From: Naegleria gruberi
Taxonomy: Eukaryota
Reading direction: 5' to 3' (one strand)
Length of the DNA stretch: 64,000 bases
Assembly: GCA_000004985.1 (NCBI GenBank)
Contig: GG738861.1
In this document: positions 1-64,000 of the stretch, in pieces
How positions within the stretch are numbered: position 1 is the first letter of the stretch
How the letters are laid out: every line of letters starts with the position of its first letter
Translations under genes and position numbers: made by a program
Notes under the pieces: generated by a model
Database searches by the model: none
What the model saw: only the letters and a program-made list of their open reading frames with translations
What the model was told of the DNA's origin: nothing

Positions 1-3000
1 GACTTTCAAAGAATGGTTTGAATCTTTCCTCTGAAGAAGCCAAATCTCCACTTGGATTCAAAAGATAATAGACATTATCTCGTTTGATTTCTCCATTCAC
101 CTCTGTCATTCTATTCAAATGATAGTAGAGAAGTAAAAGGCTTGGCATTCTGGAGGTTGGATAACCTCTAATTGTTGGCATTGACTCGAGTGGAAGTTGT
201 TGAATCAGCTTATCCAAACAAAATACTAAATGTTTTCTCTTAATCTTTTGCTTTTCAATCCTGGTACAGTGTCTGAATAATAGATTGTCCTTTTTCTTGT
301 CACTCTCTGAGAAGGCCTGTAGGAAGGTGGTATAGAAAATATTTTGAATTGAAGACACAATCGAAGCATCACAATCAACATTGCCCAAAATGAAATACTT
401 GATACATTCCTCCACATCTGACTCTTCCTTGAAGGAAGAGAAGGATTTCAATAATAATTTAGCCATTCTAGGATCAAATGTAAAGTCAACCATTCCTCCT
501 ACATCTTTCAATTTTTCAATCAGAAATTCAGTTTTAGCTTCCAAAATTTCATCAAACTCACTCATTAAACGAGGGACAAGTAATAACTTGATTGGTCCGA
601 AGAGTAGGTCCTCAATATATTTGACCAAGGTAGCAAGCTTTTCATCGAGATCCTTTCTAGTTTTCCACCAAGAGGATTTGTCAGTAATGGTGAAAGACTC
701 CTTACTTAGGATTTGCAGGTGGTCAAAGGAGAGTAAAACCTTATGGAGAATGTTACTGTCATTTCCAAACAATGCCTGATAGGAACGCCAATTCGAGTAT
801 GAGCTTAAACTACTGGAAGTGAGCTGAGATCCTGAATCAGAAGATTTTTGATACTGTAATTGAGTTTGTTTGATGGCAGACTCACTGAATAACCTGTTAA
901 GTTTGGAGAATGACTCTGTATTTCTAACAAGTGGAATTGGCATGACAATACAATCATCATCACCTCCACTATGATTATTCATAACTGTCACTACCAGATT
1001 TGAATAATCTGTAATAAATATTATTTAGTAAATTAAAAAAAAAGAATAAATATACATACCATCGGTAATGCAAATGTTACAAACACTAATATTGGAAGGC
1101 AAAATCGAAATTAAATTATCCATAAAACTCTTTTTTGTTGTCAGATCCTTCAAGTCTAACATGAATGTAAATTGCAACTCATTCGTTATTGACAATCTTC
1201 TCATCATTTTTTCCACTCCCTTATTATCTGTCATGTCATCCATACTTCCAATACTTTGCATTCCATTATTATTCATTGAATTGAAATAGTCCAATAAATC
1301 TTGTAAGGTATGCTTCAATCTAATACCCATAGACATGGAGCTTAGGAATGCATAGTCCCTCTCTTCACTATTATTTGTAAAGGTTGTCTCGGAGGTAGTG
1401 TTCATGTGAGCCAAAATACGCTTCTTCAACGGTATTGGAACATCATTCCAAGCCAAACCAAAGTTAGATCTAAACTCATAGTTTAACTTGTTATTTCCAC
1501 TGAGTGCATTACAATAATACTTGACCCATAGTGAATCTTCCTCAGTCTTTTCATTGCTTGCATTCAAATCAACCACCTTCGACAGTCTCTCAAGTATTTG
1601 TTTGGCTCCTTGTTCATCATTCCTTTTAAGTAGGAGTATCACTTTTTGTAAATCGATACCCATTTCATTCTTATTTGAAATGCTATTGAGGAGTGTCTCT
1701 GCCTCTTCATCCTTATTTTGCATCAAGAGCATCGTACTCTCCAAGAGTAAGAATTCATGAGCAAACTTGTTAATAATATTATGTGTAGCACTGGTGTTAT
1801 CACTTAAAAGTGCTTTTACAATCTGTACAATATATTCTACATCTTCAAAATCGTGTCTATTCAACTTCAGTCTAGCAAGATGGTATAAATATGATAGAGT
1901 AAAACTCAAACATTTTACGAGAATTGAAAATCTCAAACCCTGTCTAATACAAGTCTCACATGAAGAAAAGTTGCCTCTCACTTCATGTATTCTAATCATT
2001 TGCTGATAATGAAGTAAAGAAATACACGAATGATCAAAGTGGTGAGCCAATGAGAAGGAAGTTTTCAAATCACTCTTGGTAGCCTTCTTTGTTATTGACT
2101 CTATGACTTTAGCTTCAGACCTCTTTTCCTTTTCCAACATACCTCTCATTTTCATACTCTTAATGAGATGTTGATAGGCCACTTGGACGTCATACTTCAT
2201 TGCTGCCTTGCAATTAATGTAGCTATATTTAGATATTGAGGCAGCATCCTCAGTTGATAATTCCAAAATCTTACCAGTTATTTCATTAGATAGTTGCATA
2301 AAGCTGTCATCCTCGGGCTTGCAACAAAATCTCCTCCGATATTCAAATTCTTGGAAGGAATCCAATTTTTCTCTCTTGATAAACTGTTTATCGTTCATAT
2401 GTAAAGCATGATCATTGAGAATGGAAAGTATTGTTTGGTATTGTTTCAAATAGTCGGCATCCACATTAGAGGGAATAGGCTTTGAGAAAATCCTTCTAAA
2501 ATTGAGAATGACATCATCCATTCCATAAACCATACAGAATCTAATTACAGTTCCAATCAGATAGAAAATGTAAATAATATCCCTCTTGTTAAGATGTGCA
2601 AACAAATCAGTAACATCCAGATTAAATCTCAAATTTCTTGTAAGTGATTCTATTGATTGTAAATGACCATTGAAAACAGTTTTCAGCACCTTGCTAAATA
2701 TTTCCTTATTTTTCATATTGAGAGTTTCATTACTATTATTCACTGAGAGCAAGTCTTCGATATTCGAAGGATTCCTCTCCAAATATCTCATACATGAAAC
2801 AAATGTTGTAATGATATTGGTAATGAAAGGAATGATAGTTTGGGTGAGAGTATCGTTACCATTGACTATGGTGGTACCTAGCATTGAACTCACCTCTTCC
2901 AATTCTTTCAAAACTTGAGAATCGGAAACAGGTTGAGTTCCAGAGTATGAGTGTAAAAAGAGAAGAATTCTCTTGACCTTGTAGAGAATAATATCTGATG

Positions 3001-3565
3001 AATTGGGTGATACTTTCTCTAAATATTCTCCCAGTCGTTGTAATACTAGAATATTTTCCTTGAAGAGTATATCCTGACAATTAGTATCCTCTATTGCTTT
3101 TAATTCCAATTTGAGAAAAGGTATTTGATGAACTTCATAGGCCTCCTCTTTGATGGCTTCTACTATTGTAAAAATTGGTTGTTCTTGTGGAGATTTGTGT
3201 GCTTTTGTTTTGCAGTTAATATAACTCTGGAAAAGAAATAAAAGTTTAGCCTCGTTGAAAGTTCCCGTCGAAACATTTTGCCGAATTAACTTGATGAAAC
3301 CCTTCTGAATTTCCATAAAATCGGCATTTGGTAGTTTGTATTTCGATCTCAAAAGTAGTTCGAATGTTTTCAGCAAGTGATCGGAGGCTACTTTAAATTT
3401 ATCAGCAAATTTCTCAGGTATTGGAGTGCTGAGTACTTTTTGAAAGAGTTGTTTACCTTCCTCCAAACTCTTGACAGCCTGCTCGAAATTGTTTGCTTGG
3501 TAGGCAGAGAGACCTTTGTTATACTCTTCAATGCCCTTCTTATAGAGGTCGATGAGTGCTTGCAT
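1..3565 (-). CDS. Large helical-repeat protein, separase (Esp1/ESPL1)-like; partial, 3' end runs off the window start. Exons in window: 1060..3565 and <1..1008, with intron 1009..1059.
   Basis: 846-aa ORF 1025..3565, whose start region is preceded by an A/T tract. On the minus strand a 51-nt intron (GTATGT...TTACAG) sits just before the ORF's stop. After splicing, the frame stays open through position 1 (more than 330 further codons). The downstream exon contains 'LVFCLDKLIQQLPLESMP' and 'YYLLNPSGDL', which resemble the conserved separase 'LDxxLQxLPWE' block. The catalytic His/Cys of the C50 peptidase domain would lie outside the window. N-terminal helical repeats are consistent with separase. 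Confidence 0.4.
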
Positions 3566-3825
3566 TTTTTTTCTTTTTTTTTTTAACTGGTAATATTGGC
3601 GGGAACTTTCATCACGTTTTATTCAAATTAATTTCGTCACTTTTATTAATATTAATTTCATCACGTTTTATTAATAATATTAATTTACTTGGTGATGGTG
3701 CCACGTACATGAATCCAACCAATGATGATAAAAATTCCCACATACGTAACAACTTTTACAATATTTTCAAATAATTAAAGGTTTTAATAATATTTTAATT
3801 TTGTACAAGTGAATTTTACATTGAA

Positions 3826-4317
3826 TTATCTATTCATGATTTTGGTGACTGTTGGTCCTTGATTCTTAGTTCTATTTTCAATATCGTTTTGTTCCTTGAT
3901 TGACATTAAAATTTCTTCCTTATTTGTTTCTAAAACTAAACCTCCAATAACAATTTCTTCCAAAATATAATGTACTTTATCAGAGTGGAAAATCAAATCT
4001 AATTCACAAACATTTTCAAAGCATTTATCCAAAGTCTCAACAAAAACTTGGATAAGATCTAAAATTCCTAATTCGCTTTCATTTTGATCCACAGCAAATA
4101 TAAAGTACAATGTAGCATAATGTCTATAGATGAGTTTGGTATCCTTTCCCCAAATAGCACCTCCTTCCAAGAAGTTGCAAACATTATCCGGTCTTCTCAC
4201 TACCAATGAGTAACATTCACGAACAGCTTGTTGTTGTTTTTCGAATGGGACTTGTTCAAAGAACTTGGAAAGACGAGCTTTACCGTGATTATTCACAACA
4301 AGGATACCTTTAATCAT
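3826..4317 (-). CDS. AP3S: AP-3 adaptor complex sigma subunit
   Basis: 163 aa. Near-collinear identity with metazoan AP3S1: 'MIKGILVVNNHGKARLSKF', 'NVCNFLEGG', 'KLIYRHYATLYF', 'SELGILDLIQVFVETLDKCFENVCELDLIFH'. ATG start and a single continuous ORF. Confidence 0.9.
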   Translation of the reverse strand: MIKGILVVNNHGKARLSKFFEQVPFEKQQQAVRECYSLVVRRPDNVCNFLEGGAIWGKDTKLIYRHYATLYFIFAVDQNESELGILDLIQVFVETLDKCFENVCELDLIFHSDKVHYILEEIVIGGLVLETNKEEILMSIKEQNDIENRTKNQGPTVTKIMNR

Positions 4318-4573
4318 TTTTTATATTTTTAAAAAGATTTTTTATTATTATTGTTTGATGATGAAAGCTTCCACCTCCTTTCTATTTGATGATAATGATA
4401 ACAACTGCTTGCCTAGGAGTTTTAATTCTGTATTATTAATTAATGCTAATGAGACCTCACATTAAAATCTAGTTGTTGTTTTGTTTTATCACAATGACAA
4501 ATATGACGGCAGTTAAAACCCGCCAAAACATAAAACTCACCGTTAACAAATTCAAAAAACCAATTTAAAAAAA

Positions 4574-6169
4574 ATGACGAACATTACCTCTGATAAAACC
4601 AAGGTACACTTCTTCAGAGATGAATTTATGGAAGGAAGATTTAGAAGACCAGAACCTTTTCTAACTGTTGACTATAATTCACAGACCAATCGACTTGTTA
4701 CAGCAGGTATTCAAACCGATATTAAAGTTTGGGAAATTTCCTACTCTGACGATGATGTCATGTTCAAGCTTGTTGCTGTGATGAATCCAATCTATGACAG
4801 TGCCAAGGTTGTCAATATTGCTAGATGGAGTCCTTGTGGTAATTATATTGCTACAGGATGTGGTAGAGGTGCTGTTATTATTTGGAAAAAGAAGGGTCTA
4901 ATTGATCAAGGCTCACAACAGAAAAAGGCTGCTGCTTTGAATATTCAAGATGATGAAACAGATCTATCCTTCTTGGAAAGTGAAGTCAAGCCAACTGAAG
5001 AATGGATTATTGTAAAGAGATTTGGTGGCGAAGAAGGAGAAGATGTTTGGGATTTGAATTGGTCACCTCCACTCATTGATCATAAAACTGGAAAGACAAC
5101 CTACTTGTTGGCAACTACATCCATGGATAGAAGACTCAAAGTTTATCAACCATTGGAAACTTATGATATTTTGCATGAATATATTTCTGATGTCCACTCA
5201 TCGATTGGTGGTGTGGCTTGGGATCCTCTAGGTTATTATTTGGCCATTCAATTGAGTGCTGCTAAAAAGTCGATACTGTTTGGGTTGAATCAAGAAAAAT
5301 TCTCAATTCTAGGTCCAAGAAGTCAACAATCATCAAATACTGCTGGTGAATCTAAGAAAAAGAAGAAGGGAGCTCCAGTCTTTGAAAAGGTTGGAACTAT
5401 CAAGAAGAGTGCTAAGGATAATAAGGAATTATTCCAAGGAGATAATCATACCATTCAGTACAGATCTACAGTGTTGAATAGTGTTAGAAGATTGTCCTTC
5501 TCTCCAGATGGTACCTTCTTATTCACAACAGCAGGTTTATCCAACTCTTTACACATGTTCTATAGAAATATATGGAAGAAGCCAGTCAAGTGTATTGCTG
5601 GCCTGACTTCCACTTGTCCAGTTGTTAGATTCTCACCAATTCTTTACAAATCCATTGCTGAAAAATCAATGCTGCCTTATAGAATGATGGCTTGTGCCTC
5701 CTCGAAGGATGAAATTATTATTTTCGATACCGAGTCCAATAATGTATTATACAGAGCTCAGAAATTATTCACACAAACAATTACCGATGTTGCTTGGAGC
5801 AATGACGGCAATGTTCTCTTTATTTCATCACAAGAAGGGTTGATGGGTATTATTCGATTTGATTCAACTGAACTGGGAGAAAAGTACGATTTACTCTCAG
5901 TCATTACTGAAATGCAAAACAACAGCAGCTCAACAACTGAAACTAATTCAACAACACCTCTCTCACCTCTCCAAACTCACATCTCAAAGATTGGAGAACT
6001 CATCTCTCAGAGTGGTAAATCACTTCAAAAGATTATCCAATCCAATTCAGAGGCACCAAAGGAAGTAGAACAAGTGAATGTTCTTGTTCCTAAGAGAAAG
6101 AATGTTGTAACAACACTTGGTGCAACAACAACAACTTCATCTACAGCAGCAATTATTAATATTGAATAA
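4574..6169 (+). CDS. CHAF1B: WD40-repeat histone chaperone subunit, CAF-1 p60 (CHAF1B/Cac2)-like
   Basis: 531 aa. The N-terminal WD repeats follow the CAF-1 p60/HIRA pattern ('LVTAGIQTDIKVWEI', 'VNIARWSPCGNYIATGCGRGAVIIWKKK', 'TTSMDRRLKVY', 'FSPDGTFLFTTAG'). The C-terminal tail is Ser/Thr-rich. Its length fits CAF-1 p60 better than HIRA. Confidence 0.5.
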   Translation: MTNITSDKTKVHFFRDEFMEGRFRRPEPFLTVDYNSQTNRLVTAGIQTDIKVWEISYSDDDVMFKLVAVMNPIYDSAKVVNIARWSPCGNYIATGCGRGAVIIWKKKGLIDQGSQQKKAAALNIQDDETDLSFLESEVKPTEEWIIVKRFGGEEGEDVWDLNWSPPLIDHKTGKTTYLLATTSMDRRLKVYQPLETYDILHEYISDVHSSIGGVAWDPLGYYLAIQLSAAKKSILFGLNQEKFSILGPRSQQSSNTAGESKKKKKGAPVFEKVGTIKKSAKDNKELFQGDNHTIQYRSTVLNSVRRLSFSPDGTFLFTTAGLSNSLHMFYRNIWKKPVKCIAGLTSTCPVVRFSPILYKSIAEKSMLPYRMMACASSKDEIIIFDTESNNVLYRAQKLFTQTITDVAWSNDGNVLFISSQEGLMGIIRFDSTELGEKYDLLSVITEMQNNSSSTTETNSTTPLSPLQTHISKIGELISQSGKSLQKIIQSNSEAPKEVEQVNVLVPKRKNVVTTLGATTTTSSTAAIINIE

Positions 6170-6315
6170 ACAATTACTAAGTTATTTATCTAATTCTAAA
6201 CATGTCATCATAAAAACCTTCGGATCACATTAAATAATAAATATTTAAAAATTCCTTCACTACTTCAACAAAATAAATGTGATGAAGAATAAAATTATTC
6301 AACTTCAAAAAAAAT

Positions 6316-7185
6316 ATGACAAAATTCTCATCACTGAAAAACGCAATTCCTCGTAAAACCAAGAAGGAACGTTCCCAACCAAAATGGCGTAGGGATTTGG
6401 GTTATGGTACATTGGAAAAACACAAGGATTATAAAGTGAGATCCCGAAAGGCCCATCAAATTGAGGAACAAAAAAAGTTATTACACGAACAAATCAAGAA
6501 TAAGAATGAAGATGAATACTTTATCGATATGGCACACGCCACAAAAACCGATACAGGAACAACAGTTATTGAAAAGATTCCAACAATGAAGAAGAAAAAG
6601 GAAGCCTTGAATAATTTAAAAAAAACAAAGAAGGAACAACGATTGTTTGTACAACAAAATGCGGAAAAGAATTTGAATTTACTCAGAATGAAATTACAAA
6701 TTATAAATAATAATATTGAAAAACTGAGAAGAGGACTTGGATTTTTGGAAGTTGCTTCCAAGTCTGATAAGAAAATTAAGCATAAAGTATTTTTGAAGAG
6801 TAAGGAAGAGCTGGAAACTTTCGATCCTGTGGAATATTTCGATACTGATCCTTTACTGCTCAATCAAACTCATAACAGAGTGAAACGAAAGACTTTGGCT
6901 GAACAATCTGTTCAAGCATATGCACCAAACGCAGGTATTGATGCTTACACTACACCAGCAACTGATAATGCCACACTTGCAGAATATAAAAAGTTGGAAA
7001 AGTTAATTTCCAAGAGAGAAGTTATTGAAAAGACAATTAATGATATTGAAGTAGCTCTCCAATTAACACTCTCATCAGACAAGGTTGAAAAGATTGAAAG
7101 AGACAAATCAACTGAAAGAAAGAATCTTAAAGGTGACTATTCTGATGTAAAGACTGTTCAATTCAAGAAGGAAAGAAAAAGATAA
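6316..7185 (+). CDS. UTP11: U3 snoRNP / SSU processome protein UTP11
   Basis: 289 aa. 'ERSQPKWRRDLGYGTLEKHKDYKVRSRKAHQ...EDEYFIDMAHATKTDTG' matches the UTP11 N-terminal block ('EHRERSQLGFRKHLGLLEKKKDYKLRA...PDEFYYKMT'). The C-terminal 'VQFKKERKR' matches the UTP11 'YKFQSRRKR' ending. Confidence 0.85.
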   Translation: MTKFSSLKNAIPRKTKKERSQPKWRRDLGYGTLEKHKDYKVRSRKAHQIEEQKKLLHEQIKNKNEDEYFIDMAHATKTDTGTTVIEKIPTMKKKKEALNNLKKTKKEQRLFVQQNAEKNLNLLRMKLQIINNNIEKLRRGLGFLEVASKSDKKIKHKVFLKSKEELETFDPVEYFDTDPLLLNQTHNRVKRKTLAEQSVQAYAPNAGIDAYTTPATDNATLAEYKKLEKLISKREVIEKTINDIEVALQLTLSSDKVEKIERDKSTERKNLKGDYSDVKTVQFKKERKR

Positions 7186-7349
7186 ATTATTTATTAATTC
7201 ACTTTCAAAATTTTTCATCAAAATTGGAAGCTTAGTTCAATTTGTGATTTTTGAACTGTGTAACACTTGCAGTAATTTGAGTTGTTGGTTCTCTTACAAG
7301 TTAGAGCCAAGTACACTGAGCGGGTTGACATGAAACCAAAATTATTGAA

Positions 7350-9158
7350 TTATTCCTTCTTCTTTTTAGCTACTCTTGGTGGTTCAGACTTTTCTTCTGG
7401 CTCACTATCTTCGTCTTTCTTGTCACTCTTTTCTGACTTGTTTCTCTTTACAGTTCTCTTACGTTTCTTTTCTCCATCGGCTGATGATGAGGATGACTTT
7501 TTCTTCTTCTTTTCTTCGCCAGTTGTTGTGGAAGAGCTTGGAGCACTGGATGAGCTTGCTTCGGAAGGTTTTGATGAAGAGCCTTCCTTTGAAGATGTTG
7601 CAAGGGAGGCACTGCTTGAAGATGGTCTAATTGACTCAATTTCTGGAACTAAGGCCTTTAACTTTTTAATGACATCTGTCTTTGAAGGCCAAATGCTACG
7701 CAATTCCTTGATAAATTGGTCTAGCTCCTTTCTCTTATCGAGATGTTCCTCAACTGGCTTACCCTTGTTATGGCTATCGACATACTCAAAGGTTTTGTTA
7801 ATAATTTGCTTAATAAGCTCGTTGGTTTCTTGAGAGAGTGAAAGTCTCATGTTTGCCTCCTTTCTAAATTTATCTCGAAGAGTTTCATAAACAGTGGCAG
7901 AATAAGTAAGGGTTGTCTCATTCAATTTGTTGGCAACTTCCCTAAAGAGGGCCTCTTTGAGTGCAGTCTTCAAGGTGGAAATCTCTGCTGGATAAGCAAC
8001 TTGCTCATGCTCATTGACGAGTGACTTCATTCGATCCTTGATTGTCTTTGGACCAAAGTTAAGTGGTGGAATTTTTCTCAACCTTTTGAGAAGTGTATTT
8101 GGTACACCCTTCTTGAAATGCTTCAAACGAGCAAGAGCCAACTTTTTAATTCCTTCATTGAGTTCTGGAGGAATGGTCTTGTAGGATTTAGAAGAGTCAA
8201 ACCCGAGTGATTTAGAGAGTTCTTCGAGCTCAGTGATTGCTTCTTCAATTTCTTCATGGAATTTAGAATTCTTTTGATCATCTCCACCAAGAGTATCATC
8301 TTCATCACTGGATGATTCATCGGAATCTTCTTCAGAATCTTCATCATCATAGAATGTGTGCTTTTCTAATTGTTGAGCTTCTTGGTGTGGAATCATTGGG
8401 AAATCAGTAGCAATTACATCATATTCTGTATCATCAATGAATGAATCCTCACTATCATAATCGAATCTTCTCTTTTCTTCCTCCTTCTTCTTCTTAGTGC
8501 TTTTACTACTACCTCTTTCTGGAAGAGTGAGAGAATATTTGAGTTGTCTTTCTCTCTTTGTAATGTTGTGAATCACATCATTCAAACGATTTGCATGAGA
8601 GTTTGTCTCGGACAATAATTCCCAATCCAATTCGTCAGGATCAATCTCACCTCTATCGGATTGTGTTAATAATCCAGTAGTAAGAATGGTATTGGTCTTT
8701 AATTTTTCTCTTCTCTGTTTGTCTTTTTCTTGTTCTGATGGTTGTGGTTGTGTTGGAGCACTTTCCGATTCGAAAACATATTCCTCCTCTTCGTCATTAT
8801 TGCTGGCCAAGAAACCAAAACCTATCGTAGATGATGAAGATGCTTCATTGTTATTATCACTTGTGGTAGTAGCATTTGTTTCTGTTGGTAATTTAGATGG
8901 TTCCTCATCCTCCATCATTTCACCCTCCGATTCCTCATCATCATCAACTACCTTTTTAGCTTTTCGTTTGGGTGTTGAAACTCTTTTTCCAGAGGTTTTT
9001 TCAATAAACTTCTTTGCATCCCGTAAAAGTTTCTTAAAATTGATTACAGTTGTAGGATATTTGTCAGCGAGTGGATCTTCATAACTATCAAAATCGATGG
9101 GTGTAATGGGAATGTAGAATCTCAGAGATGGTTTTGCAGCAGGTTGAGTATTGTCCAT
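7350..9158 (-). CDS. Ubinuclein/Hpc2-like protein with HUN domain (HIRA histone-chaperone complex subunit candidate)
   Basis: 602 aa, highly acidic and Ser-rich. It contains 'RRFDYDSEDSFIDDTEYDVIATD', which matches the HUN (Hpc2-Ubinuclein N-terminal) histone-binding signature 'YDxSDSFIDxSExYDE'. Basic NLS-like tail. Confidence 0.55.
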   Translation of the reverse strand: MDNTQPAAKPSLRFYIPITPIDFDSYEDPLADKYPTTVINFKKLLRDAKKFIEKTSGKRVSTPKRKAKKVVDDDEESEGEMMEDEEPSKLPTETNATTTSDNNNEASSSSTIGFGFLASNNDEEEEYVFESESAPTQPQPSEQEKDKQRREKLKTNTILTTGLLTQSDRGEIDPDELDWELLSETNSHANRLNDVIHNITKRERQLKYSLTLPERGSSKSTKKKKEEEKRRFDYDSEDSFIDDTEYDVIATDFPMIPHQEAQQLEKHTFYDDEDSEEDSDESSSDEDDTLGGDDQKNSKFHEEIEEAITELEELSKSLGFDSSKSYKTIPPELNEGIKKLALARLKHFKKGVPNTLLKRLRKIPPLNFGPKTIKDRMKSLVNEHEQVAYPAEISTLKTALKEALFREVANKLNETTLTYSATVYETLRDKFRKEANMRLSLSQETNELIKQIINKTFEYVDSHNKGKPVEEHLDKRKELDQFIKELRSIWPSKTDVIKKLKALVPEIESIRPSSSSASLATSSKEGSSSKPSEASSSSAPSSSTTTGEEKKKKKSSSSSADGEKKRKRTVKRNKSEKSDKKDEDSEPEEKSEPPRVAKKKKE

Positions 9159-9391
9159 TTTTTTATTTTAATTTTTAAATTTATTTACCAACAATTAGAC
9201 TTCCCGCCAATTTTCATATGATTATTCAGAACAATGCCAATTTTATTGGAATAGTAAAAAGAAAAATGATATTGACCTCATATCGAGTATTCAACACGTA
9301 CTCTACCAAAAATCAATATATGACTATGCTTCACCAAGCAACAACGAATTGACAATTTATGTTGTTGGTATCACTAACACGTATAGAATAT

Positions 9392-10198
9392 TTATTGATA
9401 AAGTGAACGTTGAATATCAACAAACTTATCATTAAACTCTTCTCCTCCTTGTAAGAGATATTCTACCATTGTCCACTCCTTGCCCTTCTCCTTATTAAAT
9501 TGTTCAACTGCTTGTCCATAGAGAACGAAAGCTTGTTGAAGTTTTTTAAGTGAGAGAGATTGATCAGCTTGTTTCAATTTCTCTTGCAATTCTTCCTTAC
9601 CATAGTCACAGCCATAGGAAGGAGTTCCTGGATGTTGTCTCCAGGAATCTTTCAAAGAACCTGCATCAACTGGATCAAAACCAATTTGTTCAACCAAATC
9701 AAAGACAATTGCCTTAGCCTTTTCATCATCTCCTGCAATTGGAAGAGCCACTCTGTGTTTTTTATCTTTGCTTGGCTTGAATTTCAAACTATAGGTTGAA
9801 ATATTGTTAAAAACCTTAACAACTGATCTTCCAATTGTTTTGGAAACCCATTCACTATGAGTTAATTCAAGTTTATCCAACGATTCAATTGGAGCATCTC
9901 TAAATCCTGGATAATAATTATTAGTATCAATAATGACCAAATCTTTTGGAGCATTTCTAAATAAATCCTTTGGTAATTGTTCAATATTTTTGAATGGAAT
10001 GGTTACAATGACAATGTCTTTGATTGTTTCAGAGATTTGAACTGCCTTTGCTCCTGTTTCCTTTTCAACATCAATCAAAGTTTGAGGACCACGAGAATTT
10101 GCAATGACAACTGAATGACCCAAAGCAACCAAATGTTTGGCCAATGCAGATCCAATATTACCTGCTCCAATAATACCAATGTTATACTTTTTGCTCAT
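9392..10198 (-). CDS. Rossmann-fold NADP-dependent oxidoreductase, F420-dependent NADP reductase/NADP_oxidored_coenzyme_F420-like (bacterial type)
   Basis: The ORF runs 9392..10270 but its first codons are an alternative-start extension. The probable ATG is at 10198 (MSKKYNIGIIGAGNIGSALAKHL...), giving a classic GxGxxG dinucleotide-binding N-terminus. The roughly 268-aa size and motifs fit the bacterial/archaeal NpdG/'putative dinucleotide-binding enzyme' family. Confidence 0.45.
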   Translation of the reverse strand: MSKKYNIGIIGAGNIGSALAKHLVALGHSVVIANSRGPQTLIDVEKETGAKAVQISETIKDIVIVTIPFKNIEQLPKDLFRNAPKDLVIIDTNNYYPGFRDAPIESLDKLELTHSEWVSKTIGRSVVKVFNNISTYSLKFKPSKDKKHRVALPIAGDDEKAKAIVFDLVEQIGFDPVDAGSLKDSWRQHPGTPSYGCDYGKEELQEKLKQADQSLSLKKLQQAFVLYGQAVEQFNKEKGKEWTMVEYLLQGGEEFNDKFVDIQRSLYQ

Positions 10199-11114
10199 TT
10201 TCTTTTTTGTTTTGAATTGAAAAATTCCCACTCTCTGATCCTCAGAATTTATTCGAAAGTTTGACCGCATTCAGAAATTGTGCTTTTAAGCGATTTGCAT
10301 AAAGCACGTTTGTCCACCCTCATCAATATTAATTGAAATTTTGAAAGTACTCACTCTCCATAGAGAAAATTCAAACAATTATTTTCAATATTTGAAAGTT
10401 TGAATACTTCTGAAGATTTTCACAACTTGTTGTGCCAAGTTTACAATCACTGTACCATAAAGTAGTACAATCATCAACACCATTTGACTTATGATAAACA
10501 ACTAAATTGACAGTATCATTACCTTCAACACTATACCATAATGTAGTTCTAATAAGTTTTTGGGAATCAAATTGGAAGCAGCTGTTACAACAACATTAAT
10601 ATTACATTGTTTTTATTACAATGACAGATGAAAAAGAAGAGGGTCCTCAACCAGATGAAATGAGCAATTAAAATTGTTGAAACACTTTGAATTTCTCTTT
10701 GATTGCTATGAACAATTCCAATTCTGCAAGAAGTGAAAAGTTTGCACTGAGAGTTTGGGATCACTTTCTAGCTCGTATTAAACACTTTCCACTCACAATA
10801 ATTGGATGATTACAATTAATCTCAGTAGATAAACATTGTAACTTCATGCAACAAGATTTCTGCAACTTTTCGTGGAACTGAACTCTCAGTACCATAAACA
10901 ATATTTCAAATTTATTGGTGTTATTCCAGCTTTAAATAAAGGATATTCAAGGGTTTGCTTTTAGATACCACGTTTTTAAGAATGGGAAATGTTCATGCCA
11001 ATGATTTCTTGAAAAAAAGAAAAGAGACCTCAACCAAACATTCATAGAACCAATTGTTCATTTATTAATCACTAATAATAAATCACACAACAAGCAAATA
11101 AAAGGTTGACAAAA

Positions 11115-11570
11115 CTAATAACGGTATGCTCCTCCATTAGCCACATTTCCATACGAAGGATAACCATAATTAGAACTGTAAGCCACTCCACCTGGTGTTT
11201 GAACACTTTGATAATTACTTCCAGGTTGATAATAATAAGGTGACGATCCATAATATCCTCCACCATATGGATATCCATAGGAACCATAAGCATTACCACC
11301 ATACATGGAAGGTTGTCTGTATCCACTTGATTGAGCCACAAATGGCACAAACATCATGACTTGAATCTTATCCTTATAGGCGAGCGTATCTGAATTGTAC
11401 TTATCGAGTGTACCACCTTGTGTTAGATAGGAGGCTCCACTTGGGCCAATGGCTCCACCAGAGGCTGCACCTCCTCCAGCAACAACTGGATATTGAGCAT
11501 TTAGATGGTGCTGGAATGAAGAAAAGAGGAAAATTAGAAGGAGAAGAAATGAGAATTTGGTTAGTAACAT
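11115..11570 (-). CDS. Secreted Gly/Tyr-rich low-complexity protein (possible structural or wall/cyst-type protein)
   Basis: 151 aa. The N-terminal hydrophobic signal peptide (MLLTKFSFLLLLIFLFSSFQ) is followed by GGGAASGGAIG and many YG/GY/PYGGGYYG repeats. Confidence 0.45.
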   Translation of the reverse strand: MLLTKFSFLLLLIFLFSSFQHHLNAQYPVVAGGGAASGGAIGPSGASYLTQGGTLDKYNSDTLAYKDKIQVMMFVPFVAQSSGYRQPSMYGGNAYGSYGYPYGGGYYGSSPYYYQPGSNYQSVQTPGGVAYSSNYGYPSYGNVANGGAYRY

Positions 11571-12088
11571 TTTTTCTGTTATTGTTTTTTGAAAGAAAGG
11601 TTTCTAATAATGAGGAAAGGATATTTTTGGAAATTGTATAATTATTGGCAGTTAAGACAAAGTAGATATTAATAGATAAGACTATTGCATTATCATAAAT
11701 TTAATAATGTGGTTGAAAAGTCCTTTGAAAACTCCTTAGAACAATCCATTCAAAAAATCGTAACCCCAGATTCAAAAAATCCAAAAGATTTTTGATCGAG
11801 TAAATTCCCTTAATTTCCTTAAACTTTGGAATAACGGCGTACACAGAAGGACAAATTTCCAATCATTCCATGTGATTCACATTCAACTCAGTTTGTAGTT
11901 CATTACAAAACATCATCCAAATTCCAAGAATGGCAAATCAACCAGCAAATGTACATTTGGATAACACCAACTCAAATCCTTCCTCTTCCAATTTCTCTCT
12001 CTCTCTACTATACTGAAACAACACTCTAAAGATTTGTAATCATCATCATCATCTCCGTTACACAACAAAAACAACAATTTTTAAAAAA

Positions 12089-13075
12089 ATGTCTCAACCA
12101 TCTACATTCCACCCACAACTCACCGACACTGTATTGATGGTGCGCCCAGTTGATTTTGCATTCAACGAACAAACAGCTGTCGATAATGAATTCCAAAATA
12201 GAATTGATGACAAGACACCAAACCAAATTAGAGATGCTGCTATTGAAGAATTTGATAAGAGTGTTTCTGCTCTTCGGGAAGCTGGTGTTCAAGTTTTAGT
12301 TTTGGAGGGATCCAAGAAGGAGAATGTTACTAAATGTCCAGATGCTGTTTTCCCAAATAATTGGTTCTCATCATCGGCCGATGGTACCGTTTTTACTTAT
12401 CCAATGTTTACTCCAAACCGTCGTGCTGAAGTTGAAAGATTGGATGACGTTTTAGCCTTGTTAGATGAAGCTAAATTAAAGGTGAAACGTATTGTCAAGA
12501 TGCACGAAGAACCATCATCAAAGGCTTTGGAAGGAACTGGTTGTATGGTATTTGATCATTTGAATGGTGTTGTTTATGCAAACATTTCGGAAAGATGTAA
12601 TGCTGAACAATTGGATGCTTTTGTTAAAAGCACTGAAGGATCAAAGACTAGAGCTGTTACTTTTAAAACAAAGAGTTCAAATGGAAAGGGATTCTATCAT
12701 ACCAATGTCATGTTGAGTATTGGTGAAGAATTTGCCATTGTTTGTTCTGCTGTCATTGTTGAAGAAGATAGAGAAAGAGTCATGTCTGAATTGAGAAAGG
12801 CTAGAAAGCTCGTTATTGACTTGACTGTTGAACAAACTGAAAAGATGATGTGTGCCAATGTTATTCAACTTGCTACCAAGACTGGTGGAAAGGTTATTGT
12901 CATGTCTGATTCTGCTTATAATGGTTTCACACAAGAACAAAGAACAATTTTGGAAGCTGAACATGGTAAGGCTGTTGTTTTCCCAATCAGTAAGATTATT
13001 GAAACCATTGGTGGAGGTAGTGCCAGATGTATGATTGCTGAAGTTTTTAATCCAAGTTTGACACAAGTCCAATAA
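12089..13075 (+). CDS. Amidinotransferase-superfamily enzyme (arginine deiminase/DDAH/CtlX-like guanidino-group hydrolase)
   Basis: 328 aa. 'LMVRPVDFAFNEQTA...NEF' at the N-terminus and a C-terminal 'GGGSARCM' (Gly-rich stretch plus Cys) are typical of the catalytic-Cys end of the amidinotransferase fold. Bacterial-like, with an ATG start. Confidence 0.5.
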   Translation: MSQPSTFHPQLTDTVLMVRPVDFAFNEQTAVDNEFQNRIDDKTPNQIRDAAIEEFDKSVSALREAGVQVLVLEGSKKENVTKCPDAVFPNNWFSSSADGTVFTYPMFTPNRRAEVERLDDVLALLDEAKLKVKRIVKMHEEPSSKALEGTGCMVFDHLNGVVYANISERCNAEQLDAFVKSTEGSKTRAVTFKTKSSNGKGFYHTNVMLSIGEEFAIVCSAVIVEEDRERVMSELRKARKLVIDLTVEQTEKMMCANVIQLATKTGGKVIVMSDSAYNGFTQEQRTILEAEHGKAVVFPISKIIETIGGGSARCMIAEVFNPSLTQVQ

Positions 13076-13360
13076 TTTTGCACACAATTTTACAATTTTG
13101 AGAGCGTATTAAATAGTTTGCAAACAATTGAAAACTATTATTCTTCAACTGCAATTGCATATTAGTAAGAACAATGTGAAATTACATTGATAATTTGATT
13201 AGTATTGAATTATAATACAAAGAGGAATTATTTTCTTAATTGATTTTAAAGATAATCTGTAATCTTTGAGTAAATTTGGTAAATCACTAAATAGACAATG
13301 CGCAGATTCAACACGTTCTCCCATCTATCAAGAAATTACAACGGTCAATCAAAGTAAAAA

Positions 13361-13780
13361 ATGTCAACACAAGAAAAAGCAAAGCAATTTGATGAGTTGT
13401 TAAAACTGTTGGAAGAATTAAAAAACGATATTCACAATACTACCTACAACACTGGTCATACAAGACCAAATAGTTGGAATTCAGATACAAAACAAAGATG
13501 GGAAGAATTAATTGACCAATCAACTAACAAAGTACAAGATTATTCAAAGAATAATGATTTACAATCACAGCATGTTGTGGATTTGGAAAATGAAAATTCA
13601 ACATTAAAGGAAAAGATTAAAACTCTTGAAAAACGTCTCAAACTCTTGTCTTTGATTTCCGAATCCAATGATGAGCAAGTTGATGAATTAATGACAGAGT
13701 TGGCAAATAAGAAATTCTTTGATCGTGATAATCATGATCGTGACTCCAATGAGGGAAATAATGATGGACAAGTTATTTAG
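13361..13780 (+). CDS. Hypothetical coiled-coil protein
   Basis: 139-aa ATG ORF with heptad-like charged repeats (LLKLLEELKN, LKEKIKTLEKRLKLL). No recognisable family. Confidence 0.35.
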   Translation: MSTQEKAKQFDELLKLLEELKNDIHNTTYNTGHTRPNSWNSDTKQRWEELIDQSTNKVQDYSKNNDLQSQHVVDLENENSTLKEKIKTLEKRLKLLSLISESNDEQVDELMTELANKKFFDRDNHDRDSNEGNNDGQVI

Positions 13781-13863
13781 TTTGCCATTTACTTATTGAA
13801 TATATTTCCTCATTCCTGTAAATATCCTGTAAAATTAGTTGAAATAAAGATAGATCGATAAAT

Positions 13864-15540
13864 TTATTCTTCATCTTCGTTTGTTGCTTTATCAGAGAGC
13901 AAGAGTCTTCTGTGTTGATAGTTTTCCTTAGCAGAATTTAAATTCTTGTCAAAATACTTGAGATCTGCATCCTTATTAAGCGTGTGATGTAAATTGTAAG
14001 TGAGAAGAATGTTTACAAAAGTAGGAAGAAGAATAAATCTAGCTCTTCTCCACAACAATAATAGTGATATCACTTCCAAAGATCTTATGGAGGTATTAAT
14101 AATATTAACTGTGGTAGGACTGAATTTAGTTCCACTGTAATTTGAACCATTCTCTGAATAATATTGTTCCACCTTTTTACCAAATGGCTTGGAAAGCAAT
14201 GTTGTGACCATTAAATCAGCAACAGCTGGAACTAGACCAGCAACAATGGCCCACTTTTTAATGTGATTATTGAATTGCTTTTGAAAATAATATTAATGCA
14301 ATATTCGCAAATTATTCCAATAAAATTATAAAAAACTTACAACAGGTGAATTAGCTCTCTTCTTCCATGAATAGAGGCAATAGACAACAGTAGAAGCCAC
14401 TTCGAGTGGTACCAAACTAACTCTAGCCAAGAGGGTTTTCATTAATCCATTACCTTCTGTATTCTCTCCAAGATTTAATTTCCCTATCGATTCATTATTC
14501 TGTTTCATGAATTCTAATCGCTTGACTGCCTCTATTGAATCCAAATGAAGTCTATTCTCATAGTACTTTTTAATTTCCTCCACAGATCCATCATAATATT
14601 GATACAGTAACTTGAGGGAAATATCATGTTGATTATTTTGCATTAATTTTTGAATGACATTGTGGAAATTGGTTGGACATTCCTCTCTCAAAATTTTCAT
14701 GGCAATCTTGGAGGAGAATAACTTTTCAAGAATTGCCTTAGTGACCTCACTTGTTAAACTAACTTGCAAAGAATCGACAAGACTTGACAAAAAGTCTCTC
14801 TTCCAAATCAATTGCTTGAGAAAATAGTCATATCGACACAATGAATAAATAGTAGAAAGAGTTTCTCTCCTCACTTCAATATTAATCTCATCAGAATTCA
14901 ATTTTTCCACAAGCTTTTCAATATTCAATCCCATCAATGAAGGAAAGCTTCCATAATTACTAGAATTCAATTGTATCGATCGGAGAGTAGTTATTGTTGA
15001 ATCCATATCAAACCTCTCCTGTTCTATCAATTTCCCAACAAATTGTTTATAGTAAAATAAATAATACATGTACAAGAATCCACTCGTTCCTAAAATTGCT
15101 AACAAGGCTACCCAATAATAATTCTTTGGATTTTTCATCATTTCATTCAGGAAGAAGGGAGTCATTTGGATGGATGATTTTGGAAAATAGGCTAGTACTT
15201 GTTGTTCCATAGCTTCTATTCCATTCTTTAAATTGTAGACTTGAGAAAGAAATGTTGGAGAGTTCTTTTCTTTGATTAATCCTGTCTGTTTTCGTTCTTC
15301 TTCCTCCTTCAATGATGAATCGAGTTGTTTCTCAGGGGGAGTATGATCCTCTTTCTTTATCAACTGAAACAGGGAATTGGAAAATTGTCTTTGATTACAT
15401 AATGATTGAATTTGCATTCCTTTCATTCTACCATTTCCCGAAGAAGAATGAAACAAGAGCCTCCTGTTATTACCACTCTTCACCACAAACATCATCAGAG
15501 ATGATTTATTCATTTTTTTAAATCTAAAATTCTTCATCAC
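13864..15540 (-). CDS. Hypothetical multi-pass membrane protein; 2 exons (14341..15540 and 13864..14277), intron 14278..14340
   Basis: The 404-aa ORF ends just after a GTAAGT donor on the minus strand. A 63-nt intron (GTAAGT...TTTTCAAAAG) joins it in-frame (phase 0) to the 115-aa ORF 13864..14211, giving '...KKRANSPV|QFNNHIKKWAIVAGLVPAVADLMVTTLLSKPFGKK'. The product has several hydrophobic segments. Confidence 0.45.
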
Positions 15541-15709
15541 AATTAATTTTTCTTAAAATTCCTTTCCTCATCTTGTGCCCAATACCAAGATTGTTCAATA
15601 TGAACAATATGTACTTTGTGATGAACACAAGTTGATTCTCTTATTAACTTTGCAATGTCTTTCACTTCTTCTCAGTGAACAAATCACAAAAGTTTCATAA
15701 ATCAAAAAA

Positions 15710-17047
15710 ATGCCTCTTCCCGCCAGAACTTCATCTTTTAGACGCGCTGCTTCTATTGTATTATCATCAGTAATCAATAATAATAGATCACCATCATCAT
15801 CTTTATCATCCTATCAATGTAACAACAGCTTGAAGGGTTGTTCACAATTGGTTGGATCATCATCAAATGTTAGATTTTATAAATATAATTATTCCCAAAT
15901 ATCTGCTGAAGAGATCCGTAGATTATCTGAAGAGTCTTATTCTAATGGACGTTTGCCTTGGGTCACTGGATTGTTGGGAGTTCTTGCTGGATTCGGATTA
16001 GGTTACTTACTTGCAGAAACAACAGAAGAACCAAAACTCAAAGAAGCAGGAATTGAAAAGGTTGCTAAAGGCTCATCAAAGAATATTGTTGAACTTTTTG
16101 AACAATATGCCGATGTAGATATTGTTGATCCAAAGACTGGACGTACTGAAAAGATGATGAGTCTTGAAGCATTTATCAATTCATTGCTCACTTCTAGACC
16201 TGATGCTCCTTCTTGGGTTGCTCTTCCAAGAAGAGATGGAAAATTACTTGTTGACAAGAAGAGAGCCAATGATGAACAATTGAAACTCATTTTCGACTAT
16301 GCTGATACTGATAAGAATGGATATATTAGTTTTGATGAATATGCATTGTTCATGACCTTCTTGTCATGTTCTGAACGTCAATTACAAATTGCTTTCCAAT
16401 GTTTTGATTTGGATGGATCAGGTAGTATTGAAGCATCAGAATTCAAAGAATTGATCAAAGCTAGTCGTTTGAGAAAGAGTTCCAAGAAGGATATTTTGGA
16501 TGATATTGACTGGAATAATAATGGATTAATGAATCGTTTGTTCGGAAAAGATTTGAGTCAAAAGTTATCATTCGAAGAATTTAACAAGTTTATTCACAAG
16601 TGTAAAAGTGCTCTCTTAAAGCAAGAATTTTTACAATATGATGTTGAAGGAAATGGTTTAATATCTGTTGAAGCCTTCTCTGAGCTCATGACAAAGAGTG
16701 TACATTACAACTCTACTAATATTAGTGATTTCAAGAGACAATTGAATTTGTTGAAAACTAGAGGATTTTTCGCCCCAACTGGACGTATTGATTATGATAC
16801 CTTCAAGGCATTCAATGATATGGCTAGTCACAGTGAAGATATTGGTATTGCTATCCAATTGATCACATCATCAAGAGGTGGTATGAAGAAGCAAGATTTC
16901 AAATTTGCCCTTGAAAGAGTGGCAAAGATTAAGGTTAATGACAGAGTTGTTGATTTGGTCTATGCTATCTATGATAAGGATAAGGATGGCGTTTTGGAAT
17001 ATGATGAATTCATGAGCACCATGAAAGCCAGAAAGGAAAAGATGTAA
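15710..17047 (+). CDS. MICU1: Mitochondrial calcium uptake protein (MICU1-like EF-hand regulator of the calcium uniporter)
   Basis: 445 aa. The N-terminus is presequence-like, followed by a TM segment (GLLGVLAGFGLGYLL). Paired EF hands ('DTDKNGYISFDEY', 'DLDGSGSIEASEF', 'DKDKDGVLEYDEF') sit at MICU-like spacing. Confidence 0.6.
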   Translation: MPLPARTSSFRRAASIVLSSVINNNRSPSSSLSSYQCNNSLKGCSQLVGSSSNVRFYKYNYSQISAEEIRRLSEESYSNGRLPWVTGLLGVLAGFGLGYLLAETTEEPKLKEAGIEKVAKGSSKNIVELFEQYADVDIVDPKTGRTEKMMSLEAFINSLLTSRPDAPSWVALPRRDGKLLVDKKRANDEQLKLIFDYADTDKNGYISFDEYALFMTFLSCSERQLQIAFQCFDLDGSGSIEASEFKELIKASRLRKSSKKDILDDIDWNNNGLMNRLFGKDLSQKLSFEEFNKFIHKCKSALLKQEFLQYDVEGNGLISVEAFSELMTKSVHYNSTNISDFKRQLNLLKTRGFFAPTGRIDYDTFKAFNDMASHSEDIGIAIQLITSSRGGMKKQDFKFALERVAKIKVNDRVVDLVYAIYDKDKDGVLEYDEFMSTMKARKEKM

Positions 17048-17245
17048 ACTAGTTCATTTGTATAAATATAAATTATGTCTATTCATCATTGCATGGTATG
17101 ATGATGGTTGACATTTTTGAAATATTAATATTTAATTGTAAATTTAAAATTTAAATGAAATAATTTAAAAATTAAATTGGAAATTCCAACAAATTAAAGA
17201 ATTATAAATTTATTTCCAAATCATGTTAAAAAATCAAAATATCGC

Positions 17246-18145
17246 TTATTGTTGCTTAGGTGTTTCAGCTTTAACTTCTTCAACTGGTTCCGCTATCACT
17301 TCTTCGGTTTCTGACATTTCTTGTTGTGGTTCGAAGACTTCTTCAGCTTCAACAGTTTCAGTTGTCTTTTCTCTGAGCATGTCTTCTTCATATTCTCTCC
17401 AAGTCTTGTTGGTCCAACCATATCTACCCAATCTGTGTTCACCTTCAATTTCTGGAACTTCAACCATCTTTACAAGAACACTTGTTTTTCTATTCAATTC
17501 AAGACCGAAACGACCCTTGGCGTGGAATCTCAAAGCTTTACCATACTTTTGCTTATTGACAATACATTCTCTAATCAAAAGACGGTCAGCATTCATTCCG
17601 TGAATGTTTTCGGCATTTAACATACAACTACGAATGAAACGATAAATAATTGGAGCAATCTTCTTGTCGCAACTTTGTAATTGTATGAGTGCTTCCTTGG
17701 CACTAATTCCACGCAACAATTCAGTGACTTCATTAACCTTCTTTGGACCTTGTTTAATGTTAATTTGTCTGAAAGTAACGGTAGGGAGAGTGTCCAAGAA
17801 TTTAGGAGTGACTTTTGGTCTATCTCTCCATGTTTGTCTGGTTTTATTTCTCACAACAGGTTCCTTCTTATTTCTTGGCTTGATATTCAATGTTGATGGA
17901 TCTGGTAAATTCTTCATAATTTCCTCAATATTTGATGATGAAAGGGCGTTGAGTGATACTTGAGCATTTGAGAAGACGGTATTTGTATGGAAGGATTTAT
18001 TGGAAGTTGTAGTAGAATTTAAAAAGTTGTTGATGGCAGCGTAAGCCGATAAAGAAGGAGTGGTGTTATGATGGAAACAACATGATGAAGAAACAATCTT
18101 GTTGAAGACAGAGTGAGAGGATAAAAATTTTTTCATTTTTTTCAA
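17246..18145 (-). CDS. MRPL22: Mitochondrial ribosomal protein uL22m (MRPL22)
   Basis: 299 aa. Core 'AKEALIQLQSCDKKIAPIIYRFIRSCMLNAE...ADRLLIRECIVNKQKYGKALRFHAKGRFG' matches the uL22 family signature. The N-terminal extension is presequence-like and the tail is acidic. Confidence 0.6.
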   Translation of the reverse strand: MKKMKKFLSSHSVFNKIVSSSCCFHHNTTPSLSAYAAINNFLNSTTTSNKSFHTNTVFSNAQVSLNALSSSNIEEIMKNLPDPSTLNIKPRNKKEPVVRNKTRQTWRDRPKVTPKFLDTLPTVTFRQINIKQGPKKVNEVTELLRGISAKEALIQLQSCDKKIAPIIYRFIRSCMLNAENIHGMNADRLLIRECIVNKQKYGKALRFHAKGRFGLELNRKTSVLVKMVEVPEIEGEHRLGRYGWTNKTWREYEEDMLREKTTETVEAEEVFEPQQEMSETEEVIAEPVEEVKAETPKQQ

Positions 18146-18651
18146 ACTTTACAATATTTTTTTTATTGGCTGAAAAATTAAATTCTTCTTTTTATATTGT
18201 TTTATGTAAATTCATTGAGGAGAGAGATAATTTTATGTTTGATTATTGTTTACATATGATTCAATAGTTAGTAATAATTAAGAAATTATTTTTCTAACAA
18301 GTATTTTTCGGATTCCCGAATTTTTTGTTCAACAATTTCTTCATCCCCTATTACTTAGAAAAATATTCAACCTAGTCCATTCTTCAACTCGTGCGCTTTC
18401 ATACTTCATAATACATTCAATACCAACAAGACAAATATTATATGGTACAAGCATTACAATAATAAATAATAACAGGTCAAATATTGTCTCCAGGATAATA
18501 ATCAAGCGTTTTCCGAAACCTAATTGCGCAACAGAATCAAAGGCTTGTGAATTTAAAAAAATGTCTCTTCTCGGATCCCTTTTTTCAAGCCTTTGGTATG
18601 GCTTCATGTGGTAGGTATCTAATCAAATTGATGCATTGTTCATACAGATGA

Positions 18652-19742
18652 TTGTTGTTGCTTTTGAAAACCAACGATCCATTATTGTTGTTGTTATTCT
18701 CTCTTGTTGATTATTATAGGCTCACTGGTGTCATCATTGGTGTCATGATTTTGTTCAAGGTTCTCTTTATTATTTATTGCAAGTACTTCCCTAATGCTGA
18801 TCTCAAGAAGAGATATCAAACTGAATGGGCTATGGTTACAGGTGGTAGTTCTGGTATTGGTGCCAGTTTGGTTGAAAAGTTGTTGAGAGACCAAAAGATG
18901 AATGTTGTCATTGTTGCTTTGGAAGACAAGTTGTTGACTGATTTCACAAAGAAGATGCAAGAAACATACAAGGACAGAAAGGTTGTTGCCATTGGTGTCG
19001 ATTTGAGTAATGATAACCCAGAAACTGGTTACATGAAGTCTATCATTGAAAAGACCAAGGATATTGATATTGGTTGTGTTTTCTGTAATGCTGGTTTCTT
19101 CAGATTGGCTGGTTTTGATAAGGTCAATATTGAAGATCACATGAAGCAAATTGAATGGTAAGTTTTAGTAATGATCATATTTTGATCTAATTCCGATGAT
19201 TATTTCACACCAAAAATTTTCACATCAAATCATGAAAATCAATAATTGAAAACAATCGTTCTAATAGTAATACTCTCTCATATGTCAAGATTACTCACCA
19301 CTTCTTCTGCAAGTTCAAGCAACAAAAGCACAAGAAGCTCATTTCTATGACTTGTAGTTCTGTTTCTTACTTCCCAGCCCCATTCTCTGTCATGTATGGT
19401 GCTACCAAGTCCTTCTTGAACAGTTTTGCTTCTTCATTGGCCATTGAAGGTATTGCCAACAATATTGATATTTTGGCTTATAATCCTCAATACACTCGTT
19501 CTAACTTGTATGCCAACTCTCCAAAATTGAGTGTTTTGGACTTTATGGCTTTGATTGGTTCCGATTGTGATGATGTTGCTCAAGAAATGCTCAACTCTGT
19601 TGGTAAGGTTAATTACAGAGATCAAGGATTGTACTCTATCTTTATGAAGATCTTTGGTGGTATTGTCTTTGACATGAACTGGTTGTTCCCATTGATGGCT
19701 ATGGGTGTTTCTATGGCTCCTGAATTCAAAAAGTTGAACTAA
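18652..19742 (+). CDS. Short-chain dehydrogenase, very-long-chain 3-oxoacyl-CoA reductase (KAR/HSD17B12)-like; 2 exons (18652 or 18745..19157 and 19268..19742), intron 19158..19267
   Basis: Exon 1 carries the 'WAMVTGGSSGIGASL' cofactor motif and the 'CNAGFF' NNAG-type motif. It ends at a GTAAGT donor (phase 2). The AATAG acceptor at 19267 restores the frame, giving '...KQIEW|CNTLSYVKITHHFFCKFKQQKHKKLISMTCSSVSYFPAPFSVMYGATKSF' (catalytic Ser plus YxxxK), which is collinear with HSD17B12. The listed ORF start is TTG; the first in-frame ATG is at 18745, so the true start is uncertain. Confidence 0.65.
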
Positions 19743-19864
19743 ATTTTTGTATTTTATTGAGTGGATTTTTATTTCTTTTATTGGAATTTAAATGGAATTT
19801 TATATGAATGTTAAATACTAGATAATGGAAAGGAAAGGATCAATTACTATTGATTTAAAAACAC

Positions 19865-21271
19865 GTGTTTCCTAATTTCTTGAATTCTTTACAAAAAAAA
19901 ATGCAACCACTAATACCAGAAAAGCAATCATTTTCATTATTGATTTTATTTTCCTCCCTGTTGGTCGGATCGCTGACCATCATTGCCTCACTCGTTAATT
20001 CACATGTTCCCAATCCGTACATGGATGAAATCTTTCACATTCCTCAAGCTATTAAATTCGTACAGAATAGATTTACAGAGTGGGATGACAAAATTACAAC
20101 TCTGCCTGGACTTTATTTATTTTCCTACGTGTATGAACATTTGGGAATGAATATTTCATCGATAAGGAGTTATATGGGAACGAGTGCATCATTCCGAAGC
20201 TTGAATTTAATATTTACCTTGTTGATGTTTATTGTTTTGGGAGGATTATTGAAAAATTATGCAAAGGCTTTCAGATTGACACTCTTTCCATTGACTTATT
20301 TCTTTGCATTCTTGTATTATACTGATGTTGGATCGTGTTTATTTGTATTACTTTCTGTATATTTTGCAAGGAAGAATCAAATTGCATTGAGTGGACTCTG
20401 CTCGCTTATTGCTGTTTTATTTAGACAGAGTAATATTATTTGGGCATTTTGGATTGTATTGTCGAGTATTATTGAGTCATTTGAAAGTACTGATGTTGAA
20501 TTCAGTAGTGGAAGTATTTTTACTCAATCGAGGAAGTTTATTGGAGGATGTTTGACTAATTTCTTCTCAATCTTGATCAAGTTTTGGAGTTTTGCATTGC
20601 TTGCAATTGGATTTTTAGCATTTGTAAAATGGAATAATGGTCTAACTGTTGGGGACCGTTCCAATCATATTGCCACAACACATGTATCTCAATTATTTTA
20701 CTTTTTCTCATTTGTCATGTTGATGGAGCCAGGTATTATCTTATTCAGATATTTGCTGAGCTTGAAGAGTGTCATTATTGGAAAATGGAAAATCATTGTT
20801 CTTAGTCTATTAGTATTGACACCAATTTTTATTTACCTATCGTTGAATTACAGTTATGTTCACAAGTTTATTTTGAGTGATAATAGACATTACATTTTCT
20901 ACTTGTGGAGAAGGCTATTCAAGATTCATATCATTCCAGAAATTCAACTTGCCGAATGTATCAAATTTTCTCCAATTTATGTACTTGCATTGTTGATTAT
21001 TATTGCAGAATTGAGAAGAAACCAAAAGAGTTCCCTATGGATTGGAACGTTCTTGTTTTGTACGGCATTGAACTTGATTCCTCTTCCATTGATTGAATTC
21101 AGATACTTTATCATTCCATTCATGATTTTAAATTTGAATACAAGCAGCAGTGACAGACAAGAATTTGTCAATATTTTGTGGTATCTATTAATTAATGGAG
21201 CTACTTTGTACATGTTCCTTTTCAAACCTTTTGTAGGACCTGATGGAAATGAGGCAAGATTCATGTGGTAA
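19865..21271 (+). CDS. ALG10: Dol-P-Glc:Glc2Man9GlcNAc2-PP-Dol alpha-1,2-glucosyltransferase ALG10
   Basis: 468 aa, multi-TM. 'VPNPYMDEIFHIPQAIKFVQNRFTEWDDKITTLPGLYLFSY' matches the diagnostic ALG10/DIE2 N-terminal signature (PYMDEIFH.PQA...WDP.ITT.PGLY). Confidence 0.85.
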   Translation: MFPNFLNSLQKKMQPLIPEKQSFSLLILFSSLLVGSLTIIASLVNSHVPNPYMDEIFHIPQAIKFVQNRFTEWDDKITTLPGLYLFSYVYEHLGMNISSIRSYMGTSASFRSLNLIFTLLMFIVLGGLLKNYAKAFRLTLFPLTYFFAFLYYTDVGSCLFVLLSVYFARKNQIALSGLCSLIAVLFRQSNIIWAFWIVLSSIIESFESTDVEFSSGSIFTQSRKFIGGCLTNFFSILIKFWSFALLAIGFLAFVKWNNGLTVGDRSNHIATTHVSQLFYFFSFVMLMEPGIILFRYLLSLKSVIIGKWKIIVLSLLVLTPIFIYLSLNYSYVHKFILSDNRHYIFYLWRRLFKIHIIPEIQLAECIKFSPIYVLALLIIIAELRRNQKSSLWIGTFLFCTALNLIPLPLIEFRYFIIPFMILNLNTSSSDRQEFVNILWYLLINGATLYMFLFKPFVGPDGNEARFMW

Positions 21272-21352
21272 AATATATGAATAAATGTCAAGTTGTTTGT
21301 TTGAACAACTATTTCAGAATATTATTCTGTTATTCCCATTTCAAAAATATAT

Positions 21353-22456
21353 TTAAAATCCTTCTGCTAGAGGATCATCATCGTCATCAAAGTCATCGTC
21401 CATATTCATTGAGGACATGGATTTCTTCTTGTCATTCTCCTCTGTCTCTTCCAATAATTTTAGCTTGTTCACATTAGGACTAGCTCCAGGGTGGAGTGGA
21501 TTCTCCTCGTAATAGTGAGATAGTAAATGAGTTGGGGTTTCACTTGGATGTTTTGGAGGTAAATCTTCACTCACTTGAAGTTCATACTTTTCCACATTTT
21601 CTTGAGAAAATTCCTTATATTTGGATCTGTCAGCTTTGGTTGCCAGGTAGTGATCCGATTTCAAGTGGTGACACTCTCTGCAAAGCTCTGTTTCAGGATT
21701 CACAATTTTTGGATTGTAAACATACAGCTCACTACCCTCCTCTCCAACAGGCCAAGATTGAAAGAGTTGACATGCACAACTACTCACGGAACAAGCACCT
21801 CGATATGGATCACAATCAATTTCTGGAACAAATCTTTCAGGTTCTCTCCAACCTGGATGCCAATTCAGATTATATCTCGATAAATCATTCCCAAATAGAG
21901 CCAATTTTTCTGGGAATGCCTTGGAAATTTTCATTTTAGCCTCAACAGCTTGATCTAGAAGAATTAATAATTTTCTCTTCTTTTCCTCAAACTCTTCTTT
22001 TGTTTCTGTTTGGTCAACTCTATCATTTGAGAGCAATTCCAATAAACTGTCTTGTTCCTCATCATCTTTTTCAGATGAAGGATTAACTTGCTGATGATTC
22101 TTTGGAATTAAAATTGGATTAAATTCAGAATGTTGATGATTGGAATTTGTAAAATTATTTTCTTGTTCCTTTTTGAAGAAGAATTGATTATTGAGTGAAG
22201 ATTGAATTTCTGGTTTTCTCTCATTATTTTTCAATCCTCCTCTATTTAAATCATTTCCGAAATACCAATCTAAATTGTTGGATCGATAATTTCGATTCTC
22301 GCTCCTATTAATTGTATTGTTGGATTGATGAGTGACCACCCGTTGAGTATGATTCAAACAGGTTTGAAGTGGTATTGAAAATACATGTCTAGCCAACACT
22401 CCAAGTCTCCTCCCAGTAACACTTTGATTCAACGCTTCCTTGTTGCTGTTATTCAT
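21353..22456 (-). CDS. Hypothetical protein with a Cys/His-rich module and an acidic C-terminus
   Basis: 367-aa ATG ORF. The central region 'CDPYRGACSVSSCACQ...CRECHHLKSDH' suggests a zinc-binding module. The N-terminus is N/Q-rich low complexity and the tail is poly-Asp. No confident family. Confidence 0.35.
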   Translation of the reverse strand: MNNSNKEALNQSVTGRRLGVLARHVFSIPLQTCLNHTQRVVTHQSNNTINRSENRNYRSNNLDWYFGNDLNRGGLKNNERKPEIQSSLNNQFFFKKEQENNFTNSNHQHSEFNPILIPKNHQQVNPSSEKDDEEQDSLLELLSNDRVDQTETKEEFEEKKRKLLILLDQAVEAKMKISKAFPEKLALFGNDLSRYNLNWHPGWREPERFVPEIDCDPYRGACSVSSCACQLFQSWPVGEEGSELYVYNPKIVNPETELCRECHHLKSDHYLATKADRSKYKEFSQENVEKYELQVSEDLPPKHPSETPTHLLSHYYEENPLHPGASPNVNKLKLLEETEENDKKKSMSSMNMDDDFDDDDDPLAEGF

Positions 22457-22672
22457 TGATAAAGCCTTTAATTTGATGAAGAAATATTTTTAAAACATTT
22501 TTTTGATTTCTTTTAACGATGAGAGTAAGATTAAATATCATAATATAATATTATACCATCCGATTCACTAATAATACAATCATCATTTCAAATCCAATAA
22601 GAAAGAGAACAATAGAGAAGAAATATTAAATTTTAAATTAAATTTAAAAATAATGTTGGAAAAATAAAAAAA

Positions 22673-23169
22673 ATGCCTTTGGATTTCAAGTTTGAAATTG
22701 GTAACCCATTCTTGTTGGGTAATGCCATCGGTTTCTTGGGTTATGCTGGTGCTTGTAAACTTCAACGTGTTCACTTCGTCAGAAGTAAGTAGGATAGTGA
22801 TAAATATGATAGAAGGATTTTGTTGTTGCAAAAACGTTATTACGGAACATTTTGACTGGATTTAATTGTTAATGATAATTTTATGAATATATCGGATGAT
22901 GACAATGATCTTTAAATAATTATTGTTAATATTATTATTAATTTAACTAAATAGGACCTTGGCACTTGATTACCACCATGTTGCTCACTGGTACTGGTTT
23001 CCAAGCTTATAGTGGAGCTCATGAAAGTTTCACTGATGATTTGGTCAGAAAGAGAAGACTGTACGTTCAAAGAAGAAGAAAGAGATTCAACTCCTCCGAT
23101 GATGTTGCTGACAGAGTCAATGATGACAAGGACTTGTACAAAAACATTTCAAAGGATTTGGCTCAATAA
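22673..23169 (+). CDS. MICOS10: MICOS complex subunit Mic10-like small mitochondrial membrane protein; 2 exons (22673..22784 and 22955..23169), intron 22785..22954
   Basis: The ATG exon ends at a GTAAGT donor (phase 1). A TAAATAG acceptor joins it to the ORF 22966..23169. The spliced 108-aa product 'MPLDFKFEIGNPFLLGNAIGFLGYAGACKLQRVHFVRRPWHLITTMLLTGTGFQAYSGAHESF...' parallels Mic10/MINOS1 ('KIGTGFGLGIVFSLTFFKRRMWPLAFGSGMGLGMAYSNCQHDF'), with two Gly-rich TM segments. Confidence 0.5.
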
Positions 23170-23615
23170 GTGGACCATTACTATAGTAACATTTTAATTA
23201 TTTACGATTTTCATAAACAATAAAAAAACCAAATATTTAAAATTGGGAAATTATCGAGAATTAAAACACTATATTAATAATTTAATTCTTTTTATGGAAT
23301 TTTGATAAAGTGATTTTTCATTCTAACCATTCATCTTCATCATGTACGTGTATAATAATTATTTAAAACTTGAATATTATTATTCTGTATTATAATCTTC
23401 AATAATACGTCATTATAAATATTCGTAATTCCTCTTGATATTATTCATCATAACTGAACTGCATCCAAGAAAGTACTCTGTTGTGTGATGATGTGTTGAG
23501 CCACAATGCTGATGGAATTACTTTTGCTGAGCAAGGCAGCAAGACGTGTCACTTAAAAATGCCTTCTAACTTTTGTAAACGCACCTTGCCAAGCTAAAAT
23601 CATTCACAAAAAAAA

Positions 23616-23825
23616 ATGGATCTTGTTGACGAAGTTGCCCAACCAGCCGGTGAATTCTACCGTGCTTCTAAGAGATTTATTACTATTTGCAAGAAGCCAG
23701 ATTCAAAGGAATTTTCAAAGATTGCCTTTGCTACTGCTATTGGATTTTTGATTATGGGATTCATCGGATTCTTTGTGAAACTTATCCACATCCCAATCAA
23801 CAACATCATCATCGGTAACCAATAA
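23616..23825 (+). CDS. SEC61G: Sec61 translocon gamma subunit (Sss1/SecE family)
   Basis: 69 aa. '[49 protein letters not shown]' is near-identical to eukaryotic Sec61-gamma. Confidence 0.9.
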
Positions 23826-24311
23826 TTTCCTTTTTCTCCTTTATATTTGTAGAACACACAATCCCTAAACTTTTTGTATATTCACTTCCTCCCCTCGCTA
23901 ACCAATAAAAGCGTAAAAAATTAAAAAATTATTAAAAAATTTTCATCATTAATTTTTTGCCGATCGCTTGGGAGGAAAGATTTTTCAAGTTTTCATCAGT
24001 TTAAAGCTGACTGATTTTGAATGCCAACAAATTGAATTGTGATCATGAAAGGTCATTCTTCTCATCGATAACTGTCTATTAGTGGTACCGTGACTCTCAA
24101 AATTGCAACGATATCAACAATGAGACACTGCTACCCACAAGTATACCGTGAAATAAGATGATATTGGAAATTCAATAGCAGCCTTACTATTTTCCAAACT
24201 CCAAAATTCCCCAAATAAGGCCAGCTTCTAGACTCTGTCCACTCACACAAACTTATTAATACATAAATTTTACACAAAGCAGTCCGTTTAAATTAAACTG
24301 TCAGCAAAAAA

Positions 24312-24839
24312 ATGGTCAGAGCATTCTACATCGACAATCCTGAAAGATCAGTTACTTTGGAGGAATTGGAACAATCGGTGGGTGTATTGTACACTTTCAT
24401 TGATAACAAGGACTATGAAACTCGTATTCAAGAAATCTGCAAGGAAAGAGGATACGGCCATCGTTCAATGGTCTACTTGTACAAGGAAAAGATGCCAAAC
24501 ATTGATGAAATGCTTCCTAAATTCTTTGATGAACATATTCATGAATTTGAAGAAATTAGATACTTTGTTGACGGATCAGGTATTTTCGATGTTAGAGACA
24601 AATCCGATGAATGGATTAGAATTCTTGTTGAAGCTGGTGATTTGCTTGTTTTACCTGCTGGTATTTATCACAGATTCACTTTGGATGATAAGAAGTATGC
24701 TATTGCTATGCGTTTATTCTTGGAATGTATGGCTGAACCTATTTGGACTCCTCTTAATCGTTCCGAACAAGGCATTGAAGAATTGCCATGCAGAAAGGAA
24801 TATGTTAATAAGTTTAACTTGATTGTAAAGGCAATTTAA
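24312..24839 (+). CDS. ADI1: Acireductone dioxygenase (1,2-dihydroxy-3-keto-5-methylthiopentene dioxygenase), methionine salvage
   Basis: 175 aa. It is collinear with ADI1/ARD: 'LGVLYTFIDNKDYE', 'EIRYFVDGSGIFDVRDKSDEWIRI', 'GDLLVLPAGIYHRFTLDDKKYAIAMRLF'. Confidence 0.9.
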   Translation: MVRAFYIDNPERSVTLEELEQSVGVLYTFIDNKDYETRIQEICKERGYGHRSMVYLYKEKMPNIDEMLPKFFDEHIHEFEEIRYFVDGSGIFDVRDKSDEWIRILVEAGDLLVLPAGIYHRFTLDDKKYAIAMRLFLECMAEPIWTPLNRSEQGIEELPCRKEYVNKFNLIVKAI

Positions 24840-24882
24840 ATGATTACATTCTTGGAAAAGCAAAAATCTTCAAATAAATTAT

Positions 24883-26018
24883 TTATTCATCTTGCATTTC
24901 ATCAACAGTTCTCTTCTTATTAACTTGTTCAGAGGAAAGTTCAGTAACTTTAACAACACCTCTGATGGCCTTTCTCATTTCTGAATGTTTCAAGGCGTGC
25001 AGAGCATTGGCTGTGATGAGAGATTTACCAACAACAAAACTCAATCCAAATAATCCAACCATATTGGCAACATCATGAGGAGATCTAATGAATGGAAGTT
25101 GATTAATATCTTGTACAATAGCTGTGCTCAACATTTTAGAACTACCATTCGAAAAGATTAATTGTTTAGCCTTAAAGTTACGAATCATGACAATGAGGAA
25201 TTGAATCCAATTGGAAATACCAAACTTTTTCAATTCATCCTTGGAATGAACAACATCTCCATAACAAAATTCCATACAAATATTTCTCCTCAAAGCTTCC
25301 TTCAGTTTGTTCTTTGATTTTCTAATAACTGTATCGAGGGTTGTATCAAATGGAGGTCTAAAGCTCAAAATATCAATATTAGATTTTGTACAAATAGTAC
25401 TCAAATAAGAAATCATATTATCACAAGATAAGTGTTGTCCAATTTGTAAATCCAAAGCAATAATATCAATTTCTTGATAAATTTCCTCCTCAAAGTTCAT
25501 ATTCACAAGTTTCTTGTGCAAATCAGAAGAATATGTCAATCGTGTAAATACTTTAAAATCCCTTCCTCCATCTTGATTAAATAATGAACAAGTAGCATTG
25601 GACTTTTTACGAAGAGGAGCAATGAATGAAATTTTAGAATCATGCTCCAATTTATCCAATGATTCCCTCAAATATTTAACAATTATTGGAAATGTATCTT
25701 GAATGATTTGATTTTGTTGTCCGATATTTGTAGAGTCAATAGTAATATTTAAACAAACTCCTTGCCAACCCACTTTTCCCAAATAAAAGAAGAAGAAGAA
25801 TTTCAGATTATATATATTAAAAACCCCATATGCACACCACACGCGGTGATATTTGCAAATGGTGTGATTCATCATTATAAATATTATTATAATTAATAAT
25901 ACTGTGTGATGATGGAATTTTACATACAATTTCTCAGAAAACTACAACGATGAGCCAGTGACGACAAGTAACTATCCGATGTATCGGCTTTAATTGGGAA
26001 ATTGCACTCCAAGTACAT
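24883..26018 (-). CDS. RPP30: RNase P/MRP protein subunit Rpp30 (Rpp1); 2 exons (25928..26018 and 24883..25772), intron 25773..25927
   Basis: The ORF body carries 'GWQGVCLNITID' (compare 'GYSVVAINHIVD') and 'RSPHDVANMVGLFGLS' (compare 'RGPYDVANLGLLFGLSE'), both characteristic of Rpp30. The listed N-terminus is TTG-started read-through of an intron. An upstream ATG exon (MYLECNFPIKADTSDSYLSSLAHRCSFLRN) ends at a GTATGT donor and joins at an ...GGGAAAAG acceptor (phase 1), giving '...FLRN-L-GWQGVCLN'. Confidence 0.6.
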
Positions 26019-26188
26019 TTTGAATTTTTTTAATAACTTTTTTAAGAAAATTTGAAATTTTATTAAAATTGAATTAAACTTTATTGAACTCAATTGATTG
26101 GAATTATTGCTTTGGATATTTGTTGAGTAGAATGAAATCTGTTTTATTTGGAAAAATTCCTTTAAATTAATTTAGGTAACTTGTTAAA

Positions 26189-27790
26189 TTATTTCAAACT
26201 CTTGGCCTTCTTTTTAGCAATTTGGTACAAATCTTCAACTGCCTTTCTACTCTTTTGTAATAAATTATCAACATCATTTTCCAAAGTCATTCCCTTAACA
26301 CTGATTGGATCACCAACAACGATAGCACAACGACCTGGACGTGGTAATTTATGTTTCAATTCCCAAATGGTGTGACTTCCAGAGATGGCCATTGGAATAA
26401 TGTCAGCTCCAGTTTGCAAAGCCATAACAAAGGCACCCTTACGGAATTCCAAGAATTCATCTGGATTATCACTTCTTCTGCCTTCTGGGAAGAAGAATAC
26501 AGCACAATCATTATTGAGATAATTTCTCAATGTATCAAGAGCACGAGTGACACTTGACTTATCAGTGGTAGTATGTTCTGCCTTCTTGGATGTGAAAACA
26601 ATTGGAACATCTCCAATCATTGACATGAGCCAACCAGCAATTGGAATCTTGAAAATAATATGCTTGGCAACCCATTTGGCTTCAATTGGAAGTGCAGAAA
26701 TCAAAATAAATGGATCCATTCCACTTTGATGATTGCAAATGAAAATGACCTTCTTTTGTTTCTTTGGTAATCTATTCTTTGTTGATCCATTGGCATAGAA
26801 TGTTTTAATATTCCAAAATGGATTAGTTTCAACAGCCCATCTATTAAAGTAACGGAACAACCATCCCATCAAACTCTTATTCCTATCAAATCCAAACAAA
26901 ATGTGACATATATACATTGGTAATACAACAATAAAACACAAATTCCAAGCAATGAGTAATCCAATTGCAAAATAAGCTCTACAAAGCCAAGCACTAAGAG
27001 AATTGTCATCTTTTCCTGGATTATGAGCACGTTTTGTTTTGACAATAGGACTTGGTTGAGCAGTTGTGGCAATATCACTGGCAACAGTTGTTGTAGGACT
27101 TGTTGTGACACTGCTACTAGTAGAAGTGATACTAGTATTTGGTGATGGATTATTCTTGGTAGCTACAATTTCAACAGTTCCATTCACTGATTGAGTATTG
27201 GTGGATTCGGAAGATGATGACTTCTTTTTCTTCTTCTTTGAGATAGGAGTAGCAACATTTTCATTATTTGATGAGCTACTTGGAGTAACAGTTACAGTAG
27301 TAGTATTATTATTATTATTCTTAGATTGAACAGCAGTAGGAGTAGCAACAACAGGAGTAGTAGTAGTGGTTGTTGTTGTTGTATTGGCAGTGGTTGTATC
27401 AGATGATTTTTGTTTCTTCTTCTTTGAAGTATTTGATGAATCATTGGTAACAACAGTTGCATTGGAATTTACACTGGTACTAGCTACAGGCTTATTATTA
27501 ATATTATTTTGAGATGGAGTAGTAGTAATTGTTGTATTGGCATTCTTACTTGTTTGTTGTTGTTTTACATTCTTCTTAGATTCATCAACAGTACTCTTCT
27601 CTGCAACAATAGATAATTTTGATGAGACCTTTTCCGATTGTTGTTGTTGTTGTGCTGATGGTGGTGATACCTGTTTTGTTGTTGTAGTTTTCGGAACAGC
27701 AGCAGCAGAAGGCTTTGATGTAGTAGTGGTATTGGTATTACTATTTGTTGTTTGGGAAGGCTTTGAATCAGCCTTCTTCTTGGTAGCCAT
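26189..27790 (-). CDS. Lysophospholipid acyltransferase (AGPAT/LPLAT family) with a long Thr/Ser/Asn-rich N-terminal extension
   Basis: 533 aa. The C-terminal half has the acyltransferase motifs 'NHQSGMDPF' (HxxxxD) and 'FPEGRRS' (FPEGTR-like), with TM segments in between. The N-terminal roughly 250 aa are mucin-like T/S/N/K low complexity. Confidence 0.7.
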   Translation of the reverse strand: MATKKKADSKPSQTTNSNTNTTTTSKPSAAAVPKTTTTKQVSPPSAQQQQQSEKVSSKLSIVAEKSTVDESKKNVKQQQTSKNANTTITTTPSQNNINNKPVASTSVNSNATVVTNDSSNTSKKKKQKSSDTTTANTTTTTTTTTPVVATPTAVQSKNNNNNTTTVTVTPSSSSNNENVATPISKKKKKKSSSSESTNTQSVNGTVEIVATKNNPSPNTSITSTSSSVTTSPTTTVASDIATTAQPSPIVKTKRAHNPGKDDNSLSAWLCRAYFAIGLLIAWNLCFIVVLPMYICHILFGFDRNKSLMGWLFRYFNRWAVETNPFWNIKTFYANGSTKNRLPKKQKKVIFICNHQSGMDPFILISALPIEAKWVAKHIIFKIPIAGWLMSMIGDVPIVFTSKKAEHTTTDKSSVTRALDTLRNYLNNDCAVFFFPEGRRSDNPDEFLEFRKGAFVMALQTGADIIPMAISGSHTIWELKHKLPRPGRCAIVVGDPISVKGMTLENDVDNLLQKSRKAVEDLYQIAKKKAKSLK

Positions 27791-28105
27791 TTTCTTGTTG
27801 TGGTGTTCAACACTCTTTTCTTTTCTGAAGAATCTTGTTTTCTAATGCGCGCCTATGTTTGATTGTTCATGGATACCATCAAAGAAGCACGTCACCTTTG
27901 ATTATTGGCTGACATCGTTCATCATCGGAAGATTAGAAAAATTCCTTGTCATGAAGCTTCATCTCTTTTCTCTGTGGACATCAACATAATCAATTCAAAA
28001 TCTGTTTCCATGTATTAATCGGTAAATAATAACAGATGTGTATTGGAAAACCAGCAACACACGATACTGTATTCAAAACAAATATTTTAAACAACTAAAC
28101 AAGAA

Positions 28106-28177
28106 GGGACCATGGTCTAGTGGTATGATTCTCGCTTTGGGTGCGAGAGGCCGTGGGTTCGATTCCCACTGGTCCCC
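28106..28177 (+). tRNA. tRNA-Pro (anticodon UGG)
   Basis: 72-nt cloverleaf: acceptor GGGACCA/TGGTCCC, anticodon stem TCGCT/CGAGA, loop TTGGGTG (anticodon TGG), T-arm GTGGG-TTCGATT-CCCAC, discriminator C, no encoded CCA. Near-identical in architecture to eukaryotic cytosolic tRNA-Pro. A downstream T-run could terminate Pol III. Confidence 0.9.
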
Positions 28178-28505
28178 TTTCATTTTAAATTATCTCTGTA
28201 AACAGTATTTTGTTATTTTGTTTACCTTTTGCCTTCTCCTGCCTCAGATCTGATGGATAATCTTTAATTTTGATTTGTTTATTATTCTGATTAAGATAGA
28301 TGGATCACGTTTGTTATAAATATTTCGTGAATTCTCATGTCAAAATTCTCACGTTCGATAGTTTCTTCTTCTCGAACGTGATCTCTTTTTATAAATAATT
28401 TATTATTAGCCAATCTAATATGTGAATTCATATCTGAAACTTATTTAATCTCGAAAGCTTAACAAACCACCATTTACAAGTTAAAAAACAATACACAACT
28501 CGATC

Positions 28506-29422
28506 ATGTCTAAACAACTCATTCACGGCAACTATCCTGTCAATGGCATGCAAATGTCTTTCAATAAGAATTACTCTCTTATTTGTGCCTTTTTCATTCA
28601 ATTCATTCCACTCTTCGTCTTGCATTTCCTTTTCAAACACCAATACCATCTTGCTCTTCAAGTCATTGTCATTCCAATAGTGTATCTTGTATGTGGAGGC
28701 AGATGGACACTCAACTATCATAATCTTCTCCATCAATTGAGCGGGTTAAATCCAATATTGGATATTTTCTTGGGGGTTGGTTTTGGCCACTTGTTATCTT
28801 TTGGTCCAGGTATGTTATTTCACAATCAATTAATATGTTTAACCAATCAATACCAGGAAAGAAAGGACATGATAGTCATCACAGAATCAATTATGGAGAA
28901 AATGACAAGAGAATTTCATTAGAGAATATTGAAGATTTAAGCGAATCAGATATCGAATACCGATTGAACGAAATCTTGGCCAAAGATGCTGACTTTTGGT
29001 GTAAGAGTTCATTGAATCGTTGGACTCTCTTCTTGAGAAGTTCCCAATTCGAAATGAATTATATTCAATTCTACTTGAAGAATGTTGAGAATGCCAAACA
29101 AAAACTATTCCCAATTTACATGACAAGATTGGCTCTCCTTCTTTTGCCTTACCTCTTCTTGAATCCAATTCTGTACAGCATACATTTGGTCCTATGTCGC
29201 TTGGTTATGGCTTTAATTTTTATGGTCTTTACTACATTGTCACACGAGAAGGGTTGGTTTGATGGTTTTGTGGCCAAATTTTATCCTTTCCAAAAGTGGT
29301 TAGATGTGAATGTCTTTTTAGAGTTGTTGATTGGATATCATGTGCATCATGTTAATGAGCACGATAATCATCATACTTATCCTAAAAGAGATGTCAGTAT
29401 CTTGGCAAACATGTTTGAATAA
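28506..29422 (+). CDS. Multi-pass membrane protein with His-box motifs (fatty-acid desaturase/hydroxylase-like or Kua/TMEM189-like); 2 exons (28506..28809 and 28857..29422), intron 28810..28856
   Basis: Two overlapping plus-strand ORFs in different frames are reconciled by a 47-nt intron (GTATGT...ATACCAG). The spliced product reads '...GFGHLLSFGP-G-KKGHDSHHRINYGEN...' and ends with 'GYHVHHVNEHDNHH', a HxxHH-type histidine box. It has several TM helices. Family assignment is uncertain. Confidence 0.4.
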
Positions 29423-29477
29423 TTTCACTCAATCAATATAATAATCAATCAGTTCAATAAATTTTGTTCCAAATTTA

Positions 29478-30386
29478 CTAATTTCCATAAGTCTTTTCCA
29501 TCTTGTACATTTCAATAAATTTCCTTACATCCTTAGCTGGTGTTTCTTGAAGTTTGAGGAAAAATTCATGATCTGGATATATTTCTCCCCCCAATCGTTC
29601 AAATGATTCACGATAGATTCTTCTCCACAATAGAGTTGTCATGGATACATCGGCATGAGCTCTATGGGCATTAATAGACCTACCCAAACCAAGGTTTTCT
29701 ACCAAGTTACCCAACTTGTAATCTGGTTGACCTTGAAATAATCTTCTTGCAAGCTTTAGGGTACAGAGTGTGTTTGTAAAGAGTGAATGTGATATAAAGT
29801 CGTCAGGTTTGTGAACTTCATTATTGATAATCTTATATCTCACAAATTCATTGTAAATCACACTAGCATCAAATCTAACATTATGCCCAACTACAAGGGA
29901 TGGTTGTGAACTCAAAAAATTATATAATTGTGAAAGAACTATTTGGGGAGGAGGTGAAAGGTCAATCATGGCTTTTGTAATCTTTGTAATTTCTTGAACT
30001 GGTTCTGGTATATAATCGATATCAGCATTAACCAAACTGGTAAATGAACTGATTGATGTACCATCGACAATTCTTGCACAAGCAACTTCAATCATTCTGC
30101 AATAACTGGTATTGGTTGATGTACCTTCAATATCCAAAACTACAACATTATATCTGGGAGAAAACAATGGAGTGGTGGAAGTACTCGACGACGACGTCGA
30201 ATAATTATTCATCATCATTACATTAAATCCAATCTTTCCGAAACTGTGTTGATTCATCATTGATTTGTTCTTCAACCCTCCTCCAAGGATAATTGAATAA
30301 AGACTCCTCTTGTTACCACTCATCATGATTGTTTGTGGTGAAGAAGATTTTACAGCACAATTCAATCCATTTGCTAATTTTCTCAT
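29478..30386 (-). CDS. DEDDh-type 3'-5' exonuclease (DnaQ/epsilon-like) with a presequence-like N-terminus
   Basis: 302 aa. The Exo I/II/III motifs are 'VVVLDIEGTS', 'LVVGHNVRFDASVI' and 'HRAHADVSMT' (H-x4-D). The N-terminal approximately 90 aa are basic/Ser-rich, suggesting possible organellar targeting. Confidence 0.55.
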   Translation of the reverse strand: MRKLANGLNCAVKSSSPQTIMMSGNKRSLYSIILGGGLKNKSMMNQHSFGKIGFNVMMMNNYSTSSSSTSTTPLFSPRYNVVVLDIEGTSTNTSYCRMIEVACARIVDGTSISSFTSLVNADIDYIPEPVQEITKITKAMIDLSPPPQIVLSQLYNFLSSQPSLVVGHNVRFDASVIYNEFVRYKIINNEVHKPDDFISHSLFTNTLCTLKLARRLFQGQPDYKLGNLVENLGLGRSINAHRAHADVSMTTLLWRRIYRESFERLGGEIYPDHEFFLKLQETPAKDVRKFIEMYKMEKTYGN

Positions 30387-30986
30387 TTTTTTAGATTTGA
30401 AAAAGGCGCCAAATTATTATCCAACACAATTTTTCAATCATTATTAACCAAAGATTTTAGTAAATGTGTAATAGTATCAAAATAACATTTTAATGGATTT
30501 TCTAAGCAAATATCGGCAATCTTCAAAAGTGGTCTGCATTTGGGTAGAGACAAACTTTTTATGCCAGACCTCAATTATTCAAGTTAATGAAACGTTAAAA
30601 ATCAACAGTTTAATCCTTCATGTTGTAACCAAAATGACCATAAGCATGCTTTGATATCCTCATTCCTTTGAAAGTCAAATAAATACACACCTCATCACAC
30701 TCCCGATATTTTGAGCAATTCGTTGACTAATCGAATCCACAGCTCGACAGACAACTTTAAAAAAAAGCATAAAATCTCAAAGCGTGTGCTGTTACAGTAG
30801 AGTTTGATATTTATAACAACATTCATAAACGTGAGAGGAGCAAGTACGGGAGTGTGTGGAAAAAGAATAATTTGGAAAGGGGAAGACAATTTTCAAAATT
30901 AGTGAAGAATTTGATAGTTAGTTAGGAGGATTTTTATATAATATATAGTAAATAGTGTGATTTACAAACAGCAAGACATATAAATA

Positions 30987-31861
30987 ATGGGTAATTGTGG
31001 TTCAAAGAGGGAAACACCCACAACAACATCAGGATCCGATAATAATATGATTGTTATTGGAGGTGGAGGGACAGAAAAGGCTGAAGCCTATGCTCAATTG
31101 GATAATGAAAATGAATTATTCTTTAAATTATTATTATTGGTAGGTTGAAAGTTAGAATAGTGTCGGAAATGCTAATCACGATTCATAATCATGATTTAAT
31201 TTTATTATTAATTGAATGAATTGATTGGATATTAAATTTTGATAGGGTGATAGTGGTGTAGGAAAATCGACGATTTTATCAATGTTCAGTGATCAAAAGT
31301 TTAATCCAAGTCACATTTCTACAGTTGGTGTAGATTTTAAAACTGTTCATTTGAATGTTTCTGGAAAGACAGTGCAACTCCAAGTGGTAAGTTTTCAATT
31401 CATTATCTAGTTGCATTTACAGTTGATAATAGTGGGATACTGCAGGTAGGTTTTCATAATTTAAAGAATTTGAATCTAGATATTTTGTAATTTCAATCAA
31501 ATATCATTTTATTACTTGAATTTTATGAAATTTAGGTCAAGAGCGATACAGATCCATCATAACTGCCTACTATAGAGGTGCTCATGGTATATTACTTACA
31601 TTTGATTTAACGAGACGAGAATCATATGATAATATAAGGCGTTGGTTACAAGATGTTCATAAACATGCACATCAACATACCAAGACAGTTCTTGTTGGAA
31701 ATAAGAAGGATGTGGAACATATGAGAAATGTAACGAGAGAGGAAGCAGAAGAATTAGCCACCGAATTAGGTGTTAGATATTTCGAGGTCAGCGCCAAAGG
31801 AAACGATGGTATAAAGGAAGTATTCGAGGATATTGCCCAACAATTAATTGACTCACAATAA
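30987..31861 (+). CDS. Rab-family small GTPase with an N-terminal MGxC dual-acylation motif and no C-terminal prenylation Cys; 4 exons (30987..31139, 31246..31386, 31433..31445, 31536..31861)
   Basis: Exon 1 encodes MGNCGSK... ending FKLLLL (donor GTAGGT). Exon 2 encodes the P-loop GDSGVGKST and the effector TVGVDFKT (donor GTAAGT). A 13-nt micro-exon TGGGATACTGCAG sits between an AATAG acceptor and a GTAGGT donor and encodes W-D-T-A plus the first base of the next G. Exon 4 continues [25 protein letters not shown]...GNKKD...SAK and stops at DSQ*. Every junction keeps the frame and reproduces the canonical Rab motifs. No ORF of at least 60 aa exists here, so ORF-based calling misses it. Confidence 0.7.
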
Positions 31862-31966
31862 TGTAATAATATTAAATTAGTATATTTTAATTCATTCGAA
31901 ACTCTTTGTAATTATTATTGATTAAAATCTCTAGTTCAATAAATATTTGCTGAACAAATACTAAAA

Positions 31967-33256
31967 TTACAATAATTTATTACTTTCCAATACGTAATAA
32001 TAATTAATAATTGGAAATTCATTTGATTTTTCCTCATGAACAAGAGTAAATTTCATCTTGTCACACAATCTAATCAAACCATACTGCAAACTCGAAATCT
32101 TAATGATTATTGCTGAGGCATTTGTTTCTTTCAATAGATCCTTGATGGTCACTTCAAAGAGTTGTAAAGCTACGTGAAAATTCGGGTCGACCCATTCATC
32201 TTTGGCAATATTAATGTGCTTTTTCAGAGAGAAATCAGTAATTTCAATGACACGAGCTGCATTAGTGAGATTTCTCTTTGTACTGCCACTGCAGAAAATT
32301 AACTTTTCCAAAATGAATTTAGAGATGGCCAATTTTTCAACACTTCCATCCTGTTGAATTTCATATTCTAAATATTTAATATGTCCATGAACAATTTGAG
32401 GTAACTTGTTGAAAACAGTCTCCTCAGAATTTTTCCAACTCTTATCAATGATTAGATATTCGGTAGAGAAGTAATCTTCATGAATGTCTTGCTTATTCCT
32501 ATATTTTTCCAAATTTTTTCTCGTTTCTCTTTGAATATATCTCAGAATCCAATAATATTCAAAGAAACTCAAAGCCAACAAGAATACAGTAAATGAGAAG
32601 AAAAACACCATGATATAAAATACACTGGACAAGGCAGTACTATTCCTTAAAAAACTAATGAAAAAATCCATAGTACCCATTTGTGAAATATCTCCCTTCA
32701 AATTCATTTCGTTGAGGGCTCGATTTGTTATCGAATTAAACACTGAATTTTCCATAAAATCCCCAACCCAAGAAAATTTAACAAGAGCAACCATACAAAT
32801 TGCATTCATTACAACCAATCCCAACAGGAATACCAACATTTTAAAAGGTCCATAATAATATTGCATCAAAGAGTAGAAATTATCAGTGTGATCAACTTTA
32901 GAATTCCAATTCAGAGAAAATAATGATTGATGTGAATGTTTCCAATACTCATCTCTCGATGATTGTTCATCCTCTTCGGCATCAAGCAGAAAATTATATT
33001 GAATGCCATATTCTTGATTGTTTTTCTTCGTTCCGACCACTCCATCATTACTCTTGAACAAGATATTAGGAAATATATTGGTAGGAAGTGAATAATCAGA
33101 CAAGAAGGAAATATCCTTCAAATGCAAAGACAATTCAATTGGTAATTGTTTTTCATCTTGTTCGGAACATGATGAGAAATGAGAGAGAAACTCTTCCTTA
33201 TTCACTACTGCAACTTGACTCATTTTTTTGTATTTATTTTTTTTAATGTAATACAA
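31967..33256 (-). CDS. Hypothetical membrane protein
   Basis: 429-aa ORF. The probable ATG start is MSQVAVVNKEEF (near 33223). There are 3-4 hydrophobic helices in the middle (MLVFLLGLVVMNAICMVALV; FYIMVFFFSFTVFLLALSFF). No recognisable family. Confidence 0.35.
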   Translation of the reverse strand: MYYIKKNKYKKMSQVAVVNKEEFLSHFSSCSEQDEKQLPIELSLHLKDISFLSDYSLPTNIFPNILFKSNDGVVGTKKNNQEYGIQYNFLLDAEEDEQSSRDEYWKHSHQSLFSLNWNSKVDHTDNFYSLMQYYYGPFKMLVFLLGLVVMNAICMVALVKFSWVGDFMENSVFNSITNRALNEMNLKGDISQMGTMDFFISFLRNSTALSSVFYIMVFFFSFTVFLLALSFFEYYWILRYIQRETRKNLEKYRNKQDIHEDYFSTEYLIIDKSWKNSEETVFNKLPQIVHGHIKYLEYEIQQDGSVEKLAISKFILEKLIFCSGSTKRNLTNAARVIEITDFSLKKHINIAKDEWVDPNFHVALQLFEVTIKDLLKETNASAIIIKISSLQYGLIRLCDKMKFTLVHEEKSNEFPIINYYYVLESNKLL

Positions 33257-33483
33257 ATTGTAAACATTTAAGGATAGAGTCTTTCAAAAAGGTTAAATAA
33301 CAATTTTAAAACAAAATTAGTCTTTCTAAAATGTGAAAGAATTTACTTAGTTTTCATATTGGATTCTGGCTAGGAAAGCATGATGTGAAATATTGTTTAA
33401 CTGAATGAAATGAATCAAGTATTTATTGGAAAATCAAAAGAAGGAATGATATTCAATTAATTGGAAAATAACAAATTTTCTAA

Positions 33484-34609
33484 TTAACAACCCAAAACAC
33501 TCTTGGCCTTAATCCAGTGGTTATCACGATCTTCCTTACCATTGAAACCACCATTAATACGTTTAGTACAGGTATCAAAACCAGTTTGATCACATCTATC
33601 AGCATATTGACTCAATCCAGCACGATTCCTATATAGAAATATGATAAATATGTCAAATAATGAATATTCATTAACACTTACCAGAACCAAACAGCAGTAC
33701 GGAATCCAATATCTGGATCAGCAGCTCTAGTTGGATTATTTTCCAAATCAACTCCGAGAGCTTGACCAGCTGCACGATAATTGGCTCTACCAGTAATTTG
33801 AATTGGACCTCTTCCCTTATACTATTGTTCATTGAAATTTAGTATATTAATATAAAGAAAATGAAACTTACTCTAACACCATCACCAGGATAGATATTTC
33901 CCAAATCCTTTCTTCCTTCATAAGCAGCTCCAGAAGCAAATTCAGTAAACCCTAATCAATTAATATTAATATGAATGTTAATTATTAATATTCAGAGTGC
34001 ATAACACTTACAATTCAAATCACCAGATTCATGGGCAATTTGAGCCAAGAAGGCAGTCATTCTACAACATGTACTAATTCCTCCTTCGGCCATGGCACTG
34101 TTCAAAAAAGTAATGTATTGGATAGCCTTTGTACCGGACAAGTTTGGCATGATAGCTCTCAAACTTTGAATGCTAACAGATGCTGAGAATGAAGCATAGC
34201 TCTTAATAGTAACAAAGTTAGAGGCAACATAACCAGAACCAAATGAACCAGAAACAAGATACCTTTTTTTGATTAATCAAACCGGACGGATATGAAATGA
34301 ATGTGAAAGAACAAATAAGAAAGTGGACGGACAGGGTATTTGATTGTTGTAATCGTTCATATACTTTGTTACAGATTCATTGAAAGATTAATTTACATAC
34401 CATGTGTATCCACAACCGTTTTCCATTTGACCACCGAATTTAACTTCAACACCATGAGGGAGTGTGGTCATGAGATTATAATCGGTGCATGGACCATCTC
34501 TCACTTTTAATCCGGATGGAGCATTCACAATCAATGTGTCTCCGTTTTGCAAGCCAAAAACAGCTTGACACAATAATATGAAGGCAATTAAGGCCGTAAA
34601 CAATTTCAT
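33484..34609 (-). CDS. Secreted SH3b-like domain + glycoside hydrolase family 19 (chitinase/lysozyme-type) enzyme; 5 exons (34401..34609, 34012..34262, 33872..33951, 33682..33821, 33484..33628)
   Basis: Signal peptide MKLFTALIAFILLCQAVFG. Then a bacterial SH3-like module (LIVNAPSGLKVRDGPCTDYNLMTTLPHGVEVKFGG...GCGYTW). Then the GH19 catalytic core across four exons: 'GISTCCRMTAFLAQIAHESGDLN', 'YKGRGPIQITGRANYRAAGQALGVDLENNPT', 'AVWFW', 'KRINGGFNGKEDRDNHW'. The four introns are 138, 60, 50 and 53 nt, all GT(A/T)(A/T)GT...AG. Three of them split Trp codons. The spliced product is about 274 aa. This unifies the two partial ORFs 34388..34609 and 33484..33690. Confidence 0.75.
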
Positions 34610-35413
34610 TTTTTATATAGGCTGCTGCCAATGAATGGTGCAGCAAACAACTCCAGCTATTTGTGAATTGCATCATTATGCTTCTCATCATTGGCTGCGC
34701 TTAATTAAAGCCCCGTTGAACACCTGTGCTGCTGATTTATAGCACAAGATCTTATTGAGATTTACAGCGCCCCCTTCCAATGGAACTAATAATTGGTGAA
34801 AATAAAATCTTACAGAGTAGTCGACTGTAAAGAGGAAGGCAGGTGGGATATATACTGGTATTGGAGTCGTGGATTTTATTGAATTAATTTCTTCTTACCT
34901 TATTTCTAAAGCACACCACAATAGTTTATCAATCCACTGAAAACCAAATTGATGGAATGCGATTCATGAAGAGAAATCAACTTGCTGTTTCGGATTGGAA
35001 TGTTTAAGACAAATTGCACCAAAATTGTGTTCTAAAGAAAGGATTGATTCAAATGAAATTTTTGGAACTGAAATTTCTAACCATGATTTTCTAACATCCT
35101 TCAACTGGAAATTCGAACATCCAACCATTGATTTTAATATCTCAAATATTCATACTTGAAAGAAATTCCTCAATCAAATAATCTTTACAATATTCATAAA
35201 CATTTGCCAAGTCATTTTTTTAAAATTGAACCAGCACCAATGGTGCTAACAATAAACTATTTAGATTTTTAAAATTGATCCAATTATATAAAATCATTAA
35301 TATCATCACTTAAATTTGTATAGAAATGGAGAAAATGAAAAATTGAAATAATTTAAAATTAATTTTTTAATTCATTCCAATATTCCAATGTACTTAGTTC
35401 TTGTATCCAATAA

Positions 35414-35974
35414 TTAATAATTTCTACCACGAATAGCTTCTCTCAATTTATCATCAGTCTTAGTCTTGTTATATCTACAAATTGGATAAGTAACAAATAA
35501 TGGTAAGAAGAATGACCAAGCACCCTTCTCTATTGTTGCAGCCCATCTTTCCTTTCCCAATCCTTTAAAACGTAAATTTACAAATATCGACACAGGAATT
35601 GCAATACCTGCAGAAATTAAAGAAGCATAGGAGAAACATTTGGTTCCGAAAATCTTGTAGAATAATCGGAATGTACTAAAGTTCTTCATTTGGTCATCAG
35701 TGAGTGGTTTTCTAAATTCATTCTCTTCAAACATTTCTCCAGTTTGTGATTTTGGTACAGGTTCCACAACACTCAGATCGTTAGCAAGTTGTTCCGAAGC
35801 TGTTGATTCTTCATCCGAATTTAAAAATCCAATGAGTGAATTTTTATTTTCTTGTTCCTTTGGATCACGAATTCCTTGTTTTAATTTATAATAAATAGGT
35901 GCACGGAGTTGAAAATTCTTCTCTGGAATGTGCAATTTTGTTGTGATGTATTCCTCTATCGAATTTCTGTCCAT
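35414..35974 (-). CDS. Hypothetical small membrane protein
   Basis: 186-aa ATG ORF. Two hydrophobic segments lie near the C-terminus (CFSYASLISAGIAIPVSIFV; AWSFFLPLFVTYPI). The N-terminal half is acidic. No family recognised. Confidence 0.35.
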   Translation of the reverse strand: MDRNSIEEYITTKLHIPEKNFQLRAPIYYKLKQGIRDPKEQENKNSLIGFLNSDEESTASEQLANDLSVVEPVPKSQTGEMFEENEFRKPLTDDQMKNFSTFRLFYKIFGTKCFSYASLISAGIAIPVSIFVNLRFKGLGKERWAATIEKGAWSFFLPLFVTYPICRYNKTKTDDKLREAIRGRNY

Positions 35975-36109
35975 TTTTTTTATATTTTGAATTTTAATTA
36001 AATTGATGTCTTTATTGGGAATAAATTAGTATTATAATGTTTGCAAATGTTAAATATTGAATTGAAATTGGCCTAGGGTTTCTTCTTTTCAGAAGGTGGT
36101 GCGAAATAA

Positions 36110-38446
36110 TTATTCTTTGTTTTTGGTTTTGGATTTGTTTTTGGATTTCTTCTTTTTGGACTTTCGAAGACCTTTCTTTCTTTCTTTGAAAGTTTGATGA
36201 CATCCAGTACAAATATATCCACATTTGGATATTTCATCAAGGTGGAAAGAGTATTCGTGGAATACTGGTGGAGTGACTTCGTATTTGGTTGCCATGTCTG
36301 GAATTGGTAAACCACACGCAACACAACTACTTCCCATATCCTTTCTCACTTTTTCATTATCTCCTTCAGTAATTTCTGGAAGGCTCGTAAGTAGGGTGCT
36401 TTTCTTGTGTGAGTAGAGCTTGTCCAGCATTGCTGTATCATCACCAAATTCTATCAATACAGTAGATTCATCAATTCTGTTGGCCTTACATCCAGTAAGA
36501 TAGAATTTGGTTATATATTTGGAACCATACCAAGTAAATTCATCCGATTCTTTGGTAAGGAAAATGGTTTTAACAGCGTCATTGACAGCAATCCTTTCCA
36601 GTCTTCCATTTCTGAGAATTTTCAGTATAGATTTGGCAAATAATGAACGTTTCTTAAAGTAAATATTTACATGGACAGCTTTCAAGTCTACAGAACTCGT
36701 CACGATAAATGTTGGATTGGTAGTGAGAATAGACTCACCATCAATACAAAGCTCCACTGTTGTAAAACGTTCAAACTCTGATATTCCCATCAAATTGTAG
36801 TTGTGTTGATCAATTCTTGAACACTTTTTCAAATCGAACATGGCATTAAACTTTAAAATGAATATTTCAAAGTCTTGAATTGCATACATATCATAAGCTG
36901 CAATGTCTAGATTGATAGCATATTCTTTTTGCCATTCATCCAATATTCCAACATGATAATCGAAATTAGAGTCCAGGTTTTTGCCAATAGTAAGTGGTAC
37001 CTCACCTGTGGCATAAATTGACGAATTAATAATCATCTCAACACCAGTAATGAGAGCACTCAATCCATCCACAGTCCAATTTAAATTAAAGTCGAATGCA
37101 TCTATATCCTTGTATTGATCTTTAAAATAACACCTTCTTTCATCGAGAATATCTTGAATACTTTCTTTTTTCAATATTTCTCTGAACCTAGTTTCAAAGT
37201 ATTTACATCTAGTTACAGCTCCAGCGAAATGGACAGTTTTGATATTCTTTTGTACAATAATTAAACAAAGGGGAACCATCATTTGGTGAAGGGCTTCTTC
37301 AATTTCTTTCTCCAGAGGCACTAGTTCTTCAATTAATGAAGAACTGTTACTCTCAAATTGACTGGCAAGAATATCCAGTGTTTCTTCTCCGTATTTGGAT
37401 TGTATTACTTTGTGTACAATAGACATTCCTCCAACCTCACCATTTTTAAATGTAATCTCTGGTATTCCATCTTCTGTAAATTCTACAACACTGATATCTA
37501 GAGTTAAATGACCTACATCGATATAAAGTGTTGGTTCTTTCACAATATCAATCTGAGAATCGCAATAGTATTTCAAGAGTACAAATTCTTCAATCACATA
37601 CAAGTGCTCAAAATCTAGGTCAACCTCAAATGATGCAAGGGCCTTCATTAGACAATTTCTGTAAACTTTCTTAATATTTTCAGTGGTACCAGTTGGACAT
37701 GTTAATATGAAGGCACTAACATTTGACAATTCGCTCACTACTTTTCCATTGACTTGTGATTTTTTAGTTATACTTTTTGTCAGCAATTCTTTAATAAAGT
37801 GATATATTGCATTGCTGACAGTAACCTTCTCGTTGTTAACTTTAATCGCCAGAGCTTCTTGAACAAGAAATAATTTCTTAATATTCTCCAATTCCTTCCA
37901 TCCATCATTTTCTGGAGCTTTTTCAGCAACAAGAAACTTGGTACTACCCGAAGTTTTACAGAAAATCCTTGATGGATAAAATTGATGGGTGTCAAATTTC
38001 ATCTGTACTGATGTCACACTAGGTTTAGATTTCGAATTAATTACTTTAAACTTTGCTCCTTTAACAAAACTAGATCCAATATCAAGGGCAATAATTGTCT
38101 TTTCCAAATAATTTCTGTAATCAAAAAAATCATTCAGTGGTGGTTTATCTTCGGTATAGTCAAGAGAATTAGAATCAATTGTGATGGAGGTATTTAGTTT
38201 AACTTCCTCACAATAATCCGTTTGTACTTTCCTCTTTTTCCGAGTCTTTGATCGTTTACTAGTATTATTTGATTCACCATTATTTTCCTCTTCCTCATTA
38301 TTATTTGCATCCGCATTAATTCTATCATCAGTTGTTGATACCGATGAGGAAGCACTTGCTTTGGATGATGAACCCGAAAAGTCATCAGCACTTCCTTCTT
38401 CCAATACTTGTGATGATGAGGAAGCGCTTGCTCTCTTCTTTGGCAT
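36110..38446 (-). CDS. Actin-fold ATPase domain protein, atypical Hsp70 (HSPA12-like), with an N-terminal acidic/NLS region and a C-terminal Cys-rich zinc-ribbon
   Basis: 778 aa. 'TIIALDIGSSFVKGA' and 'LYIDVGHLTLDISVVEF...GEVGGMSIV' match the phosphate-1/phosphate-2 motifs of sugar-kinase/Hsp70/actin-fold ATPases, with HSPA12-like spacing. The tail has 'CVACG...CGYICTGCHQTF' plus a poly-Lys stretch. Confidence 0.35.
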   Translation of the reverse strand: MPKKRASASSSSQVLEEGSADDFSGSSSKASASSSVSTTDDRINADANNNEEEENNGESNNTSKRSKTRKKRKVQTDYCEEVKLNTSITIDSNSLDYTEDKPPLNDFFDYRNYLEKTIIALDIGSSFVKGAKFKVINSKSKPSVTSVQMKFDTHQFYPSRIFCKTSGSTKFLVAEKAPENDGWKELENIKKLFLVQEALAIKVNNEKVTVSNAIYHFIKELLTKSITKKSQVNGKVVSELSNVSAFILTCPTGTTENIKKVYRNCLMKALASFEVDLDFEHLYVIEEFVLLKYYCDSQIDIVKEPTLYIDVGHLTLDISVVEFTEDGIPEITFKNGEVGGMSIVHKVIQSKYGEETLDILASQFESNSSSLIEELVPLEKEIEEALHQMMVPLCLIIVQKNIKTVHFAGAVTRCKYFETRFREILKKESIQDILDERRCYFKDQYKDIDAFDFNLNWTVDGLSALITGVEMIINSSIYATGEVPLTIGKNLDSNFDYHVGILDEWQKEYAINLDIAAYDMYAIQDFEIFILKFNAMFDLKKCSRIDQHNYNLMGISEFERFTTVELCIDGESILTTNPTFIVTSSVDLKAVHVNIYFKKRSLFAKSILKILRNGRLERIAVNDAVKTIFLTKESDEFTWYGSKYITKFYLTGCKANRIDESTVLIEFGDDTAMLDKLYSHKKSTLLTSLPEITEGDNEKVRKDMGSSCVACGLPIPDMATKYEVTPPVFHEYSFHLDEISKCGYICTGCHQTFKERKKGLRKSKKKKSKNKSKTKNKE

Positions 38447-38542
38447 TTTTTTTGGTAAATTCTTTTTAAATTAAATTGTTAATAATGAAACTTCTTTTGC
38501 TGGCGCCAAATAATAATATTAATAATCGAATGTGACACAATT

Positions 38543-40336
38543 TTATTTTCTCTTGAATAATCTGGACATGAGTGAGTTGCCAGTTCTTTGCTTACAAATA
38601 TCAGAGTAGTATTTACGGAATTGTTCATTTGATATAGAAGCCGATATTCTGTTAACATCACCAATTGCTGCAATACCTGGTTGTTTACCATTGTAGAATA
38701 ATTTGTCCATCATGGCAAGGATATCATTCTTTGAAACAGAATCAATCTTTTCTACAAGGTAATCAACTCCAAAGTATTTGTCATTCCACATTAAATCGTT
38801 AACAGCATTGAGAACCAATGTTGAGTTGTCTTCCAAACTGTGAAGGACTTGGGATTTGTATTGTTGCTTGGCTTGATCCAAGAGGGCATCGTCAATATAT
38901 TCAGGCATCTTGGCCAATAAAGTTAAGATTGCAACTGGGAGTTGACCTGGATTCAATTCTTCATGATTAAGACTTGCATGGAATGAGAAAATACCAGTAT
39001 CAGAATAGGCAAAATGTTGAGCAATCATATTGTGGAATTGATAGGCAGGTAAATAATGTCTATTAATTACAGAGTAAATACCCTTTCCTGGACCTCCACT
39101 TGAGAATGAATCACCTCCTCCCAAAAGTACTTCCAAAATATTTGCAACAAATAAATTATCGCTATCCTTGTATCCAATACCTTCAAATGAAACTGCATAT
39201 GATGTAGTTGGTGGAATATTTTGTAAATAGGCAGATTGTGGTCTTTCCAAAAATTCAGTCATGACTGAAGAAGGATTCCAAACTGGTTTGGCAAAAGCAA
39301 CTGGTTCAAAATTGTTAGAGAGGGCTCCTGGTGAGAAGTCCATATACTTTTTAACAAGGGATAACATCTTGTCGTGTTCAATACCAATCGATGAAATAGT
39401 ACACCTCTTAGGAACATAGAATCTATTGTAGAATTCATAGAGCATTTCAGGTGTAGCATCTTCCTTAATGGATACTGAAGGATTTCCGAGACCTCCTTCC
39501 GAGTTGGTTCCAAAGCATGACTTTAAAATGCAATCTGTCAATACATTAGAATTTGCAGGAATTGCCATTTCAGTTTCTAAATTGTATTTCAATAACTCGA
39601 TAGCATCATCGATATCTGATTGGTAAAACTTTGGATGTAACATTGTGTCAGAAAGGAATTCAAATGCCAATTCTACCTTATCCTTTGGACAAGTGATAAA
39701 GAAGGAATGGCTTTCGTATTCAGATGTTGATTCGTATAATACCTTATCTTCCAAATTTTCCTTCACATAATCTTCGGAAAACTTTCTACTGTGAGCGAAA
39801 GTTAATCTATTGATAATTGTTGAAATTCCTCTTTCTTCTGGTTTTTCATATCTTGGACCAGCTTTGAATGTGACGCAAATATTAACCAGATTAGAATGTT
39901 TAGAAAATGTTGAAACTCTGAGACCATTATCAAGGGATGAAATTTTCAAATCTTTAGCATTAAAGTGAATTCCAGGAACAACATATTCAAGAGAAACCTT
40001 ATCACTAAATAATGATTGTGTAAGATTTGGTAATTTTGGTTTAACATTATTAAATGATGGAGCATCTCCGAGAGTCAAAATTTCCTTGTTGTTTTTCTTT
40101 TTTAAAAGGTCCTTCAATTTTTGTCTATCAAGTTGAGAAGCAGTTTCAAGAACAGGATTTTCGGAATTAATACTACTCTCCTTCAACAATAAATTATTTG
40201 AAAAGGATCTAGTACAAGTAGAAGCGGATCCACTACTCAACAAATTTCCCGAAACTATTGGATTGGTGGCCTTGATAGCCGAGGCCTTTCTATTCAACAA
40301 TTGATGCACAAGAAAATTAGCTGCTGTCTTGTTCAT
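38543..40336 (-). CDS. PMPCA: Mitochondrial processing peptidase alpha subunit (M16 family, non-catalytic)
   Basis: 597 aa. The N-terminus is presequence-like and the protein has the M16 fold. The alpha-MPP-specific glycine-rich loop 'LLGGGDSFSSGGPGKGIYSVINRHYL' is present. The HxxEH zinc motif is absent, which indicates alpha rather than beta. Confidence 0.7.
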   Translation of the reverse strand: MNKTAANFLVHQLLNRKASAIKATNPIVSGNLLSSGSASTCTRSFSNNLLLKESSINSENPVLETASQLDRQKLKDLLKKKNNKEILTLGDAPSFNNVKPKLPNLTQSLFSDKVSLEYVVPGIHFNAKDLKISSLDNGLRVSTFSKHSNLVNICVTFKAGPRYEKPEERGISTIINRLTFAHSRKFSEDYVKENLEDKVLYESTSEYESHSFFITCPKDKVELAFEFLSDTMLHPKFYQSDIDDAIELLKYNLETEMAIPANSNVLTDCILKSCFGTNSEGGLGNPSVSIKEDATPEMLYEFYNRFYVPKRCTISSIGIEHDKMLSLVKKYMDFSPGALSNNFEPVAFAKPVWNPSSVMTEFLERPQSAYLQNIPPTTSYAVSFEGIGYKDSDNLFVANILEVLLGGGDSFSSGGPGKGIYSVINRHYLPAYQFHNMIAQHFAYSDTGIFSFHASLNHEELNPGQLPVAILTLLAKMPEYIDDALLDQAKQQYKSQVLHSLEDNSTLVLNAVNDLMWNDKYFGVDYLVEKIDSVSKNDILAMMDKLFYNGKQPGIAAIGDVNRISASISNEQFRKYYSDICKQRTGNSLMSRLFKRK

Positions 40337-40944
40337 TTTTTTTATCGAGAATTTAAAAAAATTAACTAGATAAAAATTGATTTAATATTCAATTTCCATT
40401 GTCCTAGGTAATGAAGAAGTTGATTGAATTTAGATAATTTATTAATAACAGGTTGTGTGTTGGTAAAATATGCTAAAAGTACGACTATTTGGTATTTCTA
40501 CTCACTTCAGGATGTAATAATTATTAAAATTTGAATGAAGGAATTAAACAAATGAACCTCCGTCGAGAAAAAGTGCATTCATGATTATTCAAGACCTCTA
40601 TTTTAGTTCCTCAAAAATCCTCAGAGAATAAAAACCAAATTAATCAACTTGATGTTGGCAAAATTTCAAGGTTAGGAGGTGAGTGATTGCAGAGTAAAGA
40701 ACCTCTATTACATTTATTTACAATATCAAGAATTTGCACTACTGTTTCGAATGACAAATATGATTCAAGATCATCACAAACCAGCAAACAAACTATGATC
40801 TGAGGAAGGATTACAAAAACACTTGTGGAAATTATTATTTCTCATAATTAACACCCAATTCAAAAAAGTACAAATATTCAAACTCGACATTCCAATAAAC
40901 CTAGGTCAGCCAGACAGCAATTATTTGATCATTGTGAAAAAAAT

Positions 40945-41844
40945 ATGAACAAACAAAGTGTTGTCCTCACTTTTGCAGTTATCTGCCTATTCTTCATTCA
41001 TAACCTGAATGCAATTTGGCCTTCTCAAATTATTGACCTTCGCAACTGGAAATTAACACTTCCTGTTGGTGAGCCTGGAGATGCTATGGAAATTAAACAA
41101 CCAACCTTGGATAGATACTCTCTCAATCCATATTTTGGTGCCACTACTAATAACACTGGTGTAAGATTCAGAGTGCTCATGTCCAACGTAACCGTCACAA
41201 CTTCCTCTAATACCAAATATGCAAGAAGTGAATTGAGAGAAATGGATTCTTCAAATCCTAGTAGCACTAAGGCAGCTTGGAATACCACGGTTGGTACTCA
41301 TACCATGATTATCGATCAAACCATTACAAGATTACCAACCACTAGAAAGAAGGTTATTGCTGGTCAAGTCCACGATGCAGATGAATATGTTGTAACCATC
41401 CATTTGGAAGGAACCAAGCTCTATATCAATATCGTAGGAGTTGGAACCACAACCATTTCCCAAAATTATATTGTTGGCACAAGATTCCAAATCAAGATTC
41501 AAGTTAAGAATGGAGTCACAAGTATTTATTACAATAATATGAATACTCCTATTTATTCTATTACAAAGAGTTATAAGGGAGCCTACTTCAAGGCAGGTTG
41601 TTATGCTCAATCTAATTGCGAATTTGAGGGAAGTTTATGTGGAAAATCAAATAATTATGCTGAAGTTGTAATTCATAACTTGACCATTACGCATGAATAC
41701 CCAAGCGTTCAAGCAAGAAATGGAATTCTCAATGGATGGTTTGCAAATATGATTACAAGTGATGGTGTTAGTTTTGGAACCTCTGGTTTGATTCAATTGG
41801 TGTATTCATGTTTGTTGGTTTTCTTATTTGTTATTTTTGCCTAA
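40945..41844 (+). CDS. Secreted, probably GPI-anchored protein with a polysaccharide-lyase family 7 / 'alginate lyase 2' fold
   Basis: 299 aa with a signal peptide. The motif series 'WKLTLPVGEPGD', 'YARSELREM', 'GTHTMIIDQTI', 'IAGQVHDAD', 'YAEVVIHNLTI', 'YFKAGCYAQS' is collinear with the PF08787/PL7 jelly-roll family. The C-terminal Ser/Gly stretch is followed by a hydrophobic tail (LIQLVYSCLLVFLFVIFA), typical of a GPI signal. Confidence 0.55.
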   Translation: MNKQSVVLTFAVICLFFIHNLNAIWPSQIIDLRNWKLTLPVGEPGDAMEIKQPTLDRYSLNPYFGATTNNTGVRFRVLMSNVTVTTSSNTKYARSELREMDSSNPSSTKAAWNTTVGTHTMIIDQTITRLPTTRKKVIAGQVHDADEYVVTIHLEGTKLYINIVGVGTTTISQNYIVGTRFQIKIQVKNGVTSIYYNNMNTPIYSITKSYKGAYFKAGCYAQSNCEFEGSLCGKSNNYAEVVIHNLTITHEYPSVQARNGILNGWFANMITSDGVSFGTSGLIQLVYSCLLVFLFVIFA

Positions 41845-41973
41845 ATGTTAAGAAGAATGCAATTAACAAACATGCATTGTTTGAAATTGTCTTTAATTAA
41901 AATGAAGGATTTGTGTTAAAACTAAAGAATTCATTAATGTTAATCAATATTAAATTATTTAAAAATTAAAAAA

Positions 41974-44900
41974 ATGCAAAGAGTGATAACCAGCCAATCA
42001 AAAAAGAAACTCTCCTCATCACAACAATTTATTTGGTTGTCGCTCTCTCAACAAACCTCTTCTTCTTCATCAGCTGTTGCCGCCAATTTTTCAACAAGTC
42101 AAAATTTACTTGTCGATGAGAGGGATAAGAGATTTTCACATACCATTCTTCTTCCGAAATCAAATTTTAAAACAAAGGCTTCATTGGAGGAGGAACTTAC
42201 AATACAACAAATAAGTAGAGATTATGCCTATACTAAATTAAAGGAAGATAGATTGAAGAGTGGAGCAAAAAGATTTACACTTCATGATGGACCTCCATAT
42301 GCAAATGGTACTCTTCATACTGGTCACTTTTTGAACAAGGTATTGAAGGATATTACAAATAGATTTAAACTTCTTACTGGTCACTTGGTTGAATTTATTC
42401 CAGGTTGGGATTGTCACGGTTTACCAATTGAAAGTAAAGTATTCCAAGAAATTAAGAAGAAGAAAAAAGGAACTGAAGGAATTACAATTTCTGGAACTAA
42501 AGATCCAATTATTAGAAAATTAGCTAAAGATTTTGCTGAACAAGCAATTCAATCACAATTGAACGATTTTAAACGTTGGGGTGTTATGGGAGAATGGGAT
42601 AATCCATACAAGACTATGAATCCAACATTTGAAGCCCAACAATTGAGAATTTTCCTTGACATGTTAAATAAGAAATATATTTTCAGAGGAAAGAAACCTG
42701 TTTATTGGTCTCCATCGAGTGGAACTGCATTGGCTGAATCCGAATTGGAATATCCAGATGTACATATATCAAAATCATGTTATGTCTTATTCCCAATTAC
42801 TACATCAAATACTGAAATGTCTCAAAAGTATGGTGAATTATTTGCCACTGTGTGGACAACTACTCCTTGGACATTGATTGCCAACGAAGCCATTTCCTAC
42901 AATCAAGATATAGAATATTCAATTATTTATGACTCTGAAAAACATAGAAGACTTATTATTGCCTCAGAATTAATGAAAAGCGTTTGTGAAAAGACTGGTA
43001 TTAAGAATTTCACTGTTTTACAAGCTATGAAAGGAAAGGATCTCTTTGTTAATAATGATATTTTAATGGGAGATAAGGTGTCATCCTATGTTAATCCATT
43101 GACTTCCTCCGTTACAGATAAGAAACTTCCATTTTTGAATGGATCTCATGTTACAACTGAAGTTGGTACTGGTCTCGTTCACACAGCTCCAAATCACGGT
43201 ATTGAAGATTTCCAAGTTGTTAAAGATAATAGCTTACCAATTGGACCTTGCTTTGTTGATGAATATGGTAAATATAATTCTCAAACTCCACTCCCACACT
43301 TGATTGGTCTTCCTGTATTGAGTGTTGGTAATGAAAAGGTTGTTGAAATGTTGCAAGGAGATTTGTCACAATATTTGCTTCTCAAAGAAGATTATTCACA
43401 CAGATATCCATACGATTGGAGAACTAAACAACCAATTCTCATCAGAATGACTGAACAATGGTTTGCTGAATTGAAAGATTTGAAGAATGTTGCCAAGGAA
43501 TATGTCGATGAAAAGATTGAAATGATTCCAAGTTCAGGAAGAAATCGTCTCAAGTCCTTTGTTGAATCTAGAGATGAATGGTGTATTAGTAGACAAAGAA
43601 CATGGGGAGTTCCTATTCCAGTATTCTATAAGGAAAATAATCCTTCAGAATATTTAGCAACAAGTGAAAGTATTGAACATGTGATTAGTCTTGTTGAAAA
43701 GCATGGTACTGATTGTTGGTTTGAAATGAGTGAAGATCAACTGCTGTCTCCTCAATACAGAAATCAAGGATGGAAGAAGGGAACTGATACACTCGATGTA
43801 TGGTTTGACAGTGGTACAACCTGGTTTGGTGTTGTAAAGGCCTCTGGTATTCCTCTTCCAGCTGATGTTTATTTGGAAGGTTCTGATCAACATCGTGGTT
43901 GGTTCCAATCGTCACTTCTCACAAGTTTGGCCTATCAAGGTGTTCCTCCATACAAGAAGATTGTTACTCACGGTTTCGTTACTGATGAGGCTGGAAAGAA
44001 GATGAGTAAATCAATTGGTAACACAATTGAACCAGAATCAATCATTAGTAAGCAAGGTGTTGATGTATTGAGACTTTGGGTAAGCCATAGTGACTTTTCT
44101 GTAGATGTTTCAATTGGTAAGAATGTCATTGAAAAAGTTTCTACCAATTTGAAAAAGATCAGAAATACTGCCAAATTCATGTTGGGTGTATTGGAAAATT
44201 ATGATCCAAACTTGCCAGTCTCAAAGGAACAACTTGTTGAAGTTGACTATTATATTATCAATAGAGTTAAACAATTCTGTGATCAAATTACGGAAAGCTA
44301 TGAAAACTTTAACTATTACAAGGTTAATCAACTTTTAATGACATTTACTTATGAACTCTCTTCATTTTACTTGGATATTGTTAAGGATAGACTCTATTGT
44401 GGAGAGGAAGAGGCAAGAAAACCTTCTCAAAAAGTTATTCATTACATTTTGGATTGCTATACAAAGGCTCTCTCCCCAATCATTTGTCACACTGCTGAAG
44501 ATATTTATCAATCAATGGAATTCAAGAAGAATAAGAGTATTTTCGAAGAAGGGTGGTTCATTAAGCCAGAAGATTTCTTCCAAGGCATTGAACTCCCTCA
44601 AGAAGAAAAAACAACTGAAATGTTTAATCAAGTTATTGAATTGAGACAAGAAATATTCAAATTGATTGAAAAGGCAAGAATGGATAAGGTTTTCAGAACT
44701 TCCAACGAAGTCAAAGTAACCATCGAAAGTGTAGAATCAGAGAAATTGATTCAAGCCATTCAACCACTTCTCTCGCAAAGTACAAAACAAAATAAGAATA
44801 CTCAACTCGAAGATATTATGATGGTTTCATCAGTAGAATGGTTGAAAGGAATTAATCCTAATCCTCTCTACACTCTCCAATACGAAACCAGTTTAGATTC

Positions 44901-45036
44901 TAAAAAAGTTTCACTTTCCATTTCTAAGGCAGACCTTCATAAATGTCCTCGTTGTTGGAGGTTTGCGAGTGTTGTAGAGAATGAGCCTTGTGGAAGATGT
45001 GCTCATGTTTTGGAGCACAATCACCAATACCATTAG
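41974..45036 (+). CDS. IARS2: Isoleucyl-tRNA synthetase, mitochondrial (bacterial type)
   Basis: 1020 aa. HIGH motif 'PYANGTLHTGHFLNKVLKD', KMSKS motif 'KMSKSIGN', and the bacterial-type C-terminal zinc knuckle 'CPRCWR...CGRC'. The N-terminus is Ser-rich and presequence-like. Confidence 0.9.
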   Translation: MQRVITSQSKKKLSSSQQFIWLSLSQQTSSSSSAVAANFSTSQNLLVDERDKRFSHTILLPKSNFKTKASLEEELTIQQISRDYAYTKLKEDRLKSGAKRFTLHDGPPYANGTLHTGHFLNKVLKDITNRFKLLTGHLVEFIPGWDCHGLPIESKVFQEIKKKKKGTEGITISGTKDPIIRKLAKDFAEQAIQSQLNDFKRWGVMGEWDNPYKTMNPTFEAQQLRIFLDMLNKKYIFRGKKPVYWSPSSGTALAESELEYPDVHISKSCYVLFPITTSNTEMSQKYGELFATVWTTTPWTLIANEAISYNQDIEYSIIYDSEKHRRLIIASELMKSVCEKTGIKNFTVLQAMKGKDLFVNNDILMGDKVSSYVNPLTSSVTDKKLPFLNGSHVTTEVGTGLVHTAPNHGIEDFQVVKDNSLPIGPCFVDEYGKYNSQTPLPHLIGLPVLSVGNEKVVEMLQGDLSQYLLLKEDYSHRYPYDWRTKQPILIRMTEQWFAELKDLKNVAKEYVDEKIEMIPSSGRNRLKSFVESRDEWCISRQRTWGVPIPVFYKENNPSEYLATSESIEHVISLVEKHGTDCWFEMSEDQLLSPQYRNQGWKKGTDTLDVWFDSGTTWFGVVKASGIPLPADVYLEGSDQHRGWFQSSLLTSLAYQGVPPYKKIVTHGFVTDEAGKKMSKSIGNTIEPESIISKQGVDVLRLWVSHSDFSVDVSIGKNVIEKVSTNLKKIRNTAKFMLGVLENYDPNLPVSKEQLVEVDYYIINRVKQFCDQITESYENFNYYKVNQLLMTFTYELSSFYLDIVKDRLYCGEEEARKPSQKVIHYILDCYTKALSPIICHTAEDIYQSMEFKKNKSIFEEGWFIKPEDFFQGIELPQEEKTTEMFNQVIELRQEIFKLIEKARMDKVFRTSNEVKVTIESVESEKLIQAIQPLLSQSTKQNKNTQLEDIMMVSSVEWLKGINPNPLYTLQYETSLDSKKVSLSISKADLHKCPRCWRFASVVENEPCGRCAHVLEHNHQYH

Positions 45037-45922
45037 ATGATGGTGGTGGAGGACAATTTCTTACTCATATTGATTTAATACAACCGGTGTTGCCCTGAGG
45101 ACAATGTCGTGAATAGTACTAATAAATCCTCTATCAGAACAAAATAACCCAATTGCCTATTTTTCAAAATAGAACACAACGTTGATAATAGTGGTGGTGT
45201 TTATTGGTGAATCAGTTTAATTGAAGATAATATGGATTTATTGTTTTCTAAAGCAACTGATTGTATTAACCCTTGAAGACCCTCAATATTATTGAATACA
45301 AAGTAAGATAATTGGAAATGTTTCAATCACCTCTTCGATATCCTTAGAGTTACTTGGAATTTCTTTGTATTTAAAGAAATAAAAGATTCTTTTGCTTGGA
45401 AATTGGATAGAAAAAACCTTCCACGGATACCGCATCACTTTGAATTATCCCTTCCATTTTCAAGCTTCATTTTTGTGACGAAAAACGATAAAATTTTCGC
45501 TTGATTTTTTTCCAGCCCCGAGCTTGCAAAGTGAGAGGACGGCTTCTAATTTACTTTCTATTTCGATGCCCCAGTCTTACGCTTGTCCACCAGCTACAAA
45601 CCTTTTTCAATAGCAAACTTGAACAATAAACAGAAGAAAAAAACTCAATATTATCCAATGATGTTGTGATAAAGCAATTTATTGTTAGTTTTTGTTTTCA
45701 TGAAGTAATAATAAGTTATTGCTCTAAATTGTTTTCTTGCTTACTACCACCATCACGAATATTTTTTATTGTTGTGATGATCGAATTAGAAGTTGAAATG
45801 GAAGCTGTCCTCCCACTTTGCCAGCTAGCCGGTGGAAAAAATTCTGATGGTGAAAAGTGGACAAAAAGTCTCCAGCGATTTTGGAAGGGATACTTTGAAT
45901 CATCATTTATTATTAAAAAAAA

Positions 45923-47200
45923 ATGACCAACAAGAGAAATTCAAAGAGACTCTCCCAAGTCGATGAATCAGCAAATAATGGTGGTGCTTTAGGAGAAACA
46001 TATTTTGGTTCTCGTATTTGGTTGAATAATGTTGGAAAAGATGGACGTGCAACAAACACTGCAAGTGGAGGTGGTTACTTGTTTACCAATGAAGAAGAAA
46101 TTAAAGAACAACGTAAAGGTGTATGGGACATGGTCAAAAAACTCGGTGGAGCTTTATTGGAAGGAAAAGATCTTGTTTCCGTCTCGTTGCCAGTGTACAT
46201 TTTTGAACCTCGTAGTTTCTTGCAACGTTTGCCAGATATTTGGGCTTTCCACAGTCTTTTAACTGACGCTGCTGACCAAAAAGATCCTGTTCAAAGATTT
46301 ATTAGAATAATCGCTTTTGGTATTGCCGGATTACATCAAACGTGTGTCCAAAAGAAACCATTTAATCCAATTCTTGGTGAAACATTTGAAGGATCATTTA
46401 GTCACAGTAGTGATCCATCGAAGGATATTCATCTTTTTGTTGAGCAAACTTCTCATCACCCACCTATCACAGCTTATGAAGCTCAAGGAAAAGATTTTAG
46501 ACTCCACGGTTATTGTGGATACCAGGCTAGTATTAGAGGAAATGCATTGAAAGGAGGTCAAATAGGACCAACATTTATTGAATTTGAATCTGATGGTGCT
46601 GTTATTCAATATTCTCAACCACTCTTGTGGTTGAAGGGTATTTGTTGGGGAGACAGAGTTCTTGAATATTATGACAAGATGAGTTTTACTGATGCTAAAA
46701 ATCAATTAACTTGTGATATTCAATTTAATCCTGATCAAAAGAGTTTTCTTGGATCTTTCTTTAGTAGTCAAAAAACACCAGTTGATTATGTGAAAGGAGA
46801 AGTTAAGAAAGATGGTCAAGTTATCGGAGTTATTGAAGGAAGTTGGTTGGGAAATGTCTATTATTTACCAAATCAAACTTCTGATTCACTCTCATCAATG
46901 AAGGAAAAGGAAAAATCTGAATTAGAGAAATTAGAATTATTCAATATTGCAGCCCAAATGCCAAGATATTTAAGACCTTCTGATAATCCACTTCCATCCG
47001 ATGCTCGTTTCAGAGAAGATGCTGTTGCTCTTCGTAATGGAGATCAAGAATTGTCTCAATTAAAGAAGGAAGAATTAGAAAACAAACAAAGAAAGGAAAG
47101 ACAATTGAGAAAGACTGGAAGTAGCAAAACCAGCTTATCAAGTGCTAATTCTCAAAGCGGAACTGATTTAGTGACTGCTATTAATAACAACCAAAATTAA
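45923..47200 (+). CDS. Oxysterol-binding protein-related protein (short ORP, Osh4/Kes1-like)
   Basis: 425 aa. The OSBP fingerprint 'EQTSHHPPITAYEA' is present, with a collinear ORD domain and a basic coiled tail. Confidence 0.85.
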   Translation: MTNKRNSKRLSQVDESANNGGALGETYFGSRIWLNNVGKDGRATNTASGGGYLFTNEEEIKEQRKGVWDMVKKLGGALLEGKDLVSVSLPVYIFEPRSFLQRLPDIWAFHSLLTDAADQKDPVQRFIRIIAFGIAGLHQTCVQKKPFNPILGETFEGSFSHSSDPSKDIHLFVEQTSHHPPITAYEAQGKDFRLHGYCGYQASIRGNALKGGQIGPTFIEFESDGAVIQYSQPLLWLKGICWGDRVLEYYDKMSFTDAKNQLTCDIQFNPDQKSFLGSFFSSQKTPVDYVKGEVKKDGQVIGVIEGSWLGNVYYLPNQTSDSLSSMKEKEKSELEKLELFNIAAQMPRYLRPSDNPLPSDARFREDAVALRNGDQELSQLKKEELENKQRKERQLRKTGSSKTSLSSANSQSGTDLVTAINNNQN

Positions 47201-47488
47201 GTCACTCCCGAGTCATTTTGTTCATCAAACTCTAATCTGTTCGATGAACTATCCAGCTTTGTACAGTAAAAATTTAAAATTATTTATTTAGTTTCTAATT
47301 ATTAATATTAATTATTAAATTATTAAGAAGATATTTGAATTTATTATTTATTCTAGCATGTTAGAATAATATTTCTTTTACAGAGTTTTGTGATTGGCGG
47401 GAAAATATCTACAAAATGTGTGTGGATCAATTTGAAGGAACAATCTAAGCACCAACTATTGATAACTTGCACAAAGAATACAAAAAAA

Positions 47489-48678
47489 ATGGGCAAGAAG
47501 AAACAATCCTCCAATCAAAAGAACAAGACCAAAGATGAAGATTCATCATGGGATGAAGTGGCACAAATGGCTGCTCGTAATGAAGTAGTAGAACAACAAG
47601 GAAAGAAAAAACAAAAATCATCTTCCGAACAATCCAATAATACAACAGCAACAAATAGTTCATCCAACAATACAACAGGTATACCTTTCACTGATCAACA
47701 AATTCGTCATCTTGTTGAAACTTTATCAGCTCGTTTGAAGAATGAAGAGAAGGCTGAATTGGAAACAATTGAACAAGAAACTGTAAAAACAATTTCCGAT
47801 TTAAAGCTTGAAGTAATGCAAAAGCTTGGAATGGATTCTTCTCAATCCGATAAATTAAAGACAGTAACTCAAGTTTTGGATAAACATTTTGATGGAGTTG
47901 CAAAGCAAAATTCAGAATTAAAACGTGAAAATGCTATTTTGACACTCCGATTGCAAACAAGTGAAATCAGAGGTGTAGAAGGTATGTAATTTAACAGATC
48001 TGTTGAAAGATTATTCACACAAAATTGATTTAATTAGTTGACAAACAACTTGCTACCGTAAAGGAACAAAAGGACAAACTTCAACAAATGTGCAATCTTT
48101 TACATGAAAATAATCAAGATATTCTCAATGCTTATGAAACAACAAAGAAGGAACATTCTGAAAAGTATGATTCATTGGCTAAGAAATTTTCTGATGCATT
48201 GGAAGATATTCGTGTAAAGATGGAAGCTCAAGCTGAGGAAAGAATTCAAGTCGAAAAGGAAAAGGAAACTCTTCATTATCAACTTGAAATTTACAAGCAA
48301 CAAATGGATCTAGTTGCAAGACAAGGTCAAAATGAAACAAAGAAGGTTTCCTTAGAAAAGCAATTATACGAGGCTAAATTTGAAGAATTGTTGGACTCCT
48401 TAACCAAGAAAGAAAAGGAAAATTTAACATTGAAAAAGAAAGTCGAAACAGCCAACCATGAAAGAAATATCATGTCCAAACAACTCAAAACATCACAATC
48501 CAAGATGGACGAATTCACAAAAACTGTCCAAGAAACCAAGAATAGTTTTGTTACATTCCAAAATAGGATTAATCATTTGGAAGAAGAGAATAAGGCATTG
48601 AGAGAAAAATTAAAGAAAACTCTTGGTTTAGATCAAGAGGTTAAAAAGAAAGCCACACCATCTGTACAAAATCAATAA
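47489..48678 (+). CDS. Taxilin-family coiled-coil protein; 2 exons (47489..47981 and 48038..48678), intron 47982..48037
   Basis: The ATG is at 47489; the listed ORF start is an upstream alternative start. Exon 1 ends '...RGVEG' at a GTATGT donor (phase 1). A TTAATTAG acceptor joins in-frame to the second ORF. 'KMDEFTKTVQETKNSFVTFQNRINHLEEENKALREKLKK' parallels the taxilin '[37 protein letters not shown]'. Confidence 0.5.
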
Positions 48679-48687
48679 ATTATTAAC

Positions 48688-51600
48688 TTATTTATTCTTT
48701 TCATCTGAGAATAGCAAGATATGCAAGAGATCTTCATTTCTAACGTGGGCAAACTCGTTTTCATTAGAAATTGGAAACTTGAATGTACCATGCTTTAGAA
48801 CAAACACTTTGTGTACTTCATGACCTGTTTTGAATTTGACAATTTCTTTAAACTGGTCAAGTGTTGATGAGGATGGATAGTTAAGAATGAAATTGTCCTT
48901 AGTGTCATTATCAATGACCACATAGACACACTTGTTATTGTTTGGAACTGGCATAAGTTGTTGGTTAACCTTATTCCAATCAATATCCTTTCCAAACACA
49001 AAATTACCAAACATTTCAACATCATTAGTGGTAATTGGGTTGTCAAAGTTTGTTGTTTTGAGTGGAATTTCTGTTGCATGTGTTTGGAATACTTGTAATA
49101 ATTCACAAACAAAGTCAAGTTTTGGCCTCTTGGAAGGAGTTAATTGAATCATTGAAATTATTAATCTTTGAATCAAGTTTGGATAACCCAATTTTTGAAG
49201 AGTTTGGGCAATAGCAAAATGAGTCAGCGTTTCATTGGAAGAAACAGCTTGGTGGAATAGATATTTCTTTGAGCCTTCCTCTTCTTCTATGCTTACATCC
49301 AATTTAATTTCAATATCCAATGTTAGCAATTCAAATAAAACACAACCAAAACTGAAAATATCCACAGAGGTATCAAAAGAGGCTGTCTTTTTAACAATGA
49401 AAGCCATTTCAGGAGCAATAGTGATAGGAGAACCTCTGGCTGATACTGATTTGTCGTAATTCCAATTTCGCATCAGACCAAAATCACCAATTTTTGCAAT
49501 TTCTTTTCCATTCTTCTCAATATCTAATAAAATATTATCAGCCTTCAAATCTCTGTAAACAAAACATTTTGAATGCATATGTCGAATGCCATAAGCAATT
49601 TCTAATGCAATATTAAAAGCATTAGGTACAAATAAATTGCCTTGTTCTCTCAACTTGTCAATTCTGTCTCTCAAATTTTCCTTATATAAAGGCATGACAA
49701 TATAACACTGGAAGCCAACATTTGCCTGATCATAACCATAATCAATGTAAGGAACTAAATTATTGTGTTCTCCCAATTCTTGAACACATTTCACTTCTGT
49801 TAAAAAGTTATTCACGTCGTTCTCGAAATACACCAAGTGCAAAGTTTTGATAGCAAATTTCTTGGCAGTATCTCTATCAATAGCTTCATAGACTGTTCCT
49901 TGACCACCTTGTCCAACTCTACCACAAATAGTGTACTTGCCAATATTTCTCTCTTTTTGTCCATCGTTCAGGATCCAAATAGTCTGCTCTTGGAAACATT
50001 CCTTTGCAAGATATTCAATAATTATTTCAGGAAGTAAATTGTGGTGAAGAGAAACTTTGGAAAGGGATTCAATGAGCATATCGCCAAGTCTACGATATTC
50101 ACTTTTGATTAATAGTTTCAGTTCAAGTTCTTTTTGCTTTCTTGTGGCTCCAGACTTCATGTCCATTCTGGTAAGTTTGGCTTTGAATAATACAGAAATA
50201 ATTTCATTTCTCAAAATATCCATTACTGAACCTATCATTTGTCTTTCATTGGTATCATACACTACACTTGGATTAAATGTAAACATAGTTGGATTTTTCT
50301 TATATCTCTTAAAGAATAAGACATCCAGAGTTGAAAGTAGGACCACAACTAAAAACATGTCGACGACCATCGGGTCTGATTTAAGAAACATGGTTTTGAA
50401 TTTTCTTGCAAGAGAATACTTGTTATTGATACCGAACCAAGAAGTATAAATACCAATCAGTTGGTCATAATTGTCTGGAACTGACATTAGTTCAATTTTC
50501 CTCTCAATAACATGAATGCAGTTAGGTAATTGATGAAGTCTCAGAGATGGCATAGTTTGAGGTGCAGTTGGTAACTGATGTCTGTACATGTAATGATATA
50601 GAGATTTGGCAAAGAGTGTAAGCTTGTATTCGTCAAGAACAGAAATGAATTGCATGGAAAATAAGTGAGATTCGTTTTCCCTGAAAAATCCAAAGTTCCA
50701 ATGCATATCCTCTCCATTACCTAAACAATGGATATAGAATTCGACCATTTTTCTACATTCCTTTTTCTTTTCCATTTTCAATGAAGTTTTTTCAGTCATT
50801 CTGTTATCTGTAAAGTTCAAATAATTGTAGAATCTACTTAATTCATCCTTTACACCCAAATAATAATTCTCTGTTTGCTCAATTCTATCAATAATCTCTC
50901 CAAGAATGGTAACTTTTAATTCCTCTCCAATGTTTCTAATATTTCTCTTGTACTTGATTGAGTTACAAATAAAGGAAAAGTTTGGTTCCATATCCTTGAT
51001 CTTGAAATATAAATATCTCAATATGAAGGAGAATGGAATATAAGTCTCATCTACAGTAATTGTTTGTGTGTGTTTGTAACCCTCGAAAAATCTAGTGATA
51101 TCTCTGCATACTACCACAGATTTGTCCTTACAATGTACTCTCAAGAGATTGTGTACAAGTATTGATCTATTCGAGCAGGAACTAACTAGAGAAACTGAGG
51201 AGGCTACTTTCTCTGGTTTAGAATGTCTCCTTCCAAATAAGTAAACATCTTGAAAATCTGATACTAAATATACACAATCACTCTTATACCATCCACCTTC
51301 TGAGTCTGCTGTTAGTACATCAACAATCAAGTGGCTGTCTGTATTAATCAAAACAGGAATGTCACTATTTACACAAGCACCAGAAATGTAGACCTTATCA
51401 TTGGTAGTAAGAAAGCAGATATTGTCTTGAGTTGGATGAAGTGAGGTCACTCTATTCTTTTCCTTCTCAAAGAATGTTAACTCAACGGGTACACCCTTTA
51501 CATCTTCCTTATGCCCAAGACCCAGTTGGCCTCTATCATTCTTTCCATAAACCAAAATAACTCCCTTTCGTGAGAGCATGTAGAAACTGCTCGAAGATGC

Positions 51601-53361
51601 TTTCAGTTGGGCTATTGAATCATTTCCATCAAGAATTTCAAATATTCCAGGAAGTTCTGTTGGTTGTGAGATACATTCCTCAATAATATTTAAATTCAAA
51701 GAATCTGCAATAGCCTTGGAATAAATATCAGATAAATTTTCTCTATTGGATCTGTTTTTACCACAGACTAACACTCTACCTTCAGAAGTTAAAAATAATG
51801 TCCAATCATAACCACAATGCACATCAATAATCTTATCATTTTCTAAAGTAAAAATGAATTGAGGAGTTCCAATACCATGATTTTTGTTGTACAATCCCAA
51901 AGCGAGCTCACCATGTGAGTTACTGCCACAACCATACACTCTTCCCTCTCTCGTTAGAAACATAATGTGCCTATAACCAATGGAGACTTTGGTTATGTGT
52001 TCATTATCAAAGTTGAATGGAATTTTAGTAGGAATTGTTGGAGGTAGATGTTTAGTCTCTTCTTGAGCTGAGAGCATGGAACAGAATGTTGACTGGGCAA
52101 TATCTGATACAGAGTGAGCATATGATTTTGGACCTTCATCGAATCCTGTCAATGTGGCCTCCGAGGTCATGAATCCTAGAGATTTGAGAGATGTTTGCTG
52201 TTTATCGGCAGCAGAAATTGCAGATTTTGTCTTTCCATTTCCAATAAACTCTATTGGTGTTCCCTCAAAGATGAATTCATCTGTATGACCAACTCCCAGC
52301 ATTCCTCTCTCGTTAATTCCACAAGCCCAAACTTCATTATCATTAAGGACCATTACTGTACATGATTGAGCTGTTGCTATTATTCTACAATCTTCCAAAT
52401 TAAATTTGAAATCTTTCTTATTATTTACATTACTCTCAGGATCGAGATATTCGATTTGATTATCCTCTTGATGTTTTGATGTATTGTCCTTCTTCAATTT
52501 TAATCGAGCATAATTCTTAACCAAGTATTCCTGTTGATATTGAGGTATAAATGTCGAAGAGGCTGAAGAATTTGTTGAGGCCAAGCTTTTTACAGAGTTT
52601 CTTCTTGAGCTACTATTGGATCCAGTAAAAGTATTGGAGGAAATTGAGCTATTTGTGGCACGATCATCAAACACTGCATTTGATCCATTTCCCAAGAAAA
52701 AACATTCTTGATTTTGGTTAAATCCCTTACATAAAAGAAGAGGATAATCTACACCAGGTCCAGAGAAGTGAATTCCACCCTCGGAACCTGTACTAGAAGA
52801 TGATTGGGTTGATTCATTACCCTTCTTTTTTGAACTCTTACCAATTTTCTTCTCCGACATGTCTGGTAGCTTTTGAGATGGTACAAGTTCGAAAAGAGAA
52901 GGAAAATCAGCAAGTCTACTACGTGTTGATGAGTGTGGGTGTTGAAAGAAGGGAGTCATACTAGATGTTGATTTTGGACCTATAGATGAATTCGTCCTCA
53001 GTGTAGCATCCATATGATAATGAAATTGACCAGCTTGTTGTTGTGCTTGAGAATAATTCATTCCTCCGAACGTACTAATATTACTACTATTATTCGTTAT
53101 CGTCGTCGACTTGAATTTTCCTCCATCATTGTTCATTGAATAATTTGCAAAATTCATTGAAATATTGTGATGATTAACAATATCACTCGCACTCGATGTT
53201 GACAACTCATCGGACGTACTGGTTGCTGTTGTTGCAGTTGTTGTATTGCAATTGTTGGTGGATAGCATTGGTGAGAAAAGGTAAGAAATCCTCCACCGTA
53301 TGAAAAGATACTTTTTTTTGCTATTATGATTTGAACACATCGTAGTAAATGCTTCGTTCAA
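48688..53361 (-). CDS. Large RCC1-repeat + serine/threonine protein kinase with a C-terminal ubiquitin-like/PB1-like domain
   Basis: 1557 aa. The N-terminus is low complexity. At least five RCC1 blades follow ('GINERGMLGVGHT', 'GCGSNSHGELALG', 'GKNDRGQLGLGHK'). The kinase domain has the Gly loop 'GRVGQGGQGTVYEAID', the VAIK-like 'FAIKTL', the catalytic loop 'YRDLKADNILL', DFG 'IGDFGL' and 'APE'. The tail is a beta-grasp-like approximately 90 aa. The listed start may be an alternative codon. Confidence 0.65.
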   Translation of the reverse strand: MNEAFTTMCSNHNSKKKYLFIRWRISYLFSPMLSTNNCNTTTATTATSTSDELSTSSASDIVNHHNISMNFANYSMNNDGGKFKSTTITNNSSNISTFGGMNYSQAQQQAGQFHYHMDATLRTNSSIGPKSTSSMTPFFQHPHSSTRSRLADFPSLFELVPSQKLPDMSEKKIGKSSKKKGNESTQSSSSTGSEGGIHFSGPGVDYPLLLCKGFNQNQECFFLGNGSNAVFDDRATNSSISSNTFTGSNSSSRRNSVKSLASTNSSASSTFIPQYQQEYLVKNYARLKLKKDNTSKHQEDNQIEYLDPESNVNNKKDFKFNLEDCRIIATAQSCTVMVLNDNEVWACGINERGMLGVGHTDEFIFEGTPIEFIGNGKTKSAISAADKQQTSLKSLGFMTSEATLTGFDEGPKSYAHSVSDIAQSTFCSMLSAQEETKHLPPTIPTKIPFNFDNEHITKVSIGYRHIMFLTREGRVYGCGSNSHGELALGLYNKNHGIGTPQFIFTLENDKIIDVHCGYDWTLFLTSEGRVLVCGKNRSNRENLSDIYSKAIADSLNLNIIEECISQPTELPGIFEILDGNDSIAQLKASSSSFYMLSRKGVILVYGKNDRGQLGLGHKEDVKGVPVELTFFEKEKNRVTSLHPTQDNICFLTTNDKVYISGACVNSDIPVLINTDSHLIVDVLTADSEGGWYKSDCVYLVSDFQDVYLFGRRHSKPEKVASSVSLVSSCSNRSILVHNLLRVHCKDKSVVVCRDITRFFEGYKHTQTITVDETYIPFSFILRYLYFKIKDMEPNFSFICNSIKYKRNIRNIGEELKVTILGEIIDRIEQTENYYLGVKDELSRFYNYLNFTDNRMTEKTSLKMEKKKECRKMVEFYIHCLGNGEDMHWNFGFFRENESHLFSMQFISVLDEYKLTLFAKSLYHYMYRHQLPTAPQTMPSLRLHQLPNCIHVIERKIELMSVPDNYDQLIGIYTSWFGINNKYSLARKFKTMFLKSDPMVVDMFLVVVLLSTLDVLFFKRYKKNPTMFTFNPSVVYDTNERQMIGSVMDILRNEIISVLFKAKLTRMDMKSGATRKQKELELKLLIKSEYRRLGDMLIESLSKVSLHHNLLPEIIIEYLAKECFQEQTIWILNDGQKERNIGKYTICGRVGQGGQGTVYEAIDRDTAKKFAIKTLHLVYFENDVNNFLTEVKCVQELGEHNNLVPYIDYGYDQANVGFQCYIVMPLYKENLRDRIDKLREQGNLFVPNAFNIALEIAYGIRHMHSKCFVYRDLKADNILLDIEKNGKEIAKIGDFGLMRNWNYDKSVSARGSPITIAPEMAFIVKKTASFDTSVDIFSFGCVLFELLTLDIEIKLDVSIEEEEGSKKYLFHQAVSSNETLTHFAIAQTLQKLGYPNLIQRLIISMIQLTPSKRPKLDFVCELLQVFQTHATEIPLKTTNFDNPITTNDVEMFGNFVFGKDIDWNKVNQQLMPVPNNNKCVYVVIDNDTKDNFILNYPSSSTLDQFKEIVKFKTGHEVHKVFVLKHGTFKFPISNENEFAHVRNEDLLHILLFSDEKNK

Positions 53362-53517
53362 ATTTGGTAAGCGGTATTTTAGTTTACAAGCTAGTATTTT
53401 TCTGTTGGAATTAGAGTGAGTTTATTGCAATGTTAAAATCAACTTATTCTCCATCATACACATTTGTGGATATCGAAAATATATTAAAATTTAAATTGAA
53501 AAGTAATTTTTAATAAA

Positions 53518-54258
53518 ATGCCAAAAACACCAAAGAAGACGCCAAAGAAAAAGTCAAAAACTGCTGCAGAAGTCACTTCATCATCTTTAACGGAAGAAAC
53601 TTTAACAATACCGAATGATCATTTGACTAGTACTGTGGTGGTGGGATCAATGACAAAAACAAAGAGAAAACCAAAAACGCCAAAACCAAAAACACCTAGG
53701 AAAAAGGTTGCACCAAAGAATGAAAATCGAGAATTGTTGGATAGTGATTCGGAATCGGAGGTGGTTGATGGATCATCTAGTAAAATATCATCAAAGGATG
53801 CTAAAAAATTGGAGGCCATGAGAGCTAGAATGGACCTTTTGGAAAGAGACAATTATATTGGAACTGGAGGACGTACCTTTAGTGTGAATTTTGATGATAA
53901 TGAAGAGTGGAACAATACAGAGGTAATTTCTTCTCCAAAGAAGGGAGGAACAAAACGAAAGAAGAAGGATGATGATGATGAACCAAATTCAAAAAAGAAG
54001 AAAACTGAGACTGGAAAAAAGTCACGTTCAGTCAAATTTACCAGAAGAAAATTTGATCAAGTTCTGAAAATGGATAAGATTGAATCCTCTTCAAGTCCAA
54101 ATTATTTCACAATACTTTCTCAACCATCGATTTTACCTCAAAGAAAATTCTGTTCCATTACTGGATTCAAAGCTAATTATACATGCCCACACAGTGGAGC
54201 TCATTATTTGAGCGTGGAGGCCTATGGTCACGTGAAAAAGAACTATCAACTTGAATAG
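53518..54258 (+). CDS. YL1_C-domain chromatin-remodelling subunit (INO80 Ies6/INO80C-like)
   Basis: 246 aa. The N-terminus is Lys/Pro-rich. The C-terminal 'QPSILPQRKFCSITGFKANYTCPHSGAHYLSVEAYGHVK' matches the YL1 C-terminal motif (P.S..P.+K....G..ANYT.P.S....S.EE). Confidence 0.5.
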   Translation: MPKTPKKTPKKKSKTAAEVTSSSLTEETLTIPNDHLTSTVVVGSMTKTKRKPKTPKPKTPRKKVAPKNENRELLDSDSESEVVDGSSSKISSKDAKKLEAMRARMDLLERDNYIGTGGRTFSVNFDDNEEWNNTEVISSPKKGGTKRKKKDDDDEPNSKKKKTETGKKSRSVKFTRRKFDQVLKMDKIESSSSPNYFTILSQPSILPQRKFCSITGFKANYTCPHSGAHYLSVEAYGHVKKNYQLE

Positions 54259-54349
54259 GTTTTCACCAGCAGCTCAGTATTCATCTAAGCAACATTTTCA
54301 CACGATAAGAATTTTCGCCCCTATAGCCGAGTGTAATAACAAAGATATT

Positions 54350-56972
54350 TTATCTTCTTCTGTTGTTTGTTGGTTTGCTTTCAGCAAGTTTTGCCTCAAG
54401 TTCTTGTTTCTCCTTATCCTTGTCTTCCTTGGTCTTCTTCCTGTATTTGAGTGGAAGTTTTTGAGTGAATTGTTTCATCTTCAAGTCATCTTGTTTGTAA
54501 ATTGGATCAATTTTGGAAAGTGGTGAAATGAATTCCTCCAACTCTATAGGGCGTTCAATGATTTTTTTAAGCCTTCTTTCATTCAATACAGAATCGCAAA
54601 TAAGTTTGATATTGGAAACTGTATAGTTGGTTGCAATATGTGCAAGAGTGTGCAAATCAAAATCTTCCCTCAATGGTTTACCAATTCTCTCCTCGATAAA
54701 TGCTTTCCAAATCATTCTGTATGATGCATAATCTGGTAAGGTTGTATAGACCATCTTATCAAAGAATTCATCGAAAAGGGCTGGATCAGCATCCCAAGGT
54801 TCATCCATAGATCCAACAATAAGAATTCTGTCCTCAGGAGCCAGTGCCTTCATTTGAGTGACGAGTGGCTTTCTGAATCTCTTCATGTTTGGTTTAGTTT
54901 TACCCTTACCCTTTCCCTTAATCACTGTGTCAAAATCATCGATATAGATAATGGCAGGTTGCATTTCCTTGGCAACACGGAATATTTTTGCAATCATTGT
55001 AGTGGTCTCGCTCTGTTCGGTATTAATGTTTTGTGTAATTGCAGGTGACAAATCAAAGAATAAAGCTCCCAACTCGTGAGCGATTGAGTGTACCAAGCTT
55101 GTCTTGCCTGTTCCCTTATGTCCATAGAACATGACCGATCTTAAAAGTGGTGCTAACTTGTGAACATTTGGAGTAGACATGTACAAGACAATTTCCTTGC
55201 AAAAGTTTCGTATTTGGAAAATAGAAGGTTCTTCCCACTCAAGAATAGAACCTATCAATCTATTTTCTCCAATGTAAGAATCGAGCTTTTTAGGTGGAAC
55301 CTTATTAATAATGCCTAGAGAAGCAAGCTCAGAGAAGAAGGCTTCAGAGTTTGGCACCTTAACAGGTTCTTTTTCAGGTTTCGTTGGTTGAGGTTTTCCA
55401 GGCTTAGTTTCCCTCTTTGGAGGGTTTTCACTTTCCAATTGCATTCTGATATTTTCCAATTCTTCACGAATTTGTTTGTCAACCTTTTTTCTTATTTCCT
55501 CCTCAATACCAGAATCACCCTCCATCAACTCTTTTCTCAAAAGTAAAGGATCATATTTTTGATCAAAATCGAGTGATGAATATCTATCTCTCCACTTTTC
55601 CACAAATGATTTCAAAATATTTGCAATATTGGCAATAAACTTCGATTCGTCCTTAAATTTTGGTTCCTCTTCAACAGGTCCCTCTTTTCCTTTTGTTGGT
55701 GGTTTTGGCTTTGGTTTTGGAGGAGCTTTTTGATTTCCTTTTGGTTTTGGTTGATTGGCTTGCTGCTTTTGTTCTTGGAGAAGTTTCTTTTGTTCCTCAG
55801 TGGCATTCATAATGTTTTGCATGAAAGCTTTAGAACCTCCTTCAGCCTCAGAAGGAAAACTTGGTATTCCTCCATCACCTTCTTGTCTGTACAATAGGAT
55901 TTGTTCCATTAAAGCATCATGCATCTCTTCCATCATATGAGGACCTTCATCTTCAAGAATTTTAGCTCTCAATCTAACTCTTTGTTCCTCCAATTCTCTC
56001 TTATTGTCTGCTTGTTTGATTTTTCTCTTGGCCCTTCCCAAATTTTCAGCATTTACAATTTTAACTTCTCGGGTTTCTTCATATTCAATGGTTGGTGAAG
56101 AGTCCTCAACTGAAACATCCTTAGCTTTCTTTTTTGTTTGTTTTGGTTCCTCAGTTGACATTCCAATAAATTTTGCTTCCTCTTGCTTTTCCCTAGCAAC
56201 TCTCTTTCTCCAATAATAACCACGAAAAACTTTTTGAATTTTGACGGCAGCTTCATCTATCAAAGATTCAGATTCTTCCTTTTTTTGATGTTGTTTTCTT
56301 TCTTCTGAGAGTTTTTGGTCATACTTGCTTCTTGCCAACTTTCTTCCCTGTCTTGCTCTTTCATTGGTTTGGATGATGAGGATGGCTTGATTTATAGTCA
56401 TGGCTGGTTGAGATTTCTTTGTATCGATAACTGGCTCACTTCTATAATCACCATTTGAGTTTGGTCTTTTTCTCAAAACATCCAACAAGATTTCTCTTCT
56501 CCTTTTTTCCTTATCATTATCTTCAATGATGAAATGAGGAGTTCTTAATTCGAGGGCAGTCGGATCCAATTTCAAATCAATTAATACATCATCAAATTCA
56601 CTGTACTCCCCGAGTAGCGTATTTACAAGGGCTTTAACTTCAAGTATTCTTCCCATAACATGTTCCAAAACAACCTTCAGGTCTTCTCTTTTTTGAGGTT
56701 GAAGGAGTTGATCATAACATTCCTAATGATGACGATTGATTGGTTATCACAACTATAATACTATTATCGAAATACCATACCTCTAACTTGTTGTATAGAT
56801 TAATATATTTTACATAGAGAGACTGGTAGTGCTGATTAAATACATGTTGTTGCTCGATAGGATTTTTTGGAAGATTGGCTTTTGATGATACCTGAGTTTC
56901 TCCAATTAAAATCAAGTCTCTCAATTCTACAAGCACTTCCGAGAGTTGTCCCTCATAATAATTGTTTGACAT
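54350..56972 (-). CDS. IQCA1: IQ-motif + AAA-ATPase protein (IQCA1/DRC11-like, nexin-dynein regulatory complex); probable 2 exons (56892..56972 and 54350..56722), intron 56723..56891
   Basis: IQ motifs 'ILIIQTNERARQGRKL' and 'AAVKIQKVFRGYYWRKRV'. A coiled-coil/Lys-rich middle is followed by an AAA+ core ('FYGHKGTGKTSLVHSIAHELGALFFDL', 'IIYIDDFD'). The listed ORF starts at a TTG. An upstream ATG exon (MSNNYYEGQLSEVLVELRDLILIGETQ) ends at a GTATCA donor and an ...ATCATTAG acceptor rejoins the frame (phase 0). The alternative is a start at the internal ATG at 56656. Confidence 0.6.
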
Positions 56973-57065
56973 TCTTTATTTTTTAAATTCTGTAACTTTT
57001 GTTGGCGCCAATTAAACTCATTCTCCATCAAATTGATGAAATAGGAGAATAAATTCAATTAAAAA

Positions 57066-57770
57066 ATGCAACAACATGTGGCATCAGCACCTAGAATTGT
57101 GATGGGCATATTCACAGTATTTGCTGGTGTTCTGTATGGCCACACCGGATTTGATGTTTTTATCAATGGATATAAATCTAAAAATTGGAAACAAACAATC
57201 GGAACTGTTGTTCAAGAGGAAGGTGAAACTTATAACCCATACGATCCGAACAAACTGATAGTGCCAACAATTCAATATAATGCCGATCAAAAGGTGTTAG
57301 ATCCAGATACCAATCAACAAGTAACAATTCATAGACAATTTATCAATAGAAATTATTCATATTCTTTTTTCGGATTATCGAGGAAAGATGTGAAGGAATT
57401 GAAATTGACCGATCACCTCATACCAAATACTAAAGTTAAACTTTTCTATGATCCACAAGATCCAAAGGAAAGTGTAGTAGTTCCAGGAATGTCATATGGT
57501 ACTTTACAAACAAGTGCTTTGGGAATTGGTTGCATACTTTCAGGATTGACTTTTGGATTGGCTAAGGAGGATATTTTGAGTTGGAGTGGATTAAGGAAAA
57601 ACAAATTGGCAGGTGGAATTTTTGGATTTTCAATGTTGCTAATGCTATCGAGTTTCTCAATTCCAGTATTTGTGAAACGACAAGTTTTTGAGGGTACTGA
57701 AGAAGAGAGAAAAGCTAGGTGGATAGATCCATACATTGTAAAGGCAGAAGAGACTTCCAGTAATAAGTAA
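57066..57770 (+). CDS. Membrane protein with a TM / beta-rich domain / TM architecture (DUF3592-like)
   Basis: 234 aa. The order is an N-terminal TM (IVMGIFTVFAGVLYG), a beta-rich segment ('TIGTVVQEEGETYNPY', 'PTIQY', 'KVKLFYDPQDPKESVVVPG') and a C-terminal TM. This resembles bacterial DUF3592 proteins. Confidence 0.35.
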   Translation: MQQHVASAPRIVMGIFTVFAGVLYGHTGFDVFINGYKSKNWKQTIGTVVQEEGETYNPYDPNKLIVPTIQYNADQKVLDPDTNQQVTIHRQFINRNYSYSFFGLSRKDVKELKLTDHLIPNTKVKLFYDPQDPKESVVVPGMSYGTLQTSALGIGCILSGLTFGLAKEDILSWSGLRKNKLAGGIFGFSMLLMLSSFSIPVFVKRQVFEGTEEERKARWIDPYIVKAEETSSNK

Positions 57771-57857
57771 GACAATTCATATAATCAACACTGGTTACTT
57801 CAATTTTGTAAAAGGCTTGTAAATTAATTCAGTTATAAAAATTCAATTTAAAACAAA

Positions 57858-59216
57858 ATGCCTTCAAGTGGAAGTCTCTTTCGCACAGTGAAAAACAATT
57901 TTTGTAGTAACATTGCAAAACAACACTACCAAGGCAGTAGAAATATTCTGAAAAAACGCTCACAAGGTTCCGATTATTATCAATCTTGGAGATTTTATTC
58001 TACTACCACTAGAACTTTATCGGAATTAAATAATAATGTACAACAAGAGAATGAAATTTATGTTTGGGGATCAATAGGAGAACAATCCATCCCTAAACCA
58101 ATTAGAGTTTTCGAAAATAATCCAGAGAAGAATCGAGTGTTTTTTGATGGTCAAAAGATTGTTGATGTGGCCTGTGGATCGGAACATGTATTATTCTTGA
58201 GTGAGAGTGGAATGTTATATGCATTAGGAGGGAATCAGTATGGTCAATGTGGAAAGAGTCCTAGTTCGGAACAATTTGTACGAGAACCAACTAGAATTAA
58301 AGTTGTGGATGAATCCAACCAGGAAATGACATTCAAATCGATATTTTGTGGAAGAGATTCAAATTATGCAATCAGTAGTGATGGAACAAGCCTTTGTGTA
58401 TTTGGATTAAATGATACTGCTCAGTTAGGATTGGGATTTAGTAAGATTGGATTTTCGTATGTTCCTAGATTTGTTAAATTGCCAAAATCCAATGAGGACG
58501 ACCAACCAAGAATTATGAATGTTTATTGCGGATCTAGGCACATGTTTATTAGGTGTAAATATGAACAATCTAATGTTGAGAAACTATTTTGTTGGGGTGG
58601 AAATCAGTTTGGTCAATTGGGATTAGGTCACTTATTTAATCAGAATGATATTGTACAGATGCAATTGCCAACAGACCTAAAAGTGCCAGAAACTAGCATT
58701 TCCAGTGGAATGTCGCACACAATAGCATATTCACAGAGTAAGGCTTTCAGTGTTGGAAGAGGAACAGAGGGTCAACTTGGATTTACTGCTAAACAAGCAC
58801 CAATGTGGAGAGAAATTTCAGATCTCTCAGGACTCCATATTAAGCATATAATAAGTGGAGTGAATCATAACATGGCAAATGTGAGCTCAGAAAAACTGGG
58901 CGGTGAACAAATAATTGGTTGGGGAACAAACATTTTCTATGGATCTCAATGCACTCCAGAAATTATTGACATTCCTTCGTATGGAAAATTTGCACCAAAA
59001 AATTCAATTGACTTGATGACAAGTGGTTTATTTCATTCATTGTTGAGAGTGGATGGAGAGAAACTGTATGCTATTGGAAATGGTCAAAGCTTTCAGTTGG
59101 GACAAAATGAACGAAGCAACTCTGAATCTAAGCTAGTTCAAGTACTGCATCCAAATGTTAGAGGAATAAGAAAAATAGCCTCTGGATTTTCACTAAATAT
59201 TACCATTGGTGAATAA
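57858..59216 (+). CDS. RCC1-repeat (RCC1-like domain) protein with a presequence-like N-terminus
   Basis: 452 aa with at least six RCC1 blades ('YALGGNQYGQCG', 'FGLNDTAQLGLG', 'CWGGNQFGQLGLG', 'GRGTEGQLG', 'AIGNGQSFQLG'). The N-terminal approximately 60 aa are basic/Ser-rich, possibly an RCC1L/WBSCR16-type mitochondrial protein. Confidence 0.55.
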   Translation: MPSSGSLFRTVKNNFCSNIAKQHYQGSRNILKKRSQGSDYYQSWRFYSTTTRTLSELNNNVQQENEIYVWGSIGEQSIPKPIRVFENNPEKNRVFFDGQKIVDVACGSEHVLFLSESGMLYALGGNQYGQCGKSPSSEQFVREPTRIKVVDESNQEMTFKSIFCGRDSNYAISSDGTSLCVFGLNDTAQLGLGFSKIGFSYVPRFVKLPKSNEDDQPRIMNVYCGSRHMFIRCKYEQSNVEKLFCWGGNQFGQLGLGHLFNQNDIVQMQLPTDLKVPETSISSGMSHTIAYSQSKAFSVGRGTEGQLGFTAKQAPMWREISDLSGLHIKHIISGVNHNMANVSSEKLGGEQIIGWGTNIFYGSQCTPEIIDIPSYGKFAPKNSIDLMTSGLFHSLLRVDGEKLYAIGNGQSFQLGQNERSNSESKLVQVLHPNVRGIRKIASGFSLNITIGE

Positions 59217-59255
59217 ATAATTAATTCTTTAATTTTAAAAGATTTCAAATTAAAA

Positions 59256-59726
59256 ATGAGTAAACGAAAAATTGCGAATGAATCACGAACACTGCTCGAG
59301 TCTGCCAAAGATTACTTCCGAGAGATTTTCAAAGGAGACTGGCTCCGACCAAATAATTCCAATCTTTCTTTATTAACTCCACAACAACGTATTGAACAAC
59401 GAGAATTTACAAGAAAAAGACTTACATGGATGGTTTGGGGAATTTTGGGATGTGCTGCATTTGGAGCTCCTCTAGCAAAAAGATGTATGTATAATATTTA
59501 AAAAATGATTATAGGAGTGACACTTCTTGTCTATATAGATATGGGATCGGATGAAGATGTAAGTGTGTGGAAAATTATATAATTTATTTATTGATGATTA
59601 ATATTTCAGAGATTGAAATATCAAAGTAACACCCTCTTGTCAAAGGAAGAAAAAGATGTTGATAAATTGAAGGAAGAAATTGCACAACTCAAGAAACAAC
59701 TCGATGATGACGAGTATGAGGAATAA
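59256..59726 (+). CDS. Small single-TM + coiled-coil protein; tentative 3-exon model (59256..59484, 59539..59558, 59610..59726)
   Basis: The ATG ORF (MSKRKIANESRTL...WMVWGILGCAAFGAPLAKR) reaches a GTATGT donor at 59485 (phase 1). A CTATATAG acceptor leads into a 20-nt micro-exon (AT ATG GGA TCG GAT GAA GAT) ending at GTAAGT. A TATTTCAG acceptor opens the final exon RLKYQSNTLLSKEEKDVDKLKEEIAQLKKQLDDDEYEE*. All junctions are in frame, giving a roughly 121-aa product. The alternative is that the first ORF ends at its own stop (59501) and the rest is 3' UTR or a separate micro-gene. Confidence 0.3.
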
Positions 59727-59836
59727 TTTGAAACAGTTTCAAATTTCACTTTGTAAATAAATCAAGACTGACTTCCTTCAATTACTCGAACTAACGGAAA
59801 CTTTCCCCGCTCAAATTTAAAATCAAAAATAATAAA

Positions 59837-62800
59837 ATGCCACCAGTAAGTAAATCGTTCTCTCTCTGAAATAATTTTTACACCTTTGAAATTCTAGAAA
59901 CCTGCTCCGGGAACGCAAAAGATTACATCCTTCTTTTCTGTGAAGAAACCAACATCTTCATCAACAGATAAATCACCAAAAAAGCCCTCAGCAAGGTTTG
60001 TTATTTTAATTTAAATTTAAATTTACAATCAAATGCAGCAGTAGCAATGGCAATATTGAAAATCCAAACAAACGTAAAAGAGAGTCTGTCACCCTTGAAT
60101 TGAGTGATGATTCTGATGGATGTGCATCACCAATTCTTACCAGGTCTCAGAGAGCAGAACAAGTTAAATCTCCATCATCATCCACACCTTCCAAATCAAC
60201 AACAAGCACAACACCAACCAAATCTACACCAACTAAATCATCAGCATCTAAAACAACCACCAGTAGTACTAGCAGCAGTAGTAAATCAACCAAATCTACA
60301 CCAACTAAATCCACTGTCACACTCAAGAAGCAACCAACAAGTGTAAAAGATGAAGATTGGAGTGATGATGAAAGAGATTTTGGTAAAGACAAGATAGTGT
60401 TGAATAAGGCAACACCAACCAAGTCTCCAGTAGTAGCTCAAAAGAACACAAAGATTATATTGGATGATGATGCGCTCAGTAGTCAAGATGTTGTTTCATC
60501 CCCTTCCACTAAAAAGAGAAAGACTAGCTCTCCATTCACCAAATCGCCAAGAAAAGTCAAAGAAGAGGAAGTTGAGGAGAAACCTAAAACAACACCAAAG
60601 AAGGAGGTTAAAAAAGAGGAAAAGAAAAAAAAGAATGATGACGACGATGAAGAGAAACCAGCCGAAACCAAAAAGAGAAACTTTTATGATAAGACACAAC
60701 ATCAAAATCAGCAAAAAGCTAAAAATCATGGATGTAAAACTGTGCCTGTCGGAAAAGCAAATTGTCTCAAAGACAAATCTTTTGTTATTACTGGTCAAAT
60801 GGAATCACTCGATAGAGATGAAATGGAAGACCTCATTAAGCAATATGGAGGTGTGATTCGTGGAAATGTTTCTGGAAGAACCAGCTTTGTTGTAGTTGGT
60901 GATGGGCCTGGAGAAAGTAAAATGAAAAAAGTTAGAGAACACAAAACTAAGCAACTTTCAGAGGATGATTTGTTGGAAATGATTGCAAAATCAAACCCAA
61001 GTGGAAAAGATTCTATGGATGAAACAGATGATGATGTCAGTCCTCCACCACAAAAGTTTATTCCTCCTTCAAAACCAAACTCTGTTGGTGCTTCCACCAC
61101 TCAAGTTATCAAATCCAAAAATGCTGACGATCAACTTTGGGTTGAAAAGTACAAACCATCCACGTCTTCGCAAATTATTGGACATAATAAGGAATGTGGA
61201 CTTTTACTTAATTGGTTAAAGGAGTGGCATGCGAATCTTGACAAGGAAATTCAAGCTGCCTCAACGCAAACTAAGGGAAGAAAGAAAGCAGCAACTGAAT
61301 GGAAGAGAGCAGCCTTCCTATCTGGTCCTCCAGGTATTGGTAAATCAACTTCAGCAGCTCTAATTGCCAAGGAGGCTGGGTTTACAAATATTGTAGAATT
61401 GAATGCATCTGATAGTAGAAGCAAAAAGGCAATGAAGGAACAAATTGTAGAATCTTGTCTCTCCAATAATATTTCCAATTATTTCCAAAAGAAGGGTCAA
61501 CCAAAACCTAAAGATGACAAACAACGAACTATTGTTATCATGGACGAAGTTGATGGTATGTCGAGTGGTGATAGAGGTGGAGTTGTTGAGCTTGTTCAAA
61601 TTATCAAACAAACTCGTGTGCCTGTCATTTGTATTGCCAATGATAGATCTAAAATCTCCTTGAAAACTCTCATTACTCACTGTTTGGATCTCAAATTTAG
61701 CAGACCTAGCAAGGCTACAATTACCAAAAAATTATTGGAAGTCTGTAAGAAGGAAAATCTCAGCATTGACAATAATGCTTTGGAATATATGGTTGAATCT
61801 CTGAACAATGATATCAGAAGTGTGTTGAATAATCTCCAACTCATCAATAGATACAGTGCTAAAGATCATATTGGCTATTTAGACGCCAAGAGTAGTGACT
61901 TGACAAAAACCAGCTCAACAGACGGTATTTTTGATGTTGTAAAGGATGTACTTGGGCAAAACAGCAAAAAGTACAATGAAAGACTTGAAGACTTTTACTT
62001 TGATCCAATGCTTGTACCTCTGTTCGTTGAACAGAACTATATTAATATAAGGCCACCTGGAGATGATAAGGAGAGAATTCAAAGAATTTCATATGCATCT
62101 GATTCCATTTCTATGGGTGATATTGTTAATTCCAAGATTAGAAAGGAAATGTCATTTGGTCTCATGAATTCTCATGCATTCTACAGTACCATGTATCCTG
62201 CTTACTTTATTCGAGGTTCTTTCCAAGCATTGAGAGGTTATGACAAGTATTATCAATTCCCAGCCGTTTTGGGTAAAGGAAGTACAACAACAAAGAACTA
62301 TAATGCTCTTAAGACTATTCAAAAGACTACATCACTCAAAGCTAGTGCCGACACTTTGGAAATGTTAGACTACCTTCCACTTCTTTCTAAAACTCTTCTC
62401 AATCCTCTTTTGGGTGGAGACAAAGATGTTCAGGAAACAATTGAAGCAATGGATGAATATCAAATTTCTCGTGATGATTTAGAGTTTATGTGTGAATTAT
62501 CAACATTTAAGGGAAAGAATTCATCTGACCAAAATAAGGATTGGTTCTCTGAGATTGATACTAAAACCAAGACAGCTCTTACTAGACAATATAACAAAGC
62601 TCACAAGGGATTTAACAAGGTTAGTGCAGCAGCTGCCCTCTCAAAGGTTGAAGACGAGGAAAATCCTGAAGCAGAGGAAGAGGACGAAGAAGAAGATTTA
62701 AAGGCTGATAAGTTTGTTACCAAGATGAAGAATATTGCCAAACTTGAAGCATTTGAAAAGAAACGAGAAAAGGCTGAAAAAGCTGAAAAGAAGTCAACCA

Positions 62801-62916
62801 AAAAGACAACCAAGAAGGAGACAACAAAGAAAGAGTCAACCAAAAAAGAGTCAACTAGCAAAAAGGAAGTTAAAAAAGAGACTGAAAAAAAGCCACTTGT
62901 GCTTAAAAAGAAATAA
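59837..62916 (+). CDS. RFC1: Replication factor C large subunit (RFC1); 3 exons (59837..59845, 59898..59995, 60039..62916)
   Basis: The main exon has the BRCT domain ('FVITGQMESLDRDEMEDLIKQYGGVIRGNVSGRTSFVVVGDGPG'), the RFC box 'LWVEKYKP', the Walker A 'LSGPPGIGKST' and 'IVIMDEVDGMS'. Its listed start is TTG with no in-frame ATG for about 235 codons. Upstream, the 9-nt exon ATGCCACCA has a GTAAGT donor. A 52-nt intron follows. Exon 2, 'KPAPGTQKITSFFSVKKPTSSSTDKSPKKPSA', contains a PIP-like box QKITSFF and ends at a GTTTGT donor. A 43-nt intron with an ...AATGCAG acceptor rejoins the main frame (phase 2). Confidence 0.8.
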
Positions 62917-63123
62917 TTTATTAAGAGCTTGTGAAGATGTGAAATTTTCATAAATTCTATTAAACATTTAATTTTGCCTTATTGTATCACTATTTCCTTT
63001 TCTTTGAAACTGCTGTTCAATTCCTGCTTAAGCCAACACTAATTTTTTTAGCAAGCATCAAACAAATGTTTGGCTTTTTCAACCAGGAAAGAGGATTTAT
63101 TTTTAGACAACAATTAGAAAAAA

Positions 63124-63992
63124 ATGTATTTTGATACTCATAAACTTTTCCACGAGGATGCTCCAAAGCCAAACCAAAATGTTTTCCCATACGAACATTT
63201 AGTCATCAATGAAGATGCTAAGAAACATACACAGTATGTATTGTAATTTTGTATATTTTTCCTGATCGTAAAATCAATAATAATTAATTCATCATGATCT
63301 TGTTTGATGATGAATAACCTTGATACAACAATCCGAATAGAGACCCAATCGTTACTGGTACATCCATCTTGGGTATTAAATATAAAGGAGGAGTAATGTT
63401 GTGTTCTGATACTCTTGGATCATACGGTTCTCTTGCTAGATTCCGTTCTGTTGAAAGACTCAGAAAGGTTGGAAATAATACTCTTATCGGAGCTTCAGGC
63501 GAATACAGTGATTTCCAATATATTGTTGATTTATTAGAAAAATTAGTTGATAAGGATTTCTGTGCTGATGATAAGATTGAAACTCAACCAAAGGCAATTT
63601 TCCAATACTTGGTGCGTATTATGTATAACAGAAGAAACAAATTTAATCCATTGTGGAATACACTGATCGTTGCTGGTGTTAAAGATGGTAAATCATTCTT
63701 GGGTTATACTGATTTATTAGGATCAAACTTTGAGGATGACACTATGGCATCAGGTTATGGTGCTTATTTGGCCAAGCCAATTCTCAGAAAGTTCCTCGAT
63801 GAAAAGGGAGGAGATGTAAATAATATCACTGAACAAGAAGCCAAGGATGTTTTGGAAAAGTGTATGAAGGTTCTTTACTACAGAGATGCTAGAAGTATTA
63901 ACAAGATTCAAATTGCTACTGCCAACGAAACTGGACTCAATGTTACTGAACCTTACTCACTCCAAACAGAATGGGCTTTCAAAGGTTTTTAA
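63124..63992 (+). CDS. PSMB4: Proteasome subunit beta type-4 (beta7); 2 exons (63124..63233 and 63341..63992), intron 63234..63340
   Basis: The ORF body is collinear with PSMB4/Pre4 ('IVTGTSILGIKYKGGVMLCSDTLGSYGSLARFRSVERL', 'NPLWNTLIVAGV', 'YGAYLAKPILRK', 'VLYYRDARS'). Its listed start is TTG. An upstream ATG exon (MYFDTHKLFHEDAPKPNQNVFPYEHLVINEDAKKHT...) ends at a GTATGT donor (phase 2) and an ...CGAATAG acceptor restores the frame, giving a propeptide followed by 'QDPIVTGTS'. Confidence 0.75.
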
Positions 63993-64000
63993 TTGTATAA

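Follow-up and report, generated by a model that had tools for sequence, protein, structure and literature searches.

The genome of Naegleria gruberi very probably contains an intact and selectively maintained gene for a GTPase of the Rab1/Rab8/Sec4 group (D2VB98), in which the membrane anchor appears to have shifted from the tail of the protein to its N-terminal end. By analogy with the plant protein ARA6 and with PfRab5B of Plasmodium, the product most likely works outside the prenyl/GDI cycle. N-acylated Rabs are a known kind of protein and the gene is already in the databases; what is new is a putatively N-acylated Rab of the Rab1/Rab8 type in Heterolobosea, encoded with a comparatively supported micro-exon for the WDTAG motif, which is apparently not discussed in the accessible literature.

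Gene structure and genomic context

Four exons bounded by GT..AG introns were assembled by direct reading and by a script (Table 1), producing a coding sequence of 633 nt and a protein of 210 amino acids, MGNCGSK...QQLIDSQ*. All coordinates refer to the window, which is the whole 64-kb stretch of DNA that was analysed; its GC content is 31-37%, and three neighbouring ORFs are letter-identical to the N. gruberi NEG-M proteins EFC45869, EFC45870 and EFC45874, which are encoded on a 507-kb scaffold. An exact look-up showed that the identical 210-aa product is already public as EFC45759.1 / XP_002678503.1 / D2VB98, annotated as a "rab family small GTPase". Since no other stretch of the window could supply the codons for WDTAG, the public coding sequence must include the same 13-nt exon, and the agreement of the hand-built model with the public one therefore provides independent support for the gene structure. 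The expectation of the first-pass annotation that most gene predictors would miss this exon was thus not borne out. No mention of EFC45759.1, XP_002678503.1 or D2VB98 was found in the literature searched.

The start codon at 30987 lies in an A-rich context, two codons downstream of an in-frame TAA. An upstream coding exon, which had been named as a way in which this start could be wrong, was rejected because the interval between this TAA and the ATG contains no AG and the orthologues all begin with MG. At the other end of the gene, an additional 3' exon restoring a C-terminal cysteine was rejected as well, since the convergent gene EFC45871 ends only 105 nt downstream, and the space between is too small for another coding exon. 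Read-through of the TAA in the ciliate code (...IDSQQCNNIK...CNYY*) was rejected on the grounds that Naegleria uses the standard code and that the orthologues stop at the same position. A scan for bacterial promoters and terminators remained at shuffle level and is irrelevant to a eukaryote.

Table 1. Features of the N. gruberi Rab gene and its surroundings in the window.
Feature	Coordinates	Strand	Length and content
Exon 1	30987..31139	+	153 nt, aa 1-51; start codon, MGNCGSK dual-acylation motif (predicted)
Exon 1, motif codons	Gly2 30990-30992; Cys4 30996-30998	+	
Exon 1, remainder		+	~40-aa hydrophilic linker with hydrophobic patch MIVI (aa 21-24), then start of beta-1 (ELFFKLLLL)
Intron 1	31140..31245	+	106 nt, GTAGGT...GATAG, phase 0, between L51 and G52
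Exon 2	31246..31386	+	141 nt, aa 52-98; P-loop GDSGVGKS (G1)
Exon 2, remainder		+	Switch I / RabF1 STVGVDF (G2); beta-2 and beta-3 up to QLQV
Intron 2	31387..31432	+	46 nt, GTAAGT...AATAG, phase 0, directly 5' of Trp99
Micro-exon 3	31433..31445	+	13 nt, TGGGATACTGCAG; W99, D100, T101, A102 and first base of G103
Micro-exon 3, content		+	DxxG (G3) box, start of switch II
Intron 3	31446..31535	+	90 nt, GTAGGT...ATTTAG, phase 1, within the Gly103 codon
Exon 4	31536..31861	+	326 nt, aa 103-210 plus TAA at 31859-31861
Exon 4, content		+	Rest of switch II, GNKKD (G4), SAK (G5), helix alpha-5 to residue 209
Convergent gene EFC45871	ends at 31967	-	105 nt from the end of the Rab gene

The G domain and its affiliation

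Residues 47-206 match the Pfam Ras family with an E-value of 5e-60. The motifs GDSGVGKS, WDTAGQ, GNKKD and SAK, as well as T77, are present and fall in columns that are invariant in an alignment of 67 sequences; the G1-G5 boxes and the catalytic glutamine of DTAGQ are intact, in line with the first-pass reading that all of the Rab G-box motifs occur in this gene. The Rab-specific motifs RabF1-F5 are reportedly given by Pereira-Leal and Seabra in 2000 as IGVDF, KLQIW, RFRSIT, YYRGA and LVYDIT; in the alignment they are recognisable in the N. gruberi protein as VGVDF, QLQVW, RYRSII, YYRGA and LTFDLT, with conservative substitutions.

The best 60 sequence matches in the PDB are all Rab, Sec4 or Ypt proteins, led by Sec4, Rab8A, Rab10 and Rab1 at about 180 bits, with Rab11, Rab2 and Rab35 among the other top matches; Rab5 is absent from these 60. 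An AlphaFold2 model built from the 67-sequence alignment gives most of the G domain pLDDT values above 90, with dips at both switch regions, and residues 3-34 values below 50; the N-terminal 37 residues are disordered, and the final helix (195-209) reaches the C-terminus. The top 50 Foldseek hits of this model are all Rabs, and its target-normalised TM scores on Rab8a/Rab1 are 0.91-0.94. These comparisons support the assignment of the protein to the Rab family and, within it, to the Rab1/Rab8/Sec4 group and not to Rab5.

Orthologues and selection

The N. fowleri orthologue, FDP41_010026, shows 81% identity across 205 amino acids, and its five exons were reconstructed exactly. The 90% cluster that contains D2VB98 has an 82-aa fragment as its representative, via which a third orthologue was reached on the ENA metagenome contig ERZ27315067 k141_474851 (locus L006). 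This gene of an uncultured, Naegleria-like organism consists of six exons separated by introns of 38-41 nt and encodes a protein of 204 amino acids, which ends with KQLIESG* and is about 82% identical to the proteins of both N. gruberi and N. fowleri. A search of 1.8 billion database representatives returned mostly multi-domain or fused Rab models, together with an ORF fragment from the N. fowleri genome.

Comparison of the G domains of N. gruberi and N. fowleri gave a pN of 0.093 and a pS of 0.697, corresponding to a dN/dS of about 0.05 with synonymous sites near saturation, which indicates strong purifying selection on the gene.

Protein termini and predicted lipid anchor

The protein ends five residues past the Pfam Ras match, and the hypervariable tail is absent. 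Neither CC, CXC, CCXX nor CAAX is found at the C-terminus, as had been noted before for CC, CXC and CAAX, and Cys4 is the sole cysteine of the protein. Myristoylation was judged by consensus rules at Gly2, where MGNCGSK fits both MGxxxS/T and the PROSITE pattern PS00008, G-{EDRKHPFYW}-x(2)-[STAGCN]-{P}; a cysteine suitable for S-acylation adjoins this glycine, and the basic residues K7 and R8 come next. The corresponding starts are MGACGSR in N. fowleri, MGCAVSK in Willaertia magna and MGNCGSK in the environmental species, so that four heteroloboseans share Gly2, a cysteine at position 3 or 4, Ser6 and Lys/Arg7, and the following ~30 residues of the linker differ between the orthologues in both sequence and length. 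The three complete proteins (N. gruberi, N. fowleri, environmental species) end just past the last helix; all of them lack the hypervariable tail and a C-terminal cysteine, and Cys4 is the single cysteine of each. The fit to the motif and its conservation point to myristoylation of Gly2 and palmitoylation of Cys4, in agreement with the earlier proposal of a dual acylation consensus, and the conserved MGxC start of tail-less orthologues supports the view that the protein is probably attached by the terminus opposite to that used by other Rabs.

The route to the membrane would begin with the removal of Met1 and the co-translational acylation of Gly2 by N-myristoyltransferase, followed by S-acylation of Cys4 by a DHHC palmitoyltransferase; the resulting myristoyl-palmitoyl pair would hold the protein on the membrane, as in ARA6 and PfRab5B. 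A protein that bears no geranylgeranyl groups should not be a substrate of RabGGTase/REP, nor should it be extracted by GDI via the prenyl pocket. With no prenyl-based extraction, the GTP/GDP switch would then control effector binding, and palmitoylation and depalmitoylation would set the time of residence on the membrane.

Putatively N-acylated Rab1-like proteins in other eukaryotes

About 40 of the best 120 database matches begin with MG, contain a cysteine within the next five residues and have no C-terminal cysteine; the remainder are canonical Rab1/8 proteins ending in CC. The named sources of the predicted N-acylated forms include the tubulinean amoebae Flabellula baltica, Arcella intermedia and Nolandella sp., and others come from uncultured eukaryotes. 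In the alignment, these forms have an N-terminal extension of 35-45 amino acids and no tail, whereas canonical Rab1/8 proteins have a short N-terminus and a tail of 25-40 amino acids. No description of an N-acylated Rab1/8-like family, either heterolobosean or tubulinean, was found in the literature searched.

In a bootstrapped neighbour-joining tree (162 G-domain columns, 200 replicates), N. gruberi, N. fowleri and Willaertia group together in 200/200 replicates, and two intronless environmental proteins (P0005 and P0006) join this heterolobosean clade at 200/200. A second clade, which lies close to Rab1, comprises the N-acyl proteins of the amoebozoan type (130/200), and the two clades are united in only 17/200 replicates; the heterolobosean clade is placed outside both Rab1 and Rab8, without bootstrap support. 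It is rather unlikely that the Naegleria protein belongs to a widespread "mirror-image" family of Rab1-like proteins which had a single origin and spans Heterolobosea, tubulinean Amoebozoa and uncultured eukaryotes.

The linkers of the N-acyl proteins are generally rich in G, S, N, K and T, and 35 of 36 contain one hydrophobic PHI-x-PHI patch, located 12-23 residues from the N-terminus (MIVI in N. gruberi). Composition-preserving shuffles yield such a patch at ~0.08 per sequence for the amoebozoan type and at 0.4-0.5 for heteroloboseans; the product over five lineage representatives is ~1e-3, which is suggestive only. Many canonical Rab1 tails also contain PHI-x-PHI (VNI, VKL, VKV), at a distance of 15-18 residues from the end of the protein. 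This is the region of the C-terminal interacting motif for REP/GDI, about 15-18 residues away from the cysteines that are prenylated in canonical Rab1. Under the "mirror-image" reading, the hypervariable tail may have been functionally transplanted to the N-terminus, and the PHI-x-PHI patch, 9-19 residues from the acylated cysteine, may by analogy mirror the C-terminal interacting motif. The patch might still engage a chaperone of the GDI, REP or UNC119 type; in the AlphaFold2 model it is not docked onto the G domain (pLDDT below 50).

The same set of proteins bears on whether the N. gruberi GTPase is lipidated at all. Several Rab-like GTPases have neither prenylation motifs nor lipid anchors (PMC4736243; PMC3425129), Naegleria makes flagella, and the lipidation of its protein is predicted from sequence; a soluble GTPase of the IFT27/RABL4, RABL2 or Ran type, with the MGNC start left unmodified and a role in a cytosolic or flagellar complex, would accommodate these facts. 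However, a GTPase of this type should have no lipidation motif at either terminus, and a conserved MGxC is present here. The residues of the motif are kept in four heteroloboseans in which the adjacent linker has diverged, no cysteine other than Cys4 has been kept in the protein, the MGC/MGxC start recurs in about 40 tail-less Rab1-like proteins, and the G domain is nearest to Rab8/Sec4/Rab1 and not to IFT27, RABL2 or Ran. The soluble form is thus improbable.

A very small chance remains for an anchor consisting of myristate alone, or of myristate with the basic residues K7 and R8, which would provide weak and reversible binding of the Arf/Src type, possibly coupled to the nucleotide state. 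Lys7 and Arg8 do come after the motif, and ARA6 with its cysteine replaced by serine still binds membranes, although it is mis-targeted (PMC3912013). Against this, each of the four heteroloboseans and almost every one of the ~40 N-acyl Rab1-like proteins has a cysteine at position 3 or 4; palmitoylation of this residue is favoured, because a conserved cysteine is hard to explain if it is unused. Double acylation at the N-terminus, as in ARA6 and PfRab5B, is accordingly the preferred reading for the Naegleria protein.

The WDTAG micro-exon and its intron history

The first-pass annotation had placed the invariant WDTAG of switch II on a 13-nt exon with AG and GT flanks, and this exon has been confirmed by several comparisons. 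The string formed by AG, TGGGAYACNGCNG and GT has a single match on both strands of the 64-kb window, at 31433, and the base composition of the window predicts 3.5e-8 such sites for the 149 nt that separate exon 2 from exon 4; the exon is not due to chance. Skipping it would be harmful, as had been stated, since joining 31386 directly to 31536 causes a frameshift and a stop after 8 codons; reading through intron 2 leads to TAG after 7 codons. Use of either of the two other AGs of intron 2 as acceptor, ending at 31410 and 31422, was rejected: the exon would grow to 35 or 23 nt, which shifts the frame and leads to a stop codon. The micro-exon is the only route to the open 210-codon frame.

A crude scan of the window for other introns that bridge open frames gave lengths of 51-155 nt, with donors GTAAGT, GTATGT or GTAGGT and plain YAG/AAG acceptors, and the three introns of the Rab gene are therefore typical of this genome. 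An introner or transposon origin of the three introns was rejected after BLAST against the window and the N. fowleri locus, which detected only chance matches of 9-18 nt. No paper on micro-exons in Naegleria was found in the literature searched. In N. gruberi, whose introns are short, the pairing of splice sites presumably takes place across introns, and an exon of 13 nt would then be tolerated.

The environmental orthologue contains an 18-nt counterpart of the micro-exon, TGGGACACAGCCGGACAG, which encodes WDTAGQ (L006 552-569) and lies between two introns of 41 nt. Introns 1 and 2 occupy the same positions in each of the three Naegleria-type genes compared (N. gruberi, N. fowleri, environmental species), the first separating L from G in LLLGD and the second directly preceding Trp, both in phase 0. 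In N. fowleri, no intron follows WDTAG and WDTAGQERYRS is contiguous; this gene also possesses two introns of its own. The environmental gene has its downstream intron behind the Gln codon (phase 0), at a site shifted by 5 nt in the 3' direction relative to N. gruberi intron 3. A variable downstream intron combined with a conserved upstream one therefore accounts for the WDTAG micro-exon in two of the three lineages. The micro-exon would have arisen from a lineage-variable intron a few bases 3' of the older, conserved intron preceding Trp99, and could be a traceable instance of intron gain or sliding near an old intron, present with 13 nt in one lineage and 18 nt in another, and absent in N. 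fowleri. Loss in N. fowleri, sliding and two separate gains are the candidate histories.

Although a 13-nt internal exon between introns of 46 and 90 nt is at the short extreme, two competing upstream AGs occur inside intron 2 and the model was read from the DNA, the micro-exon is most improbable as an annotation construct hiding a decaying pseudogene or mainly non-productive transcripts in N. gruberi, considering the minute chance expectation for a flanked WDTAG exon, the 210-codon frame that is open only when it is included, the low dN/dS relative to N. fowleri, the retention of an 18-nt version by an independent species and the match of all the splice sites to those of other introns in the window.

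Significance

Rab GTPases are in practice defined by C-terminal geranylgeranylation and the REP/GDI cycle, and the exceptions found described are Rab5 derivatives of plants and alveolates. A swap of the anchor in a protein of the Rab1/Rab8 type in Discoba, with look-alikes in Amoebozoa, would mean that relocation to the N-terminus has been repeated or is much older than thought, and would imply that some Rabs form a class that has to go through its membrane cycle independently of GDI. To those who annotate genomes, the gene offers a clean and comparatively supported example of a 13-nt coding micro-exon with an invariant catalytic motif, and the variant of this exon in the related species could serve to date the flanking intron. 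Current understanding is thereby extended by an exception of a known kind and not overturned.

Comparison with known systems

The closest G domains are those of canonical Rab1/Ypt1 and Rab8/Sec4, with 45-50% identity, about 180 bits, TM scores of 0.91-0.94 and identical G1-G5 boxes. These proteins combine a short N-terminus with a tail of 25-40 amino acids ending in CC or CXC, and they rely on REP, RabGGTase and GDI; in the Naegleria protein the arrangement is reversed. The reversed layout is shared by the N-acyl proteins of Tubulinea (Flabellula, Arcella, Nolandella) and uncultured eukaryotes, which start with MGC or MGxC, have a hydrophilic linker of 34-50 amino acids with one PHI-x-PHI and, like the Naegleria protein, end just past helix alpha-5 with no cysteine; they differ in forming a separate clade nearer to Rab1 (130/200).

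The targeting logic, which the first-pass annotation considered unusual for a Rab-family protein, is indeed so, but it is not without precedent, since it has been proven experimentally for ARA6 and PfRab5B. Both lack a prenylation motif, and both require Gly2 and a nearby cysteine for myristoylation, palmitoylation and membrane targeting; their G2A and cysteine mutants lose membrane or endosome targeting (PMC3912013). ARA6/RABF1 of land plants and charophytes resembles the Naegleria protein in having no C-terminal cysteine and an N-terminal extension, and it starts with MGC. According to Ueda et al. (2001, via PMC3912013; PMC3871812), N-myristoylation and palmitoylation of ARA6 are both required for membrane or endosome targeting, and replacement of the cysteine by serine, which leaves the myristate only, produces a protein that is still membrane-bound but mis-targeted (PMC3912013). 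However, ARA6 is a protein of the Rab5 type from Archaeplastida, whereas that of Naegleria, a member of Discoba, is Sec4/Rab8/Rab10/Rab1-like and its acylation is predicted. The absence of Rab5 from the best 60 PDB matches indicates that the Naegleria protein is not an orthologue of ARA6 or Rab5B, although it would be ARA6-like in its working.

Rab5B of Plasmodium and Toxoplasma likewise has no C-terminal prenylation motif and carries Gly2 and a cysteine at the N-terminus. It is myristoylated in vitro, its G2A mutation abolishes membrane targeting, and it is part of the palmitoylome (PMC3912013; PMC4912828). Rab5B is an alveolate derivative of Rab5; the Naegleria protein is of the Rab1/Rab8 group, and its linker is longer (~44 amino acids). 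In 2018, a group specialised in the evolution of GTPases cited a paralog related to Rab5 to illustrate dual N-acylation among Rabs (PMC5869587). The same exchange of anchors has occurred in variants of Rheb, which belongs to another family of the Ras superfamily and is not a trafficking GTPase: loss of the CaaX motif is accompanied there by the gain of N-terminal myristoylation and palmitoylation, as confirmed by mass spectrometry in one protist (PMC5869587).

Orthologues and relatives of the Rab gene

The third orthologue of the N. gruberi Rab gene, carried by an environmental contig, encodes a protein of 204 aa (MGNCGSKRE...QLIESG*) in six exons, one of which is just 28 nt long, separated by five introns of only 38–41 nt each. 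The intron 3' of its WDTAGQ micro-exon is shifted 5 nt in the 3' direction relative to its N. gruberi counterpart. The public model of the Willaertia magna protein (P0002, ABK040_000770) ends ...KYFEVR; in N. fowleri an intron lies one residue before this end, within the Val codon of YFEVSAK. On this sequence comparison, the Willaertia model probably reads through into an intron that was not recognised, and so ends too early.

The closest relative without a heterolobosean name, P0006 (50% identity), starts with MGGCLSID... and has no C-terminal Cys. Its gene adjoins a Smg4/UPF3 gene on a compact 6.4-kb eukaryotic contig from a metagenome. LOC126326081, annotated in the locust Schistocerca gregaria, groups with the proteins of tubulinean amoebae, and is encoded on an unplaced 206-kb scaffold, with a GC content of 55.7% over the surrounding 9.4-kb stretch. 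A contaminating protist, not the locust, is its probable source.

The public N. gruberi protein identical to the Rab gene product did not show up in the homology search, hidden behind an 82-aa metagenome fragment that stands for its 90%-identity cluster; an exact look-up was needed to recover it. The lack of a listed match does not mean that a protein is absent from the database.

Genomic neighbourhood and introns

Just 105 nt (31862-31966) separate the stop codon of the Rab gene from that of its convergent neighbour EFC45871, which leaves room for the two 3' UTRs only if they overlap or are very short. A simple search of the window for GT[AG][ATG]GT...AG segments bridging two long open frames yielded about a dozen likely introns of 51–155 nt, which illustrate the donor and acceptor sites usual in this genome.

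Coordinates of the Rab relatives and of features in the window
Feature	Sequence	Position	Strand	Remarks
Third Rab orthologue	L006 (ENA ERZ27315067, k141_474851)	157-969		uncultured Naegleria-like organism
WDTAGQ micro-exon	L006	552-569		18 nt
LOC126326081	L005 (GCA_023897955.2, JAKZLS010000614.1)	4001-5385		N-acylated Rab1-like protein
P0006 gene	L002 (JGI 3300057246, Ga0506618_01048)	3546-4184		intronless
MIVI patch of Rab	window	31047-31058		aa 21-24
EFC45871 (NAEGRDRAFT_66141)	window	31967-33223	minus	418 aa
Likely introns (open-frame-bridging scan)	window	1009-1059
	window	14278-14340
	window	17552-17625
	window	18611-18719
	window	19158-19267
	window	25773-25927
	window	28810-28898
	window	34263-34400
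	window	47982-48037

Hydrophobic patch in the N-terminal linker

Among the N-termini of the 120 best database matches (P0001-P0120), 35 of the 36 N-acylated, tail-less Rab1-like proteins contain a single hydrophobic PHI-x-PHI patch, located 12–23 residues from the N-terminus in an otherwise hydrophilic linker. Sequence shuffles lend this patch modest support. In the tails of many canonical Rab1 proteins, a PHI-x-PHI lies 15–18 aa from the C-terminal cysteines, a spacing similar to that of the N-terminal patch in the N-acylated proteins.

Follow-up and report, generated by a model that had tools for sequence, protein, structure and literature searches.

Chitinases and endolysins of the GH19 family have 26 core positions in common and some members cleave both substrates (PMC8547705); an endolysin-type sequence therefore leaves room for activity on chitin. 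The catalytic glutamates are 9 residues apart in endolysins (E49/E58), whereas the spacing is about 22 residues in chitinases (E67/E89) (PMC8547705). According to the GH19 Engineering Database, endolysin-type GH19 occurs only in phages and the bacteria they infect, LysM and PG_binding_1 are the only modules attached to at least ten endolysin-type sequences, and no ELYS domain carries a chitin-binding CBM (PMC8547705). A true endolysin is encoded by a phage, usually has no signal peptide and acts inside the cell together with a holin. The closest characterised relative of the protein described here is C25GH19B of Corallococcus silvisoli, a clade II enzyme secreted by a predator of bacteria; it has been shown to act as a lysozyme and to bind peptidoglycan (PMC9098779).

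A GH19 family is also on record for Naegleria. The pangenome of this genus lists orthogroup OG0000047 as 'Lysozyme, bacteria digestion'; the orthogroup belongs to the core of 14 Naegleria genomes, and N. gruberi has 4 copies, N. fowleri strains 1–5 and N. lovaniensis strains 2–6 (PMC9928731). In Swiss-Prot its best match is Endolysin A of mycobacteriophage D29, and its COG is COG3179 (PMC9928731). Beyond this listing, the paper is silent on an SH3b module, subtype, introns, transfer origin and cysteines, and it contains no experiment (PMC9928731). GH19 has furthermore been reported in Diplonema (PMC13231604).

Several eukaryotes that meet bacteria have taken up a wall-degrading enzyme, added a signal peptide and kept it. 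Examples are the NlpC/P60 hydrolase of Trichomonas vaginalis, with a bacterial SH3b-type module beside the catalytic domain (6biq), the GH25 lysozymes that have spread across domains (PMC4241558) and the phage lysozymes of bivalves (PMC5303276). Fungal GH24 and GH25 muramidases likewise carry an SH3-like wall-binding domain beside the catalytic domain (8b2s, 8b2g). The gene described here follows the same logic, but the enzyme is a GH19 instead of an NlpC/P60, GH24 or GH25 protein, and the host lineage is Heterolobosea.

The window, that is, the whole stretch of DNA analysed, comprises 64,000 nucleotides of Naegleria gruberi contig GG738861.1. The gene lies on its minus strand and has the following features, given in the order of transcription.

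33484..34609, minus strand: entire gene, ATG to TAA, with five exons and four introns, 274 amino acids
34401..34609, minus strand: exon 1, 209 nt, putative signal peptide and first two-thirds of the SH3b module
34553..34609, minus strand: putative signal peptide, residues 1–19 (MKLFTALIAFILLCQAVFG), assigned from sequence features, probable cleavage after G19
34202..34546, minus strand: SH3b (Pfam SH3_3) module, residues about 22–90, assigned by Pfam profile, split by intron 1
34263..34400, minus strand: intron 1, 138 nt, GTATGT..AG, phase 2, splits W70 (TG/G)
34012..34262, minus strand: exon 2, 251 nt, end of the SH3b module, linker and start of GH19
33487..34174, minus strand: GH19 catalytic domain of the ELYS subtype as judged by sequence, residues about 100–274, split by introns 2–4
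33952..34011, minus strand: intron 2, 60 nt, GTAAGT..AG, phase 1, splits W154 (T/GG)
33872..33951, minus strand: exon 3, 80 nt, E157 (33943–33941), YEGR (Y164, R167) and G178
33822..33871, minus strand: intron 3, 50 nt, GTAAGT..AG, phase 0, between R180 and Y181
33682..33821, minus strand: exon 4, 140 nt, YKGRGPIQITGRANY including T190 (33794–33792), and AVWFW
33629..33681, minus strand: intron 4, 53 nt, GTAAGT..AG, phase 2, splits W227 (TG/G)
33484..33628, minus strand: exon 5, 145 nt, C239, INGG (N252), R261, C-terminal C274 and TAA

The coding sequence is 825 nt long and ends with the TAA stop at 33486–33484. Exon 2 carries I132, C135, C136 and the catalytic E148 (34030–34028) as well as a Ser-rich linker (residues about 91–99) that joins the SH3b module to GH19. 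When the spliced product is aligned with homologues that are intronless or differently spliced, the alignment is free of gaps over all four junctions. The best match of the spliced protein is its N. lovaniensis orthologue with E = 1.6e-111, and the homology of the gene model is therefore far above chance. An independent genomic contig (Logan ERR1078381) matches the 5' flank, exons 1–3 and introns 1–2 at 99.4% identity, with three substitutions and one 3-nt indel. The four splice junctions are predicted from homology and splice consensus. The preliminary description had read this locus as a five-exon gene with four spliceosomal introns, three of them splitting Trp codons, and the GT..AG boundaries and the gap-free alignment agree with it; the split tryptophans are those at introns 1, 2 and 4, and all quoted motifs are in place (FLAQIAHES at 141–149, YKGRGPIQITGRANY at 181–195, AVWFW at 223–227 and INGG at 251–254). 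Intron 3 occupies the only position in common with the N. lovaniensis gene (P0001). We also considered the introns as copies of a mobile 'introner' and rejected this, as the window holds only short AT-rich chance matches to them.

The N-terminus has the features of a classical signal peptide. Residues 3–13 form an h-region with a mean Kyte–Doolittle hydropathy of 2.97, AVFG at positions 16–19 precedes the likely cleavage site, and a signal-peptide-like h-region is found in every eukaryotic family member. Hydropathy analysis of the 274-residue protein gave no second hydrophobic segment.

The module that follows scores 28.2 bits against SH3_3 (PF08239; residues 32–87), a margin of only 1.2 bits over the cut-off of 27. 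The same Pfam family is precomputed for 17 homologues, and a search with an SH3b profile of the family retrieves bacterial SH3_3 proteins with E values down to 4e-10. A search with the single SH3b sequence returned nothing beyond the exon-1 ORF of the same locus. The SH3b domain of the N. lovaniensis orthologue is modelled with a pLDDT of 96.3 and seven strands, and its top Foldseek matches are 2kt8 and 2krs (C. perfringens SH3b), with TM scores of 0.6–0.8 across the top matches; PlySb, LytB, PlyPy, lysostaphin and the wall-binding domains of phage endolysins are also matched. The model of the orthologous domain thus has the SH3b beta-barrel, which we take as the predicted fold of the module. 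By analogy with SH3b in lysostaphin and endolysins (PDB 5leo, 7aqh), the module would bind peptidoglycan or the bacterial wall.

The catalytic domain is recognized far more strongly: residues 138–229 match Glyco_hydro_19 (PF00182) with 57.1 bits and E = 2.9e-15, the cut-off being 25.5 bits. E49, E58 and T130 of the SPN1S endolysin map onto E148, E157 and T190, and the aligned core (G183-R184-G185, Q188, N194-Y195, I251-N252-G253 and R261) is invariant or nearly so in the family; over 38 aligned sequences, 43 columns are invariant, the catalytic residues included. E148 and E157 are 9 residues apart, which is the ELYS-type spacing. Clade II enzymes have the same spacing (E79/E88), as seen in the Corallococcus homologue P0074, whose numbering is identical to that of C25GH19B.

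The ELYS subtype is defined by I33, R109, G118 and L/Y173, three of the four being accepted (PMC8547705), and three are present here: I132 corresponds to I33, G178 to G118 and R167 to R109, the latter within Y164-E-G-R167, which matches Y106-x-x-R109. MAFFT placed a gap that sets R109 on D169; we read this as an alignment ambiguity and take R167 as the equivalent residue. The fourth marker is absent, with position 173 aligning to S233, next to L232. Also absent is the chitinase disulfide C97–C105, which follows Y96 in those enzymes; the corresponding stretch after Y164, EGRKDLGNIYPGDG, contains no Cys. Pfam gives no match to a chitin-binding module (CBM18, CBM5/12 or CBM13) in the window protein. 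Judged by these residues, the GH19 domain is of the endolysin/lysozyme subtype and not of the chitinase subtype.

Profile, structure and fold comparisons all rank endolysins first. Among PHROG families, phrog_181 ('endolysin') gives the best match (E = 2.2e-54), and the best solved structures by sequence are the endolysins 9ms7 (4.9e-31), 9hnv and 9eoi; endolysins span E values of 5e-31 to 6e-29, and plant chitinases follow below them at about 1e-13 to 1e-15. We used the AlphaFold model of the N. lovaniensis orthologue (66% identical, pLDDT 90) for fold comparison. It superimposes on 9ms7 with a TM score of 0.90 and an rmsd of 1.7 Å, and it ranks 9ms7, 9eoi, 4ok7 and 8p8e above all chitinases among 50 PDB GH19 matches with E ≤ 1e-3. 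Tested on this orthologue, the predicted structure is the bilobal, alpha-helical, lysozyme-like fold of GH19. The protein belongs to the same ELYS subfamily as the phage enzymes (SPN1S gp28, 4ok7; PWe2, 9ms7; the endolysin of Myxococcus phage Mx1; and the prophage protein L005), with the same catalytic triad and, as modelled, the same fold. However, it has no equivalent of the peptidoglycan-binding helical bundle of SPN1S; C25GH19B and clade II have the same compact form without this three-helix insert. Both domains exceed their Pfam cut-offs, and the eukaryotic signal peptide, the bacterial SH3b-type module and the compact bacterial-style GH19 core that had been proposed for this protein all stand, the first on sequence features.

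The clade is further marked by its cysteines. C135 and C274 are both present in 91% of eukaryote-type and in about 1% of bacterial-type sequences, and the myxobacterial clade II enzymes lack the pair. The pair C136/C239 and the clade-typical pair C41/C66, which lies in the SH3b module, occur in Naegleria and Willaertia. The putative disulfides are C135–C274, C136–C239 and C41–C66, and the common C135/C274 pair supports a single eukaryotic clade.

Orthologues are present in Naegleria lovaniensis and Willaertia magna, and orthologues or paralogues in two further protist assemblies. Beyond eukaryotes, the named organisms among the best 120 matches are bacteria, mostly Myxococcota, and the other matches have bacterial-type LysM or PG_binding_1 architectures. 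The GH19 domain is 62–68% identical to myxobacterial clade II GH19s carrying LysM or PG_binding_1, 63% identical to the 174-residue prophage GH19 L005, 54% to Mx1 and 41% to 9ms7. The gene for L005 immediately follows a set of tail-like ORFs and one small membrane ORF. Its contig has 37% GC and is labelled as a Clostridia MAG; we rejected the idea that it is a mis-binned eukaryotic contig, given this prophage-like cassette. No N. fowleri protein was among our matches, and loss of the family from this species was likewise considered and discarded in view of the copies catalogued in each strain. The gene belongs to the same family as OG0000047, whose representative carries the same GH19 core (…INSCCRISAFLAQLAHESGDL…YEGRKDLGNIYPGDG…). 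None of the observations on which the preliminary description was to be abandoned (no GH19 or SH3b profile match, exon joins that destroy the catalytic motifs, closest homologues among plant or fungal chitinases) was made, and the nearest non-eukaryotic relatives are indeed bacterial and phage proteins.

One of its claims did not hold. The combination of SH3b and GH19 had been called typical of phages and bacteria, yet the fusions we could check are all eukaryotic (five of five SH3b–GH19 relatives with a checkable genomic context). No protein covering both domains was found among the bacterial genome matches or the phage records searched, and the myxobacterial clade II sequences retrieved have either a bare catalytic domain or LysM/PG_binding_1, never SH3b. 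An exhaustive HMMER search in which the SH3b profile was the query yielded 31,340 matches, of which the best 150 are dominated by proteins with 5–17 tandem SH3 repeats and are uninformative on GH19 fusions.

The gene is well integrated into its host. The coding sequence has 40% GC (27% at third codon positions), the window 34% and the introns 18–30%; composition is uniform over the 64 kb, and the neighbours are eukaryotic housekeeping genes (RNase P p30, an M16 peptidase and an aminoacyl-tRNA synthetase). Myxobacterial clade II genes, in contrast, are GC-rich and intronless. Housekeeping neighbours, host-like composition and the N. lovaniensis and W. magna orthologues together argue for an old horizontal acquisition and against contamination, as had been proposed together with the introns. 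The distribution in eukaryotes is patchy and the nearest outgroups are bacterial and phage proteins. A neighbour-joining tree of the GH19 core sets 33 eukaryote-type sequences apart from 87 bacterial-type sequences, with a bootstrap value of 2% and unsupported deep nodes. On the sequence evidence, we conclude that the gene is probably an old horizontal acquisition of bacterial or phage origin; our best guess for the donor is clade II-like Myxococcota or their phages. It is not a phage endolysin in the strict sense of a gene in a phage or prophage lysis cassette, having eukaryotic neighbours, four introns and a putative signal peptide of the ER type. The rival view, that the gene is a contaminant from a bacterium or phage, an artefact of assembly or a pseudogene in decay, has one feature in its favour: a few protists apart, the most similar proteins are those of bacteria and phages. 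Against this, the reading frame is restored only by removing four canonical spliceosomal introns, composition and flanks are those of the host, introns and locus recur in the independent contig, the family is core over 14 Naegleria genomes (PMC9928731) and every catalytic residue and all 43 invariant columns are intact, so that this explanation is effectively refuted.

We consider it probable that the protein is a GH19 lysozyme of the secretory pathway, of the phage-endolysin subtype, which serves a bacterivorous heterolobosean amoeba as a peptidoglycan hydrolase. The N-terminal signal peptide would direct it to the ER and from there to the phagolysosome or the medium, where, as a chromosomally encoded eukaryotic protein, it would act on bacteria from outside, unlike an endolysin. 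The SH3b module would anchor it to bacterial cell walls, and the GH19 domain would cut the glycan strands of peptidoglycan, with E148 as the acid, E157 as the base and T190 positioning the water molecule. Such muramidase activity has been demonstrated in relatives, namely C25GH19B (PMC9098779) and the phage endolysins with PDB entries, and a bacteriolytic function is our prediction for this enzyme; the literature searched contained no biochemical assay of any enzyme of the eukaryotic clade. Lysis would help the amoeba to kill and digest ingested bacteria, a predicted role in feeding or defence. The catalytic domain would have been transferred from bacteria or phages before Naegleria and Willaertia diverged; its nearest relatives are prophage endolysins and the lysozymes that predatory Myxococcota secrete. 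Host composition, a signal peptide, additional cysteines and lineage-specific introns would have been gained afterwards, and duplication would have given rise to a small family.

The alternative that the enzyme is a chitinase, which remodels or opens the amoeba's own cyst wall or attacks fungal prey and uses the SH3b-like module as a general carbohydrate or wall anchor, seems unlikely to us. In its favour, the cyst walls of Naegleria have been reported to contain chitin-like material; our literature search on cyst-wall chitin in Naegleria gave nothing usable. The Pfam family is named 'Chitinase class I', JGI names several homologues 'predicted chitinase', and in a 2026 paper the four GH19 proteins of N. 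gruberi are taken to be chitinases whose catalytic and substrate-binding residues are conserved (PMC13231604). Both GH19 subtypes have subsites −2 to +1 in common, and the documented cross-activity leaves this reading some ground (PMC8547705). What decides for us in favour of the lysozyme is that the chitinase disulfide is absent, the glutamate spacing is 9 and not about 22, and the best sequence, profile and fold matches are all endolysins. The closest characterised relative is a peptidoglycan-binding lysozyme, and the chitin-induced enzyme of the same bacterium belongs to the distant clade I, 37–38% identical to clade II (PMC9098779, PMC10875029). Moreover, the accessory modules found in the clade (LysM, PG_binding_1 and SH3b) are all peptidoglycan binders.

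With the same biochemistry, the enzyme could instead act in the medium as a defence or competition factor that kills or restrains pathogens, competitors or would-be intracellular parasites, much as predatory myxobacteria use the homologous enzyme. A classical putative signal peptide with no visible lysosomal sorting motif or transmembrane segment fits this role, as do the nearest bacterial relatives, which are extracellular predation enzymes (PMC9098779, PMC10875029), the laterally acquired NlpC/P60 hydrolases with SH3b in Trichomonas (PDB 6biq) and the secreted lysozyme TvGH25 reported from the same organism (bioRxiv 10.64898/2026.07.07.735988). The sequence, though, does not separate secretion from delivery to the phagolysosome, and the pH optimum of 4.5–5.0 of the characterised homologue fits the phagolysosome equally well (PMC9098779). 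Since the pangenome authors also file the family under digestion (PMC9928731), we give a purely extracellular role little credence as the main one and favour the digestive lysozyme.

For the architecture itself, we tentatively put forward a eukaryotic invention, although we hold this to be somewhat doubtful: a protist ancestor may have fused a separately derived bacterial SH3b module to the acquired endolysin-type GH19 and braced it with new disulfides. The lysin may then have spread and diversified over Heterolobosea, the two further protists and possibly diplonemids, with modules repeatedly lost or duplicated and introns gained. If true, eukaryotes would here have their first clade of endolysin-type GH19, against the published view that the type is restricted to phages and bacteria.

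The case is solid but largely known, given that the Naegleria pangenome already lists the family as a lysozyme; that a eukaryote captures a bacterial wall hydrolase is a well-documented type of event and opens no long-standing question. For annotation, the analysis sets diagnostic residues that point to a lysozyme against the 'chitinase' labels of several databases and the 2026 paper, and the clade is an exception to the statement that endolysin-type GH19 is found in phages and bacteria only (PMC8547705). With its compact form, SH3b anchor and apparent disulfide bracing, the GH19 lysin is also a candidate antibacterial enzyme, and the family is present in the pathogen N. fowleri too. For Naegleria itself, the finding would mean that a bacterivorous amoeba uses the lysozyme type of phages and predatory myxobacteria, refitted for the eukaryotic secretory pathway and provided with a wall anchor.

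The gene lies on the minus strand, from an ATG at 34609 to a TAA at 33486-33484, and has five exons in the predicted model:

34609-34401, minus strand, exon 1
34262-34012, minus strand, exon 2
33951-33872, minus strand, exon 3
33821-33682, minus strand, exon 4
33628-33484, minus strand, exon 5

All four introns (138, 60, 50 and 53 nt) are of the GT..AG type, with GTATGT or GTAAGT as donor, and the spliced reading frame of 825 nt encodes 274 residues. The protein aligns without gaps over all four junctions with homologues whose genes are intronless or otherwise spliced (top match, E = 1.6e-111). These features bear out the five exons and four introns of the preliminary description. An independent genomic contig (sequencing run ERR1078381) is 99.4% identical over the 5' flank, exons 1-3 and introns 1-2. 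The sequence comparisons confirm the gene as real, with predicted junctions, and the motifs originally quoted are all present: FLAQIAHES (141-149), YKGRGPIQITGRANY (181-195), AVWFW (223-227) and INGG (251-254).

Introns 1, 2 and 4 split the codons of W70, W154 and W227, as had been noticed, and intron 3 is in phase 0. There are only five Trp codons in the gene, three of them interrupted (34402-34401/34262, 34012/33951-33950 and 33683-33682/33628). By rough arithmetic (10 within-Trp-codon sites among ~822 possible), three of four introns in such codons would have a chance probability of the order of 1e-5. Comparison of intron positions places no Naegleria lovaniensis intron within a Trp codon, and a G|G insertion-site preference is only a guess at the cause.

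The Pfam model SH3_3 matches residues 32-87 with 28.2 bits (cut-off 27). Since this score is marginal, the module was checked in three further ways. A precomputed SH3_3 match exists in 17 homologues. A profile of the family's N-terminal module picks up small bacterial proteins with a stand-alone SH3_3 domain (Streptomyces, YraI/YgiM-like; E down to 4e-10) as well as multi-repeat SH3_3 wall proteins. The AlphaFold model of the N. lovaniensis orthologue's module is a seven-stranded barrel (pLDDT 96.3), which in the PDB most resembles SH3b domains of Clostridium perfringens and those domains of lysostaphin, LytB, PlyPy, PlySb and phage endolysins that bind the cell wall. Pfam score, profile and fold thus agree with the SH3b-like module first proposed. 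It is preceded by a predicted signal peptide (residues 1-19, MKLFTALIAFILLCQAVFG) with an n/h/c layout and a mean h-region hydropathy of 2.97; no second hydrophobic segment was seen elsewhere in the protein, and an equivalent N-terminus is present in all eukaryotic relatives, which upholds the claim of a signal peptide.

The closest proteins are heterolobosean, from N. lovaniensis (66% identity, architecture identical in kind) and Willaertia magna (60%), and further close relatives come from metagenome-style assemblies. All five inspected contigs behind the latter are eukaryotic, with genes for leishmanolysin, F-box/LRR, ankyrin, RWP-RK, Arf, GRIM-19, UCH and NPC1. The JGI contigs L003 (8001-8993; sample 3300062347), L047, L048, L004 and L049 are long, AT-rich and intron-poor; in samples 3300062347 and 3300062135, a gene caller for prokaryotes had been used on eukaryotic contigs. 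One GH19 'protein' (P0014) contains a translated 57-nt GT..AG intron, and both samples hold several GH19 paralogues per organism.

Outside eukaryotes, the search for nearest matches led to bacterial and phage GH19 domains, as anticipated. The nearest are Myxococcota domains (62-68% identical, with the match confined to the catalytic half), which stand alone or are fused with LysM or PG_binding_1 and correspond to 'clade II' of the myxobacterial GH19s (PMC10875029). Clade II member C25GH19B is a demonstrated lysozyme that binds peptidoglycan, with catalytic residues E79/E88, a pH optimum of 4.5-5.0 and none of the SPN1S helices (PMC9098779); a Corallococcus relative (P0074) has the same E79/E88 numbering. 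The phage scan is led by the Myxococcus phage Mx1 endolysin (54%), and the top match in the bacterial genome scan is a 174-aa GH19 protein (63%) without a signal peptide. The locus of the latter, L005 (2590-3522), in a GTDB record labelled as an uncultured Clostridia MAG, is a prophage-like cassette of 37% GC; its GH19 gene comes directly after tail-like ORFs and a membrane (holin-like) ORF of 133 aa. This layout is that of a prophage lysis cassette, the closest endolysin-context relative found. A neighbour-joining tree sets 33 eukaryote-type apart from 87 bacterial-type sequences with a bootstrap of only 2%, and thus does not fix the donor lineage. The pair C135 and C-terminal C274, found in 91% of eukaryote-type and ~1% of bacterial sequences, is a rare shared character that supports a single eukaryotic clade. 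In Naegleria and Willaertia there is another pair besides, C136 and C239; both pairs are predicted disulfides, which would suit the secretory pathway.

The combination of SH3b and GH19 had been called typical of phage or bacterial hydrolases. This is not supported: no bacterial genome match reaches upstream of residue 78, and among 50,697 phage records there is none with 80% coverage of either our protein or the relative whose SH3_3 is most canonical, in searches that were not exhaustive for divergent SH3b domains. When endolysin-type GH19 sequences were scanned for SH3_3, only LysM and PG_binding_1 were found on at least 10 sequences (PMC8547705). On present evidence the fusion belongs to the eukaryotic clade; a bacterial donor that already carried it is conceivable.

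The coding sequence has 40% GC (27% GC3), the window 34% and the introns 18-30%; two GC-rich bacterial loci measured have ~62%. The neighbouring genes are ordinary eukaryotic ones (RNase P p30, M16 peptidase, class I tRNA synthetase, RNase T-type exonuclease). Introns, host-like GC and neighbours argue for a domesticated, horizontally acquired gene, as originally proposed, and the readings as contamination or as a pseudogene can effectively be discarded. Only intron 3 is common to the gene and N. lovaniensis P0001. The Willaertia orthologue P0002 (L002, 4001-4924) is intronless, and a JGI protist gene has its intron at yet another position. Two tandem N. lovaniensis SH3b-GH19 paralogues (L001, 6001-7084 and 7576-8677) share a phase 1 first intron within the FLAQ codons, where our gene has none. 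Such differences indicate that introns were gained after transfer and that turnover is ongoing. The second introns of the tandem paralogues lie 11 codons apart (phase 0 after GDGVR, phase 1 in the D codon of RRDLG), reflecting either intron sliding or independent loss and gain after duplication. The gene's introns are not repeat copies: a search with them yielded nothing but short AT-rich chance matches in the window. The GH19-only Willaertia protein P0011 is 81% identical to P0002 save for a clean deletion of 79 residues, exactly the SH3b module and linker, and is a clear case of module loss. Metagenome protein P0005 (437 aa) has two tandem Cys-containing SH3b modules before its GH19 domain; the wall-binding module was thus duplicated in some lineages and lost in others.

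At 40945-41844 (plus strand), 6.3 kb from the GH19 gene, lies an intronless 299-aa ORF with a Pfam Alginate_lyase2 (PL7) match (E = 6e-37), an N-terminus resembling a signal peptide and a hydrophobic tail at the C-terminus. It is a predicted second bacterial-type polysaccharide-degrading enzyme, possibly a second horizontal acquisition targeting bacterial biofilm polymers. RNA gene detection in the 64-kb window gave a single gene, a tRNA-Pro (anticodon TGG; 28106-28177, plus strand).

The GH19 core claimed at the outset is recovered by Glyco_hydro_19 (residues 138-229, 57.1 bits, cut-off 25.5). This family has two subfamilies, endolysins (ELYS) and chitinases, with explicit distinguishing criteria (GH19 Engineering Database, PMC8547705). 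We mapped the protein onto the reference endolysin of phage SPN1S. The catalytic acid, base and water-positioning residue (E49, E58 and T130 in SPN1S) correspond to E148, E157 and T190, and the Glu-Glu spacing of 9 is endolysin-like, as against ~22 in chitinases. ELYS markers I33, G118 and R109 are represented by I132, G178 and R167 (in the Y-x-x-R motif YEGR), and S233 occupies the position of L/Y173; this pattern of three out of four equals that of 10 of 12 characterised endolysins (PMC8547705). The mapping shows neither the chitinase disulfide C97-C105 nor the three-helix peptidoglycan-binding insert of SPN1S, so the domain is compact. The top PHROG family is phrog_181 'endolysin' (E = 2.2e-54), and among solved structures sequence similarity is highest to endolysins 9ms7, 9hnv and 9eoi (E 5e-31 to 6e-29), with plant chitinases at about 1e-13 to 1e-15. 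The full-length model of the N. lovaniensis orthologue (pLDDT 90), our proxy for the fold, superimposes on 9ms7 with a TM of 0.90 and an rmsd of 1.7 A, and endolysins 9ms7, 9eoi, 4ok7 and 8p8e rank above all chitinases. We explicitly assign the domain, from its diagnostic residues and the proxy fold, to the endolysin subtype, correcting the 'chitinase' labels.

The kind of finding is not new, and the preliminary description is essentially right. In a Naegleria pangenome (PMC9928731), the core genome includes orthogroup OG0000047, named 'Lysozyme, bacteria digestion', with mycobacteriophage D29 Endolysin A as top Swiss-Prot match. The orthogroup counts four members in N. gruberi, 1-5 per N. fowleri strain and 2-6 per N. 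lovaniensis strain; its representative sequence plainly belongs to the same GH19 family. A 2026 paper groups four N. gruberi GH19 'chitinases' with those of Diplonema papillatum, lists SH3b as an accessory module and suggests lateral transfer (PMC13231604). Eukaryotic capture of bacterial wall hydrolases is well documented, with GH25 (PMC4241558), bivalve phage lysozymes (PMC5303276) and Trichomonas NlpC/P60 proteins with SH3b domains (PDB 6biq) as examples. Our analysis adds the endolysin-subtype assignment against the 'chitinase' labels, the observation that the SH3b fusion is apparently confined to eukaryotes, the Cys signature of the eukaryotic clade and the pattern of intron turnover.

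The main rival to a bacteriolytic function, a chitinase role in cyst-wall turnover or fungal feeding, would agree with the published labels; set against the endolysin-type core, it seems unlikely. A purely extracellular defence role, which would leave the biochemistry unchanged, is likewise unlikely. The protein probably contributes to feeding on bacteria: it would enter the secretory pathway towards phagolysosomes or the medium, the SH3b module would dock it on bacterial walls and the E148/E157 pair would cut glycan strands, thereby helping the amoeba to kill and digest bacteria.

What the first reader, a model, noticed from the sequence alone, without database searches (positions are those of the whole stretch)
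40945..41844. GPI-anchored secreted protein with a PL7 'alginate lyase 2' fold in a eukaryote
The motif order (WKLTLP...YARSELRE...GQVHD...YFKAGCYAQS) follows the PL7/PF08787 jelly-roll lyase family. That family is overwhelmingly bacterial, with scattered eukaryotic acquisitions. A signal peptide plus a C-terminal hydrophobic tail predict surface display. Together with the GH19 gene and the G/Y-rich secreted protein, it suggests an extracellular carbohydrate-active toolkit, possibly for degrading biofilm matrix or prey capsule.
Basis: partly seen in the sequence, partly recalled or inferred. Interest (0 to 1): 0.5.

Follow-up and report, generated by a model that had tools for sequence, protein, structure and literature searches.

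The report
Membrane-tailed bacterial-type alginate lyase in Naegleria
This is an intact bacterial-type polysaccharide-cutting enzyme gene (PL7 alginate lyase) in the genome of the soil amoeba Naegleria gruberi; it has gained a secretion signal and a membrane-anchoring tail, probably so the amoeba can strip slime from bacteria it eats, and it is uncharacterised but not a new kind of enzyme.

Summary
Window 40945-41844 (+) is one intron-less 299-aa ORF, 100% identical to Naegleria gruberi NAEGRDRAFT_66146 (XP_002678504, D2VBA4), which databases call a 'predicted protein'. It is a genuine PL7 lyase: Pfam PF08787 scores 128 bits (cut-off 29.7) over the whole profile. It is 40-42% identical to the solved lyases ALY-1 and AlgAT5, and the AlphaFold2 model superposes on them at TM 0.92-0.95. 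All hallmark residues are invariant (R94/E96/R98, Q141/H143, Y214/K216/Y220/Q222). H143 and Y220 align to the catalytic His191 and Tyr284 of A1-II'. The gene lies between eukaryotic housekeeping genes and has the host's GC and codon usage. Five Naegleria-type sequences, representing at least four paralogue lineages, form one clade (100% NJ bootstrap) among bacterial sequences, so one old bacterial acquisition was followed by duplication. The donor is unresolved. The N-terminal signal peptide and a C-terminal 9-aa spacer plus 18-aa hydrophobic tail fit the textbook GPI-signal layout. Three paralogue lineages share such a terminal tail, and no other listed homologue has one. GPI anchoring versus a plain transmembrane anchor, the substrate, and the role in eating bacteria are inferred, not shown. 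It is a new member of a known family and of modest interest.

The parts
40945..41844 (+). Complete single-exon CDS (299 aa plus TAA stop) of N. gruberi NAEGRDRAFT_66146 / XP_002678504.1 / D2VBA4
   Evidence: The ORF is listed. It is 100% identical and 100% covered by P0001, with accessions.
40945..41013 (+). Predicted ER signal peptide, aa 1-23 (MNKQSVVLTFAVICLFFIHNLNA | IWPSQ)
   Evidence: The hydrophobic segment spans aa 3-24, and LNA|IWP is the only site that fits the -3/-1 rule. AF2 predicts a helix at 3-18. Homology to the mature bacterial enzymes begins at aa 24-25. This is a heuristic call; no SignalP was available.
41014..41697 (+). PL7 catalytic beta-jelly-roll domain, aa 24-251
   Evidence: Pfam PF08787 covers aa 30-250. 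AF2 pLDDT is mostly above 95 across the domain. Foldseek gives TM 0.92 and rmsd 1.8 A to 1uai, and TM 0.95 and rmsd 1.7 A to 5zqi.
41224..41244 (+). R94-S-E-L-R-E-M100, the PL7 'RXEXR' motif (substrate carboxylate binding)
   Evidence: R94, E96, R98, E99 and M100 are invariant in the 66-sequence alignment. The motif is defined in PMC8618178.
41365..41373 (+). Q141-V-H143, the PL7 'QXH' motif; H143 aligns to catalytic His191 of A1-II'
   Evidence: Q141 and H143 are invariant. The alignment to 2cws places them on 'AQIH'. This copy has QVH, whereas the paralogues and most bacteria have QIH.
41584..41610 (+). Y214-F-K-A-G-C-Y220-A-Q222, the PL7 'YXKAGXYXQ' motif; Y220 aligns to catalytic Tyr284 of A1-II'
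   Evidence: Wild-type 2cws reads YFKAGNYVQ and the Y284F mutant 2zab reads YFKAGNFVQ at the column of Y220. Y220 is invariant, and Y214, K216 and Q222 are at least 90% conserved.
41698..41781 (+). Linker aa 252-279, low-confidence or disordered, containing candidate GPI omega sites S272, G274, S276 and G278
   Evidence: AF2 pLDDT is below 50 for aa 263-279. The omega/omega+2 small-residue scan is. No bacterial homologue aligns to this region.
41782..41841 (+). C-terminal hydrophobic tail aa 280-299 (core L282-A299), ending the protein with no charged residue in the last 26 aa; predicted GPI-attachment signal or membrane anchor
   Evidence: The mean KD of the last 15 aa is 2.86. AF2 predicts a helix at 280-298. 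Among the 120 best homologues, only this protein and P0002 have a hydrophobic last 15 aa, and P0241, which is not in that list, ends in a tail too. The layout matches the GPI-signal definition in PMC7125958.

Best explanation
The gene encodes a catalytically competent PL7 polyuronate (alginate-type) lyase. An ancestor of Naegleria gruberi acquired it once from a bacterium, and it then duplicated into at least four paralogue lineages. The signal peptide (aa 1-23) takes the protein into the ER. The jelly-roll domain (aa 24-251) cleaves uronate polysaccharide by beta-elimination. In that reaction R94 and Q141 neutralise the C5 carboxylate, and H143 and Y220 act as the base/acid pair, leaving an unsaturated non-reducing end. 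A eukaryote-specific C-terminal extension follows: a flexible linker and then an 18-residue hydrophobic tail. This extension tethers the enzyme to the outer face of the plasma or phagosomal membrane, most likely after the tail is swapped for a GPI anchor at about S272. The most plausible role is to degrade alginate-like capsule or biofilm matrix of bacterial prey at the cell surface or in the nascent phagosome. Shown here: family membership, fold, intact catalytic residues, eukaryotic genomic integration, monophyly of the Naegleria copies, purifying selection, and the presence and sharing of the N- and C-terminal hydrophobic signals. Inferred: GPI rather than transmembrane anchoring, alginate as the substrate, and the feeding role.
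For: Family and fold: Pfam gives 128 bits against a 29.7-bit cut-off over the full profile. PDB hits are AlgAT5 at 3e-48 and ALY-1 at 1e-46, at 40-42% identity. The AF2 model has pLDDT 89.4, and the top 43 Foldseek PDB hits are all PL7 entries. Catalysis: R94, E96, R98, Q141, H143 and Y220 are invariant across 66 homologues, and Y220 sits in the column mutated in A1-II' Y284F; the motif definitions come from PMC8618178. Genuine eukaryotic gene: the flanks are an M16 peptidase, Ile-tRNA synthetase, an oxysterol-binding protein and an RCC1-kinase. Its GC of 0.363 and GC3 of 0.31 compare with 0.348 and 0.27-0.29 in the neighbours, and the codon-usage cosine is 0.89. Single acquisition: the five Naegleria-type sequences form a clade in 99-100% of NJ bootstraps, and the nearest checked neighbours P0008 and P0012 sit in plainly bacterial gene contexts. 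Functional constraint: dN/dS is about 0.21 between P0001 and P0002. Anchor: with omega at S272, the signal is 27 aa, made of a 9-aa spacer and an 18-aa hydrophobic stretch, with small residues at omega (S272) and omega+2 (G274). This matches the 20-30 aa, roughly 10 plus 20, layout of PMC7125958. P0002 and P0241 carry analogous tails, and P0004 has a long Asn/Ser/Thr stalk followed by a hydrophobic segment. Feeding theme: a phage-endolysin-like GH19 with a signal peptide lies 6.3 kb away.
Against: No enzymatic, expression or localisation data exist, and no paper mentions this gene. No dedicated signal-peptide or GPI predictor could be run. The presence of GPI transamidase in N. gruberi was not verified. 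The spacer before the tail is only weakly hydrophilic (DGVSFGTSG). P0004 has 9 residues after its hydrophobic segment, which looks more like a transmembrane anchor. The nearest characterised enzymes are only about 40% identical, so specificity for polyG, polyM or glucuronan cannot be read from the sequence, and the QVH-means-polyM rule is known to fail. The bacterial donor is unresolved: no sister group has more than 16% support.
Confidence: 0.6

Rival explanations
1. The enzyme is the same active PL7 lyase, but it is not GPI-anchored. In this reading the C-terminal hydrophobic helix is a permanent single-pass (type I) membrane anchor or a sorting or retention signal, and the enzyme works mainly inside phagolysosomes as a digestive hydrolase-like factor rather than on the cell surface.
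For: AF2 models aa 280-298 as a continuous helix long enough to span a membrane. Paralogue P0004 has a hydrophobic segment followed by 9 more residues, plus a 130-aa Asn/Ser/Thr stalk, which is typical of type I surface proteins. The GPI machinery of the host was not verified. Naegleria is described as carrying a large lysosomal arsenal against bacteria (PMC9928731).
Against: There is no cytoplasmic residue at all after the hydrophobic stretch, and no charged residue in the last 26 aa. This is the hallmark of a cleaved GPI signal and is unusual for a stable type I anchor. Four omega/omega+2 small-residue pairs lie at the right distance from the C-terminus. The two readings overlap in outcome, because surface proteins enter phagosomes with the membrane.
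Confidence: 0.25
2. The enzyme is a lyase for a polymer other than prey alginate. The substrate could be beta-1,4-glucuronan or another polyuronate from fungi, algae or the environment, or an endogenous uronate-containing matrix or cyst-wall component that Naegleria remodels during encystment or excystment.
For: PL7 includes glucuronan lyases, for example T. parareesei PL7A (7nde), which matches at E=1.3e-6 by sequence and TM 0.79 by fold. Sequence motifs do not predict PL7 specificity reliably. Several membrane-tethered paralogues could serve cell-surface remodelling.
Against: The closest characterised relatives by a wide margin are alginate and polyguluronate lyases, at 40-42% identity versus 23% for the glucuronan lyase. 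To my knowledge no uronate polymer has been reported in Naegleria walls. The nearest bacterial homologue with context (P0008) sits in a secreted polysaccharide-degradation cluster.
Confidence: 0.1
3. The protein has lost catalysis and serves as a surface lectin or adhesin that binds polyuronates on prey, or the gene is decaying.
For: Surface tethering would suit a receptor. The NEG-M model of one paralogue, NAEGRDRAFT_71919, appears truncated before the last beta-strand.
Against: All catalytic and substrate-binding residues are intact. The ORF is uninterrupted. dN/dS is about 0.2. The model is a complete, confident jelly roll.
Confidence: 0.05

Closest known systems
ALY-1 / AlyPG polyguluronate lyase of Corynebacterium sp. 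(PDB 1UAI) and AlgAT5 of Defluviitalea (PDB 5ZQI), bacterial PL7 alginate lyases
   Same: They share 40-42% sequence identity over the whole catalytic domain and the same beta-jelly roll (TM 0.92-0.95, rmsd 1.7-1.8 A). The RSELREM, QxH and YFKAGxYxQ motifs are the same. ALY-1 also has the same Cys pair after the last motif (NC...C; AlgAT5 lacks it).
   Different: The bacterial enzymes are soluble and stop right after the last beta-strand. The Naegleria protein adds a 48-aa linker and hydrophobic tail. It also has QVH instead of QIH, a clade-specific Cys219 next to the catalytic Tyr, and small loop insertions at about aa 79-83 and 101-105. Its activity is untested.
A1-II' of Sphingomonas sp. 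A1 (PDB 2CWS, 2ZAA, 2ZAB), the mechanistic reference for PL7
   Same: The catalytic His191 and Tyr284 and the Arg/Gln carboxylate binders align to H143, Y220, R94 and Q141.
   Different: Identity is only about 25% and the loop lengths differ.
Other eukaryotic PL7 enzymes: Paradendryphiella salina PL7A/PL7C (6YWF, 8C3X), Trichoderma parareesei glucuronan lyase (7NDE) and PyAly (7W13; a red-algal enzyme by my recollection)
   Same: They have the same family and fold and are secreted eukaryotic enzymes.
   Different: They are far more distant from the Naegleria protein (15-23% identity) than bacterial enzymes are (up to 51%), so the Naegleria clade is a separate acquisition. I know of no membrane tail in those enzymes (own knowledge, not tested).
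N. gruberi paralogues NAEGRDRAFT_68135 (D2VH95, 424 aa) and NAEGRDRAFT_71919 (D2VSF2), plus the metagenome sequences P0002 and P0241
   Same: They belong to the same clade (100% bootstrap). All have a signal peptide, the same motifs including the clade-specific YFKAGCY, the same 'TH(E/D)Y' domain end, and a C-terminal hydrophobic segment.
   Different: They are 45-63% identical to this copy and carry QIH rather than QVH. The 68135 protein carries a stalk of about 130 aa rich in Asn, Ser and Thr. The NEG-M model of 71919 is truncated.

Membership tests
Polysaccharide lyase family 7 (Pfam PF08787 Alginate_lyase2) | Significant full-length match to the family HMM above the curated threshold | tested here: met
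   The match is E=6.1e-37 and 128 bits against a 29.7-bit cut-off, with profile positions 1-225 of 225 aligned to aa 30-250.
Polysaccharide lyase family 7 (Pfam PF08787 Alginate_lyase2) | Beta-jelly-roll (beta-sandwich) fold superposable on solved PL7 structures | tested here: met
   The AF2 model has pLDDT 89.4 and pTM 0.82. Foldseek gives TM 0.92 to 1uai and 0.95 to 5zqi, and the first 43 PDB hits are all PL7 entries. The model is a prediction, not an experimental structure.
Polysaccharide lyase family 7 (Pfam PF08787 Alginate_lyase2) | The three conserved motifs RXEXR, QXH and YXKAGXYXQ (PMC8618178) | tested here: met
   The motifs are R94SELR98, Q141VH143 and Y214FKAGCYAQ222, invariant or at least 90% conserved in the 8- and 66-sequence alignments. 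The definition was read.
Polysaccharide lyase family 7 (Pfam PF08787 Alginate_lyase2) | Catalytic His and Tyr at the positions established by mutagenesis and structure in A1-II' (H191, Y284) | tested here: met
   H143 aligns to the His of 'AQIH'. Y220 aligns to the residue that is Y in 2cws and F in the Y284F mutant 2zab.
Polysaccharide lyase family 7 (Pfam PF08787 Alginate_lyase2) | Beta-eliminative cleavage of alginate or another polyuronate | not testable with these tools
   This needs a recombinant enzyme assay (A235 on polyM, polyG, polyMG and glucuronan).
GPI-anchored protein | N-terminal ER signal peptide | tested here: met
   The n-region contains K3 and the h-region spans aa 5-18. The only site fitting the -3/-1 rule is LNA|IWP. 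AF2 predicts a helix at 3-18. This is a heuristic call without SignalP.
GPI-anchored protein | C-terminal signal of 20-30 aa after omega: a spacer of about 10 aa, then about 20 hydrophobic aa reaching the C-terminus (PMC7125958) | tested here: met
   With omega at S272, the remaining 27 aa consist of the 9-aa spacer DGVSFGTSG and the 18 hydrophobic residues L282-A299. The last 26 aa carry no charge. The spacer is only weakly hydrophilic.
GPI-anchored protein | Small residues at omega and omega+2 | tested here: met
   There are four candidates: S272 (SDG), G274 (GVS), S276 (SFG) and G278 (GTS). A simple rule found them, not a trained predictor.
GPI-anchored protein | Positive call by a trained predictor (NetGPI, PredGPI or big-PI) | not testable with these tools
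   No such predictor is available here.
GPI-anchored protein | Host encodes the GPI transamidase and GPI biosynthesis pathway | not tested
   My recalled human PIGK sequence was validated as 100% identical to 7w72_K, but the homologue search lists only the top 120 hits and would not have shown a Naegleria orthologue. The genome paper is not held. A pangenome paper says only that there is 'evidence of GPI-anchored proteins'.
GPI-anchored protein | Biochemical proof (PI-PLC release, detergent partitioning, or a C-terminal GPI remnant) | not testable with these tools
   This is an experiment.
Bacterium-to-eukaryote horizontally transferred gene | Integrated in the eukaryotic chromosome and not a contaminant | tested here: met
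   It lies on a 507-kb N. gruberi scaffold between an M16 peptidase and Ile-tRNA synthetase, with host-like GC, GC3 and codon usage. An independent metagenome assembly recovered paralogues.
Bacterium-to-eukaryote horizontally transferred gene | Eukaryotic copies nested within bacterial diversity, with patchy eukaryotic distribution | tested here: inconclusive
   The Naegleria clade has 99-100% support, and the named hits among the 120 best are otherwise all bacterial. P0008 and P0012 sit in bacterial contexts. However, the sister group is unresolved (at most 16% support). The trees are NJ only and cover just the top 120 hits. An unidentified second eukaryote also carries two copies.

The most novel reading that the evidence does not exclude
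Naegleria carries a small family of bacterial-derived alginate lyases that it has converted into cell-surface, GPI- or membrane-tethered enzymes. Under this reading it would be the first membrane-anchored PL7 and the first protozoan alginate lyase. The amoeba would use it at the phagocytic cup to strip the alginate capsule or biofilm matrix from mucoid Pseudomonas or Azotobacter-type prey, in concert with an endolysin-like GH19. That would be a molecular explanation of how amoebae graze on EPS-protected bacteria.
Probability: 0.3. Interest if true: 0.55.

Novelty: new member of a known kind. Interest (0 to 1): 0.35.

Why it matters
If the enzyme is active and displayed on the surface, it would give a concrete and testable mechanism for how a bacterivorous amoeba overcomes alginate-based capsule and biofilm protection. 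At present this is only speculated for amoebae (PMC10761080). It would also be a clean example of a bacterial CAZyme being adapted to a eukaryote in three steps: host-like composition, duplication into several paralogues, and addition of a eukaryote-specific membrane-anchoring module. In practical terms, a eukaryotic, secretory-pathway-adapted alginate lyase could interest people working on anti-biofilm enzymes. If it is simply one more PL7 lyase, it is a routine annotation upgrade from 'predicted protein' to 'PL7 polysaccharide lyase, membrane-anchored'.

Tried and rejected
- NCBIfam gave no hit for the PL7 protein and PHROGs gave none either. Both results are uninformative.
- Viral vector: 16 viral contigs carry PL7 genes, but at 42% identity or less. 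That is further away than bacterial homologues at 46-51%, so nothing points to a virus-mediated origin.
- First NJ tree: the apparent sister of the Naegleria clade was a set of divergent first domains from two-domain bacterial proteins, most likely long-branch attraction. After removing them no sister exceeded 16% support, so I name no donor.
- Identity of the second eukaryote carrying PL7 (JGI 3300062347; P0007 and P0020): a conserved neighbour gene has only about 35% identity to its best named hits, which are animal SDR39U1 proteins. The organism remains unidentified.
- The rule that QVH means polyM specificity was considered and rejected as a basis for calling the substrate, because the review that states the rule also lists exceptions.
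- N-glycosylation sequon enrichment as a sign of adaptation to the eukaryotic host: there are 4 sequons here against 5 in each of two comparison homologues (bacterial P0005 and P0007), so there is no signal.
- GPI machinery in N. gruberi: three literature searches found nothing specific, and the genome paper is not held. A PIGK homologue search was not run because only the top 120 hits are listed.
- The AFDB50 fold search, which would have listed named eukaryotic carriers, was unavailable.
- Literature on this gene or on Naegleria PL7: none was found by name, family or accession.
- The antisense ORFs inside the gene (41025-41288 and 41332-41610, - strand) are mechanical ORFs opposite a conserved coding frame and were ignored.
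Full report
OBSERVATION. Window 40945..41844 (+) is a single ATG-to-TAA ORF of 299 aa. The DNA read encodes the four quoted motifs in the stated order: W35KLTLP, Y92ARSELRE, G140QVHD and Y214FKAGCYAQS.

WHAT ORGANISM. The protein is 100% identical over 100% of its length to a Naegleria gruberi 'predicted protein' on a 507-kb scaffold. Its accessions are EFC45760.1, XP_002678504.1, UniProt D2VBA4 and locus NAEGRDRAFT_66146. The window has a uniform GC of about 0.34. The flanking ORFs are eukaryotic housekeeping genes: an M16 mitochondrial-processing-type peptidase, isoleucyl-tRNA synthetase, an oxysterol-binding protein, a taxilin-like protein, an RCC1-kinase, YL1, RFC1 and a proteasome subunit. 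The PL7 gene has GC 0.363 and GC3 0.31, against 0.348 and 0.27-0.29 for its two neighbours, and its codon-usage cosine to them is 0.89. It is therefore an integrated nuclear gene with host-like composition, not a bacterial contaminant.

FAMILY MEMBERSHIP. Pfam Alginate_lyase2 (PF08787) matches at E=6e-37 and 128 bits against a 29.7-bit cut-off, covering the whole 225-position profile on aa 30-250. By sequence, the best solved relatives are AlgAT5 (5zqi, 3e-48) and the polyguluronate lyase ALY-1 (1uai, 1e-46). AlyQ, A1-II', PA1167 and a fungal glucuronan lyase follow at much weaker scores. An AlphaFold2 model built on a 66-sequence alignment has mean pLDDT 89.4 and pTM 0.82 and shows a beta-sandwich from aa 35 to 251. 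Foldseek superposes it on 1uai (TM 0.92, rmsd 1.8 A) and 5zqi (TM 0.95, rmsd 1.7 A). The first 43 PDB hits are all PL7 entries, and PL18 follows.

CATALYTIC RESIDUES. A review defines the three PL7 hallmark motifs as RXEXR, QXH and YXKAGXYXQ (PMC8618178). They are present here as R94SELR98, Q141VH143 and Y214FKAGCYAQ222. R94, E96, R98, Q141, H143 and Y220 are invariant in 66 homologues, and Y214, K216 and Q222 are at least 90% conserved. I compared the PDB sequences of wild-type A1-II' (2cws...YFKAGNYVQ...) and its Y284F mutant (2zab...YFKAGNFVQ...). This shows that the catalytic Tyr284 corresponds to Y220 here, and that His191 ('AQIH') corresponds to H143. Membership in PL7 is as secure as sequence and predicted structure can make it. 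Only the enzyme activity remains untested.

ORIGIN. The homologue search returned 777 proteins at E<=1e-5. Among the best 120, the only named non-bacterial entries are three N. gruberi proteins: this one, NAEGRDRAFT_68135 (424 aa, 56% identity) and NAEGRDRAFT_71919 (247-aa model, 45%). Every other named hit is bacterial, including Sanguibacter, Candidatus Levybacteria and Roizmanbacteria, Streptomyces, Kribbella, Deltaproteobacteria and Polyangiales, at 38-51% identity. In NJ trees of the catalytic domains, the Naegleria-type sequences form one clade in 99/100 and 300/300 bootstraps. In the first tree the apparent sister was a group of divergent first domains from two-domain bacterial proteins, most likely long-branch attraction. 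Without them no sister reaches more than 16% support. The nearest homologues whose contigs I inspected sit in clearly bacterial settings. P0008 lies in a farmland-soil cluster with CBM96, dockerin and Pel9A-like beta-helix proteins. P0012 lies next to a histidine kinase and a response regulator. PL7 genes on viral contigs are more distant, at 42% or less. The simplest history is one bacterium-to-Naegleria transfer, old enough for the composition to have become fully host-like, followed by gene duplication. I cannot name the donor.

PARALOGUES. Two further sequences come from one metagenome (ERR1078381). P0241 is 99% identical to NAEGRDRAFT_71919 over 239 aa, so the organism is essentially N. 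gruberi. P0002 is only 63% identical to the window protein. P0002 is therefore most likely a fourth paralogue lineage rather than the orthologue. Nei-Gojobori dN/dS between the window gene and P0002 is about 0.21. With dS at 1.24 the estimate is near saturation and therefore approximate, but it is consistent with purifying selection.

THE TWO TARGETING SIGNALS. Hydropathy finds only two hydrophobic segments, aa 3-24 and aa 280-299. At the N-terminus, K3, the stretch SVVLTFAVICLFFI and the single site that fits the -3/-1 rule, LNA|IWP, predict cleavage after A23. Homology with the mature bacterial enzymes starts at aa 24-25. At the C-terminus, the catalytic domain ends at ...NLTITHEY. A 28-aa stretch follows that AF2 cannot order, with pLDDT below 50 for aa 263-279. 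It is followed by a helix at 280-298 that runs to the last residue. There is no charged residue in the last 26 aa.

The canonical GPI attachment signal has a small omega residue and a small omega+2 residue, followed by 20-30 aa made of roughly 10 spacer and 20 hydrophobic residues (PMC7125958). With omega at S272 and omega+2 at G274, the remaining 27 aa split into a 9-aa spacer (DGVSFGTSG) and 18 hydrophobic residues (L282-A299). Three alternative omega sites also fit. Among the 120 best homologues, only this protein and P0002 have a hydrophobic last 15 aa. P0241 ends ...NSSTIGMLIFFLFTFFLF. NAEGRDRAFT_68135 has a stalk of about 130 aa rich in Asn, Ser and Thr, followed by a hydrophobic segment. 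All copies share the 'TH(E/D)Y' domain end.

The extension is thus a eukaryote-specific addition, shared as a layout by the Naegleria clade and absent from its bacterial relatives. That argues it is functional. It does not settle whether the tail is replaced by GPI or stays as a transmembrane anchor. I had no trained predictor and could not verify the host's GPI transamidase. My recalled human PIGK proved 100% identical to PDB 7w72_K. A homologue search would have listed only the top 120 hits, so I did not spend it. The genome paper is not held, and the literature searches found only a passing remark on GPI-anchored proteins in Naegleria.

MECHANISM. The following is inferred from the family. 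PL7 enzymes cleave (1-4)-linked uronates by beta-elimination. Arg and Gln neutralise the carboxylate, His and Tyr abstract the C5 proton and protonate the leaving O4, and the product carries a 4,5-unsaturated non-reducing end. All four residues are in place here. The closest characterised relatives are alginate and polyG lyases at 40-42% identity, against 23% for the glucuronan lyase. Alginate-type polymer is therefore the most likely substrate. This copy has QVH where its paralogues have QIH. The rule of thumb that QVH means polyM and QIH means polyG or polyMG has many exceptions, so I draw no conclusion from it. Naegleria is a soil and freshwater bacterivore, so degrading prey capsule or biofilm alginate at the surface or in the phagosome is the most economical role. 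This is inference only.

SURROUNDINGS. It lies at 33484..34609 (-) and has five exons with GTAAGT/GTATGT donors and AG acceptors. The spliced 274-aa product has a signal peptide, a bacterial SH3_3 domain (28.2 bits, cut-off 27) and a GH19 domain (57 bits, cut-off 25.5). Its best matches are phage endolysins (PHROG 181 at 2e-54; PDB 9ms7 at 5e-31), not plant-type chitinases. It is probably a second gene of bacterial or phage origin, aimed at the bacterial cell wall. It is 6.3 kb from the PL7 gene, on the other strand, with three unrelated ORFs in between, so the two form a functional theme rather than a cluster. The G/Y-rich secreted ORF is at 11115..11570 (-) and has no Pfam match.

COMPARISON WITH WHAT IS KNOWN, AND NOVELTY. 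The gene model and its Pfam domain are already in public databases, but the protein is unnamed. I found no paper that mentions it, its paralogues, or any Naegleria polysaccharide lyase. Eukaryotic PL7 enzymes are known in fungi and in PyAly, which I recall as a red-algal enzyme (PDB entries). They are much more distant from this protein than bacterial enzymes are, so this is a separate acquisition. The catalytic domain is ordinary. What is new is the host lineage, the expansion to at least four paralogue lineages, and the appended membrane-anchoring tail. I rate it a new member of a known kind, with modest interest (0.35).

VERDICT. GPI anchoring, the substrate and the feeding role remain predictions.

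Noticed in passing
window 33484-34609 (-): This is a five-exon gene (exons 34609-34401, 34262-34012, 33951-33872, 33821-33682 and 33628-33484) encoding a 274-aa protein with a signal peptide, a bacterial SH3_3 domain and a GH19 domain. Its best matches are phage endolysins (PHROG 181 at 2e-54; PDB 9ms7 at 5e-31), so it looks like a peptidoglycan hydrolase of bacterial or phage origin that has since gained introns, rather than a chitinase.
   Followed up: partly
window 11115-11570 (-): This 151-aa ORF has a clear signal peptide (MLLTKFSFLLLLIFLFSSFQHHLNA|Q) followed by a Gly/Tyr/Ser-rich low-complexity sequence. It has no Pfam match and its function is unknown.
   Followed up: partly
P0013 (NAEGRDRAFT_71919) versus P0241 / L006:3001-3876: The 247-aa NEG-M gene model ends ...TSFVEIVYGNI*. 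A 99%-identical metagenome copy continues with the last beta-strand, a linker and a hydrophobic tail, for 291 aa in total. The NEG-M model is either mis-annotated at its 3' end or the gene is frameshifted in that strain.
   Followed up: partly
L001:250-1137 (P0002) and L006/L007 (P0241), both from ENA run ERR1078381: One metagenome holds an N. gruberi-like organism with a PL7 copy (P0002) that is only 63% identical to the window protein. This is probably a fourth paralogue lineage not seen among the annotated NEG-M proteins.
   Followed up: partly
L002:5930-6661 and L003:6001-6720 (JGI 3300062347): Two tail-less PL7 paralogues with signal peptides (P0007 and P0020) lie on AT-rich contigs with eukaryote-type genes (Kelch, F-box, RRM, PAQR, SDR39U1-like). 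They belong to an unidentified eukaryote. The two pair with 99% bootstrap support, but they are not reliably sister to the Naegleria clade, so this may be another independent eukaryotic acquisition.
   Followed up: partly
window 41599-41601 (Cys219): All Naegleria-clade copies have Cys in YFKAG-C-Y, immediately before the catalytic Tyr. The other six aligned homologues, bacterial ones among them, have Ala, Val or Met there. This gives the mature domain an odd number of cysteines (C219, plus the conserved C225 and C232 pair). The significance is unknown.
   Followed up: no
window 19865-21271 (+): By eye, this multi-pass membrane ORF of 468 aa resembles an ALG10/DIE2-type glucosyltransferase of the N-glycosylation pathway. 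I did not scan it.
   Followed up: no
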